Source of the DNA: an uncultured Gammaproteobacteria bacterium
GTDB taxonomy: Bacteria; Pseudomonadota; Gammaproteobacteria; Eutrophobiales; Eutrophobiaceae
DNA length: 64,000 nt
NCBI GenBank assembly: GCA_938084745.1
Contig: CALKEZ010000022.1
Location: 24,140-88,139, forward strand
Direction of reading: 5' to 3'
Shown here: positions 1-64,000 of the stretch, one piece after another
Layout of the letters: every line of letters begins with the position of its first letter
Numbering within the stretch: the stretch's first letter is position 1
Program-made: the position numbers and the translations under genes
The notes under the pieces: model-generated
Seen by the model: only the letters and a program-made list of their open reading frames with translations
What the model was told of the DNA's origin: nothing
The model's database searches: none

Positions 1-781
1 CGAGTCCCTCGGAACAGCTCATGTTTAGAAATTCACCATGTACACTGTTTATCGCGAGTTCGGCAAATGGATTCTGTGCTATATCGATATTGATAATCGT
101 AGCCTGATTTTGATAGACAATATTAGCGATATGATTAGGCAGGTTCGTTGAACCGAATGTTCCAGCAATAATCAGTATATCTGTTTTGGCCGCAATTCTA
201 ATGGCACTTTCAAATTTAAAATAATGTTCGTCATAACACTCATCAAACCACAGCACATGCGGTCGTGAGATAGCACCGCAATCTGGACAGCATAACCGGG
301 CCTTATCATCATCGCTTAAATCCTGATTATTAACACGCGGCAAAATTGTTGTTGGCAAAGAATAAAGCTGCTGCTGACACTCATCAACACAACGCATATA
401 AAATACATTGCCATGTATCTGAAAGGTTCGATCGAAACTATTGCCAGCGCGCAGATGCAGGTTATCGACATTCTGGGTAACCAGTGTAAACCTGTCCTGA
501 AGTAGCCGCTCCATTTCTACCAGAGCATGATGTCCTGGATTAGGGTCTGCTGTGCTACACACAGTCAAACGATAAAGATACCATTTCCAGACCTCATAAG
601 GGTGCGTGTCAAACATGGCACGAGTAGCCATTTCCTGCGGGTGATACTCTTTGGCACCAACAGTCCAATAACCTTCAGGACCGCGAAAAGTCGGAATACC
701 ACTCTCGGCAGAGATGCCGGCACCGGTAAGTACGGTTATCTGTTTCGTCTTATCAGCAAAAAGTGATGTGGTCGTTTGCAT
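1..781 (-). CDS. cobB: Sir2-family NAD-dependent protein deacylase (CobB-like), C-terminus cut by the window edge
   Basis: Own translation of the minus strand from ATG (complement of 779-781): MQTTTSLFADKTKQITVLTGAGISAESGIPTFRGPEGYW...QNVDNLH...HGN...CPDCG...PHVLWFDE. These are the Rossmann GAGISxxSGIPxFRG, QNxDxLH and Zn-ribbon motifs. There is no stop before position 1, which is why it is absent from the ORF track. Confidence 0.85.
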   Translation of the reverse strand, partial: MQTTTSLFADKTKQITVLTGAGISAESGIPTFRGPEGYWTVGAKEYHPQEMATRAMFDTHPYEVWKWYLYRLTVCSTADPNPGHHALVEMERLLQDRFTLVTQNVDNLHLRAGNSFDRTFQIHGNVFYMRCVDECQQQLYSLPTTILPRVNNQDLSDDDKARLCCPDCGAISRPHVLWFDECYDEHYFKFESAIRIAAKTDILIIAGTFGSTNLPNHIANIVYQNQATIINIDIAQNPFAELAINSVHGEFLNMSCSEGL

Positions 782-874
782 CTTGTATGTGCTCAACATG
801 GATACCGTCTAATGACGGTTGCTGCTATGGCACTTTTTATACTCATCTCATCGCCGATATCAATAACAAAGTCA

Positions 875-1411
875 TCAATTATTTTTTATTGCCAGAGAAG
901 CATTCTGCTCAAGCAGTTCTAGCTCTTTACGCGTCAGCTCGTTACCCCGACTATAAAATTGCACAGCAGCAGGAAGCAGTACAGATGCATTGTCAGGATG
1001 AGCTTCCAACTGAGAAAGAAAACTCTGAAAATAGATGTGTGCCATATAGCGATTCCCCTGACGCTCATAGGCAAGAGCCATTTGCACCAATTCATCTACC
1101 GTCAATTCACGATCATCATCCGGCTTAACGACCACGGATTTATTGGTAGTTTGAGGGGTAACGACCGGACTTTCTTTAAATCGTTGCGGTGTAGTAGACG
1201 AGGCGTCTTTAATGGTTGGCGTTATTACAGTTTGTTGGACTGATGAAACTTGCTCTTCTACGAATTCGTATAACGGTACCCGGTAGAAGATAATGACCAG
1301 CAAGATAATTGCCAATATCAGGTATGTGGAGCTGCCCGAATGACCTTGTCGTTGAACTACATCGGGATAATCATCAGGATCATTTGGATAATCTTCCATT
1401 TCATTCTCCAT
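875..1411 (-). CDS. hypothetical bitopic membrane protein (acidic N-terminus, one TM helix, helical C-terminal domain)
   Basis: 178-aa ORF with a hydrophobic segment YLILAIILLVIIFY. No family recognised. The opposite-strand ORFs at 763-1243 look like shadows. Confidence 0.5.
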   Translation of the reverse strand: MENEMEDYPNDPDDYPDVVQRQGHSGSSTYLILAIILLVIIFYRVPLYEFVEEQVSSVQQTVITPTIKDASSTTPQRFKESPVVTPQTTNKSVVVKPDDDRELTVDELVQMALAYERQGNRYMAHIYFQSFLSQLEAHPDNASVLLPAAVQFYSRGNELTRKELELLEQNASLAIKNN

Positions 1412-1493
1412 CGACTATTACACTACGGGTCAATAAAAGGCCTACTCATCAGATCAATGTCACACTGCCGAAGACAAACCGCTGACCAAAAAT

Positions 1494-1910
1494 TCATGAG
1501 CTCGTAGCAATCATATTGCCGATGCGATCTTGTATTACATCATTAGAAGTAACGGTAAGATCTTCGGCTAATTCACCGTCGATCAACCCTGTCAATTGTT
1601 CTGGTAAGGCCGCCTTTAATCCAGAGAGAACTTCTTGTGGTGCAACAAAGATTAAACGATCAAACATACCCAGTTTATGATGTTCAGCCAAAAAGTCGGC
1701 TTGCAGTTGGATATTTGTTGGTCTATCGGGTTTAACGGCATTGCCTGCGGGGTCAAGTGGCTTAGCGTTAACCAGATAATAGCAAAGGTCGGCGTAAGCT
1801 TTTAAATCATCCGCGTCCAGAACTACCAGCGCCTTGCCTTCACCTTTATCAACCAGAATTTTGATGTATCTGCCGTCGCTTAATACGGCCCATGTCGTAA
1901 CGTTACTCAT
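1494..1910 (-). CDS. host-attachment family protein (Host_attach-like)
   Basis: The N-terminus TWAVLSDGRYIKIL and the C-terminal LIFVAPQEVLSGLKAAL...ELAEDLT resemble my memory of this family's consensus. Needs an HMM check. Confidence 0.6.
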   Translation of the reverse strand: MSNVTTWAVLSDGRYIKILVDKGEGKALVVLDADDLKAYADLCYYLVNAKPLDPAGNAVKPDRPTNIQLQADFLAEHHKLGMFDRLIFVAPQEVLSGLKAALPEQLTGLIDGELAEDLTVTSNDVIQDRIGNMIATSS

Positions 1911-1947
1911 AATATTGTTATTTGTTCAGAATTAAAATTTAATAGTA

Positions 1948-1983
1948 AGTGATGATGGCCAGGAGTCCAAGTCCATCATCACT
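1948..1983 (-). terminator. candidate stem-loop terminator downstream of the lipoprotein gene
   Basis: An 11-bp perfect stem agtgatgatgg / ccatcatcact with a 14-nt loop lies just 3' of the 1996-2421 CDS. The flanking U-tract is weak. Confidence 0.35.
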
Positions 1984-1995
1984 TTTGACTTAGGT

Positions 1996-2421
1996 TTAAA
2001 GTGATTGTTTTAACTTAAGCAGTTCTTTAGCACTATCAACCGCTTTATCTGTAGTTGCATCCACAGCTTGTTCTTTTGTCATGTCAGCAGTTTGTTCCTT
2101 AACCATGTCTGCTGCTTTTTGTTTGGCAGCAGCCATTATTTCGTCCTTGTTTTCTTCAATATATTCTTCAGCTTTTTCCTTTGCTATTTCCAGAGCTTCA
2201 TCCGTCATCGTTTTGGTCTCTGCAACGGTGGCTTCGGTCATGTCAGTCGCCTCTTCAGCTACTGCTTCTGCAGATTCGACCGCAGCGGCACTGGTTTCTG
2301 TCGCCGCTTTTGTTACGGCCTTGGTGCTTTCTTCCATTTTAGCCGATGTCTTGTCCTCATCACTACAGCCCGTTAATGTCAGGACCAGCAATAAAGCGAA
2401 CATTTGTAAATTATTTAACAT
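1996..2421 (-). CDS. Ala/Glu/Lys-rich lipoprotein, function unknown
   Basis: Signal peptide plus lipobox LTLTGC|SD. The mature part is low-complexity and helical (A, E, K, T). Confidence 0.6.
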   Translation of the reverse strand: MLNNLQMFALLLVLTLTGCSDEDKTSAKMEESTKAVTKAATETSAAAVESAEAVAEEATDMTEATVAETKTMTDEALEIAKEKAEEYIEENKDEIMAAAKQKAADMVKEQTADMTKEQAVDATTDKAVDSAKELLKLKQSL

Positions 2422-2524
2422 TTAAATCTCCAGAATATTTATATTTAATGTAGCAAGGAGCGCATTTGTACACGCAGGGCAATCATTAAGCAAACTTTAA
2501 TTACGCAAGAAAAACCGGTAAGAA

Positions 2525-2836
2525 TTACTGTTTGCGCCACATAATACTGCACTCTTCCTGTGCAGCTGCCGTCAACATTTCAATTAACGGAAATGCACGC
2601 TTGCCGAGACTTACTTGAGGTTCAATTGCCTCTTCATCATCAGGGCTGTCTTCAGTCTCATCCTTCTCTTCAACTGCTATCGCCTTTTTCAAGCGTTCCA
2701 ATGCCGCCGGGATGTCCTTGGCAGCTATCGCGCTGGGTATCGTACCGCTGTGACCCATTAACTCGATCAAAAGTTTTGCCACATCGCCAAACATGGTGAT
2801 ATCGCCATGCGCTTTACTCGTAAATATAACTAACAT
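2525..2836 (-). CDS. DUF1840-like small protein
   Basis: 103 aa. The N-terminus MLVIFTSKAHGDITMFGDVAKLLIELMG matches the pattern I recall for DUF1840 (xFKSKAxxDVxM...). Unverified. Confidence 0.55.
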   Translation of the reverse strand: MLVIFTSKAHGDITMFGDVAKLLIELMGHSGTIPSAIAAKDIPAALERLKKAIAVEEKDETEDSPDDEEAIEPQVSLGKRAFPLIEMLTAAAQEECSIMWRKQ

Positions 2837-2896
2837 AATACGTTATTAACTCCCTTGTTAATCTTCAACATAACTACTCAATTTTTGTATTACGAC

Positions 2897-3442
2897 TTAC
2901 CAGATCAAATCATCCGGTATTTTATAATCCGCATAAGGATCATCTCCATCTGGCTGCGTCTCAATACTATGCTCAGTATTAATAATGCAATCCACATCGC
3001 GTTGCTTGATTTTTTCTGCAACGGGCTTTGGTACTAACTCATAAGCTTCCCTAAGCTTGGCGATAGCCAATTGACCGGACATGAGATGCTTATGCACCAA
3101 TTCTGAAACAAAGAGTCGTTTCACGACATTGGCATCGGTAAAGTTGTAAACAATCTCGCCATCACGATCTTCAACCCGATTGGTTTCGATCAACTGGATA
3201 ATCTGTGCAGCAATTGCCTTTTGTTCCGCTTCATCTTTTCTTTTCTGATTCATCTGCCGGTCACGTTCAACTTTTTCAGCCTGCGCTTTCTTTGCTAACA
3301 GTTTGGCTTCATCTAATGTTTCGGCAGTACCTTTTTTCGACTTCTGCTTTTTGTTTTTATATTGATCATGCTTGGCTTTATGAGCCTTGGTTTTATTAAC
3401 CAGGCCCGTCTTTTTTAATTGATCAATGAGTGAATTCCCCAT
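2897..3442 (-). CDS. DUF2058 / YaiL-like protein
   Basis: N-terminus MGNSLIDQLKKTGLVNKTKAHKAK, followed by a Lys-rich stretch and a conserved C-terminal domain. This is the typical YaiL-family layout. Confidence 0.6.
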   Translation of the reverse strand: MGNSLIDQLKKTGLVNKTKAHKAKHDQYKNKKQKSKKGTAETLDEAKLLAKKAQAEKVERDRQMNQKRKDEAEQKAIAAQIIQLIETNRVEDRDGEIVYNFTDANVVKRLFVSELVHKHLMSGQLAIAKLREAYELVPKPVAEKIKQRDVDCIINTEHSIETQPDGDDPYADYKIPDDLIW

Positions 3443-3568
3443 CGGGTGATCTCCAGATACTAAATATTTTGATATTAAGCTTGCGTGATAACTATCAATG
3501 ATATCATATATTGCAATAGCATAATCCCGTATGCGAATGCACTTTTAACCGGTTAGAAACAATACAAC

Positions 3569-3784
3569 ATGCATCGAATCAACCCGAACAAATTAATACT
3601 GACCAAATGGACGGCAGTAGCACCAAAGCAAAAAGAGCGGCATTTCATCGTAACCAAACTGATTCGTGCGGAGGATGAAACGATTATCGCCTGCGAGCTT
3701 GAAGCAGTGATCAATAAGAACAGTTACACGATAGATTGGCAGGAACTCAAAGAGACGTCGAACTGGTTAATGGGTTGGCAATAA
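3569..3784 (+). CDS. TIGR02450-like Trp-rich small protein
   Basis: 71 aa. The motif TKWTAVAPKQKERHFIVTK and a W-rich C-terminus (WQELKETSNWLMGWQ) match this family. Confidence 0.55.
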   Translation: MHRINPNKLILTKWTAVAPKQKERHFIVTKLIRAEDETIIACELEAVINKNSYTIDWQELKETSNWLMGWQ

Positions 3785-3833
3785 AGACTCTTTATGCTCG
3801 GTCATGCTGCGGTACTGATTTTAATTTCTTAAC

Positions 3834-4244
3834 TTATTGCAGCGTCCGCTTATCAGACTGCGCAGGAATCATCGACGCATGGTGTTCAATCATCAACCAT
3901 CCGTCTTCAAACCTTTTATAAACATTGGTTGCCAATACCACGACCTCGGCGCCGGGTTCAGTTGCGATATGCTCTTCAACCAGATGTACGGCCAGATTTT
4001 CGTTGATGCTTTTATTAACTACATTAAACAGGATGTCTGGCACGGTGGCATTGTTCAGGATTTCCGACCAACTCTGCATCACAGCATCGTAACCGTAGAT
4101 GGCATTCGAGCCGGGGTGTATACACACCACCTTATCATCAAGCCACACCGCAGCCATGGCTTTATAATCGCACGACGCAAAAGCGTGATAGAAAGCGTGT
4201 TCAGCTTCATCCGCTGTAGCAAAGCCTGATGCGACAGGTTTCAT
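3834..4244 (-). CDS. NTF2 / SnoaL-like (DUF4440-type) protein
   Basis: 136 aa. The start HAFYHAFASCDYKAMAAVW and the end FEDGWLMIEHHAS are typical of the NTF2-like fold. Confidence 0.6.
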   Translation of the reverse strand: MKPVASGFATADEAEHAFYHAFASCDYKAMAAVWLDDKVVCIHPGSNAIYGYDAVMQSWSEILNNATVPDILFNVVNKSINENLAVHLVEEHIATEPGAEVVVLATNVYKRFEDGWLMIEHHASMIPAQSDKRTLQ

Positions 4245-4269
4245 ACTTTAGTACTATTTCGCAATGTGC

Positions 4270-5547
4270 TTAAGCCTTGGCAAGTACACTGGTGGTATCG
4301 GTCAAACGGGCTATCAGCGTTTGCACAAACACTTTCAAAAACCGAAGCTGCGTGCTTTCATTCGCACGATCAAGGGTAGCGGAATTAACCTGTATCAGGG
4401 AGACATCTGATTTTGATCGCACAGATGCCGTCCGTTTGGTCTTGGTTAAATAACCCATTTCACCAAAACAATCGCCCACCTGAAGATGCTCGATATCCAG
4501 ACCATTTTTTTCGACACTGACAATTCCGGACAACAGAATATAAAATGAATGGTCCTCATCACCTTCCTGAATAATGTATTCATCCTGTTTGTATTTGCGC
4601 CAATCACATGCGCGCATCAACTCCCAGATATCCACATCGGTGAAGCTCTGAAAAAACCGTAACTTCTTGACGATCTCAAATTTTCGTCGCAAAGCATCTT
4701 CATTATCAAGATCATCCAGATCCTTGAAGATCGCGGCCAGATCTGCCGCCAAATCGAGCCCCATGCCATAACGCTGATCCGCTTCCTTATGCAACATACC
4801 GTTCAAAATCGATTCGAGTTGCTCGGGGATATCATTTCTGAATTCAGACAGTGACTTTGGCGTTTCACGAGTAATATTGTGAATTATAGAATTGATATTA
4901 TCTGCCTTGAACGGATGCCGCCCGGTCAGCAACTCATACATCACTACGCCCAATGAAAAAATATCGGTGTTATTGCTCATGTTGCGTTCGGTAATTTGTT
5001 CTGGCGACATATACAAGGGTGAGCCCAATAAACCACCAATATGCGTTTCCATATAATCATCACGATTAATCAAGGCCACACTAAAATCAGCTATCTTGAT
5101 TTCACCGGTAGCCGTTTGCATGATGTTATTCGGCTTTATATCGCGATGGATGATGCCTTGTCGATGTGCATAATCGAGTGCCTTCGCACAGTTATAAATA
5201 ATACTGACCACATCCCGCAACGGTAACAGGGAGTTTGCCTTGCAAAACTCACCCAGTGTTCTCGCCTCAGGAATAAATTCCATTACCAGGTAATAATAAT
5301 CACCTTCCACGTTCGCATCAAAGACACGCAGTATATTGGGATGATTCAAAACACTGGCGGCATGTGCCTCATTAAAGAAAAGCCTTCTGAACCGATCACC
5401 CGTTTCTTCTTTCTTGAGTGCTTCCGCATGCACGAGTTTGATCGCGACATTCTTGTTCGTAAACGGATCATGCGCCGCATACACCACCGCCATGCTACCC
5501 CGCCCAAGCTCTTCGAGGACTTCATATTTTCCAATTTTTACAGTCAT
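4270..5547 (-). CDS. Hanks-type Ser/Thr protein kinase fused to a C-terminal cyclic-nucleotide-binding domain
   Basis: Kinase motifs: G-loop GRGSMAVVY, VAIK, catalytic loop HRDIKPNN, DFS (a DFG variant) and SPEQ. The C-terminal CAP-type motif is FGEMGYL...RTASVRS. Confidence 0.85.
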   Translation of the reverse strand: MTVKIGKYEVLEELGRGSMAVVYAAHDPFTNKNVAIKLVHAEALKKEETGDRFRRLFFNEAHAASVLNHPNILRVFDANVEGDYYYLVMEFIPEARTLGEFCKANSLLPLRDVVSIIYNCAKALDYAHRQGIIHRDIKPNNIMQTATGEIKIADFSVALINRDDYMETHIGGLLGSPLYMSPEQITERNMSNNTDIFSLGVVMYELLTGRHPFKADNINSIIHNITRETPKSLSEFRNDIPEQLESILNGMLHKEADQRYGMGLDLAADLAAIFKDLDDLDNEDALRRKFEIVKKLRFFQSFTDVDIWELMRACDWRKYKQDEYIIQEGDEDHSFYILLSGIVSVEKNGLDIEHLQVGDCFGEMGYLTKTKRTASVRSKSDVSLIQVNSATLDRANESTQLRFLKVFVQTLIARLTDTTSVLAKA

Positions 5548-5682
5548 CGCAGGACCATTTCCAAATCTTCTTATTATTTAACACGCAAACCACATGCCCA
5601 TTATGACAATAAGCCCGGAATTTGGCGAGCCAGCCCAAGACTGACGTTAAAGAACGACAAGAGGAAACAACTCAGGCTTGAT

Positions 5683-5910
5683 TTAGTCTGAATTATTATT
5701 CAAACCACTAATCGCGCTGAGTTCTGAGGGCGATTCTGGTGGAATTTCTAGTGGCGGTGATTGCGGAATTTCAGCGGGTGGATTGTCCGGTATCTCCTCC
5801 GGATGTTCCGGAGGTACCTCCGGTGTTTGTTCCGGGGCGGGTTGCTCGGGAGGGTTGTCTGGCGGAATCTCAGGTTCGCCTTCCAGTCCTGTTCGTACTG
5901 CTAGTGACAT
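5683..5910 (-). CDS. small Pro/Glu-rich acidic protein
   Basis: 75-aa ORF with a GAGAGGAA Shine-Dalgarno 6-7 nt upstream of the ATG. The peptide repeats a degenerate E-(I/V)-P-P-x-x-P-P unit. Confidence 0.5.
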   Translation of the reverse strand: MSLAVRTGLEGEPEIPPDNPPEQPAPEQTPEVPPEHPEEIPDNPPAEIPQSPPLEIPPESPSELSAISGLNNNSD

Positions 5911-5976
5911 GGCTTCCTCTCAATCTGAAAATTAATATTCATAGCTTCGATTACCCCATTCAATACGGGGACAGGA

Positions 5977-6147
5977 TCAAGGCTCGAAATCACCTTTAGT
6001 CCTGAGCATGATAAATACAGAATTATAAACAAGACTCACGATACCTATCCCGGCCATGACCGCAGGTGCTTTTCCCCATTCCGCTATCAGCGCACTGACA
6101 AACAAAAGAAAAAACATCGCGTTTAATACCATTACACCTATTTTCAT
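5977..6147 (-). CDS. small two-TM membrane protein
   Basis: Internal ATG at 6147 (MKIGVMVLNAMFFLLFVSAL...) is preceded by GGAG about 8 nt upstream. The longer ORF reaching 6273 has no SD. Confidence 0.45.
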   Translation of the reverse strand: MKIGVMVLNAMFFLLFVSALIAEWGKAPAVMAGIGIVSLVYNSVFIMLRTKGDFEP

Positions 6148-6282
6148 ACTGAAACTCCAAATAAAGAAACTCATTGAAAGATAGCAAACATGCGCTAAAT
6201 AAGAAGCCTTTTCTGTCTTAATCACGCACATCGCATTATATACGTTATTATTGATAAACTTTGATCCAGACAAAACCTGACC

Positions 6283-7008
6283 ATGACAATTGATTACTCA
6301 ATTATTATTCCTGCCTATAACGAGGAAGAATACCTGCCCAAAACCCTGACCGCCCTGAGGGCCGCCATACCAAACTTAAATCTCAGCGGTAAAATCATAG
6401 TAGTCGATAATAATTCCAGCGACCGAACAGCAGCGATTGCCGAGGAACATGGCGCAACCGTCGTCTTCGAATCCATCAACCAGATCTCGCGCGCCCGTAA
6501 TGCCGGCGCAAAAGTAGCACAGGGGCGTTACCTGATCTTTGTCGATGCCGACACGGTCATCCCAATCGAACTATTACAACAAGCACTAGACAACCTGGAA
6601 AGTAAAAATATCATTGGTGGTGGTGCCTGCATCGCGGGTGATATACCACTGCAAGCTTCGATGCAATGGTTATTGAATCTGTGGAATTTTATTTCTATTC
6701 AAACCAACAACGCCGCTGGCAGTTTTATCTATTGCCAACGCGATGCCTTCGAAGAAATCGGCGGCTTCAGCGAAGCCGTCTATGCCAGCGAAGAGATCTG
6801 GCTATCAAGAGACATGAAGAAATTGGCAAAGAAAAGAAAACAACGTTTCAAAATCATCAAACAACCACCGGTGATCACTTCCATGCGCAAGATGCAATGG
6901 TATTCCCCATTACGCATCTATCTTTATGTCTTACTCCTTGCGGTCTTTCCCTTCACGGTACGCATCAAGTCGTTGTGTACGATGTGGTATCGAAGGCCGA
7001 ATGAGTAA
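6283..7008 (+). CDS. family-2 glycosyltransferase
   Basis: YSIIIPAYNEEEYL, VVDNNSSDRT and IFVDADT are the GT2 / GT-A signature motifs. Confidence 0.85.
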   Translation: MTIDYSIIIPAYNEEEYLPKTLTALRAAIPNLNLSGKIIVVDNNSSDRTAAIAEEHGATVVFESINQISRARNAGAKVAQGRYLIFVDADTVIPIELLQQALDNLESKNIIGGGACIAGDIPLQASMQWLLNLWNFISIQTNNAAGSFIYCQRDAFEEIGGFSEAVYASEEIWLSRDMKKLAKKRKQRFKIIKQPPVITSMRKMQWYSPLRIYLYVLLLAVFPFTVRIKSLCTMWYRRPNE

Positions 7009-7009
7009 T

Positions 7010-7483
7010 TTAAATAGCCAAGTTTAATCCCTTAACACTCTCTTCCAAATCCACCAAAGATTGTCTTAATTTCGGTTTGTCCAGTTTGAAAAAACCTTCT
7101 TGTTTGCAGGCGTTTAATGACGCAAAGCTAAAGGAAAAGCCTGTGCTTTGTGCTTGTCGTCTTAGATCTTCCAGCTGTTTTGCGGATTCGTCCCATAAAT
7201 GTTGAAAGGGGATGAATTGTATAATTTCGATACCGCTTGCGACATCAATGGTCAAGTTTAAACCTATTTGATCCAGTGTTTCTTCGCATATGACCGGGTC
7301 ATCCAGATTGGCCTCGTCGAAATAGCTGATGAGTTCGGGTAGTAGCGGATTTAATTCAAGGACCAAGTCTTCCTTGTTGGTGGGGTTGTTGGCGTAGGTA
7401 TAGATAACAAAGCCAAATACGACAATAGTCCAGAATACGAGCAGGATGATGGCGATTATCTTGAGTATCTTTTTAATCATCAT
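7010..7483 (-). CDS. hypothetical membrane-anchored protein
   Basis: 157 aa with an N-terminal TM helix IIAIILLVFWTIVVFGFVIY. No family recognised. Confidence 0.5.
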   Translation of the reverse strand: MMIKKILKIIAIILLVFWTIVVFGFVIYTYANNPTNKEDLVLELNPLLPELISYFDEANLDDPVICEETLDQIGLNLTIDVASGIEIIQFIPFQHLWDESAKQLEDLRRQAQSTGFSFSFASLNACKQEGFFKLDKPKLRQSLVDLEESVKGLNLAI

Positions 7484-7513
7484 TTCTAACCCACATGGGC
7501 AAGATACGATCTC

Positions 7514-7734
7514 GATAGGGCACGAAGAACTTGATCTGACAGCCTGGCCTGGCCTCTAATAACATCCTTATTTACCCCGGTTGCAATACCGTTATCACGG
7601 TATTTCATTAATTAGGTCTTACTTTGCCTGTTTTGGGAAGATAATTGAAGTGAAATACGTCAGTTTGTTCATCACTACGTAATGCTCATAGCTTACTAAT
7701 AACTTTCAGCCCGCTTGCGTCACGGTGCCCTATC
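7514..7734. repeat. 10-bp perfect inverted repeat bracketing about 200 nt of noncoding DNA
   Basis: gatagggcac (7514-7523) pairs with gtgccctatc (7725-7734). An internal 6-bp hairpin ataccg/cggtat lies at 7586-7603. Confidence 0.3.
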
Positions 7735-7735
7735 A

Positions 7736-8953
7736 CTATTTCGAAAACCCTTTGCTACGCCAGAATTCCTGCTGGGCTTTAGTGACTTTAACCAGATAGC
7801 GTCGCGACTCTTGTTGGGGGTGTTTGTTGGTAAGGTGCTGGTAGACCTCGTTCGGTGGTAGTTGGTTTATCTTTACCACGGCCAGATCGCGATCGCTTGA
7901 AAAGGTTTTGAGTACATTACCCGCGCCGCCGTTGTAGGCCGAGATGACGGAATAGCGCCGGGCATTTTGATCGTTTATCTTTGCCAGGTATTGCTCCTGC
8001 AGTATCTGGATATAGGCGGTGCCGATATCGATATTGTATTCCGGCTGGTAGAGGTTTTGTGGGCTCGGTTGGCCGGCACGTTTCTTTATCTTTTCGAACA
8101 CATCCCGTCCCGCTGTACCGGGAACGATCTGCATCAAACCATAAGCCGGCGCACTGCTTACCGCAAATGGGTTGAAACTGCTTTCTGTTTTTATGATGCT
8201 GTAAATCAGGCTTTCGTTTACGTTATATTTCTTGCTGTATTTCTGTACCAGACTGGCGTATTTATAAGCGCGCACCTGCTCGTGCCTTGCAATTAACGGG
8301 AAAACGACCCTCAGGCCACCGCGCTTGCCGATGTTTACTTTCTCAAGTTTGTTTTTAATCAAGTATTCTGCATATCGATTCGCACGCCACTGCCATTCTA
8401 TGGGTTTAGCATCATGATCCAGCACCTGTTCATAAAGGAACGGTTTGCCTTTACCTACGGGACTGGCATCTGAATAAAGATCGACATGCCTTGGATCATC
8501 CGGCGTAAGCAAGGTGGTGATGATCGCTTTTTTTAAATACGTTTCTTGCGAATCCGGTGCCAGTGTTTCGATAGTTACCGTGCCGGTCTCGAAATTGATA
8601 TGGGCGCGGTTGTAGTATTTATCCGTATACTTTACATAGTCTTTCGGGCCTGCTTGGGTTGCATCTTCTTCTCCCCAAATAGCGCTGATCAAACTGACAA
8701 ACTTTTTTATCCTCGTTTGATAAGCCTTGAGATCGGCGGGTAATTGCGTCGGGTTCGCAGCGTATTGGCGAGCTTTGCTTTGCAGAACTTGTGTAGCTGC
8801 AGCTGCAGGGTCGTCGGCCAGAACACCTAGCGTCCGGATATTTGCGGCGTTACAACCGAACAATAAACTTGCTGATAACCACATCAATAAACGCGTTGTG
8901 ATTTTAAAACCCGGTAACTTTGTCAGCACTGTGGAAGGAATAAAACTTCTCAT
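7736..8953 (-). CDS. mltC: membrane-bound lytic murein transglycosylase (MltC-like lipoprotein)
   Basis: Lipobox LLFGC|NA. SLT catalytic region IIKTESSFNPFAVSSAPAYGLMQIVPGTA...YNGG. The long N-terminal domain matches the MltC layout. Confidence 0.8.
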   Translation of the reverse strand: MRSFIPSTVLTKLPGFKITTRLLMWLSASLLFGCNAANIRTLGVLADDPAAAATQVLQSKARQYAANPTQLPADLKAYQTRIKKFVSLISAIWGEEDATQAGPKDYVKYTDKYYNRAHINFETGTVTIETLAPDSQETYLKKAIITTLLTPDDPRHVDLYSDASPVGKGKPFLYEQVLDHDAKPIEWQWRANRYAEYLIKNKLEKVNIGKRGGLRVVFPLIARHEQVRAYKYASLVQKYSKKYNVNESLIYSIIKTESSFNPFAVSSAPAYGLMQIVPGTAGRDVFEKIKKRAGQPSPQNLYQPEYNIDIGTAYIQILQEQYLAKINDQNARRYSVISAYNGGAGNVLKTFSSDRDLAVVKINQLPPNEVYQHLTNKHPQQESRRYLVKVTKAQQEFWRSKGFSK

Positions 8954-9046
8954 GATATGAACTACGCTAGCATAACGTGGTGCGTTTCAACGTGCTTATC
9001 CAGAAACATCACAGTAATAGTGGATGAAAGTCTGTTATACATTGCT

Positions 9047-10708
9047 TTATAGAAAGTTTTTAAAAAGTTGTTCGCTGGCATGGAGGCTATTTCTAAAGTA
9101 ATACCATTGCGCACTCCATATCAAGGCATAGGTATCGGTCGAGGTGAGTGGTAGTTGAAAACGGGGTTCTTTTTGTTGCAACAGATTGATCCCAAACATT
9201 TCATCACGCAGATGTTCGAGCACAAGCTGGGTAATGTCTGCTTCTATAGCGACGTCTTCGGCAACATCATGCAATACACCATCCAGCGTTAATAATACTT
9301 TACGAAAGATTAGCAACGGTCTGGAAAACTCTAGGCCACTTAAGATGAGTGCATCCAGTAGTGACAACACGTCTTTTATACCGGGCAATCGATATAACGA
9401 GAGTTGCGCTAGAAATTCACTGATCTGCTCTTTTAGCTTATCTTGGCGCTCAGGCTCTTTGTCGAAGTCTGTGTCGCTCAACTCCATAATGACTTTTCTG
9501 ATCAGATTCGCATCGCGTAGTGTTAAAGCCGAGATAAGCAGGATAATCTTGCGCCGATGTTCAAAACTCAGGCGTTCGGTTAAAGCCCAATCGAACAGAA
9601 TTAATTCATGTGTGTCTTCATCAACAAACAGATTACCGGCATGCGGATCGGCATGAAAGATGGCTTCTTCCTCTACTGAAAATAATGGCATGGCTATCAA
9701 GGCTTCTACAATGCGGCTGGCCAGGGCATTACGATCGAATTGCTTGTTGGCAAATTCGGTAGTGACTTTAACGCCCTTCTCAAAACTCATCGCCGTGATG
9801 CCGGGTGCCGACAATGGTTCGATGAAAGCCGGCACGCGCATACCCGGCACTGACTGGTATCGCTCATGCGCTTCGCTTAAATTTGCCTGTTCTTGCAATG
9901 AATCAAGTTCTTGTTGAAGCAAGGCACGGATGTCTTCGAACACACTGCGTAGATTTATTTCGCTCAGTCCGTGTTTGTCTTGTTTGTTATCAAGGTGATC
10001 AGCCAGATCGTGCAATAGATCCATTTCTTCCATGAAGTATTCATTGATGTGTGGCTTGATTACTTTGAAGATGCCCTGCTCTCTATTTTTCGTTGCCGGA
10101 TTTAACCAGCTAAACCGCATTAAGGCGCTGACAGTAGCTTCGGCATGTATCTGCGTTTCCAGCGTGACCTGATACTGCTTCAGTACCGGACCGAGACGGT
10201 CTTCTATCACCGCTTGGATCTCTTCTGGCGCGACATCGTGCACTTCATTTTCCAGATTCGTTAAGGACTGACGTAATTCGGGCGTAAGCTTGCGGTTACG
10301 AGCGACGACTTGTCCGAGCTTTTGTAAACTCGGCATTTGTGCAATAAAACAGATCAGTCTTTCGGCCAACGTGGTGTCGTCAGGCAACTTCACTTGCTCA
10401 ATGAGCTTGGGGATGACGCGTTTACCTGACAGTCGGCTACCAATAAAAATGACCGCTTCTGTGACGATGGGGCGCCAATCGGCATAACAATCCGGCACGA
10501 GTTCTTTCAGCGACAATTGTTTTGCGAGCAATGTGCCCATCTGGCCGCGCCAGCCTTGCTGCTCAAATTGCTTGATGATTTTTTCCAGTGCCGCCTGTTT
10601 CTGTTTGGCGTCGCTTTCCAGCTGCATGACGAACGCCAGCAACTCGGTTGCCTGTTTCTCTGTTAACAGCTTGCGTATTTCGTCCAGCAGGTTAAATTTT
10701 TGGCTCAT
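9047..10708 (-). CDS. ABC1 / UbiB-family atypical kinase
   Basis: 553 aa. The motifs FHADPHAGNLFV and LFDWA are characteristic of the ABC1 kinase family. Confidence 0.75.
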   Translation of the reverse strand: MSQKFNLLDEIRKLLTEKQATELLAFVMQLESDAKQKQAALEKIIKQFEQQGWRGQMGTLLAKQLSLKELVPDCYADWRPIVTEAVIFIGSRLSGKRVIPKLIEQVKLPDDTTLAERLICFIAQMPSLQKLGQVVARNRKLTPELRQSLTNLENEVHDVAPEEIQAVIEDRLGPVLKQYQVTLETQIHAEATVSALMRFSWLNPATKNREQGIFKVIKPHINEYFMEEMDLLHDLADHLDNKQDKHGLSEINLRSVFEDIRALLQQELDSLQEQANLSEAHERYQSVPGMRVPAFIEPLSAPGITAMSFEKGVKVTTEFANKQFDRNALASRIVEALIAMPLFSVEEEAIFHADPHAGNLFVDEDTHELILFDWALTERLSFEHRRKIILLISALTLRDANLIRKVIMELSDTDFDKEPERQDKLKEQISEFLAQLSLYRLPGIKDVLSLLDALILSGLEFSRPLLIFRKVLLTLDGVLHDVAEDVAIEADITQLVLEHLRDEMFGINLLQQKEPRFQLPLTSTDTYALIWSAQWYYFRNSLHASEQLFKNFL

Positions 10709-10879
10709 ATCATCCTTTATTACTTGGGAATTTGATCAATGCGGTTGACTCCGTTTTTTGTTTCTAATACATAGTACTGCAATTTAGTTTTTGATAGGAG
10801 TCTGTAAGTTTAACCAGGCTCGATCTTGTAATCTCCGACTAATTACACAATATAGAAACGGATAGGGAGGAAATCGAAC

Positions 10880-11113
10880 ATGACTAAATACCATCGCGAG
10901 ACAGGCATGCTGACTTTGAGCCTGGAAGACGCACAAAATTTCCACCGCACTGCTGATCGCAAACTGGGGGAAAACCCACCGATTGAGTTTTATGCCGACA
11001 AACTAACCAAATTTGGTTATGAGGTGTCCGGGATAACGGCAGATAAACTTGATGTAAAAGCGCCGGAAGATGAGGTTTATGAATTATTGAGCGGCCAACT
11101 GATTTATCTTTAA
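10880..11113 (+). CDS. hypothetical small protein
   Basis: 77-aa ORF with a strong SD (GGGAGGAA) 7-8 nt upstream. No family recognised. Confidence 0.5.
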   Translation: MTKYHRETGMLTLSLEDAQNFHRTADRKLGENPPIEFYADKLTKFGYEVSGITADKLDVKAPEDEVYELLSGQLIYL

Positions 11114-11185
11114 TTTGCGCTTTGTTGATGCCGATGATGTTTCGTTCTTTACCTACTACAGTATTAATATAACAAGAGGTTATCT

Positions 11186-12127
11186 ATGGATTTCAAGGAT
11201 TATTATAAAATTCTAGGGGTTGAACCAGACGCTGATTTGAAGGCAATTAAAACCGCATACCGTAGACTGGCGCGCAAGTATCATCCGGATGTTAGTGAAG
11301 ACAAAGATGCCGAGGCCAAATTCAAGGATATAGCGGAAGCTTATGCGGCCTTGAAAGATCCGGAGAAGCGAGCGGAATATGATGAACTGAGAAAATACGG
11401 TCAACACGGACAACGCTTTGAGCCGCCACCGGACTGGCAATCGTCATTTCAGCATGACGATGACTTTTCTGATTTCTTTGAATCAATTTTTGGCTCTCGA
11501 GGTCCACGTGCCGGACGTCAACAATACACACAGCGCGAAACACATTTCAATTTACGCGGTCAGGATATTGAAACCGAGTTACCTATATTTCTCGAGGAGA
11601 CTCTGGCAGATGAGCGCAAAACAATTTCCTATCATTTGCCACATTACGATAAAGAAGGCCGACGTCTGGCAGATATAAAGAAGACTCTTAATGTCAAAAT
11701 TCCCAAGGGCGTTAGCGAAGGCGAGCGTATTCGTTTGAAAGGTCAAGGTGGCCCCGGCATAGGAACTGGTGCTAGCGGCGATCTTTATCTACATATTCGT
11801 CTGGTCCCGCATCCCTTGTTTGATGTAGAAGGTCATAACCTGACAATTACAGTGCCTATCTCGCCCTGGGAAGCCGTGCTTGGAACAAAAGTCGAAGTAC
11901 CTACACTCTCAGGCAGTATTAATTTAACACTACCACCCAATAGCCAGACCGGGAAACGTCTGCGCATAAAGGGGAAAGGGCTGCCGAGTAAAACTGGCAG
12001 CGGCGATCTCTATGCCGTCGTCAAGATTGTCATTCCTGAACGCAGCGATGAGGAGACTAAAAAAATCTGGGAATCGCTATCGAAAAAAATCAAATTCAAT
12101 CCGCGTAGCGAATGGAGTAAGACATGA
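11186..12127 (+). CDS. cbpA: curved-DNA-binding DnaJ-like co-chaperone CbpA
   Basis: J-domain DYYKILGV...[11 protein letters not shown] and DnaJ C-terminal domains, with no Zn-finger region. The downstream partner is cbpM. Confidence 0.85.
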
Positions 12128-12432
12128 TAGAAGCGAGTGTGACAGTCAAGTTTTCGCTAGATGAGGTTTGCGAAATAGCTGAATTACCGACCGAGGTTTT
12201 AATCACGATTGTCGAAGAAGGTGTATTGGAACCTAGTGGAGAGTCACCGGAAGAATGGCGCTTCGATTCCACTATGCTGAGCATAGCCAAGCGCGCCGCC
12301 AGATTGCATCGTGATTTCGAAATCGAGTGGACCGGTATTCCTTTTTATCTCGATATGATCGAAGAACTGGAAAAACTCCGTGCAGAAAACAGGACATTGC
12401 GACAAAGGTTGAATCGATTTTTATTGAAGTAA
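12124..12432 (+). CDS. cbpM: chaperone modulator CbpM (MerR-like)
   Basis: 102 aa. Its start overlaps the cbpA stop (ATGA). This size and position fit the cbpAM operon. Confidence 0.7.
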
Positions 12433-12478
12433 GTCTGGCTTTTTCAATCCAGTCCCTCTGACACAGATCATACAAACA

Positions 12479-13051
12479 CTAGCGTAGCATTAACATGTGT
12501 TGTTCACCCTGTTCATCCAGCACAACGATCGACATTGCACTTCCCACGGGCGTCACATCCCGCCAGAGCTTGAAAACCTCATTCAATGCAATGCCACGAG
12601 CGGCGTGGTCCATTTCTAACCAGGCTTGTGTTGCAATGACGTTGATACTACCTGCACCGTTATTTTTTACGGCGGTAAAATAAACAATGTCATTTTTCTG
12701 CCGGATAGCGTCATTGTAGTCATTGAACTTTTGCAGGAATATTTTAAATCGTTTATCAGCCGGATTTTCTCGCGGGCTTTCTTTCTGAACTACTTTATTA
12801 ACCAATGATTGATGCACCCAACCTGTTTTTATATCTTCGCGTCCGGTTTCAATATTCACCCATTCGGCCTGACGTTGAATCTCCATCACCTGCTTCCCTT
12901 TGAGCAACTTGATTAAGACATCGGCTTCGGTTGTTGGGGCAGATCTGAGATTGACAATATTTGCCGTGATGACTAATGCATCGCCAGTTTCCGCACTGGC
13001 AAGACTGACACAGAGCCTGATACACGCGCAGACAAGAATGCATTTTTGCAT
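12479..13051 (-). CDS. secreted bacterial SH3-domain protein
   Basis: Signal peptide MQKCILVCACIRLCVSLASA. The SH3b-like segment is VITANIVNLRSAPTTEADVLIKLLKGKQV. I chose the start at the internal ATG at 13051. Confidence 0.55.
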   Translation of the reverse strand: MQKCILVCACIRLCVSLASAETGDALVITANIVNLRSAPTTEADVLIKLLKGKQVMEIQRQAEWVNIETGREDIKTGWVHQSLVNKVVQKESPRENPADKRFKIFLQKFNDYNDAIRQKNDIVYFTAVKNNGAGSINVIATQAWLEMDHAARGIALNEVFKLWRDVTPVGSAMSIVVLDEQGEQHMLMLR

Positions 13052-13083
13052 AATTTTATTTTGAATTTTCAACACAATTCCAT

Positions 13084-13947
13084 TTAGACAAAATCAATAT
13101 TAACAAATGTCCCTTCTGTTGAATGATCAGTTAACTGCACGGCATTACTACCATTAATAACTACGGAAAGATGTTTTCTCGAGACTTGTCTTTCCGCCGC
13201 ATCTATTTTGACTGTACTGCCGGCACTCCTGCCTACAATATTACTGCCCTTGTGCAGGATAGTCGTGCCGTTATTATTAATAAACTGCACGGCGGCATTT
13301 TCCGCAACTATCTGGCACGGGTAGGAGGCAAGCAGAATGTCGAACCGATTGCCGGCTGTCAGGTTTACTGACACCGGTTTATCTTTTGGTAAACGCCTGA
13401 ATTCTTTTTTGGCCTCTGATGCCAGTGCAACTTCCTCGCGTAAATGGCTAAGACTCCAGGTCGCTCCAAAGTCTGTGGCTTTATCTATATCTTCAAAGGC
13501 AGTTGCCGTAGCATTTTTTTTCATGCCCGCACGTATATATCCAATCGTCTCTTCCAGCGCCGACAGGTACTTCATGTATTTCATAATGACGGTAACACGA
13601 ATAGCGTTGATTTCACCCTGCTCTTTATTTAGGGACTGAATAATATCCCGCCAGCTCTGATCTTGTGAAAACATCTGCGTATCCAGTTCGCGCATTGAAC
13701 GATCAATATTGTCAGGCTCATCGACAATACTATTCAATACCTGAAACATGGATTTATTCAGAGAGGCAAGTTTCACCGCTTGCGTCTCAAGTTCCGCTGC
13801 AGATAATTCAAACAATTCAGACAATCTTTTTGACGATACTGAAGTCCTGCCTTCCAGACAAAAAGCAACATCCGTGACGGTATTAAACTTCAGTATCTGA
13901 TCGCCGATTTTAAGCTCTACCGGTTTTTTAAATATTTTTTCAAGCAT
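13084..13947 (-). CDS. FHA-domain protein with an uncharacterised N-terminal module (paralogue of 47540-48424)
   Basis: C-terminal FHA: NIVGRSAGSTVKID...VSRKHLSVV...LTDHSTEGTFVN. The N-terminal roughly 140 aa align by eye with the ORF at 47540. Confidence 0.8.
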   Translation of the reverse strand: MLEKIFKKPVELKIGDQILKFNTVTDVAFCLEGRTSVSSKRLSELFELSAAELETQAVKLASLNKSMFQVLNSIVDEPDNIDRSMRELDTQMFSQDQSWRDIIQSLNKEQGEINAIRVTVIMKYMKYLSALEETIGYIRAGMKKNATATAFEDIDKATDFGATWSLSHLREEVALASEAKKEFRRLPKDKPVSVNLTAGNRFDILLASYPCQIVAENAAVQFINNNGTTILHKGSNIVGRSAGSTVKIDAAERQVSRKHLSVVINGSNAVQLTDHSTEGTFVNIDFV

Positions 13948-14152
13948 TTATTGAAAGCCGTGTTAGCAATAACTGGGATTATATAAAACGTAATCGCTCT
14001 TGATTTTCTACTAGTATAGTTACAAAGGTTTCTGCAAACAGCTTTTTTATCATCAAACCTTGTCCGTATTAAATTATTGTTTTTTTGTTTCATCGCTTCT
14101 CAAGGTACACTCTGATAAATTCCTTAACTCAAAATTTCTGAAGGCTTACGAT

Positions 14153-14668
14153 ATGCGTATTTTTAAATTTCTGCTGGTTTCGGTTCTTGGCTTGTCATTT
14201 ATTTTATTTTCTACTGCTTATGCTGCACCGCTGAATATCGGAGGAACAGCCGGGGACTGGGAACTCCAATCCAAAGATGGTGATACGGTAACCTATTATG
14301 CTGATAGTGAAGACAAGGTCTCGGTGATTATCTTCTGGGCAACCTGGTGCCCGTACTGCGCTACCCTGATGCCGCATCTGGAAATTATTTATCGTAAGTA
14401 TCGAAACAAGGGGGTTAAATTTTATGCGATTGATGTCTATGAAGACGGGGCTATTGATCCAATAAGCTATTTTGAGCAGCGCGAATTTAGCTATACGATG
14501 CTACTCGATGGCGATGAGGTTGCCAGCCAGTACGATGCCAAGGGGACACCTTCTGTCTATGTGATTGGTAAGGATAAGAAGGTTGTCTATAAACGGCCCG
14601 GCGGCGTAAGTGATGTGCTGGTAAAACAGAATGTTGATTTAAGAATTAAACAGGCATTGGCAAAATGA
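14153..14668 (+). CDS. periplasmic TlpA/ResA-like thiol:disulfide oxidoreductase
   Basis: Signal peptide MRIFKFLLVSVLGLSFILFSTAYA and the thioredoxin motif WATWCPYC. I moved the start to the ATG at 14153. Confidence 0.8.
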   Translation: MRIFKFLLVSVLGLSFILFSTAYAAPLNIGGTAGDWELQSKDGDTVTYYADSEDKVSVIIFWATWCPYCATLMPHLEIIYRKYRNKGVKFYAIDVYEDGAIDPISYFEQREFSYTMLLDGDEVASQYDAKGTPSVYVIGKDKKVVYKRPGGVSDVLVKQNVDLRIKQALAK

Positions 14669-15056
14669 GCAGGTTGATCATGTGCCCTGGTTTAATTAAG
14701 TTAATGTTTTTGTGTTGACTGTTGCCAGTGCTTGCAGTTTTCCGACAGCATAATCGACGCCGATATCAGATGCTAAAAAAAACATCCGTCAATCTCGGGG
14801 TTGGTGTAGCAATACAACTGACCCTATTATTGCAACCATTCAGATAAGAATTGAACGTAATAAAATTTAACTTATTTATACTGTTTCCTTACATTTAATT
14901 TGTTTGTGGAGAGAGAATTATCCGTAATGGAAATAATGGCTTTAATACGAAGTAATGTAACAACTATATGCAGGCTGTATCATGCCTACAAGAAGACCAT
15001 CCCTGGTCCGCTTGTAGGGAGCCTCTCCAGCCACTTCCGGAGACAAAGATTGATTG

Positions 15057-15350
15057 TTATCTGGTAGCGCTACTGTTCACGGCATGTAATTCTTCATGTA
15101 TTTTTAACGGCGTAACTTCTTTATAACTATCCAGCATCCTTTCGATACTTTGTGATTGAGCCACCGTTTGATTCTGCCAGCCTTCAAACAAATTGATGCC
15201 AATAAACCATTTTGTTTTATGATCCCGACAAATAAACCAGTGTTCTTTTCCAAGGTTTACAAAGCCATCGGTCTTATCGCATATCGGGCAAACCCCACAA
15301 TGCATATTGTATTGAATCTCAGGGATTGGAATAACGTTGGTAGGAATCAT
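15057..15350 (-). CDS. hypothetical Cys-rich (putative zinc-binding) small protein
   Basis: The ATG at 15350 is preceded by GAGGAGG 7 nt upstream. Motif CGVCPICDK...FICRDH. The gene is embedded in an AT-rich region with long noncoding flanks. Confidence 0.5.
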   Translation of the reverse strand: MIPTNVIPIPEIQYNMHCGVCPICDKTDGFVNLGKEHWFICRDHKTKWFIGINLFEGWQNQTVAQSQSIERMLDSYKEVTPLKIHEELHAVNSSATR

Positions 15351-15534
15351 GGCACACCTCCTCGGGTGTAAGTTACCTACAGAATTAAAAGGCAAGCTCT
15401 ATACCAGTTAAGTATAGACTCCTATATGAGACTTAAAATGCGGATTATTGTTTGATTTTTATGAATTTTTTATTACATAAAACTCAAGCAGTTTCTTAGG
15501 AAGGACTGACAAGTTGCCAGTTAAAAAGATATTT

Positions 15535-16116
15535 TTACGTATTTTTGCCGCAATGAAGCCAACGGTGGAACAATTTCGCCATAAACGGCATGACGGCATA
15601 GGTCATCAGACTAACCAGCGTCAATGATGTGACAGCTATCTGCAGGTAGACAGGTAGCGCACCAAGAAAGGGCGTCAGGCAATAATACAATAGAACGGAC
15701 AAGGGAAAGATTGATATCCAGACGATCAGCAGCATTTTATATTTGGCTGGAGGTACCACTGCCTCGCCACCGGGCAACGTAAACCAGGTTTCCAGTCCGT
15801 TGAGTATTTCCACCTCTTGTTCGCTGGCACCCACTTCGGCGTAACGTTGCAGCCATTGCTCGCGAATTTCAGATCCTTCCCAGGCAAGATAATTGCGCAT
15901 GGAATCAAACTTAAACACGATGCGGTAATAGTCGCCAGGAAAAGTCGGTTTAATAATATTCACACCCAGATGACCCTGAAACGCCATGGCATCTTTGGTA
16001 GTACCCGACATCACTTTTTCAAACTCATCGACACAGCCCGGTTTTGGTCGACGCTTTACAATGATCGTGACCGGCGTATCACAATCAATAGCTTCAGATT
16101 TATTTGTTGGTTCCAT
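15535..16116 (-). CDS. ABM (antibiotic-biosynthesis-monooxygenase-like) domain protein with a C-terminal membrane domain
   Basis: The N-terminal ferredoxin-like ABM segment (VTIIVKRRPKPG...F, FDSMRNYLAWEGS) is followed by 2-3 TM helices. Confidence 0.6.
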   Translation of the reverse strand: MEPTNKSEAIDCDTPVTIIVKRRPKPGCVDEFEKVMSGTTKDAMAFQGHLGVNIIKPTFPGDYYRIVFKFDSMRNYLAWEGSEIREQWLQRYAEVGASEQEVEILNGLETWFTLPGGEAVVPPAKYKMLLIVWISIFPLSVLLYYCLTPFLGALPVYLQIAVTSLTLVSLMTYAVMPFMAKLFHRWLHCGKNT

Positions 16117-16309
16117 TTATTTCAGCATTGACGGCAGCAAGTTCTTCTTCGGTTACTCGTGCTATTTCAATAATCACGTCACGATTTTCAAGTTCGGTAG
16201 CTTGTTCTTCAGAATCTGCGCTGAGTTTATGTGCGAGATCCTGTTTTATTTTTTCGAGTCTTGCTTCAAGATCTTTTTTCTTTTTAAGTAATATTTCTTT
16301 GTCGCTCAT
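16100..16309 (-). CDS. hypothetical coiled-coil small protein
   Basis: 69 aa with GGAGA 8 nt upstream of the ATG. It overlaps the downstream ABM gene by 17 nt. Confidence 0.5.
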   Translation of the reverse strand: MSDKEILLKKKKDLEARLEKIKQDLAHKLSADSEEQATELENRDVIIEIARVTEEELAAVNAEINGTNK

Positions 16310-16377
16310 TATTAATTCTCCATTCGATATTATCTGTTTAAATCTATCGTCATTGAATTCTAATATATTGCGTCAGA

Positions 16378-17460
16378 TCAATTTTGACTCATATTTAGCA
16401 AAGAATTAATGCGTCCCACTTTTCTGTTGAAAACAGCCGTTGGCACACCAAAGGCCTGCTTTAATTCAACATCCCGATCCCATTTGTTTTTTATCTGGTT
16501 CAACCGCCAGGCATTTTTTACTCCAATATGGTTAAGGTGATACCAGGGTGACACCAGCGGGAAAGATTGCAACGGCCAATCTGTTCCATAGATCATTCGT
16601 TCTGTTAGACCGGGTTTTTTCAGCGCTCTGGCAAGATATCCCCGTTTGTTAATCTGCGTCAGGCTGGAGATGTCAGCGTAAAGATTGGGAAACTTGTCAA
16701 ACATCGGCATGATGCGTTCAAAGTTATCCTGTCCTTCAGATTCGCCAGTAGTGGCAATGTGTGCTGCAATCACAGTCACACCACAATTCAACGCCAGCTC
16801 CAGGCGTCGTGGATCGGCTAGCGCATCATTTGTATCGGGAAACGATTTTTCCATACCGGTGTGCGTGAGTAAGGGTATATCCAATTCAGCCATTTTTCGA
16901 TAGAACGGTTCGAACTGTTTATTGGCCGGATCAAAATGCATAATCGAAGGGATCCATTTAATTAATACAGCACCCTGTGCATAGACCTTTTCCAGCAATG
17001 CGATACTATCTGGGCGACCCGGGTTAATGCTGGCGCCAAATAGCAAGTGTGGATACTTCGCTGCCTGGCTGGCAACAAAGTCATTGTCGACATAGAACTG
17101 TGTTTTGGCTTTATCGAGTTGTCTGGTATTTTTATCAATCACACCATCCAAAGCGAGGATGATAGCCTGATCAATGTAGCGTGATTGTTCAATCTTTTGA
17201 TTAAGACGTTCGACCACGATTTGATCACCAGAGTCTTTTAAGTCTTCTTCGCTAACATCCATCCATTTCAGAAAGAATTTGAAGCGATAATTATTGCGCA
17301 TGGCATCATTAATAAAATTGCCGGAATCGCCATAACCGAGACCAGCGACATGTGTATGCCAATCGGTGATATTTAACTGTTCCAGTTCATCATCGGCAAC
17401 TGCAGTGGCTATACTGAAATACGCTATCAGTAGAATAAATACAGTCGTATTAACTCTCAT
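16378..17460 (-). CDS. secreted amidohydrolase-family (TIM-barrel metal hydrolase) protein
   Basis: Signal peptide MRVNTTVFILLIAYFSIATAVA, then DWHTHVAG and later HTG / AAH / GTDWP motifs. I moved the start to 17460, leaving an 11-nt overlap with the upstream ABC gene. Confidence 0.7.
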   Translation of the reverse strand: MRVNTTVFILLIAYFSIATAVADDELEQLNITDWHTHVAGLGYGDSGNFINDAMRNNYRFKFFLKWMDVSEEDLKDSGDQIVVERLNQKIEQSRYIDQAIILALDGVIDKNTRQLDKAKTQFYVDNDFVASQAAKYPHLLFGASINPGRPDSIALLEKVYAQGAVLIKWIPSIMHFDPANKQFEPFYRKMAELDIPLLTHTGMEKSFPDTNDALADPRRLELALNCGVTVIAAHIATTGESEGQDNFERIMPMFDKFPNLYADISSLTQINKRGYLARALKKPGLTERMIYGTDWPLQSFPLVSPWYHLNHIGVKNAWRLNQIKNKWDRDVELKQAFGVPTAVFNRKVGRINSLLNMSQN

Positions 17461-19264
17461 AGAGCAATTCTTTTTCCTCTTCTCCGGCATGTCCAAACTG
17501 GATTTCTGCAAGTCGTTTATACAAACCGCTTTTTTTCATCAAGTCCTGATGCTGACCAATATCAACAATATGACCATCTTCCATAACAACAATGCGATCA
17601 GCTTTTACAACCGTAGATAAGCGATGAGCGATAACCAGGGTCGTATGATCCTGCATTAAATGGTCAAGCGCGGCTTGTACCAGTTTTTCACTTTCGGAAT
17701 CGAGTGCGCTAGTGGCTTCATCTAGTAACATGATTGGCGGATTTTTTAATATTGCCCGTGCAATAGCAATGCGCTGTTGTTGTCCGCCCGAGAGCCGGAT
17801 GCCCTTTTCGCCCAAAAAACTTTGGTAGGACTCCGGTTGCTTTTCAATAAACTCATCGGCGATAGCAGCACGCGCCGCCTGTTTAACATCCTCATCGGTT
17901 GCAGCAGGATTACCGTAACGTATATTTTCCATTGCTGTAGTTGCGAATAAGACAGTGTTTTGCGGTACTATCGCAATTCGTCGGCGCACTGCTTCCGGAT
18001 CAGCCGTTTTAATATCAACACCATCCAGCAGAATTTTTCCTGATTGCGGGTCATAAAAACGCAGTAGTAATTGAAACACCGTACTCTTGCCTGCACCAGA
18101 CGGGCCGACCAAAGCGACTGTTTCACCGGGCTTGATCTCAAGGCTGAAATGTTCCAGTGACTTCATGCCAGGGCGAGAGGGATAGTTAAAACAGACATCC
18201 TGTATTTCTATATGCCCACAACCTGTGACAGGGAAAGCAACCGGGGTGTCGGGTATGGTGATATCTGATTGTATATGCAATAACTCCATCAAACGTTCCA
18301 TGGCACCCGCGGCCCGTTGTATATCGTTCCACACTTCACCCAGCGAAGTGGTACTGCCGGCGAGGAACGTGGCATACAGTAGAAATTGGCCTAATGTTCC
18401 CGGAGTCATTGAGCCATCTACTACAGCATGGGCCCCGATCCAGAGCACGACAACCATCGCACCAAATGCCGTTAATATGATAGTTCCGGATAATACTGAA
18501 CTCACCAACAATCTTTGCCTGGCTGTTTTAAATGTTTCTTCTACCGAGTGACTGAAACGTTCACCAAGGAAATTCTCCAGCGTAAATGCCTGTATGATAT
18601 GCACTGCATTCAGTGATTCATCAGCTATGCTACTTGAGTCTGCGATACGATCCTGATTTGCGCGCGAAAGCTTTCTTACCTTGCGGCTGTATAGCATTAT
18701 TGGCACAACGACGACAGGCACCAGCAGAATAATCATCAGCGTCAATTTTGCACTGGTCACGAATAACATGATTAAACAACCAATAACGCTAAACAAACTG
18801 CGTAACGCAATCGACATGCCGGCACCAAACACGGTCTGAACCAATGTTGTATCAGTGGTCAAACGCGACAGTACTTCACCGGTGCGTGTTACTTCAAAAA
18901 ATGTTGGACTCATTTTTATTACGTGTTTGTATACCGTTGAACGAATATCTGCGACCACCCGTTCACCAATCCACATCACGAGGTAATATCGTAAAGAGGC
19001 GAACAAGGCAAAAACAACAGCGAGACAGAGCAAGGCGATAAAATAGGCATTGATAGAGTCCAGGTTATCGCTGGAAAAACCATAATCTATGACATAGCGG
19101 ATGGCGACAGGCATGGCCAGCATGGAGACCGAGGCAAGGGTTAAAAATGTAAAAGCGAGGATTAGCCTGGCAATATAGGGCCGCATAAAAGGCAAGGCCA
19201 TACGTAAGGGTTTGAGGCTACTGGCCTTGGGACGGTCGATATTCTTAGAGTTTGATTTTGCCAT
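17450..19264 (-). CDS. ABC exporter, fused permease/ATPase (ABCB half-transporter type)
   Basis: Six TM helices, then Walker A GPSGAGKST, signature LSGGQQQRIAIARA and Walker B IMLLDEATSALD. Confidence 0.9.
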   Translation of the reverse strand: MAKSNSKNIDRPKASSLKPLRMALPFMRPYIARLILAFTFLTLASVSMLAMPVAIRYVIDYGFSSDNLDSINAYFIALLCLAVVFALFASLRYYLVMWIGERVVADIRSTVYKHVIKMSPTFFEVTRTGEVLSRLTTDTTLVQTVFGAGMSIALRSLFSVIGCLIMLFVTSAKLTLMIILLVPVVVVPIMLYSRKVRKLSRANQDRIADSSSIADESLNAVHIIQAFTLENFLGERFSHSVEETFKTARQRLLVSSVLSGTIILTAFGAMVVVLWIGAHAVVDGSMTPGTLGQFLLYATFLAGSTTSLGEVWNDIQRAAGAMERLMELLHIQSDITIPDTPVAFPVTGCGHIEIQDVCFNYPSRPGMKSLEHFSLEIKPGETVALVGPSGAGKSTVFQLLLRFYDPQSGKILLDGVDIKTADPEAVRRRIAIVPQNTVLFATTAMENIRYGNPAATDEDVKQAARAAIADEFIEKQPESYQSFLGEKGIRLSGGQQQRIAIARAILKNPPIMLLDEATSALDSESEKLVQAALDHLMQDHTTLVIAHRLSTVVKADRIVVMEDGHIVDIGQHQDLMKKSGLYKRLAEIQFGHAGEEEKELLYES

Positions 19265-19268
19265 ATCG

Positions 19269-19514
19269 TTATTTAATTAATAGTTCCTTTTTTGTCTTTG
19301 ACAATTTTTTCAGAGCTGCTTCACGTTTACTCGCAGATGAACGATCAACATGTGCTTCCTGATATACCAGCTTTACCGGTCGCCGTGAGCGAGTATAGGC
19401 AGAGGCCAGACGATCATTGTGATTATGTTCGTTTAACCTTCGATTTAAATCGCGGGTTATGCCTGTATAAAGAGAGTTATCAGAACAGCGAAGAATGTAG
19501 ACTGTCCATTCCAT
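19269..19514 (-). CDS. small stand-alone GIY-YIG domain protein (YhbQ/UPF0213-like)
   Basis: 81 aa containing VYILRCSDNSLYTGITRDLNRRLNEHN. Confidence 0.8.
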   Translation of the reverse strand: MEWTVYILRCSDNSLYTGITRDLNRRLNEHNHNDRLASAYTRSRRPVKLVYQEAHVDRSSASKREAALKKLSKTKKELLIK

Positions 19515-19567
19515 GCTTAAAAGTATTACCTGGTAAAAATCATTGCGTTGTCAGAAAACATACTATG

Positions 19568-21910
19568 CTATTGAACAGTTCCGAGGAGTTCTTCAGCATC
19601 TGCCCTGGCAACATAATACCATCCGGTTGAATTCAGTTTGTAATAAGCAATCAGTTTTTCACGGCCACGATCGAGGTAGAAATAATGCCCTGATTGACCT
19701 CTATTTATTTTGTTAACCACATATTCATTCGGAAATATTTCCAGATTTTCAATTGCGTTTATTAAAGTACCAACACCATAAGGTTGAGCTCTGTCAGCTG
19801 ATGAGACGATAATCTCTGCTTTATCATTGAGTAGATAAGTCTCTTCGAGACCATCAAAACCATACACGGGCATTAATCGTTTACGGATATATTCCAGTGT
19901 CAGTTCAACACCTGCGACACCAATAAATTTACCCTCATTGTTATAGAGAGGATTGGTTGCAGGTAGTAAAACACCTCGCCCACCGACATCGATATAGGGT
20001 TGTAGCCAGTTTATGCCCTTTTTACCCATTGTGGTTCTATACCATGGGCGTTGTCTGGGATCATATGATTGCGGATAACCGATTTTGCCCGGATAGTCAG
20101 CCAGAATACCTTCTTCCAGACCGACATAGGACCAAACCAGAGGCAAACCTTCCTGCATAATTATCTTGTGTGCAGCCTCATCGTCATCGGCGGCTATAGT
20201 ATCTTTGTGACTTTTCAGCATCAGGGATTTAAACGAATGCCGGATTGGGTTTAATCGTTGCAGTATCGGTTTCACCTCATACTCACTGACACCGGGCGCT
20301 AATTTATAAACATGATAGTCAACGCTGACGGGAAAACCGTAAACCTCTGAAAATTTATAATCTGCGGGGCCATTGCCGGGAACCGCTAGCGTTTCGTTAG
20401 TATAATAGAGTGATGTATCAGGACTACCCTGGTTTAGCAGGCTGGTCGCGCCGATAGATAAACCTTCCAGAATTCCTTCATACTTTAAAAACTGTGTGTC
20501 AATCTGCTGTGCTTTAGTTGCGACTTTGTTAATGAAGACATTTGTCTTTTGTCCTTCATCCTGTGTTTCTTTCATCGTTTGCATTTGCATGACGAGAATC
20601 GCCACCACAGATAAAAAGCTGGCGAGGAGTGAATAGAGCATGATGTTTACTGCCGCTTTGCGGTGATGTGTGATCCAGCGCATAAACTTCTGTTTTTTCG
20701 ATTCCGGTCGCGCCTTGATTGCTTCACCATGCATGAAACGACGTATATCATCTGCAAATTCAGCAACCGTTGGATAGCGATCTTCTGGCATGTATTGTGT
20801 CGCTTTTTTAACGATAGCTAGCAACTGTTCCTGTTCATCAGCCTGTTTGCCGTAAACCGGAGGGGGATCGATATGGCCACGACGCGCTTTCATCATCACT
20901 TCATCGATATTCTTGCCATTGATCGCACGGTGAAATGTCACCAGCTCAAACAGGATTAAACCCAAAGCATAAAGGTCGCTGCGATGATCAAGGATATCGT
21001 GCTCACCTTCTGCCTGTTCCGGTGACATATACGCCGGGGTACCCATTACCTGCCCCATCTTGGTCTTATGATCTTCATCTACTTCTTCGTGTCCGACCAG
21101 TACAGTTTTATCGCCAAAGGTTTCTTTATCGACTTCAACCGTTTTCGCAATACCCCAGTCCATGACATAAACTTCGTTATAAGGTCCAATCATGATATTC
21201 AAAGGTTTTAAATCACGATGGATCACCCCTTTACGATGCGCATAATGCATGGCGTCACACACTTTCAGAAAATGTTCCAGTCTGGCATGCAGGGTATGGT
21301 GTTCATCTGGTTCACCAAACTTTACATATTGTTCCTGTGTTTCACGTATGAGGCCTTTCAGGGTTATGCCATCAATTAACTTCATGGCATAGCCAACGGA
21401 ATCGTTGGTCGTCATTAAATCATAGACGGGTACGATGTTTGGATGTTGCAACTGTGCGGTAACCTGGGCTTCCATGTAAAATCGACCGAGATAACTCGGA
21501 ATTTCAGCTACATGCGGATGAATTTTTTTATACGCTACCGTGCGATTTAATTTATTGTCCCTGGCGATAAGGATTTCGCCCATAGCACCTTGATCGATTG
21601 ATTCGAGGATTGTGTAATTCTCGTCATCAACATACGTGCCGCTAATATTTTCAGTTATTGGTTCTGAACTACTCCGTTTTTTACCGATATCACTAATGTC
21701 AGTGATATTTGCAATAGCGGTTAATTCAATTTTCTCATGCGATTGAATGTTCTTGAATTCTTTCGCGGTGATAAGTTTCAACTTATAAAGTCGATGCACA
21801 AATTGATCTTCCGTATGCTCACCATTTTCAGCCATAAACTCCCGGGATAAGGATTCCAGTTCAGACAGGCTGATAGATATAATGTTCTGTTTAATGGCTT
21901 CAGTTAACAT
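19568..21910 (-). CDS. receptor-type Hanks Ser/Thr kinase: cytoplasmic kinase, one TM helix, Cache-like periplasmic domain
   Basis: Kinase motifs VAYKKI, HRDLKPLNIM, DWG and GTPAYMSPEQ. TM helix AAVNIMLYSLLASFLSVVAILVM. The C-terminal roughly 340 aa contain the YDPRQRPWY motif typical of dCache domains. Confidence 0.85.
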   Translation of the reverse strand: MLTEAIKQNIISISLSELESLSREFMAENGEHTEDQFVHRLYKLKLITAKEFKNIQSHEKIELTAIANITDISDIGKKRSSSEPITENISGTYVDDENYTILESIDQGAMGEILIARDNKLNRTVAYKKIHPHVAEIPSYLGRFYMEAQVTAQLQHPNIVPVYDLMTTNDSVGYAMKLIDGITLKGLIRETQEQYVKFGEPDEHHTLHARLEHFLKVCDAMHYAHRKGVIHRDLKPLNIMIGPYNEVYVMDWGIAKTVEVDKETFGDKTVLVGHEEVDEDHKTKMGQVMGTPAYMSPEQAEGEHDILDHRSDLYALGLILFELVTFHRAINGKNIDEVMMKARRGHIDPPPVYGKQADEQEQLLAIVKKATQYMPEDRYPTVAEFADDIRRFMHGEAIKARPESKKQKFMRWITHHRKAAVNIMLYSLLASFLSVVAILVMQMQTMKETQDEGQKTNVFINKVATKAQQIDTQFLKYEGILEGLSIGATSLLNQGSPDTSLYYTNETLAVPGNGPADYKFSEVYGFPVSVDYHVYKLAPGVSEYEVKPILQRLNPIRHSFKSLMLKSHKDTIAADDDEAAHKIIMQEGLPLVWSYVGLEEGILADYPGKIGYPQSYDPRQRPWYRTTMGKKGINWLQPYIDVGGRGVLLPATNPLYNNEGKFIGVAGVELTLEYIRKRLMPVYGFDGLEETYLLNDKAEIIVSSADRAQPYGVGTLINAIENLEIFPNEYVVNKINRGQSGHYFYLDRGREKLIAYYKLNSTGWYYVARADAEELLGTVQ

Positions 21911-22021
21911 ACTTAATAGAGAAGGAGAATAATATTGCAGCTGAGATTAACATCAAAAATACTATCTTTTCTGCCGACATAAAGCCAGTGATGGATGGGA
22001 CTAGAGTGTTGAAAACGACGT

Positions 22022-23182
22022 CTATTTCACGAATATTTGCAGTAGCTCATTAAGGTAGTGTTGTCCTTTAACTGAAGGTTTCAGGTAATTCAGTTGCCAA
22101 TCAATAAGCCCTTGTTCTTCTGCCTGAGTCAATTCTTTCTCCGCCGTCTTTAAAAGCATACCCGTACGCTCAGAAAACAAACGTGTTGCGACACCCTCGT
22201 TTAAGCGCAAGGCATTCATCATAAACTCAAGCGCAAGCTCATCGCGTTGTAAAACCCGTGTTTCTGTAATAACGGCATTCGTTCCAGCCAATTCGATATA
22301 GCGTTTCGGAATTTTATGTCGCGTGTAACGTTCTATCTTTTTTTCTGCAACATTGGTGATCTTGCCATGCGCACCTGCTCCAATGCCAAGATAGTCGCCA
22401 AACTGCCAGTAGTTCATATTGTGTTTAGCAACATGGTTATCTCGTGCATAAGCTGATATTTCATATTGCCTATAGTTTTGTTCCTGTAGATAGGCTTGCC
22501 CTTGTTCCTGCATAGACCAGATAGCATCTTCACCGGGTAACACCGGCGGCTTTGAATTAAACACTGTGTTCGGTTCGATTGTCAGTTGATACCAGGAAAT
22601 ATGGGTCGGGGATTGAGCTACGGCAATTTCCAGATCGTGTAATGCATCAGCAATGGACTGACCGGGCAAACCAAACATCAGGTCTACATTAAAATTCTCG
22701 AAGCCTGCTTTTCTGGTAACGTCAATGGCATAAAGCGCCTCGGCTGCATCATGTATGCGCCCTAGCGCTTTAAGGTTTTTGTCATTAAAACTTTGCACGC
22801 CAAGTGATAGTCTGTTGATGCCTATTTCTCTATAAGCCCTGAATTTATCCGCTTCCGCTGTACCGGGATTCGCTTCCAGCGTGATTTCTATACCCGGGTT
22901 GATATTCAATCTGGCACGCGTCGCACTCAACAATCGGTCCAATGCTGTTGCTGAAAATAGACTTGGCGTACCGCCACCAATAAAAATACTGTGGATTGTC
23001 CTGCCCCAAATCCGTGGTAGCTCTGACTCGATATCGCGTATTAATGCATCAACATAAGCATCTTCTTCCAGTCCAACAGCTGAAAATTCATGTGAATTGA
23101 AATCGCAATATGGACACTTCTTTATACACCAGGGCAGGTGGATATAAAGTGATAGTGGAATGGCTTCTGTGAAGTTCAGCAA
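22022..23182 (-). CDS. hemW: radical-SAM heme chaperone HemW
   Basis: LYIHLPWCIKKCPYCDF (CxxxCxxC) and the HemN-like C-terminal domain. The start appears to be TTG. Confidence 0.9.
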   Translation of the reverse strand: MLNFTEAIPLSLYIHLPWCIKKCPYCDFNSHEFSAVGLEEDAYVDALIRDIESELPRIWGRTIHSIFIGGGTPSLFSATALDRLLSATRARLNINPGIEITLEANPGTAEADKFRAYREIGINRLSLGVQSFNDKNLKALGRIHDAAEALYAIDVTRKAGFENFNVDLMFGLPGQSIADALHDLEIAVAQSPTHISWYQLTIEPNTVFNSKPPVLPGEDAIWSMQEQGQAYLQEQNYRQYEISAYARDNHVAKHNMNYWQFGDYLGIGAGAHGKITNVAEKKIERYTRHKIPKRYIELAGTNAVITETRVLQRDELALEFMMNALRLNEGVATRLFSERTGMLLKTAEKELTQAEEQGLIDWQLNYLKPSVKGQHYLNELLQIFVK

Positions 23183-23211
23183 AATGAAAAGTTATATTTT
23201 TTCGGGATGCG

Positions 23212-26200
23212 TTATTTTAACCGAGCAGGCTCAGGTTCGACATTTTGCCCGGTTTTATCTATGCCAAACCTGGCCCGCACCTGCAACACCAACGATAGCA
23301 AACACGGCATGAACGTTAAGGTGATAATAGTGGAAAATAAAAGTCCGAACAGAACAATAGCGCCCAAGCCTCGGTAAAGCTCTGTGCCCGCACCCGGGTT
23401 AAACACCAGTGGTGATAAGCCGACGATGGTCGTGATCATGGACATCATAATTGGACGTAAGCGAGATTCGGTACTCTCACGAATCGCGGCAATAAAATCC
23501 ATACCCCGCGTTCGGATATTTGCCATGGTCCTTTCAACCAGCAAGATTGGATTATTGACGACGGTGCCGATGAGAATTAAAAATCCCAGCATGGTAATCA
23601 TATCGAAAGACTGACTGATATTTTGCAGACCAATCTTATCGAGCTTTCCACCAAAATAATTCACCAGCCAAAGCCCAACAATTCCACCGCTTATGCCGAT
23701 AGGCACAGAGGTCATAATTAACAGTGGGTAACCCCAATGTGAGAAGATGGCGACCATTAGCAGGTAGGCAATAAAAATCGCTGTAATAAAATTAACTTGC
23801 AAGGCTTCGCGTGTTGCATCAAGTCGATCACTGGCACCGCTGATATGCATAGTCATACCGGATTGCAATTGACCATTATCTTTCATGAACTGGATAAGAT
23901 CCTGTTTAACAATACGAACACCTTCCTCCAACGGCACATTTTGCGGTGGAATTATTGACAAGGTAATCGTACGCCGACTATCAACCCGGCGGATGGTCTC
24001 CGTACTCACCGTATCTTTTATTGTTGCAACAGCACTTAAAGGCATAATACCACCGACCCGTGAATAGAGCATAAGGTGGTTAATATCTTCAGGCGACTGG
24101 ATCACACCATCTGTTGAATAAAGAAACATATCGATCTTTTTATCGCCCTTAAAATACTCATCAACAAAGGCACCATCGGAATAAGCCCAGATAGTATAGC
24201 CAAGCTCATCAGCATCAATTCCAAGCTCAGCCGCCCGCTCCCAGTCTGGCCGAATTTCAAGCATGGGTTGTCCCAGTGTCAGTGATGAGGGATCCGGTTT
24301 GACCCCGGGCTTGTCAAAGATTTCTTTAGAGCGTTTAAAGGCCTTTAAGCCAACAGCATATAAACTTTCGAGTTCAGAGCCACTGATATCAATATTAATA
24401 CTGCGTGTGCCACCTGAATTCCCCGAGAAGATACTGCCACGCGAAACAAAGGTAATGACGCCTGGAAATTTGCTTACATAATCCTGGGTTAACTCAATTA
24501 ATTTATTCAGATGTACACGCGAATTCACTTCGACGACAAAACGTGTCATTGATGAATCGGTAAACATAACGATGTAATCCAGTGGCGGCATGTCATCTTC
24601 GCCACCCTGGTAAGTCTCCGGATCCATTCCTATATAAGGCATATAGTATGCATTCACGTCTTTTGCGATGGCGTCCATCTCACCGATGTTGTATCCGGGC
24701 GGTGCAAAGATTGAGGTAAATATTTTTTTTTCTTCGCCTTCGGGCAGGTATTCGGCTTTCGGGGTTAACTCTTGCAGTATTAAAATAGTCAGCAATAACA
24801 CGCCAACGATAAGAACCACACGGCGTATCACACCATGCAATAACCAATCGACAAACCACATAATCACAACACCACAACGCTGGCCCAGACGGTAAAGCCC
24901 AAAACGGGACGGGGGTGACGTGTTCGGTTTAAGAAAACGACTGCAGGCAACCGGAATGACGGTGATGGCAACAATCATTGACATCATAATTGATGCTGAA
25001 ATTGCGACAGCAATATCTGAATATAATTGTCCCGCTTCTTCCTTGATAAATACAATGGGTAAAAATACAAACACAGTTGTCAGCGTTGAGGCCAGTACCG
25101 CACTCCAGACTTCCTTAACACCTTCGAAGGCCGCCTGAAATCGGGTTTTTCTTAGAGACATATGTTTATAAATATTCTCCAGCACAACAATACTGTTATC
25201 CAGTGTCATACCAATCGCAAATGCAACGCCCGCCATTGAGATGACGTTCATGGTGCGACCGGTAATTAATAAACCAAGGAAGGCCGTCACCGTGCACACA
25301 GGAATACCAATCGCGCCGACCAGCGTTGCTGAAGTAGAGCGTAGAAATAAAAACAAGACTAATGTCGCAAGTAGAGCACCTATCAAAAGGCTTTGCGAGA
25401 CGACCTTGACAGATTGCTGCACGTAACGAACATCTTCCGAAACCAGCTTCATGTGCATGCCGTTTTCTTTTAGAAAGCCTTGATTGAGTTCTTCCATAAC
25501 TTCAAGTGTATCTTCCATGATCTGAATAACATTGGAACCAAGCTGGCGTTGAACGGCAAGGTTGATAACCGGTTCACCATTGGTATACGCAATAGACCGA
25601 ATTTCGGAAATAGATTGTTCCACATAACCCACATCCTTTAAGCGTACAAAGGCATCGCCTTGTTGTGCAATCACCAGGTTCTCTATTTCTTCAATACTGT
25701 CAAAACGTCCACGTGTACGTAACATATAGCGACGCTTACCTGAATTGAGATCACCACCGGAAACATCACGGTTACGCGCACGAATAGCATTGCGTACATC
25801 GAACAGGCGTATATTGCGTTCAGCAAGTTTTATCGGATCAACAAAAATTTTTATTTGTGGATCTTCACCTCCACGCAATCGCACAGAATCGACACCGGGC
25901 ACACGTTCGATAAATGTCTGGACGTTATCTTCCAGAAAATCGCGCATTTCAACGATATTAATGTTCTTCGGATTTCCGGCTAACGGCGCAATAGTAAAGT
26001 ACATAAATGAGTTACTGGAAAATGCGCTGGAGGTTATACGTGGCTCGTCGACATTTTCCGGATAACCTGAGACCTGGGACAGCGCATTGTTAACACGTAA
26101 CAACGCTTCATTTATGTCTATGCCGTGTATAAACTCAAGTTCAATCTCGGCGCTACCCGTACCGGCGCTGGCGGTCATGCGCTCAAGACTCGGAATGCGG

Positions 26201-26409
26201 CGCAGATATTCTTCCTGTTCAATCAATATCTCTTTTTCAATGTCTTGCGGTGTTGCACCAGCCCAACGGGTCTGTACTGAAATTACGCGTGGATCCAGAT
26301 CAGGGATCATTTGCACCGGGACGCGAAAAACTGACAACACACCAAACAGGCAAATGATCAGGATTGCTACAGTGATAATGATCGGGTTATTGATTGCGAA
26401 ACGAATCAT
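23212..26409 (-). CDS. RND efflux permease (AcrB/HAE family)
   Basis: 1065 aa with a 12-TM layout. N-terminus MIRFAINNPIIITVAILIICLFG and two large periplasmic loops. Confidence 0.9.
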   Translation of the reverse strand: MIRFAINNPIIITVAILIICLFGVLSVFRVPVQMIPDLDPRVISVQTRWAGATPQDIEKEILIEQEEYLRRIPSLERMTASAGTGSAEIELEFIHGIDINEALLRVNNALSQVSGYPENVDEPRITSSAFSSNSFMYFTIAPLAGNPKNINIVEMRDFLEDNVQTFIERVPGVDSVRLRGGEDPQIKIFVDPIKLAERNIRLFDVRNAIRARNRDVSGGDLNSGKRRYMLRTRGRFDSIEEIENLVIAQQGDAFVRLKDVGYVEQSISEIRSIAYTNGEPVINLAVQRQLGSNVIQIMEDTLEVMEELNQGFLKENGMHMKLVSEDVRYVQQSVKVVSQSLLIGALLATLVLFLFLRSTSATLVGAIGIPVCTVTAFLGLLITGRTMNVISMAGVAFAIGMTLDNSIVVLENIYKHMSLRKTRFQAAFEGVKEVWSAVLASTLTTVFVFLPIVFIKEEAGQLYSDIAVAISASIMMSMIVAITVIPVACSRFLKPNTSPPSRFGLYRLGQRCGVVIMWFVDWLLHGVIRRVVLIVGVLLLTILILQELTPKAEYLPEGEEKKIFTSIFAPPGYNIGEMDAIAKDVNAYYMPYIGMDPETYQGGEDDMPPLDYIVMFTDSSMTRFVVEVNSRVHLNKLIELTQDYVSKFPGVITFVSRGSIFSGNSGGTRSINIDISGSELESLYAVGLKAFKRSKEIFDKPGVKPDPSSLTLGQPMLEIRPDWERAAELGIDADELGYTIWAYSDGAFVDEYFKGDKKIDMFLYSTDGVIQSPEDINHLMLYSRVGGIMPLSAVATIKDTVSTETIRRVDSRRTITLSIIPPQNVPLEEGVRIVKQDLIQFMKDNGQLQSGMTMHISGASDRLDATREALQVNFITAIFIAYLLMVAIFSHWGYPLLIMTSVPIGISGGIVGLWLVNYFGGKLDKIGLQNISQSFDMITMLGFLILIGTVVNNPILLVERTMANIRTRGMDFIAAIRESTESRLRPIMMSMITTIVGLSPLVFNPGAGTELYRGLGAIVLFGLLFSTIITLTFMPCLLSLVLQVRARFGIDKTGQNVEPEPARLK

Positions 26410-26424
26410 AGCTTGCGTAGATAC

Positions 26425-27534
26425 CTAGAGCGGGTAATCCAGTTTTTCCAGAATATTAACACTTTGCCCGGCTTGTAATAATTCATTGCCTTTAACGATA
26501 ATTTGATCGCCGGCATGAACATCGCCAAAAGCGATTTCTATATTTTGCAGATGACTTTTACCGGTTTTAACCTGCACCGGACTTGCTCTGCTGATACCTT
26601 GATCCTCGGCCACTACCCACACCGTTTTTGTGCCATCCGGTTTCTGTATAACGGCATCTCTCGGCAGCAAGACGGAGGGTGTGGTATTCGATTCTGCCAA
26701 TTTAAAGATAACCCTGGCAGACATGCCGGGCGCAATGAGTCGCTGTTGATTATCAATTTTTATCATGACTGGCAAGGTTCGGGTACTTTGGCTACTGACC
26801 GGAACCTTGGTCGTAACTTCTGCGGCAAACTCCCTGTCCGTTATCGCATCATATTTAATTTTCACCGGTGTCCCGACATTGATTTGACTAAAATAATATT
26901 GCGGCACCTGTACTTCAACACGCAATGGATCCAATTCTGTCAATTCAAATAAAGGTGTGCTGGTTTCAACCCATTGACCGACCTCTACCATTTTACGCGT
27001 AATAACACCGACAAACGGGGCGTATAAAGTATGGTGTTCCGAAATGACCTGTTGTCGTCTTAGATCTGCCTCAAGACGTTCAACGATAGCGGTGTTAATT
27101 TCAACCGCCGCGGCGGCGGCCTCAAATGCTGTGTGCGCAATATGTTTTTTTTCTACCAGTTCAGCCGTTTCATCACGCTGCCGCTTAAATTCATTTAAGC
27201 GCGCTTTCGCTTCACTCAATTGTGCGCGTACACGTGCTGTTTCAATATCAGCCAGTTGCCGATCAAAGTGCAGAATGGGATCACCTTTTTTAACGGTGTC
27301 CCCTTCATCAACTAGCAAAGATTCGATATAGCCTTCTACTTTTGGCGATATCCTGGAAGTACGAATTGATGTGACCGATCCAGTCAACGGTATTTCTTCA
27401 TTGACGTTGCCAACTTTTGCTGTAACCACGCTGACTGGTGTAATGGACTCTTGCGCAAACAGATTAGCGCTGTATAACATGACAATGGTAATACTCAGTT
27501 TAGCGAGTGATTCCGAAATACGATTTATAGTCAT
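26425..27534 (-). CDS. RND efflux periplasmic adaptor (membrane fusion protein)
   Basis: 369 aa with a signal sequence, lipoyl / alpha-hairpin / beta-barrel layout (GDTVKKGDPIL, the coiled-coil ARVRAQLSEAKARL). It sits directly upstream of the RND permease. Confidence 0.85.
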   Translation of the reverse strand: MTINRISESLAKLSITIVMLYSANLFAQESITPVSVVTAKVGNVNEEIPLTGSVTSIRTSRISPKVEGYIESLLVDEGDTVKKGDPILHFDRQLADIETARVRAQLSEAKARLNEFKRQRDETAELVEKKHIAHTAFEAAAAAVEINTAIVERLEADLRRQQVISEHHTLYAPFVGVITRKMVEVGQWVETSTPLFELTELDPLRVEVQVPQYYFSQINVGTPVKIKYDAITDREFAAEVTTKVPVSSQSTRTLPVMIKIDNQQRLIAPGMSARVIFKLAESNTTPSVLLPRDAVIQKPDGTKTVWVVAEDQGISRASPVQVKTGKSHLQNIEIAFGDVHAGDQIIVKGNELLQAGQSVNILEKLDYPL

Positions 27535-27838
27535 AAAATTTTGTCCGCCCTTTCCCTACCGAATCTCTGACCGCTATTTTGGCAACCGGTTCGAAAACCG
27601 AATATGCACACACAATTATCAGACTATTGTACATGGATATATTTCACGAAATACCACTTTCAGGTTTATCTCCTGCAAACCTGATCACGCTTAACAATGC
27701 ATTAATAAGACTGTCATGGTGGATCTTAAAGAATATCTGGAACGGATGCGGTCCCGCATGTCTCTCCTGTTCCAGCGATAGATCGGGAGATATTTTTAAT
27801 TCAAATAAAAAAGTATCTTAATGACTCGAACCGGTTCA

Positions 27839-28435
27839 TCAAACCTTGATTTGCTTAATCAAATTATCCAGTGCTTGCCCACGATGACTGAGTTTGTTTT
27901 TGATTGCCGGTGATAATTCTGCAGAAGTGCAATTATGGGTTGGGACATAAAACATTGGATCATAACCAAAGCCATCTAAACCACGCGGCTCATCTATGAC
28001 TAATCCGTCCCAGACACCCTGGCTGATGACAGGCGTGGGATCATCTGCGTGTCTCAAAAAAACCATGACACAAACAAAACGTGCCGTTCGTTCTGCTTCA
28101 GGCAATGGCCTGATCTCTTCAATGAGTTTACTCAGATTATCTGCATCGCTGGCACCGGGACCGGCATAACGGGCAGAATAAATTCCGGGCCTGCCTTTCA
28201 ATGCAATAACCTCAATACCAGAATCATCCGCGATGACCGGAAATTGAGTATAGCGCGCTGCGTTTCGTGCCTTAAGCAGGGCATTTTCAATAAAGGTTAA
28301 GCCGGTCTCTTCTGCCTCGATGACATTAAACTCGGATTGTGGGCGTATATGAAACCGCGTACCGGCAAGGCATGCATTTATTTCCCTCACCTTGCCCGGG
28401 TTATTACTCGCGAGCACTATCTGCTGTTTTTCCAA
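27839..28435 (-). CDS. rdgB: non-canonical purine NTP pyrophosphatase RdgB/HAM1
   Basis: Motifs LASNNPGKVREI, FGYDPMF and SHRGQA. Confidence 0.9.
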   Translation of the reverse strand: MEKQQIVLASNNPGKVREINACLAGTRFHIRPQSEFNVIEAEETGLTFIENALLKARNAARYTQFPVIADDSGIEVIALKGRPGIYSARYAGPGASDADNLSKLIEEIRPLPEAERTARFVCVMVFLRHADDPTPVISQGVWDGLVIDEPRGLDGFGYDPMFYVPTHNCTSAELSPAIKNKLSHRGQALDNLIKQIKV

Positions 28436-28454
28436 GACTTATTTCCCCGAACGA

Positions 28455-29171
28455 TTATTGCTCAAGTGCATTGCGTTGATGTTCAAACAGTTCTGTTATT
28501 CCTTTTTGCGCCAGCTTCAACATGTCGTTTAATTCATCCGGCGTAAAAGCATGACCCTCTGCTGTACCTTGTACTTCAATAAAGTGGTTGTCGTTATTCA
28601 TAACGACATTCATATCCGTCTCGGCAGTAGAATCCTCCGCATAATCCAGATCCAGTACCGATTGACCGTTATGCATACCGACTGATATGGAGGCGATCAT
28701 GCCCTTCAGCGGATCTGACTGGATTAAACCATCGGCCCTGGCTTTGTTAATCGCATCGGCCAATGCGATGTAACCACCGGTGATCGATGCCGTACGTGTT
28801 CCACCGTCAGCCTGGATAACGTCACAATCAATGACTATAGTATTTTCACCCAGTGCACTCATATCAAGCACTGCACGTAGAGACCGTCCGATCAAACGCT
28901 GAATTTCCATGGTACGGCCACCCTGTTTATTTTGTGCTGCTTCGCGGCGCATACGTGATCCGGTCGATCGAGGCAACATGCCGTACTCAGCTGTAACCCA
29001 GCCCTGACCTTTGCCACGCAGGAATCCAGGCACACCGGAATCGAAACTGGCATTACAAATCACCTTGGTATCGCCGAACTCAATCAATACAGAACCTTCA
29101 GCATGGCAGGTGAAATTACGGGTTATTGTGACCGGTCTCAGCTGATCCGGTGAACGTCCACTTGGGCGCAT
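28455..29171 (-). CDS. rph: ribonuclease PH
   Basis: [20 protein letters not shown]...[16 protein letters not shown]...[19 protein letters not shown] set the start at the ATG at 29171. Confidence 0.92.
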
Positions 29172-29287
29172 AGATGACTCCAATATAAAAAAGGGCTGCA
29201 TTATAACGATAAAATGTGTCTACGTATTTCCCATCTACGACTGAGACGTTAGTATTGCCTGATAATAATAGTTAAAAGGAAAATTTA

Positions 29288-30154
29288 ATGACTAAGAGTA
29301 TGACCGCCTATGGTAGAGCCGAGCTTTCCGGAGATTGGGGTGAGGCCTCTTGCGAGATTCGTAGCGTTAACCACCGTTACCTGGAAATGTCGATTCGTCT
29401 ACCGGAGGAGTTACGTCTACTCGAACAGAGTATCCGTGAACATATAGCCGCTCAACTGAAGCGCGGTAAAGTTGATTGTAATATTCGTTTTGAACAACGT
29501 GAAAATGCGCGTGAAGCCTTGCCTGTCAATCAGGCGCTGCTGTCAAAAGTAATAGCTACCGCCGAGCAAACCACTGCTCAGTTAAAGACAGCTGCACCCT
29601 TGAATGCACTGGAGTTATTACGCTGGCCCGGTGTGCTGGATAGAGATGTACCCGATCCCGAAGCAATCGGCACACCGCTACTTGAGTTGGTTGATCAAAC
29701 CCTGATAGCCGTTGTTGAAACGCGGCAACGTGAAGGCGAAAAGACGAAAACGATGATTCTTGATCGCTGCAAGGCGGCCAAGGACATTGTTGCCAATGTG
29801 CGTGTACAAATGCCCGCTATTCTTGACGGGATCCGTGAAAAATTAACATTACGTGTTCAGGAACTTAGTGCTGATGTCAATAACGAGCGTCTGGAGCAGG
29901 AACTCTTGTTATTATCGCAAAAGATGGATGTAGCTGAAGAAATGGATCGTCTGGATGCTCATATTGATGAGGTTCAGCGCGTGCTGGATCAAAAAGAGCC
30001 CGTGGGAAGACGACTGGACTTTTTAATGCAGGAAATGAATCGGGAATCAAACACACTAGGCTCGAAATCTGCTCATCTGGATACCACCGGTTCATCTGTG
30101 GATCTCAAAGTATTGATCGAACAGATGCGCGAGCAGATACAAAACATAGAATAA
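29288..30154 (+). CDS. yicC: YicC-family stress-induced protein
   Basis: MTKSMTAYGRA...IRSVNHRYLE...DFLMQEMNRESNTLGSKS. The gene is divergent from rph, as in enterobacteria. Confidence 0.85.
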   Translation: MTKSMTAYGRAELSGDWGEASCEIRSVNHRYLEMSIRLPEELRLLEQSIREHIAAQLKRGKVDCNIRFEQRENAREALPVNQALLSKVIATAEQTTAQLKTAAPLNALELLRWPGVLDRDVPDPEAIGTPLLELVDQTLIAVVETRQREGEKTKTMILDRCKAAKDIVANVRVQMPAILDGIREKLTLRVQELSADVNNERLEQELLLLSQKMDVAEEMDRLDAHIDEVQRVLDQKEPVGRRLDFLMQEMNRESNTLGSKSAHLDTTGSSVDLKVLIEQMREQIQNIE

Positions 30155-30159
30155 CTAAT

Positions 30160-30789
30160 ATGAAAAACAAAAGTGGCACTTTATTTATAATCGCTGCGCC
30201 TTCCGGTGCAGGAAAAACATCACTGGTAAAAGCATTAGTGGAAGAAATGGATAATGTGGATGTTTCAATATCACATACTACCCGGCATCCTCGTCCCGAT
30301 GAAAAAGAGGGCGAAGCCTATAACTTTATTGATGAGGCCGGATTCAAAAAACTAATCAGTAAAAATCAGTTTCTTGAATATGCGAAGGTGTTTGGAAATT
30401 ATTATGGTACTTCTCGTGATTGGGTTAATCGGGAACTTGCTGCTGGCAAAAATATTATTCTGGAAATCGATTGGCAAGGTGCACAACAGGTAAAATCCCA
30501 GCTACGTAATTGTGTCGGCATTTTCATACTGCCACCGAGTTATCATGCGCTACGCGACAGATTGGTCTCACGTCAAAATGACGATACGGAAACAATTGAA
30601 CAAAGAATGGATGCCGCCCGGATGGAAATGTCCCACTACAAGGAATTTGATTACATTGTTATAAATGATGACTTTGAACTCGCCCTATCTGAAATTAAGG
30701 CTATTATTACCGCCACTAACCTCGGTCGTTGCCGCCAATCGGCATTTTATGATGATTTTATCGGCCAAATCATGGCACAAAAGGATTGA
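30160..30789 (+). CDS. gmk: guanylate kinase
   Basis: P-loop APSGAGKTSL and the motifs SHTTRHPRPDEKEGEAY and YGTS. Confidence 0.92.
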   Translation: MKNKSGTLFIIAAPSGAGKTSLVKALVEEMDNVDVSISHTTRHPRPDEKEGEAYNFIDEAGFKKLISKNQFLEYAKVFGNYYGTSRDWVNRELAAGKNIILEIDWQGAQQVKSQLRNCVGIFILPPSYHALRDRLVSRQNDDTETIEQRMDAARMEMSHYKEFDYIVINDDFELALSEIKAIITATNLGRCRQSAFYDDFIGQIMAQKD

Positions 30790-30875
30790 ATTCAGTAGAA
30801 TAGCTCTCCCACAAAACACTGGTTATTTTTTAACCGGATTGAATTTGAAAATTACTTTAGGAACGAGGAATACTC

Positions 30876-31139
30876 ATGGCCAGATTAACCGTTGAAGACT
30901 GCCTGGAAAATGTTGTTAACCGCTATGATCTGGTTTTATTAGCAAGCAAACGCGCGCGTCAAATTGCAATGGGCGCAGATCCGCTGGTACCAGCCGAAAA
31001 TGACAAGCCGACTGTTATTGCTTTAAGAGAAATAGCTGAGAATCTTATCAATAATGGCAACATCGATAAAATAAACCGGTTCGAAACAGAAGAAGAAGAA
31101 TTCACCGAATCTGATTTTAATATTCCCACAGTAGAATAG
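30876..31139 (+). CDS. rpoZ: RNA polymerase omega subunit
   Basis: [30 protein letters not shown]. Confidence 0.9.
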
Positions 31140-31162
31140 TTACTAATACACTCTTCACTCAC

Positions 31163-31187
31163 AGAAAGGCGCGGCACGCGCCTTTCT
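31163..31187 (+). terminator. GC-rich hairpin between rpoZ and spoT (possible attenuator or partial terminator)
   Basis: An 11-bp perfect stem agaaaggcgcg / cgcgcctttct with a 3-nt loop. There is no clean U-tract (gctgttgt follows). Confidence 0.35.
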
Positions 31188-31243
31188 GCTGTTGTATCAT
31201 ACGATGTCCGTATGCAATGCCGTACATTTAATTATTATCACCG

Positions 31244-33400
31244 TTGACTGTAACAATTAACGATCTCAGCAAGCTTATCGGGACCTATCTACAATCGGAT
31301 CAGGTCTTTAAGGTACAGCGCGCCTATTACTTTAGTGCCAAGGCACACGAAGGCCAGAAACGTATCAGTGGTGAGCCCTATATTAATCATCCACTTGAAG
31401 TCGCTCGTATACTGGGCGAGATGCACATGGATCATCAAACCATCATGGCGGCTATCCTGCATGATGTCATCGAAGATACACCTACCGCTAAAGCCCAGTT
31501 AAGCCGTAAGTTTGGCAAAGGCGTCGCTGAGCTGGTTGACGGTGTCAGTAAGCTGGACAAAATCGAATTTGAAAGCTTTGCCGAGGCGCAAGCAAATAAC
31601 TTTCGCAAGATGTTAATGGCGATGAGTAATGACATTCGTGTCATTCTGGTAAAACTCGCCGATCGTTTGCATAACATGCGTACTCTGGAGGCATTGAAAC
31701 CGGAAAAACGTCGGCGTATCGCGCGTGAGACACTTGAGGTCTATGCACCTATTGCATTACGACTTGGTGTTAACTCAATCAGACTGGAACTGGAGGAACT
31801 CGGTTTTGCCACCTTGTATCCTATGCGGTATAGAATATTAAATGAACAGATCAATAAAGCGCGCGGTCATCGTAAGGAAATTATCAGCAAGATTCGAACG
31901 GCCTTGAAACGGCGTTTGCGCCAGGAAAAAATTCCGGGACAAATATTAGGTAGAGAGAAACATCTCTTTGGTATTTACCAGAAAATGCGCGAGCAACATT
32001 TATCGTTTTCGGATATTTATGATGTCTATGCCTTTCGATTAATCGTCGATAACGTTGATACCTGCTACCGTGCATTAGGCACCGTTCATAATTTATATAA
32101 ACCCGTACCGGGAAAATTCAAGGATTATATTGCCATTCCCAAAACAAACGGCTACCAGTCCCTGCATACGGTTTTATTCGGGCCCTATGGCGTGCCGATT
32201 GAAATTCAAATTCGTTCAAGAGACATGAATGATGTTGCAGAAGTGGGTATTGCCGCACACTGGCTCTATAAAGCAGAGGGCAAATCCAAGTCATCCGGTC
32301 AAAATGTCGGTGATCGCAGCAGCGCGCATCGCCGCGCCAGAGAGTGGTTGCGTAATATTGTTGAGATGAATAAAACGGCGGGTAATCCTGAAGAATTCTT
32401 TGAGAATGTAAAAATAGATTTATTTCCGGATGATGTCTATGTCTTTACACCGAAAGGCAAAATTATGGAATTGCCGAGTGGTTCTACTGCCGTTGATTTT
32501 GCCTACGCTATACACAGTGATGTGGGTAATCGATGCGTCGGTGCCCGTATAAATAGAAAGCTGGTGCCATTAGGCACACAATTAAACAGTGGTGATACCG
32601 TCAGTATCATCACAGCAAAAAGTGGACGACCTAACCCGGCCTGGTTAAATTTTGTGGCCACCGTTAAAGCCCGCACACAGATCCGGCATTTTCTGAAAAA
32701 CCTGCAGAATGATGAAGCAATTGCCCTAGGCAAACGTTTATTGAACCGTGAACTGGAGCCTTTCGGTATTACCTATCAGGATATAAGTGACGTCGACATG
32801 GCGCATCTGTTAACCGAGAAGAGGATTGAAAGCGTCGATATTTTATTTCAGGAGATTGGTCTGGGTAACAAGATGGCGCCCTTGATTGCCAGACACGTCG
32901 TTGCGGTTGAAAAACTCACTGTTCTGAAAGATAAAAATAAAAATAACCTTGGCAACGAGACCACTCCTCTTTCTATAAAAGGTACAGAAGGTCTTGTTGT
33001 CAATTTTCCAAAATGTTGCTATCCGATACCCGGCGATCCTATCCATGGTTTTGTTACCTCCGGACGCGGTATCGTTATACACCGACAGACCTGTAAAAAT
33101 ATTGCTGAATATCAAAACCATCAGGAAAAATGGATACATGTTGAATGGGAAGCCAATATAAAACGTGATTTTCAGGTAATGATCCGTTTGAATGCCAGTA
33201 ATCAACGCGGGGTACTTGCGAATGTTGCCGCGACTATTGCGGATGCCGGTGCAAATATTGAGAATGTAGAAATGAGAGAACGCGATGACCGTTACACAAC
33301 ATTACGCTTTATACTTGAAGTAAAAGATCGGGTTCATTTAGCAAATGTCATCAGAAAAATCAGAGCCATTAAAAGTGTTTCGCAAATTACTCGTGCCTAG
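31244..33400 (+). CDS. spoT: bifunctional (p)ppGpp synthetase/hydrolase SpoT
   Basis: HD domain (HPLEVA...HDVIEDT), RelA/SpoT synthetase domain, and TGS and ACT regions. TTG start. Located after gmk-rpoZ. Confidence 0.92.
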
Positions 33401-33429
33401 ACCGCACTGACATTACACAGGGGGCAACC

Positions 33430-33810
33430 ATGCAACGTGAAATAATCTCTACTAATGATGCACCACAAGCTATAGGAACATATTCACAGGCGGTAAAGGT
33501 CGGTGATACGGTATACCTTTCTGGACAAATTCCGCTCGTGCCGGAAACGATGGAACTCGTAAACGGCGATATGCGTGCTCAAATTACCCGCGTATTTGAT
33601 AATCTTGCGGCTGTAGCAAGTGCCGCTGGCGGCACATTGGGCGATATCAGTAAATTAAATATCTATCTTACCGATCTATCACACTTCCCTTTAGTTAACG
33701 AAGTTATGGCGCAATATTTTTCCGAACCTTACCCTGCCAGGGCCGCTGTCGGTGTGGCCAGCTTACCAAAAGGCGCGATGGTTGAGATGGACGCGATAAT
33801 GACACTTTAG
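33430..33810 (+). CDS. ridA: RidA-family reactive-intermediate deaminase
   Basis: Motifs [12 protein letters not shown]...GQIPL, LTDLSHF and [20 protein letters not shown]. Confidence 0.88.
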
Positions 33811-33820
33811 GTCACATTGA

Positions 33821-33847
33821 CCGAGTGTCTCGGCACACTGATTTTTT
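33821..33847 (+). terminator. candidate rho-independent terminator after ridA
   Basis: A short stem (agtgt / acact, or alternatively ccgag / ctcgg) is followed by the T-run tttttt at 33842-33847. Confidence 0.45.
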
Positions 33848-33873
33848 GAGAGCCGCTATGTTTTTCAATCGTT

Positions 33874-35970
33874 TTGGCAACTAATAAGCAACATTCACTT
33901 TCCGACCCAGTCACTGTCTTGAGCGGTATAGGTCTCCGCTTGCAGGAAAAACTTAATCGCATTGGCATCAGGAATATTCAGGATTTACTGTTTCATTTAC
34001 CGCAACGCTATATCGATCGAACGCATTTAACACCGATGGGTACGCTACTCCCCGGACATAACGCATATATACAGGGGGAGATAGAACTGACACAGGTACG
34101 TTTCGGTAAAAGACGATCGTTATTATGTCGAATTAGTGACGGCACCGGCGCGATAGTGTTACGTTTTTTTTATTTTTCCAAAGCACAGGAAAAAGGCTTA
34201 CAACGAGGTTTATCCCTGCGCTGTTATGGACAGGTGCGACGCGGACCAAATTCATTGGAAATAATACATCCGGAATATCGTGTACTCGGTGAAGATCTCG
34301 ATGATGAACTGGAAGAACAACTCTCTGCGATATACCCGAGCACAGAGGGTTTACAACAGGCGCGACTACGCAAATTAGCTGCCCAGGCTCTGGTAACCCT
34401 GAACGATAATGAACAAGACCTGATTGAATTATTGCCTGAGGAAATTTTAACTAAACAAAAGCTGCCAACCCTGGTTGACGCACTTAAATATGTTCATCGA
34501 CCACCCCCTGATGCCAATGTACAAAGCCTCGTTGAAGGCCGACATCCGGCACAACAAAGGCTGGCCTTTGAAGAATTACTCGCCCAGCAATTAAGCCTGC
34601 TGGAATTACGCAATGACCTTAGAACAGAGCATTCACCTGCTTTCAGTCTCAGTAGACGACTTGTCCCCGGGTATTTGCAAGGCTTGCCATTTACATTAAC
34701 GAATGCGCAGCAACGCGCTTATAAAACGATTGCTGCAGACCTGAACAAGACAGTAGCGATGTTAAGATTGATACAAGGTGATGTCGGATCAGGTAAAACG
34801 GTTGTCGCGGCATTAGCCGCATTACAGGCTATTGAAGCCGGTTATCAGGTAGCCATTATGGCACCTACCGAGCTCCTCGCCGAGCAACACTACAATAACT
34901 TTGTCAGCTGGTTAGAACCGTTGGGCGTAGATGTGGCATTCTTAACCGGCAAATTGAAAAAATCGCTGCGCAATGAGATTGAAACACGTTTGCGTGATCA
35001 GACCCCGGTCGTCGCAATAGGGACACACGCATTATTTCAGGAATCGGTAAGCTTCGCGAAATTGGGCCTGGTTATCATTGATGAGCAACACCGCTTTGGC
35101 GTACATCAGCGACTCGCCTTATTGGAAAAAGGACAACAACAGAACACCTACCCACACCAGCTAATCATGACCGCCACACCTATTCCCAGAACATTGACCA
35201 TGACTGCCTACGCCGATCTTGATCATACCTTGATAGATGAATTACCTCCCAATCGAAAACCAATCAACACCAGCGTTATTTCAAACGAACGCCGGGATGA
35301 AATTATCGAACGCATAAAACATGTTTGTGCCGAAGGTCGTCAAGTTTACTGGGTATGTACCTTGATTGAAGAATCAGAAACATTGCAGTGTGAAACTGCG
35401 ATTGAAACTGCTGAAAAACTTGGTGAAAAACTAACCGCCATTAAAGTCGGTCTCATCCATGGTCGCATGAAAACCAATGAAAAAGAGCAGGTAATGCAGG
35501 ACTTTAAAGACGGCAAGCTTGGTCTGCTGGTTGCAACAACGGTCATCGAAGTTGGTGTTGATGTTCCTAATGCAAGTTTAATGATTATAGATAATGCAGA
35601 GCGTTTCGGCCTCTCACAATTGCATCAATTACGTGGCAGAATTGGCCGCGGCGAAATTAAAAGTGATTGCCTTTTAATGTATCAATCGCCCCTGGGTGAT
35701 TTGGCCCGGCGCCGCCTTGATATAATGCGTTCCAGCAATGACGGTTTTCTGATCGCTGAAAAAGACCTTGAATTACGTGGACCGGGAGAAGTATTAGGCA
35801 CACGTCAGGCCGGTTTACCGAATATGCGTGTTGCAGATTTGATGCGTGACGCCCATTTATTACCTGAAATTCAAAACACGGCAAAAACATTACTCGCACA
35901 CCACCCCGAAAAGGTAAGATTACTGATTAATCGTTGGCTGGCGAACAGCCTTGAATACAGCAACGTTTAA
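33874..35970 (+). CDS. recG: ATP-dependent DNA helicase RecG
   Basis: Wedge domain, Walker A GDVGSGKT, DEQHRFG, and the TATPIPRT and QLHQLRGRIGRG motifs. TTG start. Confidence 0.92.
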   Translation: MATNKQHSLSDPVTVLSGIGLRLQEKLNRIGIRNIQDLLFHLPQRYIDRTHLTPMGTLLPGHNAYIQGEIELTQVRFGKRRSLLCRISDGTGAIVLRFFYFSKAQEKGLQRGLSLRCYGQVRRGPNSLEIIHPEYRVLGEDLDDELEEQLSAIYPSTEGLQQARLRKLAAQALVTLNDNEQDLIELLPEEILTKQKLPTLVDALKYVHRPPPDANVQSLVEGRHPAQQRLAFEELLAQQLSLLELRNDLRTEHSPAFSLSRRLVPGYLQGLPFTLTNAQQRAYKTIAADLNKTVAMLRLIQGDVGSGKTVVAALAALQAIEAGYQVAIMAPTELLAEQHYNNFVSWLEPLGVDVAFLTGKLKKSLRNEIETRLRDQTPVVAIGTHALFQESVSFAKLGLVIIDEQHRFGVHQRLALLEKGQQQNTYPHQLIMTATPIPRTLTMTAYADLDHTLIDELPPNRKPINTSVISNERRDEIIERIKHVCAEGRQVYWVCTLIEESETLQCETAIETAEKLGEKLTAIKVGLIHGRMKTNEKEQVMQDFKDGKLGLLVATTVIEVGVDVPNASLMIIDNAERFGLSQLHQLRGRIGRGEIKSDCLLMYQSPLGDLARRRLDIMRSSNDGFLIAEKDLELRGPGEVLGTRQAGLPNMRVADLMRDAHLLPEIQNTAKTLLAHHPEKVRLLINRWLANSLEYSNV

Positions 35971-35988
35971 CCGCAAGGAAAACATTAA

Positions 35989-36534
35989 TTGAATCTGCAT
36001 TGGCAAAATAAAGACCACACTGAAACAGAACTGGATGATCATCGATTGCATGATTTTCTATTTCAGCATGGTTCCTTATCGCGTTTTATAGAAGAGTGCT
36101 GTCGTGGCCGATTTCATATCGAACTAAAAAACGAATCATGGTGTCAGCCACTGGCAGATGAGGTCGATTTGCTCTCTCTGGCTACTGATGAGATTACATT
36201 TGTTCGGGAATCATGGTTAAAATGTGATGAACACAGGTTGGTATATGCGAGGACCATCATTCCACGCTCAACCTATGAAGGAGAAAGCCAGGAATTGATG
36301 CAATTGGGAAATAAACCATTAGGTAATATTTTATTTAACGATAATACGACCTATCGAACGAATATGCGGTATGCGAAAATCCCCCTGCATTGTAACCTCC
36401 ATCAACAAGCAACAGTAAATAGCGATATAATTGCCGATTTATGGGGCAGACAATCGCTATTTTATATCAACGATAAACCTTTACTTGTCACTGAAGTATT
36501 TTTACCAACAATTCTAGAATGCGCCAAATACTAA
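35989..36534 (+). CDS. ubiC: chorismate pyruvate-lyase
   Basis: 181 aa directly upstream of ubiA. The core R.W...DE..LVYARTIIP...LG..PLG..LF resembles UbiC. TTG start. Confidence 0.7.
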   Translation: MNLHWQNKDHTETELDDHRLHDFLFQHGSLSRFIEECCRGRFHIELKNESWCQPLADEVDLLSLATDEITFVRESWLKCDEHRLVYARTIIPRSTYEGESQELMQLGNKPLGNILFNDNTTYRTNMRYAKIPLHCNLHQQATVNSDIIADLWGRQSLFYINDKPLLVTEVFLPTILECAKY

Positions 36535-36611
36535 ACGACGGTTTTAACAAAGCTCTGTTATTGTTCGATAAATGTCGGACTATTATTTTGCTCTGTATAA
36601 ATAAACTAACA

Positions 36612-37499
36612 GTGACGATTAATGAATACTGGCCTTTCGTTCGGGATCGTCTGCAACAATATGCCTTACTGATCAGAATCGACAAGCCGATTGGCATACT
36701 CTTGTTGTTATGGCCAACACTCTGGGGCTTGTGGCTGGCGGCAAAGGGGTTTCCTGAGCTGGATGTCTTTATTGTTTTTGTACTGGGTGTTTTTTTAATG
36801 CGTTCAGCGGGTTGTGTACTGAATGATATTGCCGATCAGCGCTTTGACCCGCTTGTAACACGAACAAAATTGCGCCCCATGGTTACTGGCAAGGTGTCTT
36901 CATTAGAAGCCTTAGTCGTTGCCGGCAGCCTGATCTTTATCGCTTTTTTGCTTGTGTTAACCATGAATGAGCTGACGATACAGCTGGCCTTTGTCGCGGT
37001 AATACTCGCCGGGATTTATCCCTTCATGAAGCGATATACATACCTGCCTCAGTTTTTTCTAGGCCTGGCATTTGGTTGGTCGATTCCAATGGCATTTGCC
37101 GCACAGACCAATAGCGTGCCGCAAATTGCTTGGTTATTACTCATTGCAAATATTCTCTGGTCAGTTGTCTATGATACGATGTATGCCATGGTTGACCGTG
37201 AAGATGACCTTAAGGTTGGCATCAAATCAACCGCGATTTTGTTTGATGATGCCGACCGGGTTATCATCGCTATAATTCAGGCTCTGGTAGTAATAACATT
37301 AATGATTATCGGCAAACAGGCAGAGCTTGGTATAATTTATTTTAGCGGTGTTGCGGTTGGTACCGGTTTTTTTCTTTATCAATTGCGATTAATTTGGAAC
37401 AGAGCACCCGAGCAATGTATGCGCGCATTTTTAAACAACAACTGGTTTGGACTGATTATTTTCATTGGCTTATTTCTGGACTATCTATTAGCAACATGA
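36612..37499 (+). CDS. ubiA: 4-hydroxybenzoate polyprenyltransferase
   Basis: LIRIDKPIGILLLLWPTLWGLWLA, NDIADQRFD and YDTMYAMVDREDDLKVGIKSTA. The start is uncertain: GTG at 36612 gives the usual length of about 295 aa, while the ORF is open from the ATG at 36519. Confidence 0.85.
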   Translation: MTINEYWPFVRDRLQQYALLIRIDKPIGILLLLWPTLWGLWLAAKGFPELDVFIVFVLGVFLMRSAGCVLNDIADQRFDPLVTRTKLRPMVTGKVSSLEALVVAGSLIFIAFLLVLTMNELTIQLAFVAVILAGIYPFMKRYTYLPQFFLGLAFGWSIPMAFAAQTNSVPQIAWLLLIANILWSVVYDTMYAMVDREDDLKVGIKSTAILFDDADRVIIAIIQALVVITLMIIGKQAELGIIYFSGVAVGTGFFLYQLRLIWNRAPEQCMRAFLNNNWFGLIIFIGLFLDYLLAT

Positions 37500-38386
37500 T
37501 GACTAAATCTATAATAACTGCAGTTTTTCTTATCTTGATACCACTCTCATCAATTCAAGCTGCAGATACTCAAACACTGGTTGAACAGGAGTGTAAACGC
37601 ATAGGCAGTAAGCTTGGAAGTGTCGGTATGCAAGAATGTCTGGGCATGGAACTAACTACTACTAATGGACGCTCGGTTAAAAATGCGCCTATTTTATTAA
37701 AAGAGTATCCGCCACTTGAGAAGCGCGCACCGCTTGGTAAAGTACTGCTCATCGGTGGCATACATGGCGATGAATATTCATCAGTCAGTATCGTCTTTAA
37801 GTGGATGCGCATTTTAAAGGAGCATCATACCGGTTTATTTCACTGGCATATCGTCCCCTTGCTAAACCCTGATGGTCTGTTAAGAAAAAAATCTCAACGC
37901 ATGAATGAAAATAATGTTGACCTGAACCGCAACTTCCCAATGGCTGATTGGGAAAACACTGCACTCAAATACTGGAGTGATAAAACCGAAAGCAACCCAC
38001 GACGTTACCCAGGTAAGGCGCCCTTAAGTGAGCCTGAATCCAGTTGGCTGGTCGACTATATTAACGATTTCAATCCTGACATCATTGTTGCTGTTCATGC
38101 GCCACATGGAATTGTTGATTACGATGGACCGCGCAATGGTCCTTATAAGCTAGGCCGTCTCTACCTGAATTTGCTCGGTACTTATCCCGGCTCTTTGGGA
38201 AATTATGCAGGTATTCAACGGCAAATTCCGGTTGTGACGATTGAGCTACCCTATGCCGGGATCATGCCTACTAGTAGTGAAATAAGTAGCATCTGGCGGG
38301 ATATGGTCAAGTGGTTGAGTGAAAATATTACCGAAGAAGCTTACAACGAATCACGCTTGCAGAATCAGGACGCAGCGCCTTCATAA
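37496..38386 (+). CDS. secreted M14-family zinc carboxypeptidase-like protein (murein-peptide amidase-like)
   Basis: Signal peptide MMTKSIITAVFLILIPLSSIQA and the motifs GGIHGDEYSS, NPDG, DLNRNFP and HAPHG. The start overlaps the ubiA stop (ATGA). Confidence 0.78.
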   Translation: MMTKSIITAVFLILIPLSSIQAADTQTLVEQECKRIGSKLGSVGMQECLGMELTTTNGRSVKNAPILLKEYPPLEKRAPLGKVLLIGGIHGDEYSSVSIVFKWMRILKEHHTGLFHWHIVPLLNPDGLLRKKSQRMNENNVDLNRNFPMADWENTALKYWSDKTESNPRRYPGKAPLSEPESSWLVDYINDFNPDIIVAVHAPHGIVDYDGPRNGPYKLGRLYLNLLGTYPGSLGNYAGIQRQIPVVTIELPYAGIMPTSSEISSIWRDMVKWLSENITEEAYNESRLQNQDAAPS

Positions 38387-39579
38387 ACAATACGCCAATG
38401 TCCGTCATCTTCCATGCGCCAATACTGGCGCTTGGTGAATTTCCTATGAAAATTATCACTGGCGTAATCCTGAACAAACGTCACTACCATTAACTGCTCT
38501 TCACCCGGGTAAAGAAACATACTGGTATCCGTTAAATTTACTTTAATAAATTTTTTCGAAGGATTCACTCTGCGTTTGTATTCGACCCATGAGTCATAGT
38601 CCTTACCCAGTCCTGAGTATTCTTTCGAATAATGGCGAAGATATAAATTCACATCACGACTTTCCCAGTCTTGTCGCCACGTCTCGACAAACGTTTCATA
38701 TTCGACACTACGTTTTTGCCATTCCTGCTTTGTAACCCAATCAATGGCATCAGAAATGATCACGGGTGTATGCCCTTTTGTTATGAACGGTGACAACACA
38801 TTCAAATCCTGGTTACTAACAATCACACAGCCATTACTGTCTCTCGGTGGTCGACTGTAAGTCGTGCTCGGTGTTCCATGCAACCATATTCCATAACCGG
38901 TACGACCATGGCGTTGATCCCATGCATTGGGATAATTTATTGGAAAAGCACCGTCGCCGTATAAGTCCGGCAACTCATCCGGATTGATAAAACCGGTAAC
39001 AAAATAGACCCCGACAGGTGTTTTCTGATCGCCCTCTATATATTTTCCAGCGCCATTCTTGCCTATGGTCACATAAAAGTCTTTTATCAGGGTCGGCACA
39101 CCATTTTGATTATTAAACAAAAACAAACGGGAGCGTGATGAATCCACGACGATGACGTGATCCTGTTTACTTGCCAGTTGTATTAAAGATGACGGAATTT
39201 TGTTTTTATCAACCGGTAACTTGTGATACTTCCAACGTGCCTGCACTTCATCGCGCAAAGCGCTAATGCGTTCAAAAGAAGCATTCGGAATATTACCAAA
39301 ATCAGTAATTCCCTGCGTCCGGGCTAACATCAAATCAGCGTACATTAATTGTGCCGCCTTGAAATCCGGGTTGAACTCGATCAGATGCTGCAGATCTTTT
39401 ATCGCCTGTTCTATATCACTGTCTTTGATGTGTTCAACAGCGTTCATTAACAAACTTTCTGAATAGGTCGAGAGCCCTTGATCTGAGGTCGCCTTGGAAA
39501 GCAGATCGCCCGCATTCACCGGCAAGCTAACGCTGCTTATATAAAGTACTAGTAATAATGATCTGAAGCTAATCGTCAT
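38365..39579 (-). CDS. L,D-transpeptidase (YkuD) with an extra C-terminal module shared with the neighbouring TPR protein
   Basis: The catalytic motif is GIWLHGTP...SNGCVIV. Signal peptide MTISFRSLLLVLYISSVSLPVNA (start at 39579). Confidence 0.82.
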   Translation of the reverse strand: MTISFRSLLLVLYISSVSLPVNAGDLLSKATSDQGLSTYSESLLMNAVEHIKDSDIEQAIKDLQHLIEFNPDFKAAQLMYADLMLARTQGITDFGNIPNASFERISALRDEVQARWKYHKLPVDKNKIPSSLIQLASKQDHVIVVDSSRSRLFLFNNQNGVPTLIKDFYVTIGKNGAGKYIEGDQKTPVGVYFVTGFINPDELPDLYGDGAFPINYPNAWDQRHGRTGYGIWLHGTPSTTYSRPPRDSNGCVIVSNQDLNVLSPFITKGHTPVIISDAIDWVTKQEWQKRSVEYETFVETWRQDWESRDVNLYLRHYSKEYSGLGKDYDSWVEYKRRVNPSKKFIKVNLTDTSMFLYPGEEQLMVVTFVQDYASDNFHRKFTKRQYWRMEDDGHWRIVYEGAAS

Positions 39580-39590
39580 AACAGTATAAA

Positions 39591-40667
39591 TTATCGCGTT
39601 CTCTCCTGCGTAATCAACCATTCATCTGCAACTTTGCGCATTAATATCTCTTTTTTAACCTTATCACTATATGTATCCGACTGGTAAGCCTGGGTAAATT
39701 TGATTTCAGCATAATCTTTTCCATGCAGATTAATCTTTACGCCGGACAGTGTGACCTTGATAAAACTTTTACCATTCAGTCGTTTGTGTCGATCTTTTTC
39801 CCATTCCTTGCGGCTCAAGCCTTTAGGTGGAATAAACTCTTGTGCATAACTTCCAAGGTAACGATCAACATCCTGAGCCGACCATGCGTTAGCCCAGTTT
39901 TTGATAGCAATTTCTACCGCATTTCTATTGTCTTGGGCATTATCTTCCACATCCCTGCTTTTAACAGGAGGTATGACGGCTTTTGTCGCGGGTTTAACCG
40001 GGGCCGACTCACTCTTTGCCGGAATAGTGATAATTTCCGGCTGGCGCACGGCCGCTACGACAGTTTTCTCTTCAGCTTTGGGTGCTGTTGTTACTGCGGC
40101 CGGAGCTGGTGCCGCACTGGCAACAGCTGTTCTGCCGGGTACTGCAGGCGCCGAGATTAATTCATTCACCAGTGATAATTTCTCCCTCGCCGTCTGGTTA
40201 CTGGTATCTAGTTCCAGAGCTTGATTATAGGCACGGCTGGCCATTTTGGCATAGATATCACCCAGATTTTCATGTGCGGTAGCATAGCTTGGGTGCGTAT
40301 TTATCGCACTCTTGAGAGCTTCTTCAGCCTCCCGGTATTTTCCCTGCGCGGCATAGACCACAGCCAGATTATTATAGGGCTCAGGTAAATCAGGGTTGTC
40401 GATAGTTAACTGAATAAAAACTTTCTCGGCGGCAGGTAGCTGATCCAGTCGAGTAAGAATCAAACCTTTCATGAACTGCAATTTAATGTCTGACTTATTC
40501 TGGGCAAGCTGGCTTTCAGTCAGTGACAGGGCTTCTTTATATTGTCCCTGATTAATTAAATGCTGAATATCACCATAAGGGGTTTGTGCGACTGCATTGG
40601 AAAATGAAAGCAGCAGGTACAACGAAATTGTAAACAGTGTTTTATAATAATTCATGAACCATTCCAT
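39591..40667 (-). CDS. secreted TPR-repeat protein with an Ala/Pro-rich linker and a C-terminal module homologous to the L,D-transpeptidase C-terminus
   Basis: TPR repeats (YKEALSL, LPEPYNNLAVVYAAQGKYREAEEALKSAI, ATAHENLGDIY). The C-terminus W..AWS..DVDRYL..Y..EF parallels W..DWES.DVNLYL..YS.EY in the neighbour. Confidence 0.72.
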   Translation of the reverse strand: MEWFMNYYKTLFTISLYLLLSFSNAVAQTPYGDIQHLINQGQYKEALSLTESQLAQNKSDIKLQFMKGLILTRLDQLPAAEKVFIQLTIDNPDLPEPYNNLAVVYAAQGKYREAEEALKSAINTHPSYATAHENLGDIYAKMASRAYNQALELDTSNQTAREKLSLVNELISAPAVPGRTAVASAAPAPAAVTTAPKAEEKTVVAAVRQPEIITIPAKSESAPVKPATKAVIPPVKSRDVEDNAQDNRNAVEIAIKNWANAWSAQDVDRYLGSYAQEFIPPKGLSRKEWEKDRHKRLNGKSFIKVTLSGVKINLHGKDYAEIKFTQAYQSDTYSDKVKKEILMRKVADEWLITQERTR

Positions 40668-40709
40668 TAATAATCAGTTGATACGCTTTTCCTGTCTGCC
40701 GAAACAGGC

Positions 40710-40783
40710 TGGAGCCCCGAGAGGGAATCGAACCCCCAATAGGTGATTACAAATCACCGGTTATACCATTTAACTATCGGGGC
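40710..40783 (-). tRNA. tRNA-Thr (anticodon UGU)
   Basis: The reverse complement folds as a cloverleaf. Acceptor stem GCCCCGA/TCGGGGC, D stem GTTA/TAAC, anticodon stem GGTGA/TCACC with loop TTTGTAA, T arm GGGGG-TTCGATT-CCCTC, and an encoded CCA. Confidence 0.85.
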
Positions 40784-40863
40784 AATAAACATCATTGCCT
40801 CAAAGTATATCAATACTATTATTTCATACGTGGAAATTTTGTGGGCATATTCTATGGATTTCT

Positions 40864-41703
40864 TTATTGCATAGCAATTTCATTGCAATCCACCGGTAAT
40901 GCATTGAAGCGTGCGGGAAATCCGGTGAAGAGATCATTCACATAATCCGAATCCTTAACAACACTCACATCAAACCAGTGTATCTTGTTTCCACCGGAAT
41001 AGGGAATAACAACAGACTGATATCCCTTTGCTTTAATCTCGTTTAAACGTCGATTAATAGATGCCTGACTGGAGAAAAGACCCAGCGAGATTGCGTTAGA
41101 CAAATCACCCTCTCTAATCAACCTCATGTCTGTGACACCTTTTAGCTTGAGATCCTTTAATGCTGCTTCCGCGGACTCGCGGGATTCACGAGGCGCCAGA
41201 TAAACCCAGAACAATTGTCTCCCCCGCTCATCTGTTTGTCGCTCGTTATATAAGATTCCCCTTTCATTTAACCATTCAGAGAACAACCTTGATTCTTTCA
41301 GGTTTGGAATAGGACCATAGGTGTAGCATATGGTGACTGCGGGTAATGAATAAGCAGAATATCCATCGGTTTCATTCTCTGCGGCTATTGTTGTTTGAGT
41401 TTCTTGCATAATGCTGGACTCTGCCATCAGTGATTCCAGCATTTTTTCTGTATTTGGGTTTAAGGCAACGGGCAAGACCGGCTCCGAATTAAAGTTTTCC
41501 ATGGAAAGCTCTGTATCAAGCTTAATGCGACTTCGTGTTTCTGGCAGTTTCTCAAGTTCACTTAACAGCGCCAATCGTTGTGTCCCCAGAGGGATCCGGA
41601 TAGCCGATGCCACATTGGAGTGGTCAAGTTTTACGTCACGGTCCATCTCCCAACCGAGATAGACAACGTTAATCATGAGTAACAGGATGAATAACCACTT
41701 CAT
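40864..41703 (-). CDS. SPOR-domain protein (bitopic)
   Basis: N-terminal TM MKWLFILLLMINVVYLGW. The C-terminal SPOR-like repeats are FWVYLAPRESRESAEAALKDLKLKG and ISLGLFSSQASINRRLNEIKAKG. It sits after coaX, as in other gammaproteobacteria. Confidence 0.7.
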   Translation of the reverse strand: MKWLFILLLMINVVYLGWEMDRDVKLDHSNVASAIRIPLGTQRLALLSELEKLPETRSRIKLDTELSMENFNSEPVLPVALNPNTEKMLESLMAESSIMQETQTTIAAENETDGYSAYSLPAVTICYTYGPIPNLKESRLFSEWLNERGILYNERQTDERGRQLFWVYLAPRESRESAEAALKDLKLKGVTDMRLIREGDLSNAISLGLFSSQASINRRLNEIKAKGYQSVVIPYSGGNKIHWFDVSVVKDSDYVNDLFTGFPARFNALPVDCNEIAMQ

Positions 41704-42446
41704 AATGAAGCCTTATACATTATTAACAGACCACATAACACCAGATAAGGTTCGTGCTCAAAAGAATCCTGCAGTAAGGGTTGAATTATTTCTGCCATAC
41801 CACCGGTTATTATACATTTTGGCCGGCAATTCGATTCATTTGCAAGGTTTGACATAACACGATCGATCATCGCCACAATCGCAAAAGTAGCACCATTATT
41901 TATTGCCGTCTGGGTATCTTTCGCATATTCAAGAACAGCGCGTTTATCAGTCGTCGAATTGATACCTGCCGTTTTTGCGATAAGCGCCTGCTGCATTAAT
42001 TGAATGCCAGGCACGATATAACCACCGAGGTGATTGCCGTGCACCTCAATCGAATCAATCGTCACAGCGGTACCACAATCAACAACACACAATGCCGATG
42101 GGTGCTTTTCCCACGCAGCTACCATTGCCAACCAACGGTCAACGCCCATTTGCTTTACATCGCTATAGCTATTCTTAAGCCCATTAAAACTTGCACCGAC
42201 AGAAGCTTGCCAACATTGCAGCTGCCATTGCTGTTTAACCCAGACTTGAAGATCATTAAAAACATCAATCCCGGCGACATTCGCAACTAATACCGCTGAT
42301 GGTTTTTGCAAAGATAAGAAATTATCTTGAAGTTCTTGTAGAAAATTACTTTTCTCGTAGTTAAACACACCCGTATTAATAAACTGGTCGTGTTCCTCTA
42401 TTGCCCAATTCACGGATGAATTCCCTATGTCTAACAGTAATATCAT
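41700..42446 (-). CDS. coaX: type III pantothenate kinase
   Basis: MILLLDIGNSSVNWA, VVDCGTAVTID and ITGG. ATGA-type overlaps occur at both ends. Confidence 0.9.
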   Translation of the reverse strand: MILLLDIGNSSVNWAIEEHDQFINTGVFNYEKSNFLQELQDNFLSLQKPSAVLVANVAGIDVFNDLQVWVKQQWQLQCWQASVGASFNGLKNSYSDVKQMGVDRWLAMVAAWEKHPSALCVVDCGTAVTIDSIEVHGNHLGGYIVPGIQLMQQALIAKTAGINSTTDKRAVLEYAKDTQTAINNGATFAIVAMIDRVMSNLANESNCRPKCIITGGMAEIIQPLLQDSFEHEPYLVLCGLLIMYKASL

Positions 42447-43432
42447 TTTTTTCCTAATCGTAAACTGACTTCACCAGAAGTGTAATGTTTTAGTTGTCCG
42501 GCAACAGTCATTAATAAAGCCCCGTGGTTATCGACCCCTCGTAAAGTCCCCTCGATTTCATTATCGGGTAATATTAACCGAGCCTCACGTCCAACATACC
42601 GATCATAGTAACGCCATTCATCAATCAACGGAGAGTCCGGATCTGATTGTAAACTCTGGATAATTTCAAATACATTTGACAACAGGATTGAGACAATACT
42701 GTTTCTGGATACCCTGTTGCGGGTATGACTGCATATATCTGTCACCGCTTGGTCAATATCAGACAGAGTTGCTTCAGGCAAATCATAATTCACGCCAATA
42801 CCAATGATCACATCAACCGGACCACTCGCCTCACCACGCAACTCGAGCAAGATGCCACCCAGCTTTTTCTCCATAACCACAATATCGTTAGGCCACTTTA
42901 AGCCTATACCGTTAAGTCCTAATGTTGATAAAGTGCGAGCCACTGCTACACCCATATACAAAGACAACAAACCTAATGCCGCCGGGGCCATATCAAAACG
43001 CCAGCCTACGCTAACGCAGATGCCACTCGCAAGTGGAGTGATCCATTGATTCCCTCGTCGGCCTCTTCCACTGGACTGATATTCTGCCAAAACAACCTGA
43101 CCATGTATCTGCTCAGTGTCTAACCGATTTAATAAACAGGAATTGGTTGATTTTGCCTTGAGCAAGACGTTTATATCCTGACAACATTTGCTCGCTACTG
43201 GTGTTAATGAGGCTTTAATACTTTCTTCGGATAGCAATTCTATCTTATGCGTTAATTGATACCCCTGACCCCGTAGGGCTTCAACAGGTAGACCAAGTGA
43301 TTGAATATGTTTTATTGATTTCCAGACGGCTGCCCGGGAAACATTTAACTGTTCGGCAAGTGCTTGGCCTGAATGAATACCACCGTCGGATATTCTGGAC
43401 AGCAACGCAGCGAGGGCTGTAGACATAAGCAA
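42443..43432 (-). CDS. birA: bifunctional biotin-[acetyl-CoA-carboxylase] ligase / biotin operon repressor
   Basis: N-terminal wHTH (LAEQLNVSRAAVWKSIKHIQSLGL), the GRGRRGNQW motif and KWPNDI. Confidence 0.9.
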   Translation of the reverse strand: MLMSTALAALLSRISDGGIHSGQALAEQLNVSRAAVWKSIKHIQSLGLPVEALRGQGYQLTHKIELLSEESIKASLTPVASKCCQDINVLLKAKSTNSCLLNRLDTEQIHGQVVLAEYQSSGRGRRGNQWITPLASGICVSVGWRFDMAPAALGLLSLYMGVAVARTLSTLGLNGIGLKWPNDIVVMEKKLGGILLELRGEASGPVDVIIGIGVNYDLPEATLSDIDQAVTDICSHTRNRVSRNSIVSILLSNVFEIIQSLQSDPDSPLIDEWRYYDRYVGREARLILPDNEIEGTLRGVDNHGALLMTVAGQLKHYTSGEVSLRLGKK

Positions 43433-43565
43433 GAAAATAGACTGATAAAGATAAATTGGAATTATATCACTAGGGGTAGACTGATAAAGATTCCTGTTAC
43501 AGGCCCGGAAAACAAAACTTTACTCATTTAATTGCCCGATGAATCAGAACAAGACTGACTAATAG

Positions 43566-45287
43566 CTATATATCGTCTTTACGCAGGGTTGCATCGTCAT
43601 CCAGTTCAGCATCACCATCATCCAACATGATAGTCTCATCTTCCGAATCAAAATCATCATCTTCTTCCAAGTTAAATTCCGGTTCACTGACATTCTGACT
43701 TTCAGCTGGGAGTTCACGAATGATCGTATCCTCCTCATCAGGATCGGGCTCATACAAATCTGACAGGTCGTCTTCAGACTCAGGACCGGTTAAATCAAAA
43801 TCCATATCTGAATCTGCAACTGCATTTAATTCTTCGTCACTTAATGCCGCGGAACCACTCTCATGGCCCCGAAGCTGAGTCGCTTCTTCCGAGTCGTCCA
43901 TGGCCGGGGGTTGCGCGGCAAATACGGTATTGGATATGACCGTCATGCCACTGTCTTCCATTTCTGGCATGATGAATTCAAATTCACATTTGTGTAAGCG
44001 AATACGATCACCATGTTTTAATCGGACTTCACTACTGACCAGTTCTCCATTGACGAACGTGCCGTTAATACTGCCCTGATCGATAATCCAATATGAGTAA
44101 TCTTTATACTCGATTAGGGCATGGCGACGACCAATGGTTGTCTCGTTGACGACAATATAGTCAAGATGATCCGTGTCCTTTCCCGCAACGCGTCCAAACA
44201 TAACTGGTTTGGTACCGAGTTTATGTGTCTGTTTATCCGTCTTGCCTTGCAAGTCGTTAATATAGGCCTCCTGAACGGTTTCAACGGCACTCGCTTTTAA
44301 ATCACGATTGCGTCGCAGTAGCAGAATTAATATACCAAGCAATGTAATCGTTAATACGATCGCAGCAGCAATCATAATAATTGAACGAATACGCTCTTCC
44401 TGACCCATTGATTGGGCAGGCACCTCGATTATAACCGGTGGTGGTGGCGCTGGCTGGACAGCGGGAGGCGTTGGAGCCTGAACAACGGAGGCTGGCTCAA
44501 CCACCTCGGGCTCGGGCGGTGTATTAATGATTTTGTCGATTTGTTCAAAAACATTCTGCAGGTCTTGTGCTGTTAAAGCACGATAATATTCGCCGTCGGT
44601 TTTTTGCGCGATGGATTGTATTAACTGAAAATCTGCCCCCTCGGTAAAAGCGATGCCGAATATCTTGATGTCATTGTCAGCTGCATCAGGAGCCAGATCT
44701 TCACGCAACCATTTAGATTTTTCCAGATCTCGTTCAGGTGCTCCGGTATCAACAATACCATCGGTCATAAAGATAATGGATTGTTCTGCATTATCGCGGC
44801 CGTTATTTTTTAATTCATAAATCGCACGTTCAATCCCGGCAGGACTATCAGTAAATAAACCCTTGTAATTGATCTGTTCAATACTGTTAAGAATCTTCTC
44901 ACGATTGGCGAGAGAAGCATCCGTCAGAGAAACTGGCAGACGAACGGCCTGGTCAAAGATAACAATCGCCACTCGAGTATGTTCATTCTGCTGGCTAATA
45001 AATTCCTTTACAGCCTTGCTAACCAGAAAATCCGGATCATTTTTTTTCATACTGCCGGAATTATCCAGTACCAGGACAACATCCTTGTTCAGTATTGACA
45101 TTTCTTCAGAGAACTCTTCATCATCCATTGCTTCTGAAAGCATATCATCAGCCGTTTCAATAACTAACGACTCCACGGAGTCTGTCGCCTTATCCATCGG
45201 CGATGTAATTGACTCGGGCTCGGCATGACTGCTCACACAGACCAGAATCAATAGTGTTTTTAGAATTAGCCTGAACATTTTATCCAT
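43566..45287 (-). CDS. bitopic signalling protein: periplasmic vWA domain, Pro-rich linker, TM helix, cytoplasmic FHA domain, acidic tail
   Basis: Signal peptide MDKMFRLILKTLLILVCVSSHA. MIDAS motif VLVLDNSGSM plus MTDG. TM helix IIMIAAAIVLTITLLGILILLL. FHA TIGRRHALIEY...IIDQGSINGTFVNG. The start is either 45287 or 45278. Confidence 0.8.
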   Translation of the reverse strand: MDKMFRLILKTLLILVCVSSHAEPESITSPMDKATDSVESLVIETADDMLSEAMDDEEFSEEMSILNKDVVLVLDNSGSMKKNDPDFLVSKAVKEFISQQNEHTRVAIVIFDQAVRLPVSLTDASLANREKILNSIEQINYKGLFTDSPAGIERAIYELKNNGRDNAEQSIIFMTDGIVDTGAPERDLEKSKWLREDLAPDAADNDIKIFGIAFTEGADFQLIQSIAQKTDGEYYRALTAQDLQNVFEQIDKIINTPPEPEVVEPASVVQAPTPPAVQPAPPPPVIIEVPAQSMGQEERIRSIIMIAAAIVLTITLLGILILLLRRNRDLKASAVETVQEAYINDLQGKTDKQTHKLGTKPVMFGRVAGKDTDHLDYIVVNETTIGRRHALIEYKDYSYWIIDQGSINGTFVNGELVSSEVRLKHGDRIRLHKCEFEFIMPEMEDSGMTVISNTVFAAQPPAMDDSEEATQLRGHESGSAALSDEELNAVADSDMDFDLTGPESEDDLSDLYEPDPDEEDTIIRELPAESQNVSEPEFNLEEDDDFDSEDETIMLDDGDAELDDDATLRKDDI

Positions 45288-45377
45288 TATCAAAGATGTG
45301 AAGTTAACTTGAACGCCTATTATATGTTTATTCGTAACATACTGAAATGTTTTACTTATATCATGCAAATGTGTTTC

Positions 45378-46208
45378 TTATGGCGCTACCGCAACGGGTT
45401 TGCCGGGAGTACTACTCCATTCACTCCATGAACCGGCATAAAGTTTTGGCAAATTCAATCCCGCGTGTGCGACGGCAAGGAGATTATGACAGGCGGTAAC
45501 ACCGGAACCACAATAAAAAACAGCCTCTTCTGACGCTACATCACCGAGTATGTCTTCAAACTCAGACTTCAGCACCTGTTTTGATTTGAAACGCCCATCG
45601 CTAGTCAAATTATTTTTCCAGAAACGGTTCATCGCGCCGGGGATATGACCCGCCACTTTATCAATCGGCTCTATTTCGCCACGATAACGCGCAGGGTCTC
45701 TCGCATCCAGAAGCAAGGTCGCGTGTTCAACCTCGTCAATACCAATCAAATCCCGAGTTAAAGCCTGATGCTTGAACTCAACCTGCGTAGTCGTCTCGAC
45801 TTCCATACTAATTGGTCGGTCGGCCCCTAACCAGGATTGCCAACCACCATCCAGCACGGCAACATTATCATGCTGCATATGTTTTAACATCCACCACAAG
45901 CGCGCGGCAAATGAACCAAAGGCATCATCATAAACAACCACTTGAGTATTCGGAAGAATACCCAGTTCAGAAAATAATTCGTTCATCGCATCTGGCGTCG
46001 GCATGGGATGACGACCTCGATTAATTGAGGGCGCTCGACTCAAATCATCGTGTAAATCCACATAAATCGCGCCCGGGATATGCCCTTTAAGATAGGCATT
46101 TTTACCGGCATCCGCGTTCATCAAATCATAACGCACATCAAAAATAACCCAATCAGGTCGATTGAGTGCGTTAAATAATGCTTCTTCACTGATTAACGTT
46201 GTATACAT
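45378..46208 (-). CDS. sseA: rhodanese-domain sulfurtransferase (SseA / 3-mercaptopyruvate sulfurtransferase-like)
   Basis: Tandem rhodanese domains with the active-site loop YCGSGVTACH. Confidence 0.82.
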   Translation of the reverse strand: MYTTLISEEALFNALNRPDWVIFDVRYDLMNADAGKNAYLKGHIPGAIYVDLHDDLSRAPSINRGRHPMPTPDAMNELFSELGILPNTQVVVYDDAFGSFAARLWWMLKHMQHDNVAVLDGGWQSWLGADRPISMEVETTTQVEFKHQALTRDLIGIDEVEHATLLLDARDPARYRGEIEPIDKVAGHIPGAMNRFWKNNLTSDGRFKSKQVLKSEFEDILGDVASEEAVFYCGSGVTACHNLLAVAHAGLNLPKLYAGSWSEWSSTPGKPVAVAP

Positions 46209-46287
46209 TTATGTATCACAATACCGTGAGAAAAATTCTTAATAAACAGGACTCGGTTACTATGTTTTGATTTATAGTAATAATGAC

Positions 46288-47358
46288 ATGATTAGACAAC
46301 AGCTGCATCACTATAGGACCATCATCTGCTGCATTTTTGCGCTTATTCTTTCGGGTTGTGCCTCGGTAAATTATTATTCTCAGTCTATTTACGGACAAGT
46401 TGAGATCATAAAAAAACGTCAGGATATTAATACCTTACTAAATAAGGACGAGCTCCCCGACCGACTTCGTAAAAAACTTAATACGGTTAAAGCACTGCGG
46501 CGATTTTCAATCAAACAACTGGGGCTCCCCGATAACAACAGTTATTTCGCCTACGCTGATCTTGGACGTGATTATGTTATCTGGAATATATTTGCCACTG
46601 AAGAATTCTCACTTAGACCAAAAACATGGTGCTACCTGGTGGTTGGCTGCCTTGATTATCGCGGTTATTTTGCTGAATCTGAAGCAAGACAATACGCAAA
46701 TATACTGAAGGAAAATGGTCATGACGTTTATCTCGGCGGGGTTGCGGCTTATTCAACACTGGGCTGGTTTGATGACCCTGTCCTAAACACAATGCTGCGC
46801 TGGAGTGATATTCGACTGGCAGCCGTCATTTTCCATGAACTTGCACATCAACAACTTTATATAAAACACGACACTGAATTCAATGAAGCCTATGCCGATG
46901 CTATTGCCCACATAGGTGTTTTAAAATGGCTTAAACAAAACGCTGAACAGCCGGAATATGACGCCTATATTAATGCTCAAGCGCAGGATGAACAGTTCAT
47001 AACGCTAGTCATGAAATACAAAGCCTTATTGAACGGGCTCTATCAGTCAGGAGAAAATGACGAATCAATGCGCACCGGCAAGAAAGCATTGTTTAGCCAG
47101 ATGCGAGACGAATATAAGTTACTGAGTCGTAACTGGGCAGAAGACAGTTATGCAGGCTGGTTCGAAACGGAAATTAACAATGCCAAGTTAGCGGCTATTG
47201 TGACATACAGAAAATATGTGCCGGCTTTATTAGACCTCTATGAAAAGCTGGATAACGATTTAAACCAATTTTATGGTTTTGTGAAATTATTAGCCGACTG
47301 CGACCAGTTTCAACGCCGCAAAACTCTGGAACAACGTGCAATTAAATTTGGATGTTAA
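46288..47358 (+). CDS. predicted lipoprotein aminopeptidase (DUF2265-like zinc peptidase)
   Basis: Lipobox LILSGC|AS and the motif FHELAHQ. Overall it matches my memory of the 'predicted aminopeptidase' family. The ORF is open from the TTG at 46267. Confidence 0.65.
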   Translation: MIRQQLHHYRTIICCIFALILSGCASVNYYSQSIYGQVEIIKKRQDINTLLNKDELPDRLRKKLNTVKALRRFSIKQLGLPDNNSYFAYADLGRDYVIWNIFATEEFSLRPKTWCYLVVGCLDYRGYFAESEARQYANILKENGHDVYLGGVAAYSTLGWFDDPVLNTMLRWSDIRLAAVIFHELAHQQLYIKHDTEFNEAYADAIAHIGVLKWLKQNAEQPEYDAYINAQAQDEQFITLVMKYKALLNGLYQSGENDESMRTGKKALFSQMRDEYKLLSRNWAEDSYAGWFETEINNAKLAAIVTYRKYVPALLDLYEKLDNDLNQFYGFVKLLADCDQFQRRKTLEQRAIKFGC

Positions 47359-47437
47359 CCAATATAATTGTGTTACAATTTAGCGACAAAATGGAATTTT
47401 GGCACTAAAGCAGCTTTTACTAAAACTGACTTTAATG

Positions 47438-47453
47438 TGTGAAATTGCTCACA
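47438..47453. promoter_or_regulatory. perfect CRP-type palindrome TGTGA-N6-TCACA upstream of the FHA paralogue
   Basis: The sequence tgtgaaattgctcaca has both half-sites identical to the CRP consensus core. It lies about 87-102 nt upstream of the ATG at 47540. Confidence 0.4.
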
Positions 47454-47539
47454 ATTCAAGCGAATTATAATAAAGACCTCAAGTCTATGCCTTATTGGCC
47501 GAGATATAATCATTAGCCCCTGATTCATTATTCAAATCA

Positions 47540-48424
47540 ATGTTAAATAAATTTTTTGCAAAACCTATAGAATTAACCGTTGGCGAACAGGAACTTAAGT
47601 TTAGTTCACTGGCGGACTTCGAGTTCAGCCTCGCTGGTCGCACATCAGTGCCCTCAAAAAAAATCACCGGCATGGTGAAGTTCTCGCTGGATGAATTAAA
47701 GAAAGAAGCGCGAACCATCAAGGATGTTGAGAAACAGTTTGTTGCTATTTTGTCCAAATCAATTGAGAACCCGGGCAGCATCAATCGTGCTTTAAGGGAG
47801 ATGGATGCTCAGATTTTTTCACAAGACCATAATTGGCGCACGATCATTGGTGCATTGCATAACGGTGGCGATGAATTAAACGAATTTAGACGTGTTGCCC
47901 TGGTCAAATACATGCAATACCTCTCATCCCGACAAGAAATAATAAAATACCTCTATTCTGAAAAGAAAAGACGGTCTCAGTCTTCCGGTGCAACAAATGA
48001 TTCGGAAGCGGGTACTGATTTCAAAGACACGGTAATGCTCGAAAACACTGTGTTTGAACCGGTCTCTGGCGAATATGATAACGGTGAGATGGAAAAAATG
48101 CCCAAGGGTGAAAACGTCACCATCCGTATGAAGCCTGGCAAAAAAATTGTTGTATTATTATCCAAGAACCGTTGCAAGCTTATGGCTGATGAATCGGGCT
48201 GTAAGTTTATTGATGATGCTGGTCGAAGTTACGACCTGAAGATAGGCAAGAATGTCATCGGCCGTGATAGTAAAAGCGATATTATGATGGATCCTAATTT
48301 AAGAGATATTTCACGTATGCATCTGGTGGTAGAACTCGATGATACGAATACGCTTTACTTGACTGACTTATCGGCGCACGGCACCTACATTCCAGCCAAG
48401 TATCTGCAAAGCATGACTTTCTAG
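47540..48424 (+). CDS. FHA-domain protein, paralogue of 13084-13947
   Basis: C-terminal FHA: NVIGRDSKSDIMMD...ISRMHLVVEL...LTDLSAHGTYI. The N-terminus MLNKFFAKPIELTVGEQELKF...GRTSVPSKK...FSQDHNWRTII...KYMQYLS parallels the other copy. Confidence 0.8.
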   Translation: MLNKFFAKPIELTVGEQELKFSSLADFEFSLAGRTSVPSKKITGMVKFSLDELKKEARTIKDVEKQFVAILSKSIENPGSINRALREMDAQIFSQDHNWRTIIGALHNGGDELNEFRRVALVKYMQYLSSRQEIIKYLYSEKKRRSQSSGATNDSEAGTDFKDTVMLENTVFEPVSGEYDNGEMEKMPKGENVTIRMKPGKKIVVLLSKNRCKLMADESGCKFIDDAGRSYDLKIGKNVIGRDSKSDIMMDPNLRDISRMHLVVELDDTNTLYLTDLSAHGTYIPAKYLQSMTF

Positions 48425-48426
48425 GT

Positions 48427-48774
48427 TCAGCTACTACCGAAGATCCCCTTTATTTTTCCTACCAGGCCTTCTTTTGCCCGTTTCTTGGCGGCACTTGCTC
48501 TTGCCTGATCGGCCTTGCTTAATGGTTTGACTTCATCTTTCTTCACAGTGACCACTTTTTTACCCGTCAATAATGCCTTTATACGTCCGCCTGCCTCGGG
48601 GCCTACTTTTTTCTTCACTTTATTGATGATGTACTCATCATCATATTTTTTTGCTCGAAGATCATTAATCACTCCCTTAACCACCTCATCTTCTTTATCT
48701 TTTCTCAAGGCAACGTAGAGCGCTTCAAGCAGGCTTTCTGACCACATCGTTTTAACTTCTGTTTTATCATTCAT
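48427..48774 (-). CDS. hypothetical Lys-rich small protein
   Basis: 115-aa ORF, convergent with the FHA gene and 2 nt from it. No family recognised. Confidence 0.45.
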   Translation of the reverse strand: MNDKTEVKTMWSESLLEALYVALRKDKEDEVVKGVINDLRAKKYDDEYIINKVKKKVGPEAGGRIKALLTGKKVVTVKKDEVKPLSKADQARASAAKKRAKEGLVGKIKGIFGSS

Positions 48775-48837
48775 TTGTTCGGCCCCATAACAAAATTGCT
48801 ATATTAATAAACATTATCAGTGACTATAAAAAACAAC

Positions 48838-48967
48838 AGTCTATTCAAATACATAATAATTTTAATCAGAATAGACTATATAAACCATAAAATACCGAAT
48901 TTATACAAATATTAACTATCAATATAAAGACTTGGTCTATGTTCGATATCCATCTTTCTGATAGACT
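48838..48967. promoter_or_regulatory. repeated heptamer AGTCTAT/ATAGACT in the AT-rich cysH upstream region
   Basis: agtctattc (48838-48846) and gaatagact (48869-48877) form a 9-bp inverted repeat. Further copies are ggtctat (48934-48940) and atagact (48961-48967). Confidence 0.3.
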
Positions 48968-49019
48968 CGCCACCTGGATTTAAAATTAAAAATCAACAAC
49001 ATAGATACGCGGATTGAGG

Positions 49020-49748
49020 ATGAGCATAACAGAATTTAACCCGGAACAACTGAGCACAGAATATGGCGAGCGATCACCTGCCGCGATTATTAAACTGGCG
49101 CTTGAACGTTTTAAAAACATCGCCATCTCTTTTAGTGGTGCTGAGGATGTCGTCTTAATTGATATCGCGACAAAAATGAAATCCGATGTAAATGTATTCT
49201 CACTGGATACAGGACGGTTGCATGCCGAAACTTATCGCTTTATCGAACAGGTCCGCGAGCACTACAACATAGAAATTAATGTACTCTCACCCGATGCGGA
49301 AACAGTTCAAAACCTGGTACGCACAAAGGGGCTATATAGTTTTTATAAAGACGGCCATAAAGAATGTTGTAACATTCGTAAAGTTATACCACTACGACGT
49401 AAATTATTAACTTTGGATGCCTGGATTACCGGACAACGTAAAGATCAAAGTCCCGATACACGTAATGCCGTTCCGGTGATTGAAAGAGATGGTGCATTTT
49501 CAAGCGCGGATAAAAGCTTGTATAAATTTAATCCTCTGGCTAACTGGACGTCCGCAGATGTTTGGGAATATATAAGAAGTAATGATGTTCCCTACAATGC
49601 GTTGCACGCACAGGGATTCAACAGTATTGGTTGTGAACCTTGTACCCGTCCGGTATTGCCAAACCAACATGAACGTGAAGGTCGTTGGTGGTGGGAGGAA
49701 GCAACACAGAAAGAATGTGGTTTACATGTTGGCAGTCCGAAAAAATAA
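49020..49748 (+). CDS. cysH: assimilatory adenylyl-sulfate (APS) reductase, thioredoxin-dependent, Fe-S type CysH
   Basis: PAPS-reductase fold ([13 protein letters not shown]) and the C-terminal KECGLH. It also has the CC (KECCNIRK) and CxxC (GCEPCT) pairs characteristic of the [4Fe-4S] APS-reductase subgroup. The start is ATG 49020 or TTG 49014. Confidence 0.85.
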
Positions 49749-49853
49749 AACATTCTGACAATTACATTTGTAAAAAAATCATCATCAATAGCAGCCCGTC
49801 TGGCAAAAGATATTCTGGGTGCCAATCTGGTTCTGAATTAAATTTAATTATAA

Positions 49854-50882
<1,029 letters not shown>

Positions 50883-50959
50883 TCAGAATAGTAATCAACA
50901 TGTAAATTACACCACCCTTTTATTTTGACAAACGATAAACTATTGATTAACAAAGATAT

Positions 50960-51742
50960 ATGGATTTTTCATTTACACTAACAGGCTTTGTAGTCGGTTT
51001 CATAGTCGGCATGACGGGCGTCGGCGGCGGTTCATTGATGACCCCGATCCTCGTGCTTGGATTTGGTATTAAGCCTGCTATAGCCGTAGGAACTGATCTC
51101 CTCTATGCCGCAATTACCAAATCAGGCGGCGTCTTTGTGCACCACAAACACAGTAATATCCAATGGCCTATTGTTGCCTTGCTCTCATCAGGCAGCGTGC
51201 CGGCATCGTTTTGCTCGATCTATATTATTAAGAAACTTGATGCCGCAGGTATTAACTATGACCATCTGATCATGTCCACCTTAAGTATCGCTTTGATACT
51301 AACCGCAATATTTTTGTTAACCCGAAACCAGTTACATAAAATTAGCCAGAAAGAAAAGTTTGATGCGATAAAAGTACTGCATCGAAAATATAGAAAACCG
51401 TTCACCGTATTCGCAGGAGTTTTGATTGGTGTGCTCGTCACCTTATCCTCGGTGGGCGCCGGTGTGATTGGTGCTGCATTTTTATTTTTCCTCTATCCCA
51501 GATTAAAAGCCATACAGATCGTTGGAACTGATCTCGCCCATGCGATACCGATTACTTTCATCGCTGGATTGGGGCATGCGCATATCGGCACTGTAGACTA
51601 TGTCTTACTAGGTAGTTTACTTATAGGCTCATTGCCCGGTATATATCTAGGCAGTCATTTCGGTACTTTTTTGCCGGATAAAATAATGCGCCCGGTGCTT
51701 GCCAGCATGTTACTAATTATAGGCATACGCCTGGTCTTTTAA
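50960..51742 (+). CDS. TauE/SafE-family sulfite/anion exporter
   Basis: 260 aa, polytopic. Motifs GMTGVGGGSLMTPILV and a repeated second half, SSVGAGVIG. The gene is divergent from the cysB-like gene. Confidence 0.82.
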   Translation: MDFSFTLTGFVVGFIVGMTGVGGGSLMTPILVLGFGIKPAIAVGTDLLYAAITKSGGVFVHHKHSNIQWPIVALLSSGSVPASFCSIYIIKKLDAAGINYDHLIMSTLSIALILTAIFLLTRNQLHKISQKEKFDAIKVLHRKYRKPFTVFAGVLIGVLVTLSSVGAGVIGAAFLFFLYPRLKAIQIVGTDLAHAIPITFIAGLGHAHIGTVDYVLLGSLLIGSLPGIYLGSHFGTFLPDKIMRPVLASMLLIIGIRLVF

Positions 51743-51844
51743 ATCATCAAACAGCACTGTCCTTGTTAGTATCCGGCGAAGTGCTAGCAACTTTTGAGGA
51801 AGCCGTATTTGCGGGGATTAAGATGGTTGAAAGTAACTGAAAAT

Positions 51845-51871
51845 AAAAACCCTGCAATATGCAGGGTTTTT
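51845..51871. terminator. bidirectional rho-independent terminator
   Basis: aaaaa-ccctgc-aatat-gcaggg-ttttt lies between the convergent tauE-like and DUF465 genes. Confidence 0.7.
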
Positions 51872-51896
51872 AGATTAAATTTGTTTATGACAACAA

Positions 51897-52121
51897 TTAG
51901 ATTTGATTGTGTTTGTAATCTTCAATAATTGATGCCATGCGGTCCTTCAATATTAGTTTTTCTTTTTTAAGCCCTTCCAAACTTAGCTGGTCAACTTGAA
52001 TACTTTTTTCGTTCGCCTCTTTAACGGTATTTTTTAGCACGTCGTGTTTTTCGTAGAGCCTTTTGAAATCCTTATTTTCATTAAGTAATGAATTAACTAT
52101 CTCTTGATCGTGTTCAAACAT
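51897..52121 (-). CDS. DUF465 / YdcH-like small protein
   Basis: 74 aa. The segment NKDFKRLYEKHDVLKNTV...LSLEGLKKEKLILKDRM fits the DUF465 pattern. Confidence 0.65.
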   Translation of the reverse strand: MFEHDQEIVNSLLNENKDFKRLYEKHDVLKNTVKEANEKSIQVDQLSLEGLKKEKLILKDRMASIIEDYKHNQI

Positions 52122-52577
52122 AGCACCCCCTTATTTTAATGATGACGTTGGAATTGTAAAACATAGATGTGAATGCATACCCCATCGAAAATAGAAGCTT
52201 TCTTCTATAACGGAGCAGGCATGAAACTGAAGTGATTGATGAAGACTTTTCATAATACCGTTAATAACATTAGTCCATTTTATCGGACTCGACAACAATA
52301 AAAAATTAACAACATGCTTATCAATAGTTTACAAACGATACATTAATGTCAAGATTATGACTAACGAACAGATTCGTACCGTAGCCTGGTGCGAAGCATA
52401 AACGCGACCAACAACTTATTGGACGATTTAATGCTGATAGAATCAGCATTTAAAAATCATCGCGAGAAAGTCAATGTATCGACTCATCCCGAATAATGAT
52501 TTTCATATCACTGAATATATTTATGAATGGTTGTACACAAAAAACAAATTATTCAACTAAACCGGATATAATAGACA

Positions 52578-53507
52578 ATGATGATTATCATAAAATCTCT
52601 TGCTTTTGCATTATCAGGCATATGCTCTTTGGCTCTGGCTTCTGGCACGCAACAAGACTTTAATATTACCGAAGTAGTCGCAGGGAATTATCTGCATAAG
52701 GGTATGCATGTTTCTGTGGACGATATTCAACATGACGATATTGCTAATATTGGCTTTATCGTTGGTGACAAGTGTGTTGCTGTAATTGATACTGGAGGTT
52801 CGCTTAATACAGGTCAAAAATTATTAACTACAATTAAATCGACCACCAATAAACCCATCTGTTACGTAATCAACACCCACATCCATTATGATCATCTTCT
52901 GGGAAACAAGGCCTTTGTTCCCGAGCAGCCGAAGTTTGTCGGACATGAGCACCTTGCAGCAGAGGTTGAACAAAACAAATCATTTTTTCTAGAGCGATTC
53001 AAAAATGACCTCGGTGAAAATGCAGATGCATCAACCATTATAGGTCCTGAAATTTTAATCGATAAAACGACGACTCTGGATATTGGTGGCCGTAATTTAA
53101 CATTGATACCCTATCCAACATCACACAGTCATAGCGACATGATAGTTATTGATAACAAAACCAATACACTCTGGGCAGGGGACTTAATCTTTCGGGAACG
53201 CATACCTTCACTAACCGGAAGTCTGATTGGTTGGCTGAAGACCATGACTGAATTGCAGCAGTTACAGGTAAGTAACATTATCCCGGGGCATGGTAGTGTG
53301 ACAGACTCGATGTCCGAGGCAACACAAGGACAGCGAGAGTATCTGGAACGCTTATTAGACGAAACACGTAAGGCAATTGCTAAAGGGCTGTTTGTTAATG
53401 AGGCAGTGGAAAATATTGATAAGAATAACCAGTCAAACTGGTTGTTATTCGAATACCAGCACCCGACAAATGTCTCCAAAGCCTATAGCGAACTGGAATG
53501 GGAATAG
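52578..53507 (+). CDS. secreted metallo-beta-lactamase-fold hydrolase
   Basis: Signal peptide and the HxHxDH motif (NTHIHYDHLLGN), plus later His/Asp ligands (SHSHSD, PGHG). Confidence 0.8.
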   Translation: MMIIIKSLAFALSGICSLALASGTQQDFNITEVVAGNYLHKGMHVSVDDIQHDDIANIGFIVGDKCVAVIDTGGSLNTGQKLLTTIKSTTNKPICYVINTHIHYDHLLGNKAFVPEQPKFVGHEHLAAEVEQNKSFFLERFKNDLGENADASTIIGPEILIDKTTTLDIGGRNLTLIPYPTSHSHSDMIVIDNKTNTLWAGDLIFRERIPSLTGSLIGWLKTMTELQQLQVSNIIPGHGSVTDSMSEATQGQREYLERLLDETRKAIAKGLFVNEAVENIDKNNQSNWLLFEYQHPTNVSKAYSELEWE

Positions 53508-53560
53508 AATTGGACTATAATCAGTCACAACATAACTAAGCAGGTATACACAATACTTCG

Positions 53561-53899
53561 ATGCCAACATATGATTATTTTTGCGAAGACAATGGTCAGA
53601 CCATAGAGGTCTACCATGGTATCAATACCAAATTGAAAACCTGGGGAGAGGTCTGCTTCGCCGCACAAGTCCCACTGGGCGAAACAGATGTTTTAGCGCC
53701 GGTCAGACTCGTGATCAGACCGATTTCTATCAGTGTCCCGGTTGGGAATTCAAAACTTAAGGAACATGGCTTTACCAAGCTGGTCAAGCGCGATGATGGT
53801 GTTTATGAAAATGTTACGGCAACCGGCGGTGAAAAAAGATATATGAAAGCTGGCGATAAATCATCCCTTCCACACTTACACAAGAAAATTTCCAGTTAA
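53561..53899 (+). CDS. hypothetical protein (FmdB-like N-terminus without the second Cys pair)
   Basis: MPTYDYFCEDNGQ resembles the MPxYEYxCxxCG start of FmdB zinc-ribbon proteins, but the CxxC pairs are incomplete. Confidence 0.4.
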   Translation: MPTYDYFCEDNGQTIEVYHGINTKLKTWGEVCFAAQVPLGETDVLAPVRLVIRPISISVPVGNSKLKEHGFTKLVKRDDGVYENVTATGGEKRYMKAGDKSSLPHLHKKISS

Positions 53900-54023
53900 G
53901 GATAAAATCAGCACAAGTTTGCACAGGACTTGTGAAGATCGTCACAGTTAATCGTTACAGAATAAATACGTTGTTCTTTTAACGTATACTTTGCGGTCAA
54001 GATTTATACTAGTGAGAGAGACC

Positions 54024-54578
54024 ATGATCAAACGTATTTTTATATTGATTAGCATAATCATACCGCTCCTATCAGCGTCCGTTTTCGCGGAAGATGATAA
54101 CTACGATAAAAACAGTATTATTAATGATGCCGCCGATTTCTTTGGTGAAGGCACGGAAGGCCTTGGCGAGGTAATTGAAAAGATATTCAAGCAACATGGC
54201 CGACCGAATGCAATTATTAAAGGTGAGGAAGCCAGTGGCGCGTTAGGTATCGGAGCACGTTATGGCAACGGTACGCTAACCATGAAAAAAGGAGGTTCCA
54301 CAACGGTTCACTGGACCGGACCTTCAATCGGGTTTGATGCCGGCGCAAATGCTTCCAAGGTATTCGTGCTTATCTACCATCTCCCCAATGCCGGTGCTTT
54401 ATTTCAACGCTTTCCAGCCGTTGACGGTAGTCTGTATTTCATCGGCGGTATTAGCGCCAACTATCATCAATCAGACAATATTATTCTCGCGCCGATGCGT
54501 TTAGGCGCTGGGTTAAGAGCCGGGGTCAATGTGGGTTATATGAAATACACCCGTAAAAAGACCTGGAATCCGTTTTGA
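54024..54578 (+). CDS. secreted DUF1134-like protein
   Basis: Signal peptide MIKRIFILISIIIPLLSASVFA. The motifs GEEASGALGIGARYGNGTL, GPSIGFDAG, FIGGISANY and the terminal WNPF match my memory of DUF1134. Confidence 0.65.
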   Translation: MIKRIFILISIIIPLLSASVFAEDDNYDKNSIINDAADFFGEGTEGLGEVIEKIFKQHGRPNAIIKGEEASGALGIGARYGNGTLTMKKGGSTTVHWTGPSIGFDAGANASKVFVLIYHLPNAGALFQRFPAVDGSLYFIGGISANYHQSDNIILAPMRLGAGLRAGVNVGYMKYTRKKTWNPF

Positions 54579-54698
54579 CTGCGGATAGTTTCAGTTAAAA
54601 CCCTCATTTTCCAAATTTGAGTCAAATTAATGCTTTTGTTTTTTAATGCGAATGCTTATCATTAACAAATTATAGGCTCTATCCGTAAAATTACTCAT

Positions 54699-55283
54699 AT
54701 GCACAAATTCAGCTTTTTAATCAGCCTGTCTCTCCTGCTTGGCCTGAGTCCTCAGACCTATAGCAGTGGCACCATGAATGAAGATGAAGCACGCAATGTC
54801 GACCGCGTTGATGTTTCAAGTGAAGCAGATCGACAACGCCTTTCTGTCACCGCGGGTTTATTAGCCGATTATGAGATCGCCGGAAAAAAATTAATTGCCA
54901 ACCTGAATGACGAAACATCAAAAGCGGAAGATGTCAGTAATCAGGCCAGTAATTTATTACATTTGTCTGAAGATATTATAAAGAGTGCTCAGTACAGACT
55001 GCCTCAGTGTGATGAATACCTGGCAAAGACCGTTGCAGTTAAAGCTGTTTTAAAAGATATGTCGCATGATGCCCTGGAAAAAGACTACCATCATGATGGT
55101 GCGCTTCCGAAAGCGCCGGGCGAGTGCTACCACACCAAAGACTTATTTGTTCATCCGGCAACCGTTATTATTTTAACGCGCGATGATCCTTCATTAAACA
55201 AGGCCACCAGAGCCTCGATAAACGCTGAAATAAGTGAAGTTCTGGCGCACACTGAAATAGTCAGACAGCTTGTGGTTTACTAA
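54699..55283 (+). CDS. hypothetical secreted helical protein
   Basis: Signal peptide MHKFSFLISLSLLLGLSPQTYS. There are two Cys residues and no recognised family. Confidence 0.5.
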   Translation: MHKFSFLISLSLLLGLSPQTYSSGTMNEDEARNVDRVDVSSEADRQRLSVTAGLLADYEIAGKKLIANLNDETSKAEDVSNQASNLLHLSEDIIKSAQYRLPQCDEYLAKTVAVKAVLKDMSHDALEKDYHHDGALPKAPGECYHTKDLFVHPATVIILTRDDPSLNKATRASINAEISEVLAHTEIVRQLVVY

Positions 55284-55598
55284 ATCGATGAATATAGAAT
55301 AAAAACACCTGCCAAATCCAGCCTCGAACACCACTACTGGAATAAATCGTCATTCCTGTTCATATGAGTATGAATGGAACAAGTCATTACTCAATATGTC
55401 ATAATAATCAAGTTATCAAGTGTTTAAAACCGGGGTTTAAAGACTTGATAAGCGACTATTAAATATCGTTTCAGAGCAACAAGCCTATCTGAATATTGAT
55501 AAGGTCTACATTGCCGTTAAAAATTTTAGAACTGATTTGCTGGTAAAAAATAGAGATAGCCGGCGGGTTTCTTCTTTCACAAGCTAGGGAAGTTATTG

Positions 55599-56279
55599 AT
55601 GACCGGACAGTTTCACAGTAATTGCAGTATAAAAATTATCTTTTTATCTTCATTGCTTGCTTTTCTAGCAGCGTGCAACACAGTGCCAACCAAAGAAAAT
55701 GACAAGAGTACTCCGGAACCTGATAAAAACGCCGCGACTGATTCAGCACCCGACACTCAAGACGCCTACACAAAAAATAGCAGCCAGGCTACGCCAACAA
55801 AAAATTCAGCACCAACCGAGCCTACTACAACAAACAATTCCTCCAGCCTGACTAGTGAAGAACAGACTCAGCAACTTGACCAGCAACTGGATGAGCGGTT
55901 TGCGGACTTTGATAGATTGTTGTTGCGCGAACATGAGTTTTTAAAAGAGCAGCAAAATGAACAAGGTGCGCCGCAAAGTGCGACTAGTGGTGGAGGCGGA
56001 GGTAGTGTTGGAAGTGGCCTTGATGGAATAGATGATTATGGCCCACTTGCCGATGAGGGCACGGCAGCAAATGGCGACCCGCCTGGCACTCAACAGAATG
56101 GTGGTGGAAATGCATTTCCAAGCGACAATACCAATATTAATATTCCTCCCGATCTGGTAAACAGTAAAGGTGATGATGTAATTGCAAGACAGTTACGTGA
56201 AGCTGCAATGAAAGAAAAAGATCCCGAACTCAGGGAAAAACTCTGGAATGAATATAGAAAATATAAAAGTGGTATATAG
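55599..56279 (+). CDS. lipoprotein, low-complexity linker plus a conserved-looking C-terminal helix; first gene of the 55.6-64 kb operon
   Basis: Lipobox LAFLAAC|NT, a T/S/P/N/G-rich middle, and the C-terminus DDVIARQLREAAMKEKDPELREKLWNEYRKYK. Confidence 0.6.
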   Translation: MTGQFHSNCSIKIIFLSSLLAFLAACNTVPTKENDKSTPEPDKNAATDSAPDTQDAYTKNSSQATPTKNSAPTEPTTTNNSSSLTSEEQTQQLDQQLDERFADFDRLLLREHEFLKEQQNEQGAPQSATSGGGGGSVGSGLDGIDDYGPLADEGTAANGDPPGTQQNGGGNAFPSDNTNINIPPDLVNSKGDDVIARQLREAAMKEKDPELREKLWNEYRKYKSGI

Positions 56280-56296
56280 GAGAAGGGTGATACGGC

Positions 56297-57463
56297 ATGC
56301 AAAAAGTTAATAATATATTCGTCGTTGGCATAATTATATTTCTCACTGCTTGTAACTCAACCACGATCAGGAGTACGAATACAGACCCGGTACTTATTAC
56401 CGGCGCCGCTATTCCGGAAGCATTATTACTTGATGTCGGTATTAATATATTTGATCCCGATATTACGGACAGTAAAACTAAAGATATCAATGGTTATACA
56501 AAGATCATCGAAGCCGAAGCACGTTACATACCTTTTAAACTTATGGAAACGATTCAGGGCAGTGGCAATTGGGGCGTAGTTCGTCTCATCCCGGATAAAC
56601 AAAGTGAAATGGATGTTTGGGTCGACGGCAAGATCATTAAATCCGATGGCGCAAGCCTGGAGCTGGACATTACAGTGAGTGATTCCGGTAATAACAAATG
56701 GTATAGCAAACGTTACAAACAGGAAGCGAGCAAATACGCTTATGACAGTAACTCAAACAGGATCGAACCCTTTCAGAATTTATACGATCAGGTTGCCAAC
56801 GATATGTTGCAGTATTACAAGAAGCTGGATACTGACAAAATTACAAAAATTCGTACTATTACTAAATTACAATTTGCCAAACGCTTCTCTCCGGAAGCCT
56901 TTAGCGAATATATTGAAACGGACAATAAAGGTCGTTTATTCATTAAACGGTTACCGGCAAAAAACGACCCCCTGCTACAGCGTATAGAATCCATACGCGA
57001 ACGAGATCATTTGTTTGTTGATACCTTGCAGGAATATTACGCTAACTTTGCGCGGCAGATGGAAGAACCCTATCACGAGTGGCGTCGTGCTTATTACGAA
57101 GAAGGCGAGGCATTACGTGCAGTCAACAATCAGGCCGCTACCCGCCTGGTTGGTGGTGTAGTGGCCGTGTTAGCCGGCATACTTGCTCAGGGCAGCAGTT
57201 CCTCCGTTGCTCAAGCCGCGGGACAGGTCGGTATAATTGCAGGCGGTGCTGCAGTTGTTAGCGGATTTAATAAACGAGAGGAAGCCAAGATTCATAAAGA
57301 AGCGTTACAGGAAATTTCGGCCTCACTGGATGCGGAAATAAAACCACATACAGTTAATCTCGAAGAGCGCAGAGTTACCCTTACTGGTTCAGTTAATGAT
57401 CAATATACACAATGGCGTGAAGTGTTACGTGAGATATACAAGACTGAAACCGGTTCAATTTAA
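56297..57463 (+). CDS. lipoprotein with a C-terminal Gly/Ala-rich (glycine-zipper-like) hydrophobic segment
   Basis: Lipobox IIFLTAC|NS. The hydrophobic segment is RLVGGVVAVLAGILAQGSSSSVAQAAGQVGIIAGGAAVVSGF. The gap to the upstream gene is 17 nt. Confidence 0.6.
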   Translation: MQKVNNIFVVGIIIFLTACNSTTIRSTNTDPVLITGAAIPEALLLDVGINIFDPDITDSKTKDINGYTKIIEAEARYIPFKLMETIQGSGNWGVVRLIPDKQSEMDVWVDGKIIKSDGASLELDITVSDSGNNKWYSKRYKQEASKYAYDSNSNRIEPFQNLYDQVANDMLQYYKKLDTDKITKIRTITKLQFAKRFSPEAFSEYIETDNKGRLFIKRLPAKNDPLLQRIESIRERDHLFVDTLQEYYANFARQMEEPYHEWRRAYYEEGEALRAVNNQAATRLVGGVVAVLAGILAQGSSSSVAQAAGQVGIIAGGAAVVSGFNKREEAKIHKEALQEISASLDAEIKPHTVNLEERRVTLTGSVNDQYTQWREVLREIYKTETGSI

Positions 57464-57480
57464 CGCTATCATGCATTGCT

Positions 57481-59046
57481 ATGCGCACGAAAAATGATTC
57501 CGAAGACGGTTTTAAGGAAATAAAAGCTGTTCCATTTAATCAGGATGGTGAAACGTCAGCAGCTGCGGTAAACGTAAACACTCTCAGGTATAAAACGCCG
57601 GGACTTATCTTTGGCCTTGCTGCGCTTTTAATCGGAATCATTGTTGTTGTCTTTTTTTTACCTGATTGGGTAAAGAAAAATAATTCTGCTGCATCAAAAA
57701 ACCTGCCGAAGAGTACTACGGTTAGTTCAATACCGTCTGTATCAGAACCCTCATCTTCAGCTCTGCCCTCCCCACCTGATACAGCAATTAAATCACCAGC
57801 CGAAGTAGCCCGTGATGTGGAGCTACGAAAAGAAGCACAAAACCATCTGCAAGATATCCTCGAAAAACAGAATACGCTTAAACAAAATAATGCCCAAATA
57901 TGGTCAGCTGAAAAATACGCCGCCGGACAGAACCATGCTGCCGAAGGTGATCAATTTTATAATCAACAGCAATTTTTACAGGCCAATACAGCCTATAAAA
58001 ACGCTCTGCTTATCTTTGATGATCTGGTTGACCAGATCGATATTCTCTACCATGAAAAGATTGAGCAAGGCCAACAGGCTCTCGACAGCGGTGAATCAAT
58101 GCAGGCGTTGAGTGCATTTGAAATGGCATCTTTATTTACGGACGAATCTCTTCTGGCGGCAAAGGGACTGCAACGTGCCCGGAAACTGGATGAGGTATTT
58201 ATGCATATTGAGCACGGCAATGAGGCACTGAACGAGGGTCGCTTAAACGATGCTAAAAATGCTTTTCAGGCGGCATTGGAACTGGATAATGAGACCAAAG
58301 TTGCCCGACAAAAACTTGAAGAGACTAATAATTTACTCGCTAACAATCAATTTAACGCACATATGACAGCAGGTTACGCTGCACTGGAGCAACAACGCTA
58401 TGGCACGGCCAGTAATGAATTTAAGCATGCCTTAAAAATTCAACCGGCGTCCACGTCTGCTAAAACAGCATTGCAACAAACCAAACATCAGGCAATAACA
58501 CTTGAGATTAGTAATACGTTGCAACAAGCTACGGATAATGAAAAAAATGAGCAATGGCAAAAAGCAATTGAACTGTATGACTATGCACTGAAACTTGAGA
58601 ACAACCTTACCCAGGCACAAATCGGGAAACAGCGTGCACAACGCCAATTATTGACTAGGCAGAAACTAGACCAGATATTGTCACAACCAGAAAGACTAAG
58701 TAATAAAAATATACATGCCGAGGCAACTGCCTATTACACGAATACCATTAAACTTGATAATCAAGGCCCCATACTTACCAAACAGCTCAATGAACTTAAA
58801 ACATTACTGGAAGTAAGTGCAACACCGGTAACGATACGACTTGAGTCAGACAATGCGACTAATGTCACCATCTATAAGGTCGGCAAGATGGGGCTCTTTA
58901 AATCAACAGAATTGAGTTTACGGCCGGGGAAGTATGTTGCCGTTGGCAAACGCGATGGTTATAGAGACATCCGTGTTGAATTTCTAGTATCACAAAACAC
59001 AATGGAAACGGTTATACGAATCGCTGCCAATGAAAAAATTAACTAG
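57481..59046 (+). CDS. bitopic protein: short cytoplasmic N-terminus, TM helix, long TPR-like helical region, C-terminal PEGA-like beta domain
   Basis: TM helix GLIFGLAALLIGIIVVVFFL. Repeated A/L/Q/N-rich helical pairs (e.g. NDAKNAFQAALELDNETKVARQKLEE). The C-terminus is VTIRLESDNATNVTIYKVG...LRPGKYVAVGKRDGYRDIRVEFLV. Confidence 0.62.
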   Translation: MRTKNDSEDGFKEIKAVPFNQDGETSAAAVNVNTLRYKTPGLIFGLAALLIGIIVVVFFLPDWVKKNNSAASKNLPKSTTVSSIPSVSEPSSSALPSPPDTAIKSPAEVARDVELRKEAQNHLQDILEKQNTLKQNNAQIWSAEKYAAGQNHAAEGDQFYNQQQFLQANTAYKNALLIFDDLVDQIDILYHEKIEQGQQALDSGESMQALSAFEMASLFTDESLLAAKGLQRARKLDEVFMHIEHGNEALNEGRLNDAKNAFQAALELDNETKVARQKLEETNNLLANNQFNAHMTAGYAALEQQRYGTASNEFKHALKIQPASTSAKTALQQTKHQAITLEISNTLQQATDNEKNEQWQKAIELYDYALKLENNLTQAQIGKQRAQRQLLTRQKLDQILSQPERLSNKNIHAEATAYYTNTIKLDNQGPILTKQLNELKTLLEVSATPVTIRLESDNATNVTIYKVGKMGLFKSTELSLRPGKYVAVGKRDGYRDIRVEFLVSQNTMETVIRIAANEKIN

Positions 59047-59060
59047 CTTTATTTCATCTT

Positions 59061-61103
59061 ATGCAACATATTGAACCTGTCAATTTTGAGCCTCCCGGTC
59101 CCCATAAAAAAATTGCTAGAAAATCTCGCTCCTTACTACTCACGGGCCCCCTGTTTTTTTTATTTATTTTACTGGTGGGTATAACCGGATTCCTGTTCAC
59201 GAGTAAATCAGTAACCATTATTACTCAACCGGCTAATGCCGAGATCGCAATAAACACATTACTGAAACTTACCTTTTCAGAGCGCCACTTGCTAAGAAAA
59301 GGAAACTATGAAATTGACGTTAATGCGCAGGGTTATTACCCTCTAAATGAAATATTAGAAGTCGGTGATAAACAAAACCAGGAAATAGCATATGTTCTGA
59401 AACCACTACCAGGACATATGCAAGTTGCTGTTGCCGATACCCAGGGTGAAGCAACCATTTTTCTGGATGGCGTTGAACAAGGTTTTGCCCCGATGAAACT
59501 TAACAATATCGAGGCCGGCTCGCATCGCATTACCATTGAAGCGGAACGTTATTTTCCATATGAACAGGAGATAGAAATTGAAGGGAAAGATACACTCCAG
59601 AATTTAAACGTGGAACTTGTTCCTGCCTGGGCAAAAATAGAATTTGATTCTGATCCTGCCGCAGCCGAGATTATCATTGATGATGAAGCGCTGGCAAAGA
59701 CGCCGTCAACAGTTGAGCTGTTGCAGGGCAAGCACAATGTCAGGGTTAAAAAATCCGGCTTTAAGGATTGGCAAAAAACCATTAATGTTATCGCTAGCCA
59801 AGCCCAAACCTATACCGATATTAAACTGAAGCCCGCCGATGCAACCCTGTACGTTGACTCTGAACCGGCCGGAGCCAATGTTACTGTCGATGGTAATTAT
59901 GCTGGTAAAACACCATTGGAAATTGCTATCAATCCAGGCAAAACAAGTTTGGTACGCCTCTATAAACAAGGCTACACCGCCAAGATCAGTAACGTTAAAT
60001 TGGCAGCCGGAGAAAACAAGCATCTGAACATAACAATGTCTTCTGAACTCGTTGACGTTGCTTTTAATCTTGTTCCTGCAGATGCAAGACTGTATATCAA
60101 TAATAAGCTCATGCAACTGTCGGGTAAAACTTTAGCGTTACCAACAACGCAACAATCTATTGCTGTGCGCAAAGAAGGTTACGTTGACTACCAAACAACC
60201 ATCACGCCCATAGAAGGTATTCCCCAACAGGTCAACGTAACGCTCAAGTCCCTGCAACAACAAAAGCTGGAAAATATTAAACCCGTAATTACGAGCAATG
60301 CCGGGCAACAATTAAAACTGTTTTACCCGTATGGATTTACTATGGGGGCTTCACGTCGCGAGCCTGGACGTAGAGCAAACGAGGCAATACAAACAGTTGA
60401 ATTGAAACGACCCTTCTATCTTGGTATCACTGAAGTCACAAATGATGAGTTTCGTTTATTCAAAGCCGAACACGATTCCGGTGTAATACAAGGCCATAGC
60501 ATGAACAATGGCAAACAACCTGTTGCTAATGTTAGCTGGGAAAGTGCCGCCGCTTACTGCAACTGGTTGAGTCGAAAAGATTCTTTGCAGCCGTTTTATA
60601 TGATCTCCAATAATAAGATTACCAGTATTGATGCAAGTGCTAATGGTTACCGCTTGCCCAGTGAAGCTGAATGGGCCTGGGCTGCCAGGAGCACTAATAA
60701 AACTGATTTATTAAAATTTCCGTGGGGAGATAAACTGCCACCAACTAAAAAAAGTGGTAATTACGCCGACAGTAGTGCCGCCGGATTTTTAGGGAAAACT
60801 ATTAGCAACTATAATGATGGATATGCTGTTGCAGCACCTGTAGCCAGCTTCGCCGCTAATCACCATGGACTCTATGACATGGGTGGAAACGTTGCAGAAT
60901 GGGTGCATGACTATTACTCTGTACAATCAATTCGCGATGAAAAAAGGGTCGATCCACTTGGGCCTGTCAAAGGAGAATTTCATGTTATCCGCGGTGCTTC
61001 ATGGGCTCATGGTACTATTACAGAATTACGCTTATCGTATAGAGACTACACTGACAAACCCCGGGAAGATGTCGGTTTTCGTATTGCCCGATATCTGGAA
61101 TAA
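59061..61103 (+). CDS. bitopic PEGA-repeat protein with a C-terminal FGE/SUMF1-like domain lacking the catalytic Cys pair
   Basis: TM helix LLLTGPLFFLFILLVGITGFLF. About five PEGA-type repeats (e.g. SEPAGANVTVDGNYAGKTPLE, SDPAAAEIIIDDEALAKTPST). FGE-like region: YRLPSEAEWAWAAR, GNVAEWVHD and VIRGASWAHGTITELRLSYRDY. Confidence 0.8.
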   Translation: MQHIEPVNFEPPGPHKKIARKSRSLLLTGPLFFLFILLVGITGFLFTSKSVTIITQPANAEIAINTLLKLTFSERHLLRKGNYEIDVNAQGYYPLNEILEVGDKQNQEIAYVLKPLPGHMQVAVADTQGEATIFLDGVEQGFAPMKLNNIEAGSHRITIEAERYFPYEQEIEIEGKDTLQNLNVELVPAWAKIEFDSDPAAAEIIIDDEALAKTPSTVELLQGKHNVRVKKSGFKDWQKTINVIASQAQTYTDIKLKPADATLYVDSEPAGANVTVDGNYAGKTPLEIAINPGKTSLVRLYKQGYTAKISNVKLAAGENKHLNITMSSELVDVAFNLVPADARLYINNKLMQLSGKTLALPTTQQSIAVRKEGYVDYQTTITPIEGIPQQVNVTLKSLQQQKLENIKPVITSNAGQQLKLFYPYGFTMGASRREPGRRANEAIQTVELKRPFYLGITEVTNDEFRLFKAEHDSGVIQGHSMNNGKQPVANVSWESAAAYCNWLSRKDSLQPFYMISNNKITSIDASANGYRLPSEAEWAWAARSTNKTDLLKFPWGDKLPPTKKSGNYADSSAAGFLGKTISNYNDGYAVAAPVASFAANHHGLYDMGGNVAEWVHDYYSVQSIRDEKRVDPLGPVKGEFHVIRGASWAHGTITELRLSYRDYTDKPREDVGFRIARYLE

Positions 61104-61120
61104 AAAGATCGGATTTCGAT

Positions 61121-61336
61121 ATGAATAGAACGCTTTTATTTTTATTATTATTTATCTCTAGCTTTGCAATGGCAGAACAAGACGTTGAAGAAGACACCAT
61201 GACAAGTAATGAACAGCAAGCGGAAACAGCAACGACCACTTCATCGACACCAGCAACGGTGAAAACGCCGGACTCATTCGACCCGACTGAAACCCTTTCT
61301 CAGGACGTGCCCGCTGCCTTCCCTGTAGACATATAA
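61121..61336 (+). CDS. small secreted acidic/Thr-rich protein
   Basis: 71 aa with signal peptide MNRTLLFLLLFISSFAMA. It sits between the FGE-like and MotA-like genes, with gaps of 17 and 12 nt. Confidence 0.5.
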   Translation: MNRTLLFLLLFISSFAMAEQDVEEDTMTSNEQQAETATTTSSTPATVKTPDSFDPTETLSQDVPAAFPVDI

Positions 61337-61348
61337 CGATATACCCAT

Positions 61349-62149
61349 ATGAATAAACACAACCCACTGTCTGATTTTCTATATCAAGTAATCGCTTTAT
61401 TTGTGGCATTGATTATTGTGCACAGTCTTTATGTTGCAGTGATTCGTCCCAATGCTGATGCTTTACTGGAACAGCAGGCCACTCAGCAAGCGGCCGGGGA
61501 AACTTATGAAATTGAACGTTCCATGTATATTGTCCTTAAAGACTTTGAACAAGAAGCCTGTTTTATTCTGGCATTATGGGTATTTGCGATCATGGCACTG
61601 AAGGCCAAAAAAATACTGAGAGAACGCGCATTACTATCACAGACTTTAATTAATATAAGTCCAGGTACCAGCCTTTTGCCGGAAGATACACGCGAATACT
61701 CGAGGCCGATACAAAACCTGGCGGAAAATGAACAAGAGTACCTGTTACCCCGAGCCTTACTTTCGGGTTTGCAGCGCTTCGGCTCGACCCAGAACATTCA
61801 GGATGTCGCCACGACGATTAAAGATATTTGTGAACACGAATCCGAGCGCCTCGATTCAGAACTGTCGATGGTTCGATATATCATATGGGCCATACCCTCT
61901 ATCGGCTTTATTGGTACTGTCCGCGGTATAGGAGAAGCACTGGGCCAGGCACACCGGGCCGTTGAAGGTGATATCCTGGGCGTCACATTGAGTTTGGGTG
62001 TTGCGTTTAATTCAACATTTGTCGCGTTGATCATCAGTATTTTTATTATGTTCTTAATGCATCAATTGCAACTATTGCAAGAAAGACTGGTGCTCGATAC
62101 GCAGCGCTATTGTGATATGAATCTGCTTCGTCATCTTAAAACGCTGTAA
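61349..62149 (+). CDS. MotA/TolQ/ExbB-family proton-channel protein
   Basis: An N-terminal TM helix, a cytoplasmic helical region, then the family signature region IWAIPSIGFIGTVRGIGEALG and a further TM helix FVALIISIFIMFLMH. Confidence 0.8.
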   Translation: MNKHNPLSDFLYQVIALFVALIIVHSLYVAVIRPNADALLEQQATQQAAGETYEIERSMYIVLKDFEQEACFILALWVFAIMALKAKKILRERALLSQTLINISPGTSLLPEDTREYSRPIQNLAENEQEYLLPRALLSGLQRFGSTQNIQDVATTIKDICEHESERLDSELSMVRYIIWAIPSIGFIGTVRGIGEALGQAHRAVEGDILGVTLSLGVAFNSTFVALIISIFIMFLMHQLQLLQERLVLDTQRYCDMNLLRHLKTL

Positions 62150-62164
62150 AGAATTTTCTGAATT

Positions 62165-63457
62165 ATGTCATTTACTATTCTTGATCTTAATGACACGAAT
62201 ATCCGAGTCGGTAGCGGTAGCCAAATACTGCTCAATAGTCCCGGTTATGCCGTCATTAAAGATAACAAGATCGCCTTTGGTGAACCGGCGGCGAAACTAA
62301 CACGCATTTATCCACGCAGTACGCATGATGATTTTTGGTATCGCCTTGGTCAGGAGAGCATCCAATCCATATCCAGCCAAATTCGACATAATGCCGACCT
62401 GGCTTATATGCAATTGGCCGAAATTTATGAACAAACCGGAAAACCATCCAGTTGGTTGATCGCGGTACCATCAAGCTTCACGCAGGAACAACTGGGGTTA
62501 CTGCTGGGACTTTTAAAAGCAGCGTCTTTTCAGGACGTTAAACTTATCGATAGCGCATTACTCGCATCAACCCATGCCTTAAGTGAAGGTGAGTATTTGC
62601 ATCTGGATATACAGTTACACCAATCTGTACTCACACGTCTTGAAAGTGGTAACAAGCATAAAGTAATTTCAACAGAGGTGTTGCCAGATGTTGGAATACT
62701 GAATATATATGAACATTGTGCAAAATTGATCAGTCATGAATTTATTAATCAATCACGCTTTGACCCACATCACAATGCGGAAACGGAACAACTACTCTTC
62801 GACAAAATACCCGACTGCCTGAAAAAGCTAACGCACTCCTCGATAAGTAAAGTTGATATCCAGTACCACGCACAATCTCATAGTGCCAACATCAGTCGCG
62901 AAGCAATACTGGAAAAAATATCACCACTTTATGACATTATTTATAAAACTATTGCTGATTCTGACCAATTATTATTAAGTCATCGTTTTACTAATTTGCC
63001 TGAATTTTCTGATCGTGTTAGCAATACCAATATACTTGATGAATTTGCCTTGTTCACATCGGCTAAAGACTATAGTCATTTTTTACGTGACACGGAACCT
63101 GATGCAAATTATTTATCTGAATTACCCTCGTTAGCAACAGCAGAAAAACCGGTATCTTTTGCTTTAGAAAATACTGAACAAACAGATATCACCCATATCT
63201 TGATCGATAATACGGCCCACTTACTCGATGGACATGATTGTTTTTTTACCGCCGGGCACACTATTGAAAAAGCGCTAAGCGAGAATAGCCATTACTCTGT
63301 TCATTTCAGTAACGGTTACTATTGTATACAACCGGAAAATAATGCCCGCGTATCTCTAAACGACGAAGTCATTAAGCAACGGGTACAGCTCAGTATAGGA
63401 GACAGAATAAAAACAACAGCTACCAAGACCTATTCAACCTTGATCAAGGTGAAATAA
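62165..63457 (+). CDS. cytoplasmic Hsp70/actin-fold (DnaK NBD-like) protein with a possible degenerate FHA-like C-terminus
   Basis: ILDLNDTNIRVG...IAFGEPAAKLTRIYPRSTHDDFWYRLG parallels the DnaK GIDLGTTNS...LVGQPAKRQAVTNPQNT...KRLIG. LIAVPSSFTQEQLGLLLGLLKAASFQDVKLIDSALLAS parallels [37 protein letters not shown]. The C-terminus is YCIQPENNARVSLNDEVI...LSIGDRI. Confidence 0.55.
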   Translation: MSFTILDLNDTNIRVGSGSQILLNSPGYAVIKDNKIAFGEPAAKLTRIYPRSTHDDFWYRLGQESIQSISSQIRHNADLAYMQLAEIYEQTGKPSSWLIAVPSSFTQEQLGLLLGLLKAASFQDVKLIDSALLASTHALSEGEYLHLDIQLHQSVLTRLESGNKHKVISTEVLPDVGILNIYEHCAKLISHEFINQSRFDPHHNAETEQLLFDKIPDCLKKLTHSSISKVDIQYHAQSHSANISREAILEKISPLYDIIYKTIADSDQLLLSHRFTNLPEFSDRVSNTNILDEFALFTSAKDYSHFLRDTEPDANYLSELPSLATAEKPVSFALENTEQTDITHILIDNTAHLLDGHDCFFTAGHTIEKALSENSHYSVHFSNGYYCIQPENNARVSLNDEVIKQRVQLSIGDRIKTTATKTYSTLIKVK

Positions 63458-63460
63458 AAA

Positions 63461-64000
63461 ATGGCCCGCAACCGGCGCCAACTTACGCCGTTTAGTCTGT
63501 CATTTCTGGATATTATGTCGTGTGGTTTTGGTGCTGCAGTATTGTTGTTTCTAATCATCAAGCACAATATCGATAGTGGTGTACCATCGCCACAAAATAC
63601 TCGCAGCCCGGACCTTCAATCTGAAATATCATTGCTGGAGGATGAAATAAAATCAGGCGAAAAAAATCTTGTTGAAATAAAAAATACTGTCGATGAAATT
63701 GAGCAAGAGATCGTCATCACTCAGGGGCTTGCCCGAAAAGTCACTGAGGAAATAGAAGAGCTCAATGGGCGTCAAAATGAATTAAAGGCAAGCAGTGACG
63801 ACTCGGAACTTGCTGCCCTCAAGAATGAACTCATCAGACTTGAACAACAGAAAAATATCCTCGCAAAAAAACTGGATGAACGCGGTGAGGCATCGCGCAG
63901 GTTCGCGGGAGATGGTGACCGCGCCTATGTCACCGGATTGAAAATGAACGGCAAACGCTTATTGGTATTGGTCGACAGCTCTGCCAGCATGCTCGATGAA
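63461..64000 (+). CDS. ExbD/TolR-like TM helix + coiled coil + vWA domain protein (3' end beyond the window)
   Basis: Own translation: MARNRRQLTPFSLSFLDIMSCGFGAAVLLFLII..., then about 110 aa of E/K/L-rich heptads, then GKRLLVLVDSSASMLDE (the vWA beta1 strand plus a DxSxS MIDAS motif). There is no stop before position 64000. Confidence 0.65.
   Translation, partial: MARNRRQLTPFSLSFLDIMSCGFGAAVLLFLIIKHNIDSGVPSPQNTRSPDLQSEISLLEDEIKSGEKNLVEIKNTVDEIEQEIVITQGLARKVTEEIEELNGRQNELKASSDDSELAALKNELIRLEQQKNILAKKLDERGEASRRFAGDGDRAYVTGLKMNGKRLLVLVDSSASMLDE

Follow-up and report, generated by a model that had tools for sequence, protein, structure and literature searches.

The window, the whole stretch of 64,000 nt that was analysed, carries at its 3' end eight ORFs on the + strand, separated by spacers of 17, 17, 14, 17, 12, 15 and 3 nt. 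They follow a gap of 315 nt. The eighth frame opens at 63461 and its gene, g08, is cut by the window end at 64000. Contig L003, which is identical to positions 61703-64000 of the window (2298/2298 nt), extends the sequence past this end and shows four further same-strand genes after g08, then a convergent gene. The preliminary description had proposed one transcription unit of at least eight genes leaving the window. This layout and every earlier domain call were reproduced, but the operon consists of 12 genes and not eight, starting in the end region of the window and running off it; beyond the first eight lie another vWA gene, paralogous to g08, two further lipoprotein genes and the gene of an M48 peptidase. 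The features are as follows.

55284..55598, no strand: intergenic gap of 315 nt 5' of g01; the preceding ORF ends at 55283; presumed promoter region
55599..56279 (ORF from 55596/55599), + strand: g01, lipoprotein, 226/227 aa; the long linker is acidic and of low complexity, the C-terminal helix, DDVIARQLREAAMKEKDPELREKLWNEYRKYK, is invariant
56297..57463, + strand: g02, lipoprotein, 388 aa; alpha/beta domain at the N-terminus, long helical hairpin, small domain at the C-terminus
57481..59046, + strand: g03, bitopic inner-membrane protein, 521 aa; a tail of 40 aa in the cytoplasm, a single TM, TPR and a PEGA-like C-terminus
59061..61103, + strand: g04, bitopic protein, 680 aa, with one TM, five PEGA repeats and an FGE-sulfatase-like domain
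61121..61336, + strand: g05, small acidic secreted protein, 71 aa, with a signal-peptide-like N-terminus
61349..62149, + strand: g06, MotA/TolQ/ExbB-family channel subunit, 266 aa, presumed pentameric motor ring
62165..63457, + strand: g07, cytoplasmic protein, 430 aa; nucleotide-binding fold of Hsp70 type and, at the C-terminus, an FHA-like beta domain
63461..64000, + strand: g08, N-terminal 180 of 364 aa (full length at L003:1759-2853), with a TolR/ExbD-like trans-pore helix, a coiled coil and a MIDAS-bearing vWA domain
L003:2863-3855, same strand, downstream of the window: g09, TM-coiled-coil-vWA paralogue of g08, 330 aa
L003:3852-4478, same strand, downstream of the window: g10, lipoprotein
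L003:4491-5147, same strand, downstream of the window: g11, lipoprotein
L003:5147-5830, same strand, downstream of the window: g12, M48 peptidase

By type, the 12 products comprise four lipoproteins (g01, g02, g10 and g11), the TM-anchored TPR-PEGA and 5xPEGA-FGE-like proteins (g03 and g04), one small acidic secreted protein (g05), a channel of the MotA/TolQ/ExbB family (g06), the Hsp70-NBD/FHA-like protein of the cytoplasm (g07), a pair of paralogous TM-coiled-coil-vWA proteins (g08 and g09) and one M48 peptidase (g12). As had been proposed, they reach the cytoplasm, inner membrane, periplasm and outer membrane, and the genes are read as one multi-gene unit. The tiny or overlapping spacers fit co-translation. 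The promoter is presumed to lie in the 315-nt gap. A sigma-70-like site at 55496-55524 (9/12 matches) is no proof of it, as the number of promoter-like sites in this region is not above shuffle expectation. Metatranscriptome contigs 100% identical to g01-g08 are found in four RNA runs, and one of them spans the g01/g02 junction; this signal comes from assembled contigs of depth 1-6, is very thin and could include DNA carry-over. The GC content of the cluster is that of its surroundings, and the neighbours are housekeeping genes.

The channel subunit g06 matches MotA_ExbB (PF01618, E 7.3e-14), in agreement with its first assignment. No other gene of the cluster is conserved as strongly; its identity across loci is 65-92%. 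Comparison of its sequence with solved structures gave no match. In the hhalign alignment with E. coli TolQ (E 1e-4, probability only 55%), T190 and T223 of g06 pair with T145 and T178 of TolQ. P183, T190 and T223 show no variation among the sequences compared (81/81). Judged from this pairing, g06 appears to retain both pore threonines of TolQ.

Both g08 and g09 have one N-terminal TM segment, and they are paralogues (hhalign probability 99.4%, E 1e-21). The vWA domain suspected in the truncated g08 is recovered in the full-length gene, just over the threshold (VWA_2, 27.3 bits against a cut-off of 27), and that of g09 scores 20.6 bits, below the Pfam cut-off. D17 and the MIDAS residues D172/S174/S176 of g08 are invariant in 74/74 sequences. 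The TM-helix Asp of g09, D16, is invariant in 71/71, and the DxSxS MIDAS motif is invariant in both proteins. Profile searches detected no ExbD/TolR/MotB family in any of the 12 products. The trans-pore helix shows a 7-residue match to TolR with E 0.59, a likeness that is not statistically demonstrable. The proposed pairing of a MotA-like protein with an ExbD/TolR-like helix holds as motor logic. An invariant TM-helix Asp together with invariant pore Thr residues reads as the signature of ion-coupled 5:2 motors.

The scaffolds have the architecture first ascribed to them. In g03, there is one hydrophobic segment (37-66) and a TPR_2 match (E 8.6e-10), and the C-terminus aligns with PEGA repeat 1 of g04 (hhalign probability 90%, E 1.5e-6). 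In g04, PEGA is matched in five stretches (E 1.8e-56) and FGE-sulfatase with E 9.5e-44. The top NCBIfam match of g04 is GldK (E 1e-33), but its 117 bits lie far below the model cut-off of 350. Against PDB, FGE enzymes and PorK all fall between 2e-16 and 2e-15, with the PorK chains at E 2e-15. In a set of 72 orthologues, no position of the loop that holds the FGE cysteine pair has Cys as one of its commonest residues, and the domain is predicted to be non-catalytic. PorK and GldK presumably lack the FGE cysteines likewise.

The cytoplasmic protein g07 has no hydrophobic or TM segment and no signal peptide. Its AF2 model (pLDDT 91) confirms the Hsp70/actin fold seen earlier: Foldseek against PDB finds NBDs of Hsp70/DnaK/BiP with E 1e-17, and superposition on isolated NBDs gives TM about 0.65 and rmsd about 4 A. 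FHA (PF00498) is present in its homologues, and the family comprises 1226 clusters at E<=1e-30. As the alignment is read here, the Gly-rich motifs with which Hsp70 binds phosphate are missing from g07, and it may not be an ATPase.

All four lipoproteins (g01, g02, g10 and g11) have conserved lipoboxes without Asp at +2 and are predicted to be outer-membrane lipoproteins. The two at the start of the operon had already been recognised. The lipobox of g01 is LAAC; 53/63 orthologues have a lipobox, and none has Asp at +2. Its conservation is limited to the C-terminal ~35 aa, and Pfam and NCBIfam profile searches found no family for it. The lipobox of g02 is kept in 54/64 orthologues, with identity across loci of 38-84%. 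The tip of its helical hairpin (about 280-325) is hydrophobic and Gly-rich. The AF2 model of g02 has a pLDDT of 73 over its whole length and of about 90 within residues 40-220. Foldseek gave no match for it at E<=1e-3, the best matches being the TolB N-terminal domain (E 0.01) and LptE. As described before, g05 is acidic (D+E = 12 versus K+R = 2). Its extreme C-terminal motif, F-D/N-P-S/T-E..S.D...AFPVDI, is conserved, and small orthologous ORFs in the same position of other loci have it as well.

Hundreds of marine Gammaproteobacteria share the operon. In a genome collection of 185,579 species, at least 531 candidate stretches encode a relative. Genes g01-g11 are collinear in practically all sufficiently long loci, in ~80 species-level genomes, which is more than chance. 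The hosts are planktonic and sediment lineages (Porticoccaceae and others), and the cultured Elongatibacter sediminis has the full cluster. At 41/80 related loci, a secreted TPR + TonB_C-like protein is encoded directly upstream on the same strand. The earlier statement that no TonB accompanies the genes is true of the window, with this addition for related loci.

A core of matching architecture has been predicted in silico: motors in Proteobacteria made of a TolQ-like gene and paired trans-pore-helix (TPH) vWA proteins without TolR/ExbD, with Idiomarina loihiensis as the seed species and function left undefined (Mol Biol Evol 2025 msaf138; PMC12204202, Fig. 4c-d). In that work, AF3 predicts a TolQ-like pentamer around the vWA trans-pore helices. 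The cluster shares with this class a TolQ/ExbB-family gene without tolR/exbD, a tightly linked heterologous pair of TM-tethered vWA proteins, a conserved TM-helix Asp and a conserved Thr ring; the assignment is by matching architecture, not by orthology to the Idiomarina seed. The core is thus not of "unrecognised type", as had been stated. The accessory genes of the present cluster (PEGA-FGE, TPR-PEGA, Hsp70-NBD/FHA, the lipoproteins, four in number, the small secreted protein and M48) go unmentioned in that paper's text, as does the TPR-TonB_C protein present in many genomes. The literature yielded neither a phenotype nor an account of the complete accessory set.

It is probable that the locus encodes an ion-driven inner-membrane motor of this class together with dedicated envelope partners. 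The likeliest form is a 5:2 motor, driven by the PMF, with an axle that is tipped by vWA heads and engages partners in the periplasm and at the outer membrane that the operon itself encodes. Five copies of g06 would ring a g08/g09 heterodimer, whose N-terminal helices would place the invariant Asp inside the ring, beside the two invariant Thr of g06; this stoichiometry and helix insertion are carried over from the 2025 in silico work on a different species. Proton flow at the Asp/Thr site would turn or pull the dimer. The coiled coils (~100 residues) would take two MIDAS-competent vWA heads across the periplasm, where they may bind acidic ligands on partners. Candidates are the acidic C-terminus of g05, the lipoproteins g01, g02, g10 and g11, and the scaffolds g03 and g04. 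PMF energy would in this way reach an outer-membrane-proximal complex. Possibly g07 is a cytoplasmic regulator or anchor of the motor, and the M48 peptidase may process or clear periplasmic components.

Such a motor resembles Tol-Pal (TolQRA-TolB-Pal) and Ton (ExbBD-TonB) in the channel family, the two pore threonines, the Asp-bearing helix partner, and the coupling of inner-membrane PMF to outer-membrane partners. The TonB_C-like protein of related genomes and the weak likeness of the g02 N-domain to the TolB N-domain and LptE are further points of resemblance. In contrast, the cluster has no TolR/ExbD periplasmic domain, no TolA/TonB-type SHLS helix, no TolB and no Pal, and the axle itself would bear the periplasm-spanning coiled coil and vWA heads. 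Profile and PADLOC searches found no canonical Ton, Tol-Pal, Mot, T9SS, Zorya or Bat components.

A secretion or surface-motility machine of T9SS/gliding logic is an unlikely alternative. Here, g06 and g08/g09 would drive an outer-membrane-proximal ring (g04 and lipoproteins) as an analogue of GldLM/PorLM driving GldKN/PorKN, exporting or moving a surface adhesin. The GldK and PorK matches of g04, the missing FGE cysteines and the long dimeric periplasmic extension of an inner-membrane motor adjoining a non-catalytic FGE-fold protein are consistent with it. However, g04 is TM-anchored with five PEGA repeats and is no lipoprotein, it stays far under the GldK cut-off, and true FGEs are equally similar, so that the proposed likeness to GldK/PorK stands as an analogy only. 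GldL/M/N, SprA/Sov, PorV and cargo-type genes were not detected in the cluster, GldL/PorL is not detected as PF01618-type, and beside the related loci neither a secretin gene nor one for a large outer-membrane barrel is conserved. The host lineages are not known to be gliders. A point in favour of this alternative is that vWA adhesins act in the gliding of Myxococcus (PMC9946355). The trans-envelope Agl-Glt system of Myxococcus also combines a TolQR-like motor with TPR proteins, with lipoproteins of the outer membrane, with the vWA protein CglB and with MreB as actin-fold partner in the cytoplasm. Its vWA protein is an outer-membrane adhesin, whereas here it would be the motor axle; no Glt homologues were detected here, and the taxonomic range and gene set differ.

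It is also doubtful that force transduction is absent, with the MotA-like protein as a proton-conducting or signalling membrane partner and the vWA proteins and g07 as a chaperone-like or stress-sensing envelope complex akin to Bat/MoxR-vWA assemblies. Bat-type operons are characterised by paired vWA proteins with membrane anchors and by TPR proteins, and an Hsp70-fold protein and a peptidase are in the cluster. Against this, MoxR AAA+ and DUF58 families were not detected, g06 is the most strongly conserved gene, and the Asp/Thr signature is unlike Bat proteins.

Anti-phage defence by a MotAB-like 5:2 sensor with effectors is very improbable: Zorya ZorAB is a precedent for non-flagellar 5:2 motors with an unusual extension recruited to defence, and conflict systems contain vWA, FHA and Hsp70-like parts (PMC7159879), but PADLOC gave no meaningful match or defence family (coiled-coil noise and a weak LeoBC match to g02), there is no ZorC/D-like, nuclease or other effector gene, and the kept gene order and content across at least 80 species, the high g06 identity, the native GC and the housekeeping context are unlike patchy, mobile defence islands.

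In planktonic and sediment marine Gammaproteobacteria, the cluster is a core-like locus, present in single copy and conserved vertically. For the PMF-driven motor, our best guess is that its cellular output serves to maintain the envelope or outer membrane and not motility or defence.

The operon starts at 55599 and runs off the end of the window. Eight same-strand ORFs with tiny spacers (17, 17, 14, 17, 12, 15, and 3 nt from the first to the eighth) follow a 315-nt gap, the preceding ORF ending at 55283. The ORF listing reproduced this layout with the coordinates of the preliminary description, which had proposed an operon of at least eight genes. The unit indeed continues, and its full count is 12. 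The metagenome contig L003 is identical to the window over 61703-64000 (2298/2298 nt), and thus L003 continues the same sequence. It carries four further genes, after which a convergent gene closes the unit, so that the operon consists of 12 genes, called g01 to g12 in order. They are as follows (window coordinates unless L003 is named).

55596/55599-56279, + strand: g01, lipoprotein
56297-57463, + strand: g02, lipoprotein
57481-59046, + strand: g03, transmembrane (TM) protein with TPR and PEGA-like parts
59061-61103, + strand: g04, TM protein with five PEGA repeats and an FGE-like domain
61121-61336, + strand: g05, small acidic secreted protein
61349-62149, + strand: g06, MotA/TolQ/ExbB-type channel protein
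62165-63457, + strand: g07, 430-aa protein with an Hsp70-type fold and an FHA-like end
63461 to the window end, + strand, frame open in translation: g08, TM-coiled-coil-vWA protein, 364 aa in full on L003
L003, 9 nt downstream of g08: g09, second TM-coiled-coil-vWA protein, 330 aa
L003, 4-nt overlap with g09: g10, lipoprotein, 208 aa
L003: g11, lipoprotein, 218 aa
L003:5147-5830, 1-nt overlap with g11: g12, M48 peptidase with HExxH, 227 aa (PF01435, E 2.6e-18)

The GC content of the operon (0.41-0.44) is the same as that of the remaining window. The promoter scan of the gap upstream of g01 gave as many promoter-like sites as expected from shuffled sequence, and the terminator scan, whose counts likewise equalled those of shuffled sequence, found no terminator-like site after g12. 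The window's own sequence recurs in many metagenomes of marine, estuary, and sediment origin, and the look-up found identical copies of the g07 product on eight metagenome contigs. In four metatranscriptomes, a few contigs 100% identical to parts of g01-g08 are present, one of which crosses the g01/g02 junction. These contigs, too sparse to define a transcript, weakly suggest that the operon is expressed.

The putative motor core is composed of g06, g08, and g09. The g06 protein matches PF01618 (MotA_ExbB) with E 7.3e-14 in Pfam. Residues 154-255 of the g06 family align to residues 109-210 of Escherichia coli TolQ (hhalign, E 1e-4, probability 55%), where T190 pairs with TolQ T145 and T223 with TolQ T178. 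All of the 81 orthologues have P183, T190, and T223. Neither the single sequence nor the profile of g06 matched any PDB chain. The g08 and g09 proteins each have one N-terminal hydrophobic segment and are paralogous to each other (hhalign, 99.4%, E 1e-21). VWA_2 is recognized by Pfam in g08 with 27.3 bits (cut-off 27) and in g09 with 20.6 bits, which is under the cut-off, and the PDB sequence search with g08 gave no useful match. The MIDAS motif DxSxS is invariant in the orthologues of both proteins. Their TM helices contain the motifs FSLSFLDIMSCGFG in g08 and SFLDIITCGFGA in g09. Among the 80 best loci, g08 was found in 74 and g09 in 71, and the Asp in the trans-pore helix is invariant in all of them (D17, 74/74; D16, 71/71). 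The g08/g09 profiles match E. coli TolR over seven residues, LSFLDII against VPLLDVL, at E 0.59 (hhalign); the motif and the position of Asp agree, in a segment too short for statistics. Pfam and NCBIfam found no ExbD, TolR, MotB, or OmpA family among the 12 products.

A class of motors combining a TolQ-like protein with trans-pore helix (TPH)-vWA proteins has been predicted in silico with an Idiomarina seed (PMC12204202; Mol Biol Evol 2025, msaf138). Its clusters, mainly from Proteobacteria and Verrucomicrobia, lack tolR/exbD and encode vWA proteins, mostly as heterologous pairs, whose TolR/ExbD-like trans-pore helix has a conserved Asp. In AF3 models of that study, the vWA trans-pore helices are placed inside the TolQ-like pentamer, beside a Thr ring. 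No phenotypes are reported there, and the function of the class is not known in that work. The operon shares with this class a PF01618-family gene (g06) in a cluster without tolR/exbD/motB, an adjacent heterologous pair of TM-tethered vWA genes (g08/g09), the conserved helix Asp, and the conserved Thr ring (T190/T223). As judged by these features, the locus is a member of this predicted class. The "unrecognised type" of the preliminary description is thus no longer accurate, so that its interpretation is supported in part; its list of parts and the PEGA-like end of g03 have held.

The operon also has genes for PEGA-FGE, TPR-PEGA, Hsp70/FHA, lipoprotein, small, and M48 proteins, none of which appears in the text of PMC12204202. 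Full-text searches for the full gene set gave only that paper, for the core alone, and the cluster is described neither in PMC7159879 (vWA conflict systems) nor in PMC12505986 (MotAB evolution). The class is so far known from computation only and, as far as we could find, the conserved accessory set of 11-13 genes has not been described.

Two of the accessory proteins are candidate scaffolds. In g03, TPR_2 is detected by Pfam (E 8.6e-10), and hhalign matches the C-terminal 70 aa with the first PEGA repeat of g04 (probability 90%, E 1.5e-6), which supports the PEGA-like end noticed earlier. In g04, Pfam detects PEGA in five stretches (E 1.8e-56), along with FGE-sulfatase (E 9.5e-44). Against PDB, its FGE-like domain matches FGE enzymes and PorK alike (E 2e-16 to 2e-15), indicating no special affinity to PorK; PvdO is far weaker (E 6.5e-8). 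At no site of the loop RGASWAHGTITE, where FGE enzymes such as human SUMF1 have their cysteine pair, is Cys one of the most frequent residues in 72 orthologues. The FGE-like domain is probably a non-catalytic scaffold, and the reading as a catalytic FGE was rejected for lack of the Cys pair.

The lipobox is kept in most orthologues of g01 (53/63), g02 (54/64), and g10 (61/68) and in all of g11 (67/67), and Asp is never found at position +2. By the sorting rule of E. coli, these four lipoproteins are predicted to be localized to the outer membrane. The g01 protein is disordered except for an invariant C-terminal helix. In the model of g02 (pLDDT 73 overall, ~90 in the N-domain), an alpha/beta domain is followed by a long helical hairpin, the tip of which is hydrophobic and rich in Gly, and then by a small domain at the C-terminus. 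No match to the model reached E<=1e-3 in Foldseek; the best were the N-terminal domain of TolB (E 0.01) and LptE, which may be taken as a weak lead. Residues 164-375 of g02 (window:56297-57463), spanning the hairpin and its tip, weakly match the dynamin-like LeoBC in PADLOC (E 2e-4). This match is probably compositional, and the hairpin could be membrane-inserting. PDB sequence searches with g02 and g11 gave no useful match. The g05 protein is acidic (12 D+E against 2 K+R), and its extreme C-terminal motif is common to small ORFs at the equivalent position in other genomes.

The g07 protein has no match in Pfam and no useful match in the PDB sequence search. It has no hydrophobic segment and is thus expected to be cytoplasmic. 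The AlphaFold2 model built from a 56-sequence alignment (pLDDT 91) matches the nucleotide-binding domains (NBDs) of Hsp70, DnaK, and BiP with Foldseek E 1e-17; when isolated NBDs are compared, TM is 0.63-0.68 and rmsd ~4 A. The C-terminus is FHA-like and not an Hsp70 substrate-binding domain, and Pfam detects FHA there in many homologues. At the places that appear to correspond to the motifs DLGTT, DLGGG, and VGG of Hsp70, the family consensus has ELND, DIQLH, and LLLSHR, as read from the sequence alignment. In our own reading, the family appears to lack the Gly-rich phosphate- and adenosine-binding motifs of Hsp70. The reading as a canonical Hsp70 chaperone was rejected on the absent substrate-binding domain and the degenerate motifs. 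Clustered at 50% identity, the g07 family alone makes up 1226 clusters with E<=1e-30.

The cluster is widely conserved. Thousands of relatives of g06 show at least 70% identity. When one genome was scanned for each species, at least 599 candidate stretches were found, and a relative is encoded in at least 531 of them. All of the best 80 loci are from Gammaproteobacteria (Porticoccaceae, Cellvibrionales, Pseudomonadales, Thiotrichaceae, and others). In tblastn with the 12 products, g01-g11 are collinear, with order and strand kept, in practically every one of the 80 that is long enough. The identities across loci are 65-92% for g06, 47-82% for g09, 40-77% for g08, 36-84% for g02, 38-69% for g04, and 22-64% for g07. 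Elongatibacter sediminis, a cultured member of Wenzhouxiangellaceae, has a full 13-gene version.

The M48 peptidase gene is linked in most loci, at different places: downstream, upstream in divergent orientation, or in the stretch from g04 to g06. It lies upstream on the opposite strand in the related loci L018-L020, L024, L025, L030, and L035, and between g04 and g06 at L021:6586 and L022:3576; another M48 gene is at L068:15560-16987. In Porticoccaceae, the peptidase is a longer 475-aa form. The position and strand shift, yet the gene is kept with the cluster, suggesting that it is functionally linked to the cluster and yet not tied to one place in the operon. Between g04 and g06, L019-L021, L030, L031, and L035 have 2-4 kb of extra sequence, and L031 has ~1.4 kb additional between g06 and g07. 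Clustering of flanking ORFs revealed a secreted protein of ~465-570 aa with TPR_12 and a TonB_C-like C-terminus, encoded directly before g01 and on its strand in 41/80 loci (L082:2358-3755 (+), L088:7083-8789 (+), and 39 others). Of 24 members, 22 matched TonB_C (best E 6e-7). In the clade of the window itself, the one such protein found has TPR alone and 207 aa, and its gene lies downstream of the operon in convergent orientation (L003:5884-6507, -); neither the window nor L003 gave a TonB_C match.

The best-supported model is a motor driven by proton motive force. The g06 channel and the g08/g09 axle would form a 5:2 complex, whose stoichiometry and ion coupling we infer. Its vWA heads held out on a coiled-coil stalk, the axle would reach partners in the periplasm and outer membrane that the operon encodes and that are the presumed ligands, and g07 would be the cytoplasmic regulator or anchor. 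The favoured output is envelope maintenance, because the locus is deeply and vertically conserved, lies among housekeeping genes (SpoT, RecG, AcrB, BirA, and CoaX), and has no effector or cargo genes.

The operon differs from the known systems of this kind. ExbD of Ton is absent, and the TM segments of g03, g04, g08, and g09 contain no His, in contrast to the SHLS helix of TonB. TolR, TolA, TolB, and Pal are not detected; the N-domain of g02 bears only a weak likeness to that of TolB. As for MotAB/PomAB, there is no flagellar gene among the window neighbours examined.

Among the rival explanations, a secretion or motility machine similar to T9SS/gliding would agree with the PorK-like score of the FGE-like domain. 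The best NCBIfam match of g04 is GldK (TIGR03525), with 117 bits against the cut-off of 350, and no product exceeds any NCBIfam cut-off. Moreover, g04 is TM-anchored without a lipobox, and no GldL/M/N of GldKLMN/PorKLMN is matched. A non-motor stress complex of vWA and Hsp70-like proteins would accommodate the g07 fold and the paired vWA proteins, and the invariant Asp and Thr residues of the core speak against it; the 12 products include no MoxR AAA+ or DUF58 of the Bat/MoxR-vWA operons (Pfam, NCBIfam). Zorya-like defence, with which the operon shares a putative ion-driven motor, is the weakest, as PADLOC found no defence system among the eight window products, giving only coiled-coil noise for g08 and the LeoBC match for g02, and a mobile or defence island was rejected on native GC, housekeeping context, and deep synteny.

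It is possible, at slightly less than an even chance, that the motor model extends to a complete self-contained trans-envelope system on par with Tol-Pal and Ton. In this system of hundreds of marine Gammaproteobacteria, the vWA-tipped axle of a 5:2 proton motor would directly grip a lipoprotein complex of its own at the outer membrane. An inactive FGE domain, PorK-like and borne on a PEGA stalk, would scaffold this complex, a degenerate Hsp70/FHA protein would exert control from the cytoplasm, and the whole would do an envelope job assigned to no machine yet. To our knowledge, few ion-driven 5:2 motors have an established job: flagellar stators, Ton, Tol, GldLM/PorLM, Agl, and Zorya. What is new is that a TPH-vWA motor is accompanied by a fixed partner set of 11-13 genes across all envelope layers, and that a species-level genome collection has at least 531 candidate stretches with it. 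The system is widespread, and it is testable now in at least one cultured host, E. sediminis, in which genetics and cryo-ET are feasible. Its output, once found, would add a new energised envelope process and show how a rotary motor can have a vWA/MIDAS head at its working end.

Several neighbours in the window are also related to the envelope or to vWA and FHA domains. Just upstream of the operon on the same strand are an EipA (envelope integrity protein A) homologue (window:53991-54578 (+), E 9e-70) and, nearer to the operon, a secreted protein of 194 aa that matches no family (window:54699-55283 (+)). A 600-aa protein with vWA (E 3.5e-21) and FHA (E 8.6e-16) is encoded ~10 kb upstream (window:43566-45368 (-)), and a separate 294-aa FHA protein at window:47540-48424 (+); no kinase or phosphatase gene was seen among the checked neighbours of these two. 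Rfam and tRNA scans of the window found only a tRNA-Thr gene (40710-40783), far upstream of the operon. It is followed by a SPOR-domain protein gene, beside two adjoining genes (window:38365-40667 (-)) with a Cds6_C NTF2-like C-terminal domain, fused to YkuD L,D-transpeptidase in one and to TPR repeats in the other. These genes constitute a small cell-wall-related group.

Follow-up and report, generated by a model that had tools for sequence, protein, structure and literature searches.

A membrane-anchored vWA protein encoded beside a MotA/TolQ-type gene as a candidate inner subunit of an ion-driven motor in Gammaproteobacteria

Ion-driven motors of the 5:2 type (MotAB, ExbBD, TolQR, GldLM and ZorAB) are a small group of machines through which energy of the inner membrane reaches the outer envelope, and every further output module of such a motor has opened up a field of biology. 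[quoted passage not shown] We refer to the product of this gene as vWA1 and to its paralogue, encoded directly downstream and of the same architecture, as vWA2.

The vWA1 gene starts with an ATG at position 63461 of the forward strand, 3 nt past the TAA of an ORF for an Hsp70-like protein (62165-63457), which is itself immediately preceded by a MotA_ExbB ORF (61349-62149). These ORF coordinates agree with the preliminary description of the locus, which had placed the gene 3 nt after the Hsp70-like gene and two genes after a MotA/ExbB-like one. Translation of 63461-64000 begins MARNRRQLTPFSLSFLDIMSCGFGAAVLLFLII and ends KRLLVLVDSSASMLDE at the window edge, and equals the peptide quoted in that description. 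It represents the first 180 of 364 codons (transmembrane helix, coiled coil and vWA), with 555 nt more past the end of the window. The full-length ORF that had been called for was obtained from two metagenome contigs with an identical neighbouring gene (L001, 11297-12391; L003, 1759-2853), and residues 1-180 of the recovered 364-aa product are identical to the window sequence. The protein consists of a basic N-terminal tail, one transmembrane (TM) helix with an aspartate at position 17, a heptad-repeat helix of about 97 residues and a vWA domain whose MIDAS is complete. The proposed succession of an Asp-bearing helix, a coiled coil and a vWA/MIDAS module is thus confirmed by the full ORF together with AlphaFold2 (AF2), Foldseek and the Pfam model VWA_2.

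Pfam, AF2, Foldseek and alignment place the start of the vWA domain at 63956..64000 (+), where the beta1 strand leads into the MIDAS motif DxSxS (D172-S-S174-A-S176, 63974-63988). The VWA_2 match is marginal in vWA1 itself (27.3 bits vs a cutoff of 27) and is found in 18/18 homologues (best E 9.7e-9). The AF2 model reaches a pLDDT of ~90 across residues 166-351, and Foldseek aligns it to the vWA domains of ITIH1, BatB, CLCA1, CMG2 and LapA at probability 1.0, so that the fold does continue past the window edge, as had been supposed. The predicted MIDAS metal site of vWA1 is complete: residues D172, S174, S176, T267 and D291 are at least 97% conserved in the family, and vWA2 retains D160, S162, S164 and D259. 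When searched against the PDB, the full-length family profile found no homologue with a solved structure; a match to ATP synthase subunit b was rejected as TM-plus-helix noise, and 4rck, a membrane-spanning protein of Vibrio fischeri at Foldseek rank 29, is not a sequence homologue.

Between membrane and vWA domain, AF2 predicts two helices (residues 52-110 and 114-148; 63614..63904, +), which would form a coiled-coil stalk. Period-3.5 power over residues 52-110 is 1.51, compared with 0.21 +/- 0.20 in shuffled sequences, of which 0.05% reach this value (p ~0.0005); heptad periodicity is fainter in residues 114-148 (p ~0.045), and a register break separates the two segments. The heptad character given in the preliminary description therefore stands well above shuffled sequence, whereas its length of about 110 residues has to be shortened to about 97. 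Against Pfam and NCBIfam this region gave only weak coiled-coil-type matches.

At the other end of the protein, the N-terminal tail (residues 1-12, MARNRRQLTPFS; 63461..63496, +) is basic and leads into the TM helix; three K/R and no D/E occur among the first 14 residues, and the family consensus is MxRxRR. Under the positive-inside rule, this charge distribution suggests that the tail lies in the cytoplasm (N-in) and the vWA side in the periplasm. The single TM helix (residues 13-33, LSFLDIMSCGFGAAVLLFLII; 63497..63559, +) is delineated by conservation and by an AF2 helix at residues 15-35, and is the candidate trans-pore helix. Its candidate proton-relay residue, Asp17 (GAT, 63509..63511, +), is the third residue of the AF2 helix and is kept in 235/236 family members with a complete N-terminus, spanning 50%-identity clusters; the earlier placement of an Asp just inside an N-terminal helix is borne out. 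F15, L16, D17, C21, G22, G24 and L28 are invariant across both paralogue families. The TM helix is also the best-conserved segment of both proteins (0.88 vs a protein mean of 0.56 in vWA1; 0.82 vs 0.61 in vWA2), while two ordinary TM anchors of the same operon score 0.41 and 0.29.

The same segment could be read as a lipoprotein signal, with cleavage before Cys21 by signal peptidase II and no TM helix in the mature protein. A basic n-region, a hydrophobic stretch and a Cys that is invariant in close relatives (IMS|C) fit such a signal; yet many members have T, C or F at position -1, distant members lack the Cys, twelve further hydrophobic residues follow it, and the Asp would fall within the h-region. 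We consider cleavage of this kind very improbable.

In its general design the N-terminus resembles ExbD/TolR (PF02472), in which a short basic tail likewise leads into one TM helix that has its Asp a single turn inside the cytoplasmic end (FLDIM in vWA1, FIDVM in ExbD, LLDVL in TolR), and the gene is likewise adjacent to a MotA/TolQ/ExbB-family gene. The likeness of the helix to ExbD/TolR claimed in the preliminary description finds no support in profile alignment, which was formally the first ground named there for refuting it. PF02472 has no match at E<=10 in vWA1, vWA2 or 18 homologues, and a profile of the vWA1 N-terminus finds no ExbD, TolR or MotB in the PDB at E<=10. The best PDB match of this profile, NDUFB4 (E 0.89), arises via the CGFG motif and is not a stator subunit. 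In a local hmmsearch, ExbD scores -1.3 bits against the N-terminal profile, a rank of ~540 among ~14,000 ORFs. With hhalign, the TM helix aligns to ExbD, TolR and MotB at 3.7-11.3% probability, for ExbD/TolR alignments that are shallow (3-6 PDB sequences), compared with 12.4% for the unrelated anchor of a TPR protein used as a control. The best local alignment sets FLDVM on FIDVM and brings the Asp into register with ExbD D25, TolR D23 and the MotB Asp, at a level that is not significant. Taken together, local hmmsearch and hhalign with controls put similarity to the ExbD, TolR, MotB and ZorB helices no higher than background: by sequence, homology of the vWA1 helix to ExbD/TolR cannot be shown, and vWA1 is not a member of the Pfam ExbD family. 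Several differences of organization go with this. The periplasmic part is a coiled coil and a vWA domain rather than the ExbD alpha/beta domain, the CGFGA motif specific to the vWA family has no counterpart in ExbD, TolR or MotB, a heterodimer of two paralogues is expected where ExbD/TolR form homodimers, and an extra gene lies between the genes for the motor and for the B-type subunit.

The genomic setting offers evidence of another kind. Across the best 80 loci of a scan of genome collections (species genomes, none from Idiomarina), the conserved order is lipoprotein, lipoprotein, TPR protein, PEGA/FGE protein, small secreted protein, MotA/TolQ-like protein, Hsp70-NBD/FHA protein, vWA1, vWA2, lipoprotein, lipoprotein. 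The genes for the MotA-like protein, the Hsp70-like protein, vWA1 and vWA2 follow one another in this order, on one strand, in every sufficiently extended locus. Both vWA genes are present in 80/80 of these loci, with vWA2 directly downstream; the two proteins are 29.5% identical (E 1e-13) and have the motif [SA]FLD..xCGFGA in common. The presumed motor partner (61349..62149, +; 266 aa) belongs to the MotA/TolQ/ExbB family (PF01618, E=7.3e-14, 52 bits vs a cutoff of 22.9), and its gene occurs in 74 of the 80 loci, the remaining six being too short upstream to show it. This solid Pfam match is accompanied by a weak one of the family profile to Escherichia coli TolQ (8odt_A, E 0.078), for which the profile was needed, as a single-sequence phmmer search of the PDB returned nothing. 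In the alignment to 8odt_A, the invariant T190 and T223 fall on the TolQ pore threonines T145 and T178, and conservation of TM2 and TM3 amounts to 0.91 and 0.83. A phmmer search seeded with E. coli ExbD and TolR (checked against the PDB) detected no ExbD/TolR gene in the 64-kb window or in the best 80 related loci (14,096 ORFs). Whether the 71-aa ORF ahead of the MotA-like gene might be a hidden TolR was considered and rejected, since its product carries a cleavable signal peptide but no TM helix with an Asp.

Between the motor and vWA genes lies the Hsp70-like gene (62165..63457, +; 78/80 loci). Neither a signal peptide nor a TM helix is present in its 430-aa product, which is presumed to be cytoplasmic. 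Foldseek matches its AF2 model (pLDDT 89.8) to the nucleotide-binding domain (NBD) of DnaK, BiP and Hsp70 (E 1e-16 to 6e-18, TM ~0.67), and a C-terminal FHA domain is indicated by EssC and Ki-67 FHA matches (E 0.005-0.07) and by PF00498 in homologues. Inspection of the sequence indicates that both Gly-rich phosphate loops are lost. The position of this gene next to vWA1 suggests a quite different arrangement, in which vWA1 is N-out and its vWA domain acts in the cytoplasm as a (co-)chaperone of the Hsp70-like ATPase, as vWA proteins do with MoxR-type ATPases, the MotA-like protein being functionally separate. vWA domains do partner NTPases as co-chaperones in many bacterial systems (PMC7159879). 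This arrangement is nevertheless improbable in view of the charges on both paralogues (a strongly basic N-tail, an acidic or neutral C-flank), the abundance of lipoproteins and periplasmic modules in the cluster, the missing phosphate loops and the near-universal synteny with MotA. The vWA/Hsp70 conflict systems described in eLife in 2020 (PMC7159879) are a different system, without a MotA/TolQ component.

The order of the genes also recalls type IV pilus assembly. In pilMNOP, the actin-fold protein PilM is followed by PilN and PilO, each with a TM helix, a coiled coil and a periplasmic globular domain, and by the lipoprotein PilP. An Hsp70/actin-fold gene, two paralogous TM-coiled-coil genes and then lipoproteins mirror this order, and vWA1 and vWA2 might accordingly be a PilN/PilO-like heterodimeric inner-membrane scaffold, in which the Asp serves helix packing or TolA/TonB-like peripheral binding to the motor and not a proton relay. 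By analogy, the upstream actin/Hsp70-fold protein would hold the vWA tails as PilM holds PilN, and the downstream lipoproteins would resemble PilP. The conserved N-tails of the vWA proteins and the absence of sequence homology to ExbD/TolR speak for a scaffold, which we regard as unlikely, as we do the PilM-like capture of the tails. The MotA-like protein would then be without any Asp-bearing inner subunit, an invariant acidic residue is unusual in the TM helix of a scaffold, and very high conservation is found in both the vWA helix and TM2/TM3 of the MotA-like protein. Moreover, inspection of residues 13-33 of vWA1 reveals no TolA/TonB-type S-x3-H-x6-L-x3-S (SHLS) pattern.

We therefore return to the motor. 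The Asp-bearing helix of vWA1 probably plugs into the neighbouring MotA/TolQ-type proton motor, and we hold it to be reasonably likely that vWA1 is the B-type (ExbD/TolR/MotB-like) subunit of this MotA/TolQ/ExbB-family ion-driven motor, with the assembly and output proposed below. The stator-type reading of the preliminary description gains strong indirect support from the Asp in 235/236 members, the conservation of the TM helix, the lack of ExbD/TolR, the paralogue in 80/80 loci and the retained pore threonines, and loses its profile similarity to ExbD/TolR. Because conservation and synteny fit but profiles remain at background, vWA1 is best described as ExbD/TolR/MotB-like in its working, yet not as a member of the Pfam ExbD family.

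In the proposed assembly, the N-terminal helices of vWA1 and vWA2 would pair, enclosed by five copies of the 266-aa MotA-like protein, so that the 5:2 stator would take a 5:1:1 form. Asp17 of vWA1 and Asp16 of vWA2 would take up and release protons against the conserved Thr ring (T190, T223), and this relay would drive relative rotation between pentamer and helix pair. In TolQ and TolR, mutants of the equivalent Thr or Asp have a phenotype comparable to a tol deletion (PMC11970459). In the periplasm, where the small ExbD domain or an OmpA-like peptidoglycan anchor would otherwise be expected, each vWA subunit would extend through a linker of ~16 residues and a coiled coil of ~97 residues (at most ~14 nm if extended) to a vWA domain with a complete MIDAS, and the motor would therefore turn or pull a heterodimeric stalk. 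The metal-dependent tips of this stalk may hold an acidic envelope ligand, for which the co-encoded lipoproteins, the PEGA/FGE protein and the small secreted acidic protein are candidates. A probable role for the Hsp70-NBD/FHA protein, whose gene lies between those for motor and stalk, is to regulate the complex or to anchor it.

A stator anchor fused to a vWA domain has already been predicted computationally, as a "TPH-vWA" pair that accompanies an orphan TolQ, with Idiomarina loihiensis as seed (Mol Biol Evol 2025, msaf138; PMC12204202). AlphaFold3 models in that work place the Asp pair of such vWA proteins within the Thr ring of a TolQ-like pentamer (PMC12204202). As in vWA1 and vWA2, the published proteins are TM-tethered vWA proteins in tight synteny with tolQ-like genes and without a tolR, exbD or motB gene; they form heterologous pairs in Proteobacteria, conserve the helix Asp and the Thr of the pentamer subunit and have no SHLS motif. 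Since the protein type was already predicted in 2025, vWA1 is to be seen as a new member of a recently described family; nothing found here contradicts this assignment, which is based on the features described for that family rather than on direct comparison of sequences. Unlike the present analysis, the paper makes no explicit mention of the coiled-coil stalk, nor any of the Hsp70-NBD/FHA, PEGA/FGE, small secreted and lipoprotein genes, all of which are conserved in our cluster.

Comparison with better-known machines brings out what would be distinctive. MotB, PomB and ZorB also place an Asp-bearing helix within the A-subunit pentamer, as proposed for vWA1, and use a periplasmic extension to fix the complex or transmit force, but in their case this extension comprises a plug helix together with a peptidoglycan-binding domain of the OmpA type. 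The long coiled coil of Zorya is part of the A subunit and lies in the cytoplasm, whereas that of vWA1 is carried by the B-like subunit and is, by prediction, periplasmic. GldM/PorM, the dimeric inner subunit of a motor of the 5:2 type, likewise extends as a long periplasmic shaft directed towards outer-membrane-proximal lipoproteins, and an FGE-sulfatase-fold (GldK/PorK-like) protein is encoded in both systems; they are nonetheless unrelated in sequence, GldL is not PF01618, charged residues and shaft domains differ, and the GldK model (TIGR03525) scores 117 bits on the PEGA/FGE protein, far under its cutoff of 350. TolA, TonB and the SHLS-type vWA 'force transducers' (PMC12204202) are tethered to the inner membrane and carry motor energy across the periplasm, as vWA1 may do, but they attach to the outside of the pentamer by a helix of the SHLS/His type and depend on TolR/ExbD as a further subunit; vWA1 lacks this motif, and its surroundings encode no TolR/ExbD. 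BatA/BatB-type proteins (PDB 3ibs, Foldseek rank 6) share a bacterial vWA domain on a membrane anchor, but their operon encodes a MoxR ATPase and no MotA-like protein, and neither the Asp motif nor a coiled coil is found in their anchors. If the motor is as proposed, its inner subunit would itself be the force transducer and end in an integrin-like metal-dependent adhesion site.

The rest of the conserved operon supplies candidates for ligand, regulator and outer-membrane partners. Upstream of the MotA-like gene, and on the same (+) strand, it encodes a 227-aa low-complexity lipoprotein (55596..56279; lipobox LAAC, weak LPAM_1 match, 62/80 loci), the first gene of the cluster; a second, 388-aa lipoprotein (56297..57463; lipobox LTAC, from sequence; 65/80); a TM-anchored TPR protein of 521 aa (57481..59046; TPR_2, 8.6e-10; 67/80); a 680-aa protein with an N-terminal TM anchor, five PEGA domains and a GldK/PorK-like FGE-sulfatase domain (59061..61103; PEGA 1.8e-56, FGE-sulfatase 9.5e-44; 72/80); and the small secreted acidic protein of 71 aa (61121..61336), recognized by sequence, with the conserved C-terminus ...FDPTExLSEDxxxxFPVDI-COOH. 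In 72/72 loci, the interval from the PEGA/FGE gene to the MotA gene holds an ORF ending in [FY]P[VITA]D[IM]-stop.

The wider 11-gene operon appears to be undescribed so far. It is a tentative suggestion that the whole cluster of about 11 genes, from 55596 to past the end of the window, encodes a single, previously undescribed trans-envelope machine that is powered by the PMF in marine and freshwater Gammaproteobacteria. In such a machine, the MotA-like pentamer would turn a heterodimeric, coiled-coil, MIDAS-tipped rotor, and the degenerate Hsp70-NBD/FHA protein would gate or anchor it from the cytoplasm. Coupling in the periplasm would involve the GldK-like PEGA/FGE protein, the TPR protein, four lipoproteins and the small secreted acidic protein; the FPVDI-COOH end of the latter is invariant and may be the MIDAS ligand. 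Functionally, the machine would be analogous to GldLM-GldKN, and its output might be, for example, movement over surfaces, secretion or remodelling of the envelope.

Scans with Pfam, NCBIfam and PADLOC returned neither an ExbD/TolR nor a defence-system model and, besides the marginal VWA_2 match, only coiled-coil noise (SMC, LmuB, JetC); tblastn against plasmids gave no match. The vWA family comprises at least 2,210 clusters at 50% identity, and the gene cluster also occurs in the cultured hosts Pseudomaricurvus and Elongatibacter, which make the computational prediction of 2025 testable.

Translation of nucleotides 63461-64000 (frame 1) yields a stop-free sequence, MARNRRQLTPFSLSFLDIMSCGFGAAVLLFLIIKHN...KRLLVLVDSSASMLDE, which reproduces exactly the peptide quoted in the preliminary description. 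The gene was placed correctly there: its ATG lies three bases past the TAA of the open reading frame (ORF) for the Hsp70-like protein (62165-63457), itself preceded by a MotA_ExbB gene at 61349-62149 (PF01618, E 7.3e-14, 52 bits where the cutoff is 22.9). Because the gene, here called vWA1, extends past the window edge, its complete sequence was sought on contigs coding for an identical 430-aa upstream neighbour. Two contigs, L001 and L003, supplied the full-length ORF, encoding 364 aa, of which residues 1-180 are identical to the window translation.

An AF2 model of vWA1, based on an alignment of 18 homologues, contains a helix at residues 15-35, two long helices (52-110 and 114-148) and an alpha/beta domain (166-351, pLDDT ~90) that Foldseek groups with vWA domains (probability 1.0), its matches including ITIH1, BatB (3ibs), CLCA1, CMG2/TEM8 and the LapA vWA. 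Pfam VWA_2 is barely above threshold on vWA1 itself (27.3 against 27 bits) and matches 18 of the 18 homologues scanned; the vWA fold does continue past the window edge, as had been supposed. Conservation is 97% or higher at each of the MIDAS residues, D172-x-S174-x-S176, T267 and D291. Heptad periodicity exceeds that of shuffled sequences in both long helices (p ~0.0005 for 52-110, p ~0.045 for 114-148), which are separated by a register break. The proposed layout of a transmembrane (TM) helix with an Asp, a coiled coil and a vWA domain is thus fully confirmed by AF2, Foldseek and the heptad test. Since the N-tail (residues 1-14) is basic, with three K/R and zero acidic residues, and more so than the stretch past the helix, vWA1 probably has an N-in, C-out orientation. 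A vWA domain lying instead in the cytoplasm appears very improbable, and a lipoprotein nature of vWA1 scarcely credible. The protein ends in Asp-Trp-Pro-COOH (D362, W363, P364; L003 2842-2850), invariant across 80 species.

Ten bases beyond the vWA1 stop codon starts the gene of a 330-aa paralogue, vWA2 (29.5% identity, E 1e-13), built on the same plan: MKKRRETDIFSLSFLDIITCGFGAIILLLVI..., next a coiled coil, and next a vWA domain with IIFIIDTSGSM. Such proteins have recently been predicted (Mol Biol Evol 2025;42:msaf138; PMC12204202). That paper describes vWA proteins from Proteobacteria and Verrucomicrobia that co-occur tightly with tolQ homologues, lack a tolR/exbD gene and are mostly found as heterologous pairs; a TolR/ExbD-like trans-pore helix carrying a conserved Asp is predicted, AF3 models place the Asp pair within the Thr ring of the pentamer, and phenotypes of these vWA force transducers are unreported. 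The vWA1 locus, matched to this Idiomarina-seeded family by description, shows every one of these features of sequence and gene order; the preliminary description thus arrived independently at a computational prediction already in print, and vWA1 is a new representative of that kind of protein.

Several observations bear on the helix as a stator subunit. The Asp (D17 of vWA1, D16 of vWA2) stands five residues ahead of a G[FL]G motif in 235 of the 236 family members whose N-terminus is complete, and in either protein no segment is better conserved than the helix (0.88 against a protein mean of 0.56 in vWA1, 0.82 against 0.61 in vWA2); in the same genomes, the TPR and PEGA protein anchors reach 0.41 and 0.29, no higher than their protein means. 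The 266-aa MotA-like protein fits this picture, with conservation of 0.91 in TM2, 0.83 in TM3 and 0.66 in TM1. Its family profile aligns without gaps to E. coli TolQ (8odt_A), so that the invariant T190 (GTVRGIG) and T223 (NST) correspond to TolQ T145 and T178, the threonines that face the Asp of TolR, ExbD and MotB. Mutation of these TolQ threonines, or of the Asp, has an effect comparable to that of deleting tol (PMC11970459). Genes for ExbD/TolR homologues are absent from the window and, within 10 kb, from all 80 loci, leaving the motor without another candidate inner subunit. Functional equivalence of the vWA helix to ExbD/TolR has good indirect support.

Homology in sequence is another matter. 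PF02472 gave zero matches at E<=10 on vWA1, vWA2 and 18 homologues, and an N-terminal profile (36 sequences) retrieved no ExbD, TolR, MotB, PomB or ZorB chain from the PDB at E<=10. With filters off, a local hmmsearch scored the ExbD, TolR, MotB and ZorB helices (sequences checked against the PDB) at -0.7 to -1.3 bits, about ranks 340-540 of 14,096 ORFs. The best local hhalign alignment, centred on the Asp (FLDVM vs FIDVM), had a probability of 3.7-11.3%, against 12.4% for a control, an unrelated anchor of the same operon. Profile support for an ExbD/TolR-like helix formally fails, homology is not demonstrable by these comparisons, and membership of vWA1 in the Pfam ExbD family is rejected. 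This null result is weak evidence against homology, because so short a helix (20 residues), set against a shallow ExbD/TolR alignment, offers little statistical power. The stator-type anchor initially proposed is partly supported: it stands fully in its architecture and is plausible in function, matching the literature; its homology to ExbD/TolR is unproven.

A stator subunit is the reading of vWA1 that we consider probable, while a scaffold of PilN/PilO-like type is unlikely. In the stator arrangement, one vWA1 and one vWA2 helix would lie within a ring of five MotA-like subunits, and the two Asp residues of these helices would protonate and deprotonate against T190/T223 and produce relative rotation, as happens in ExbBD, TolQR and MotAB. 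Beyond the membrane, the chains would continue together as a heterodimeric coiled coil, a stalk of 59 + 35 helical residues (about 9 + 5 nm) with flexible linkers of 16-17 residues, and an acidic ligand would be held by the two vWA heads, each with its MIDAS. The envelope proteins encoded in the same cluster are candidates for this ligand; the most suggestive, speculatively and by its acidic C-terminus (...LSEDxxxxFPVDI-COOH), is a 71-aa secreted protein (61121-61336, +). Its signal peptide is followed by an acidic/Thr-rich linker and by an end that is strongly conserved, ...TPDSFDPTExLSEDxxxxFPVDI-stop. Between the PEGA/FGE and MotA genes, 72 of 72 loci have an ORF ending in [FY]P[VITA]D[IM]-stop, although BLAST detects the protein in only 30. 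This protein was rejected as a hidden TolR because its signal peptide is cleavable and it lacks a TM helix.

The Hsp70-like neighbour has no Pfam family match in its N-terminal 320 residues. Its AF2 model (pLDDT 89.8) matches the nucleotide-binding domains of DnaK, BiP and Hsp70 in Foldseek (E 1e-16 to 6e-18; TM ~0.67 and rmsd ~3.9 A against isolated domains). Where Hsp70 has a substrate-binding domain, the C-terminal ~90 residues make up an FHA domain (EssC, KIF13B and Ki-67 FHA, E 0.005-0.07), and PF00498 is recorded in many homologues. ATPase activity is doubtful, since both Gly-rich phosphate loops of Hsp70, DLGTT and DLGGGTFD, are replaced ([ED]LND and LDIQLHQ); the protein may be a pseudo-ATPase. 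It lacks a signal peptide and is presumably cytoplasmic.

Among 500 relatives, one genome per species, the best 80 loci were kept, and every sufficiently long one has the same gene order on a single strand: lipoproteins of 227 aa (55596-56279; 62/80) and 388 aa (56297-57463; 65/80), a TPR protein (67/80), the PEGA/FGE protein (72/80), the 71-aa protein, the MotA-like (74/80) and Hsp70-like (+ strand; 78/80) proteins, vWA1 and vWA2 (80/80 each), and lipoproteins of 208 aa (L003 3852-4478; 76/80) and 218 aa (L003 4491-5147; 75/80). An M48 peptidase of variable position occurs in 42/80. The loci that lack a MotA match are cut short by contig ends; in L036, a restriction-modification-like insert fills the remaining upstream flank. 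Searches of the text of PMC12204202 gave no mention of an FHA or Hsp70-like gene, and section 8, on vWA proteins, names no PEGA/FGE gene, small secreted protein or lipoproteins; the wider conserved operon appears undescribed so far. Carriers among these 80 loci are nearly all Gammaproteobacteria, mostly MAGs, with Elongatibacter sediminis and three Pseudomaricurvus species among the cultured ones, and the vWA family comprises at least 2,210 clusters (50% identity, E<=1e-3).

The lipoboxes of the four lipoproteins (LAAC, LTAC, VTAC, MTAC) are followed by N, N, G and N at +2, which suggests outer-membrane lipoproteins by the E. coli Lol rule. The TM-anchored PEGA/FGE protein (59061-61103, +) has an FGE-sulfatase domain in addition to five PEGA domains; it is similar to the T9SS ring lipoprotein GldK/PorK, yet at 117 bits falls far short of the model cutoff of 350, and occurs in bacteria not known for T9SS. 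At 53991-55283, an EipA-family gene (PF06577, E 9e-70) and an upstream 194-aa secreted protein were rejected as cluster members, their synteny being confined to the closest relatives (5-7/80 loci). Insertions of 0.9-4.7 kb separate the PEGA/FGE and MotA-like genes in L032, L034, L042, L047, L049, L050 and L060, and that of L036 sits upstream of the Hsp70-like gene; these gaps appear to tolerate insertion. By motif, the inserted genes include a HepT/MNT-type toxin-antitoxin pair, a Dam-like methyltransferase, a 969-aa restriction-modification-like enzyme and, in L049, an M48-peptidase-like fusion.
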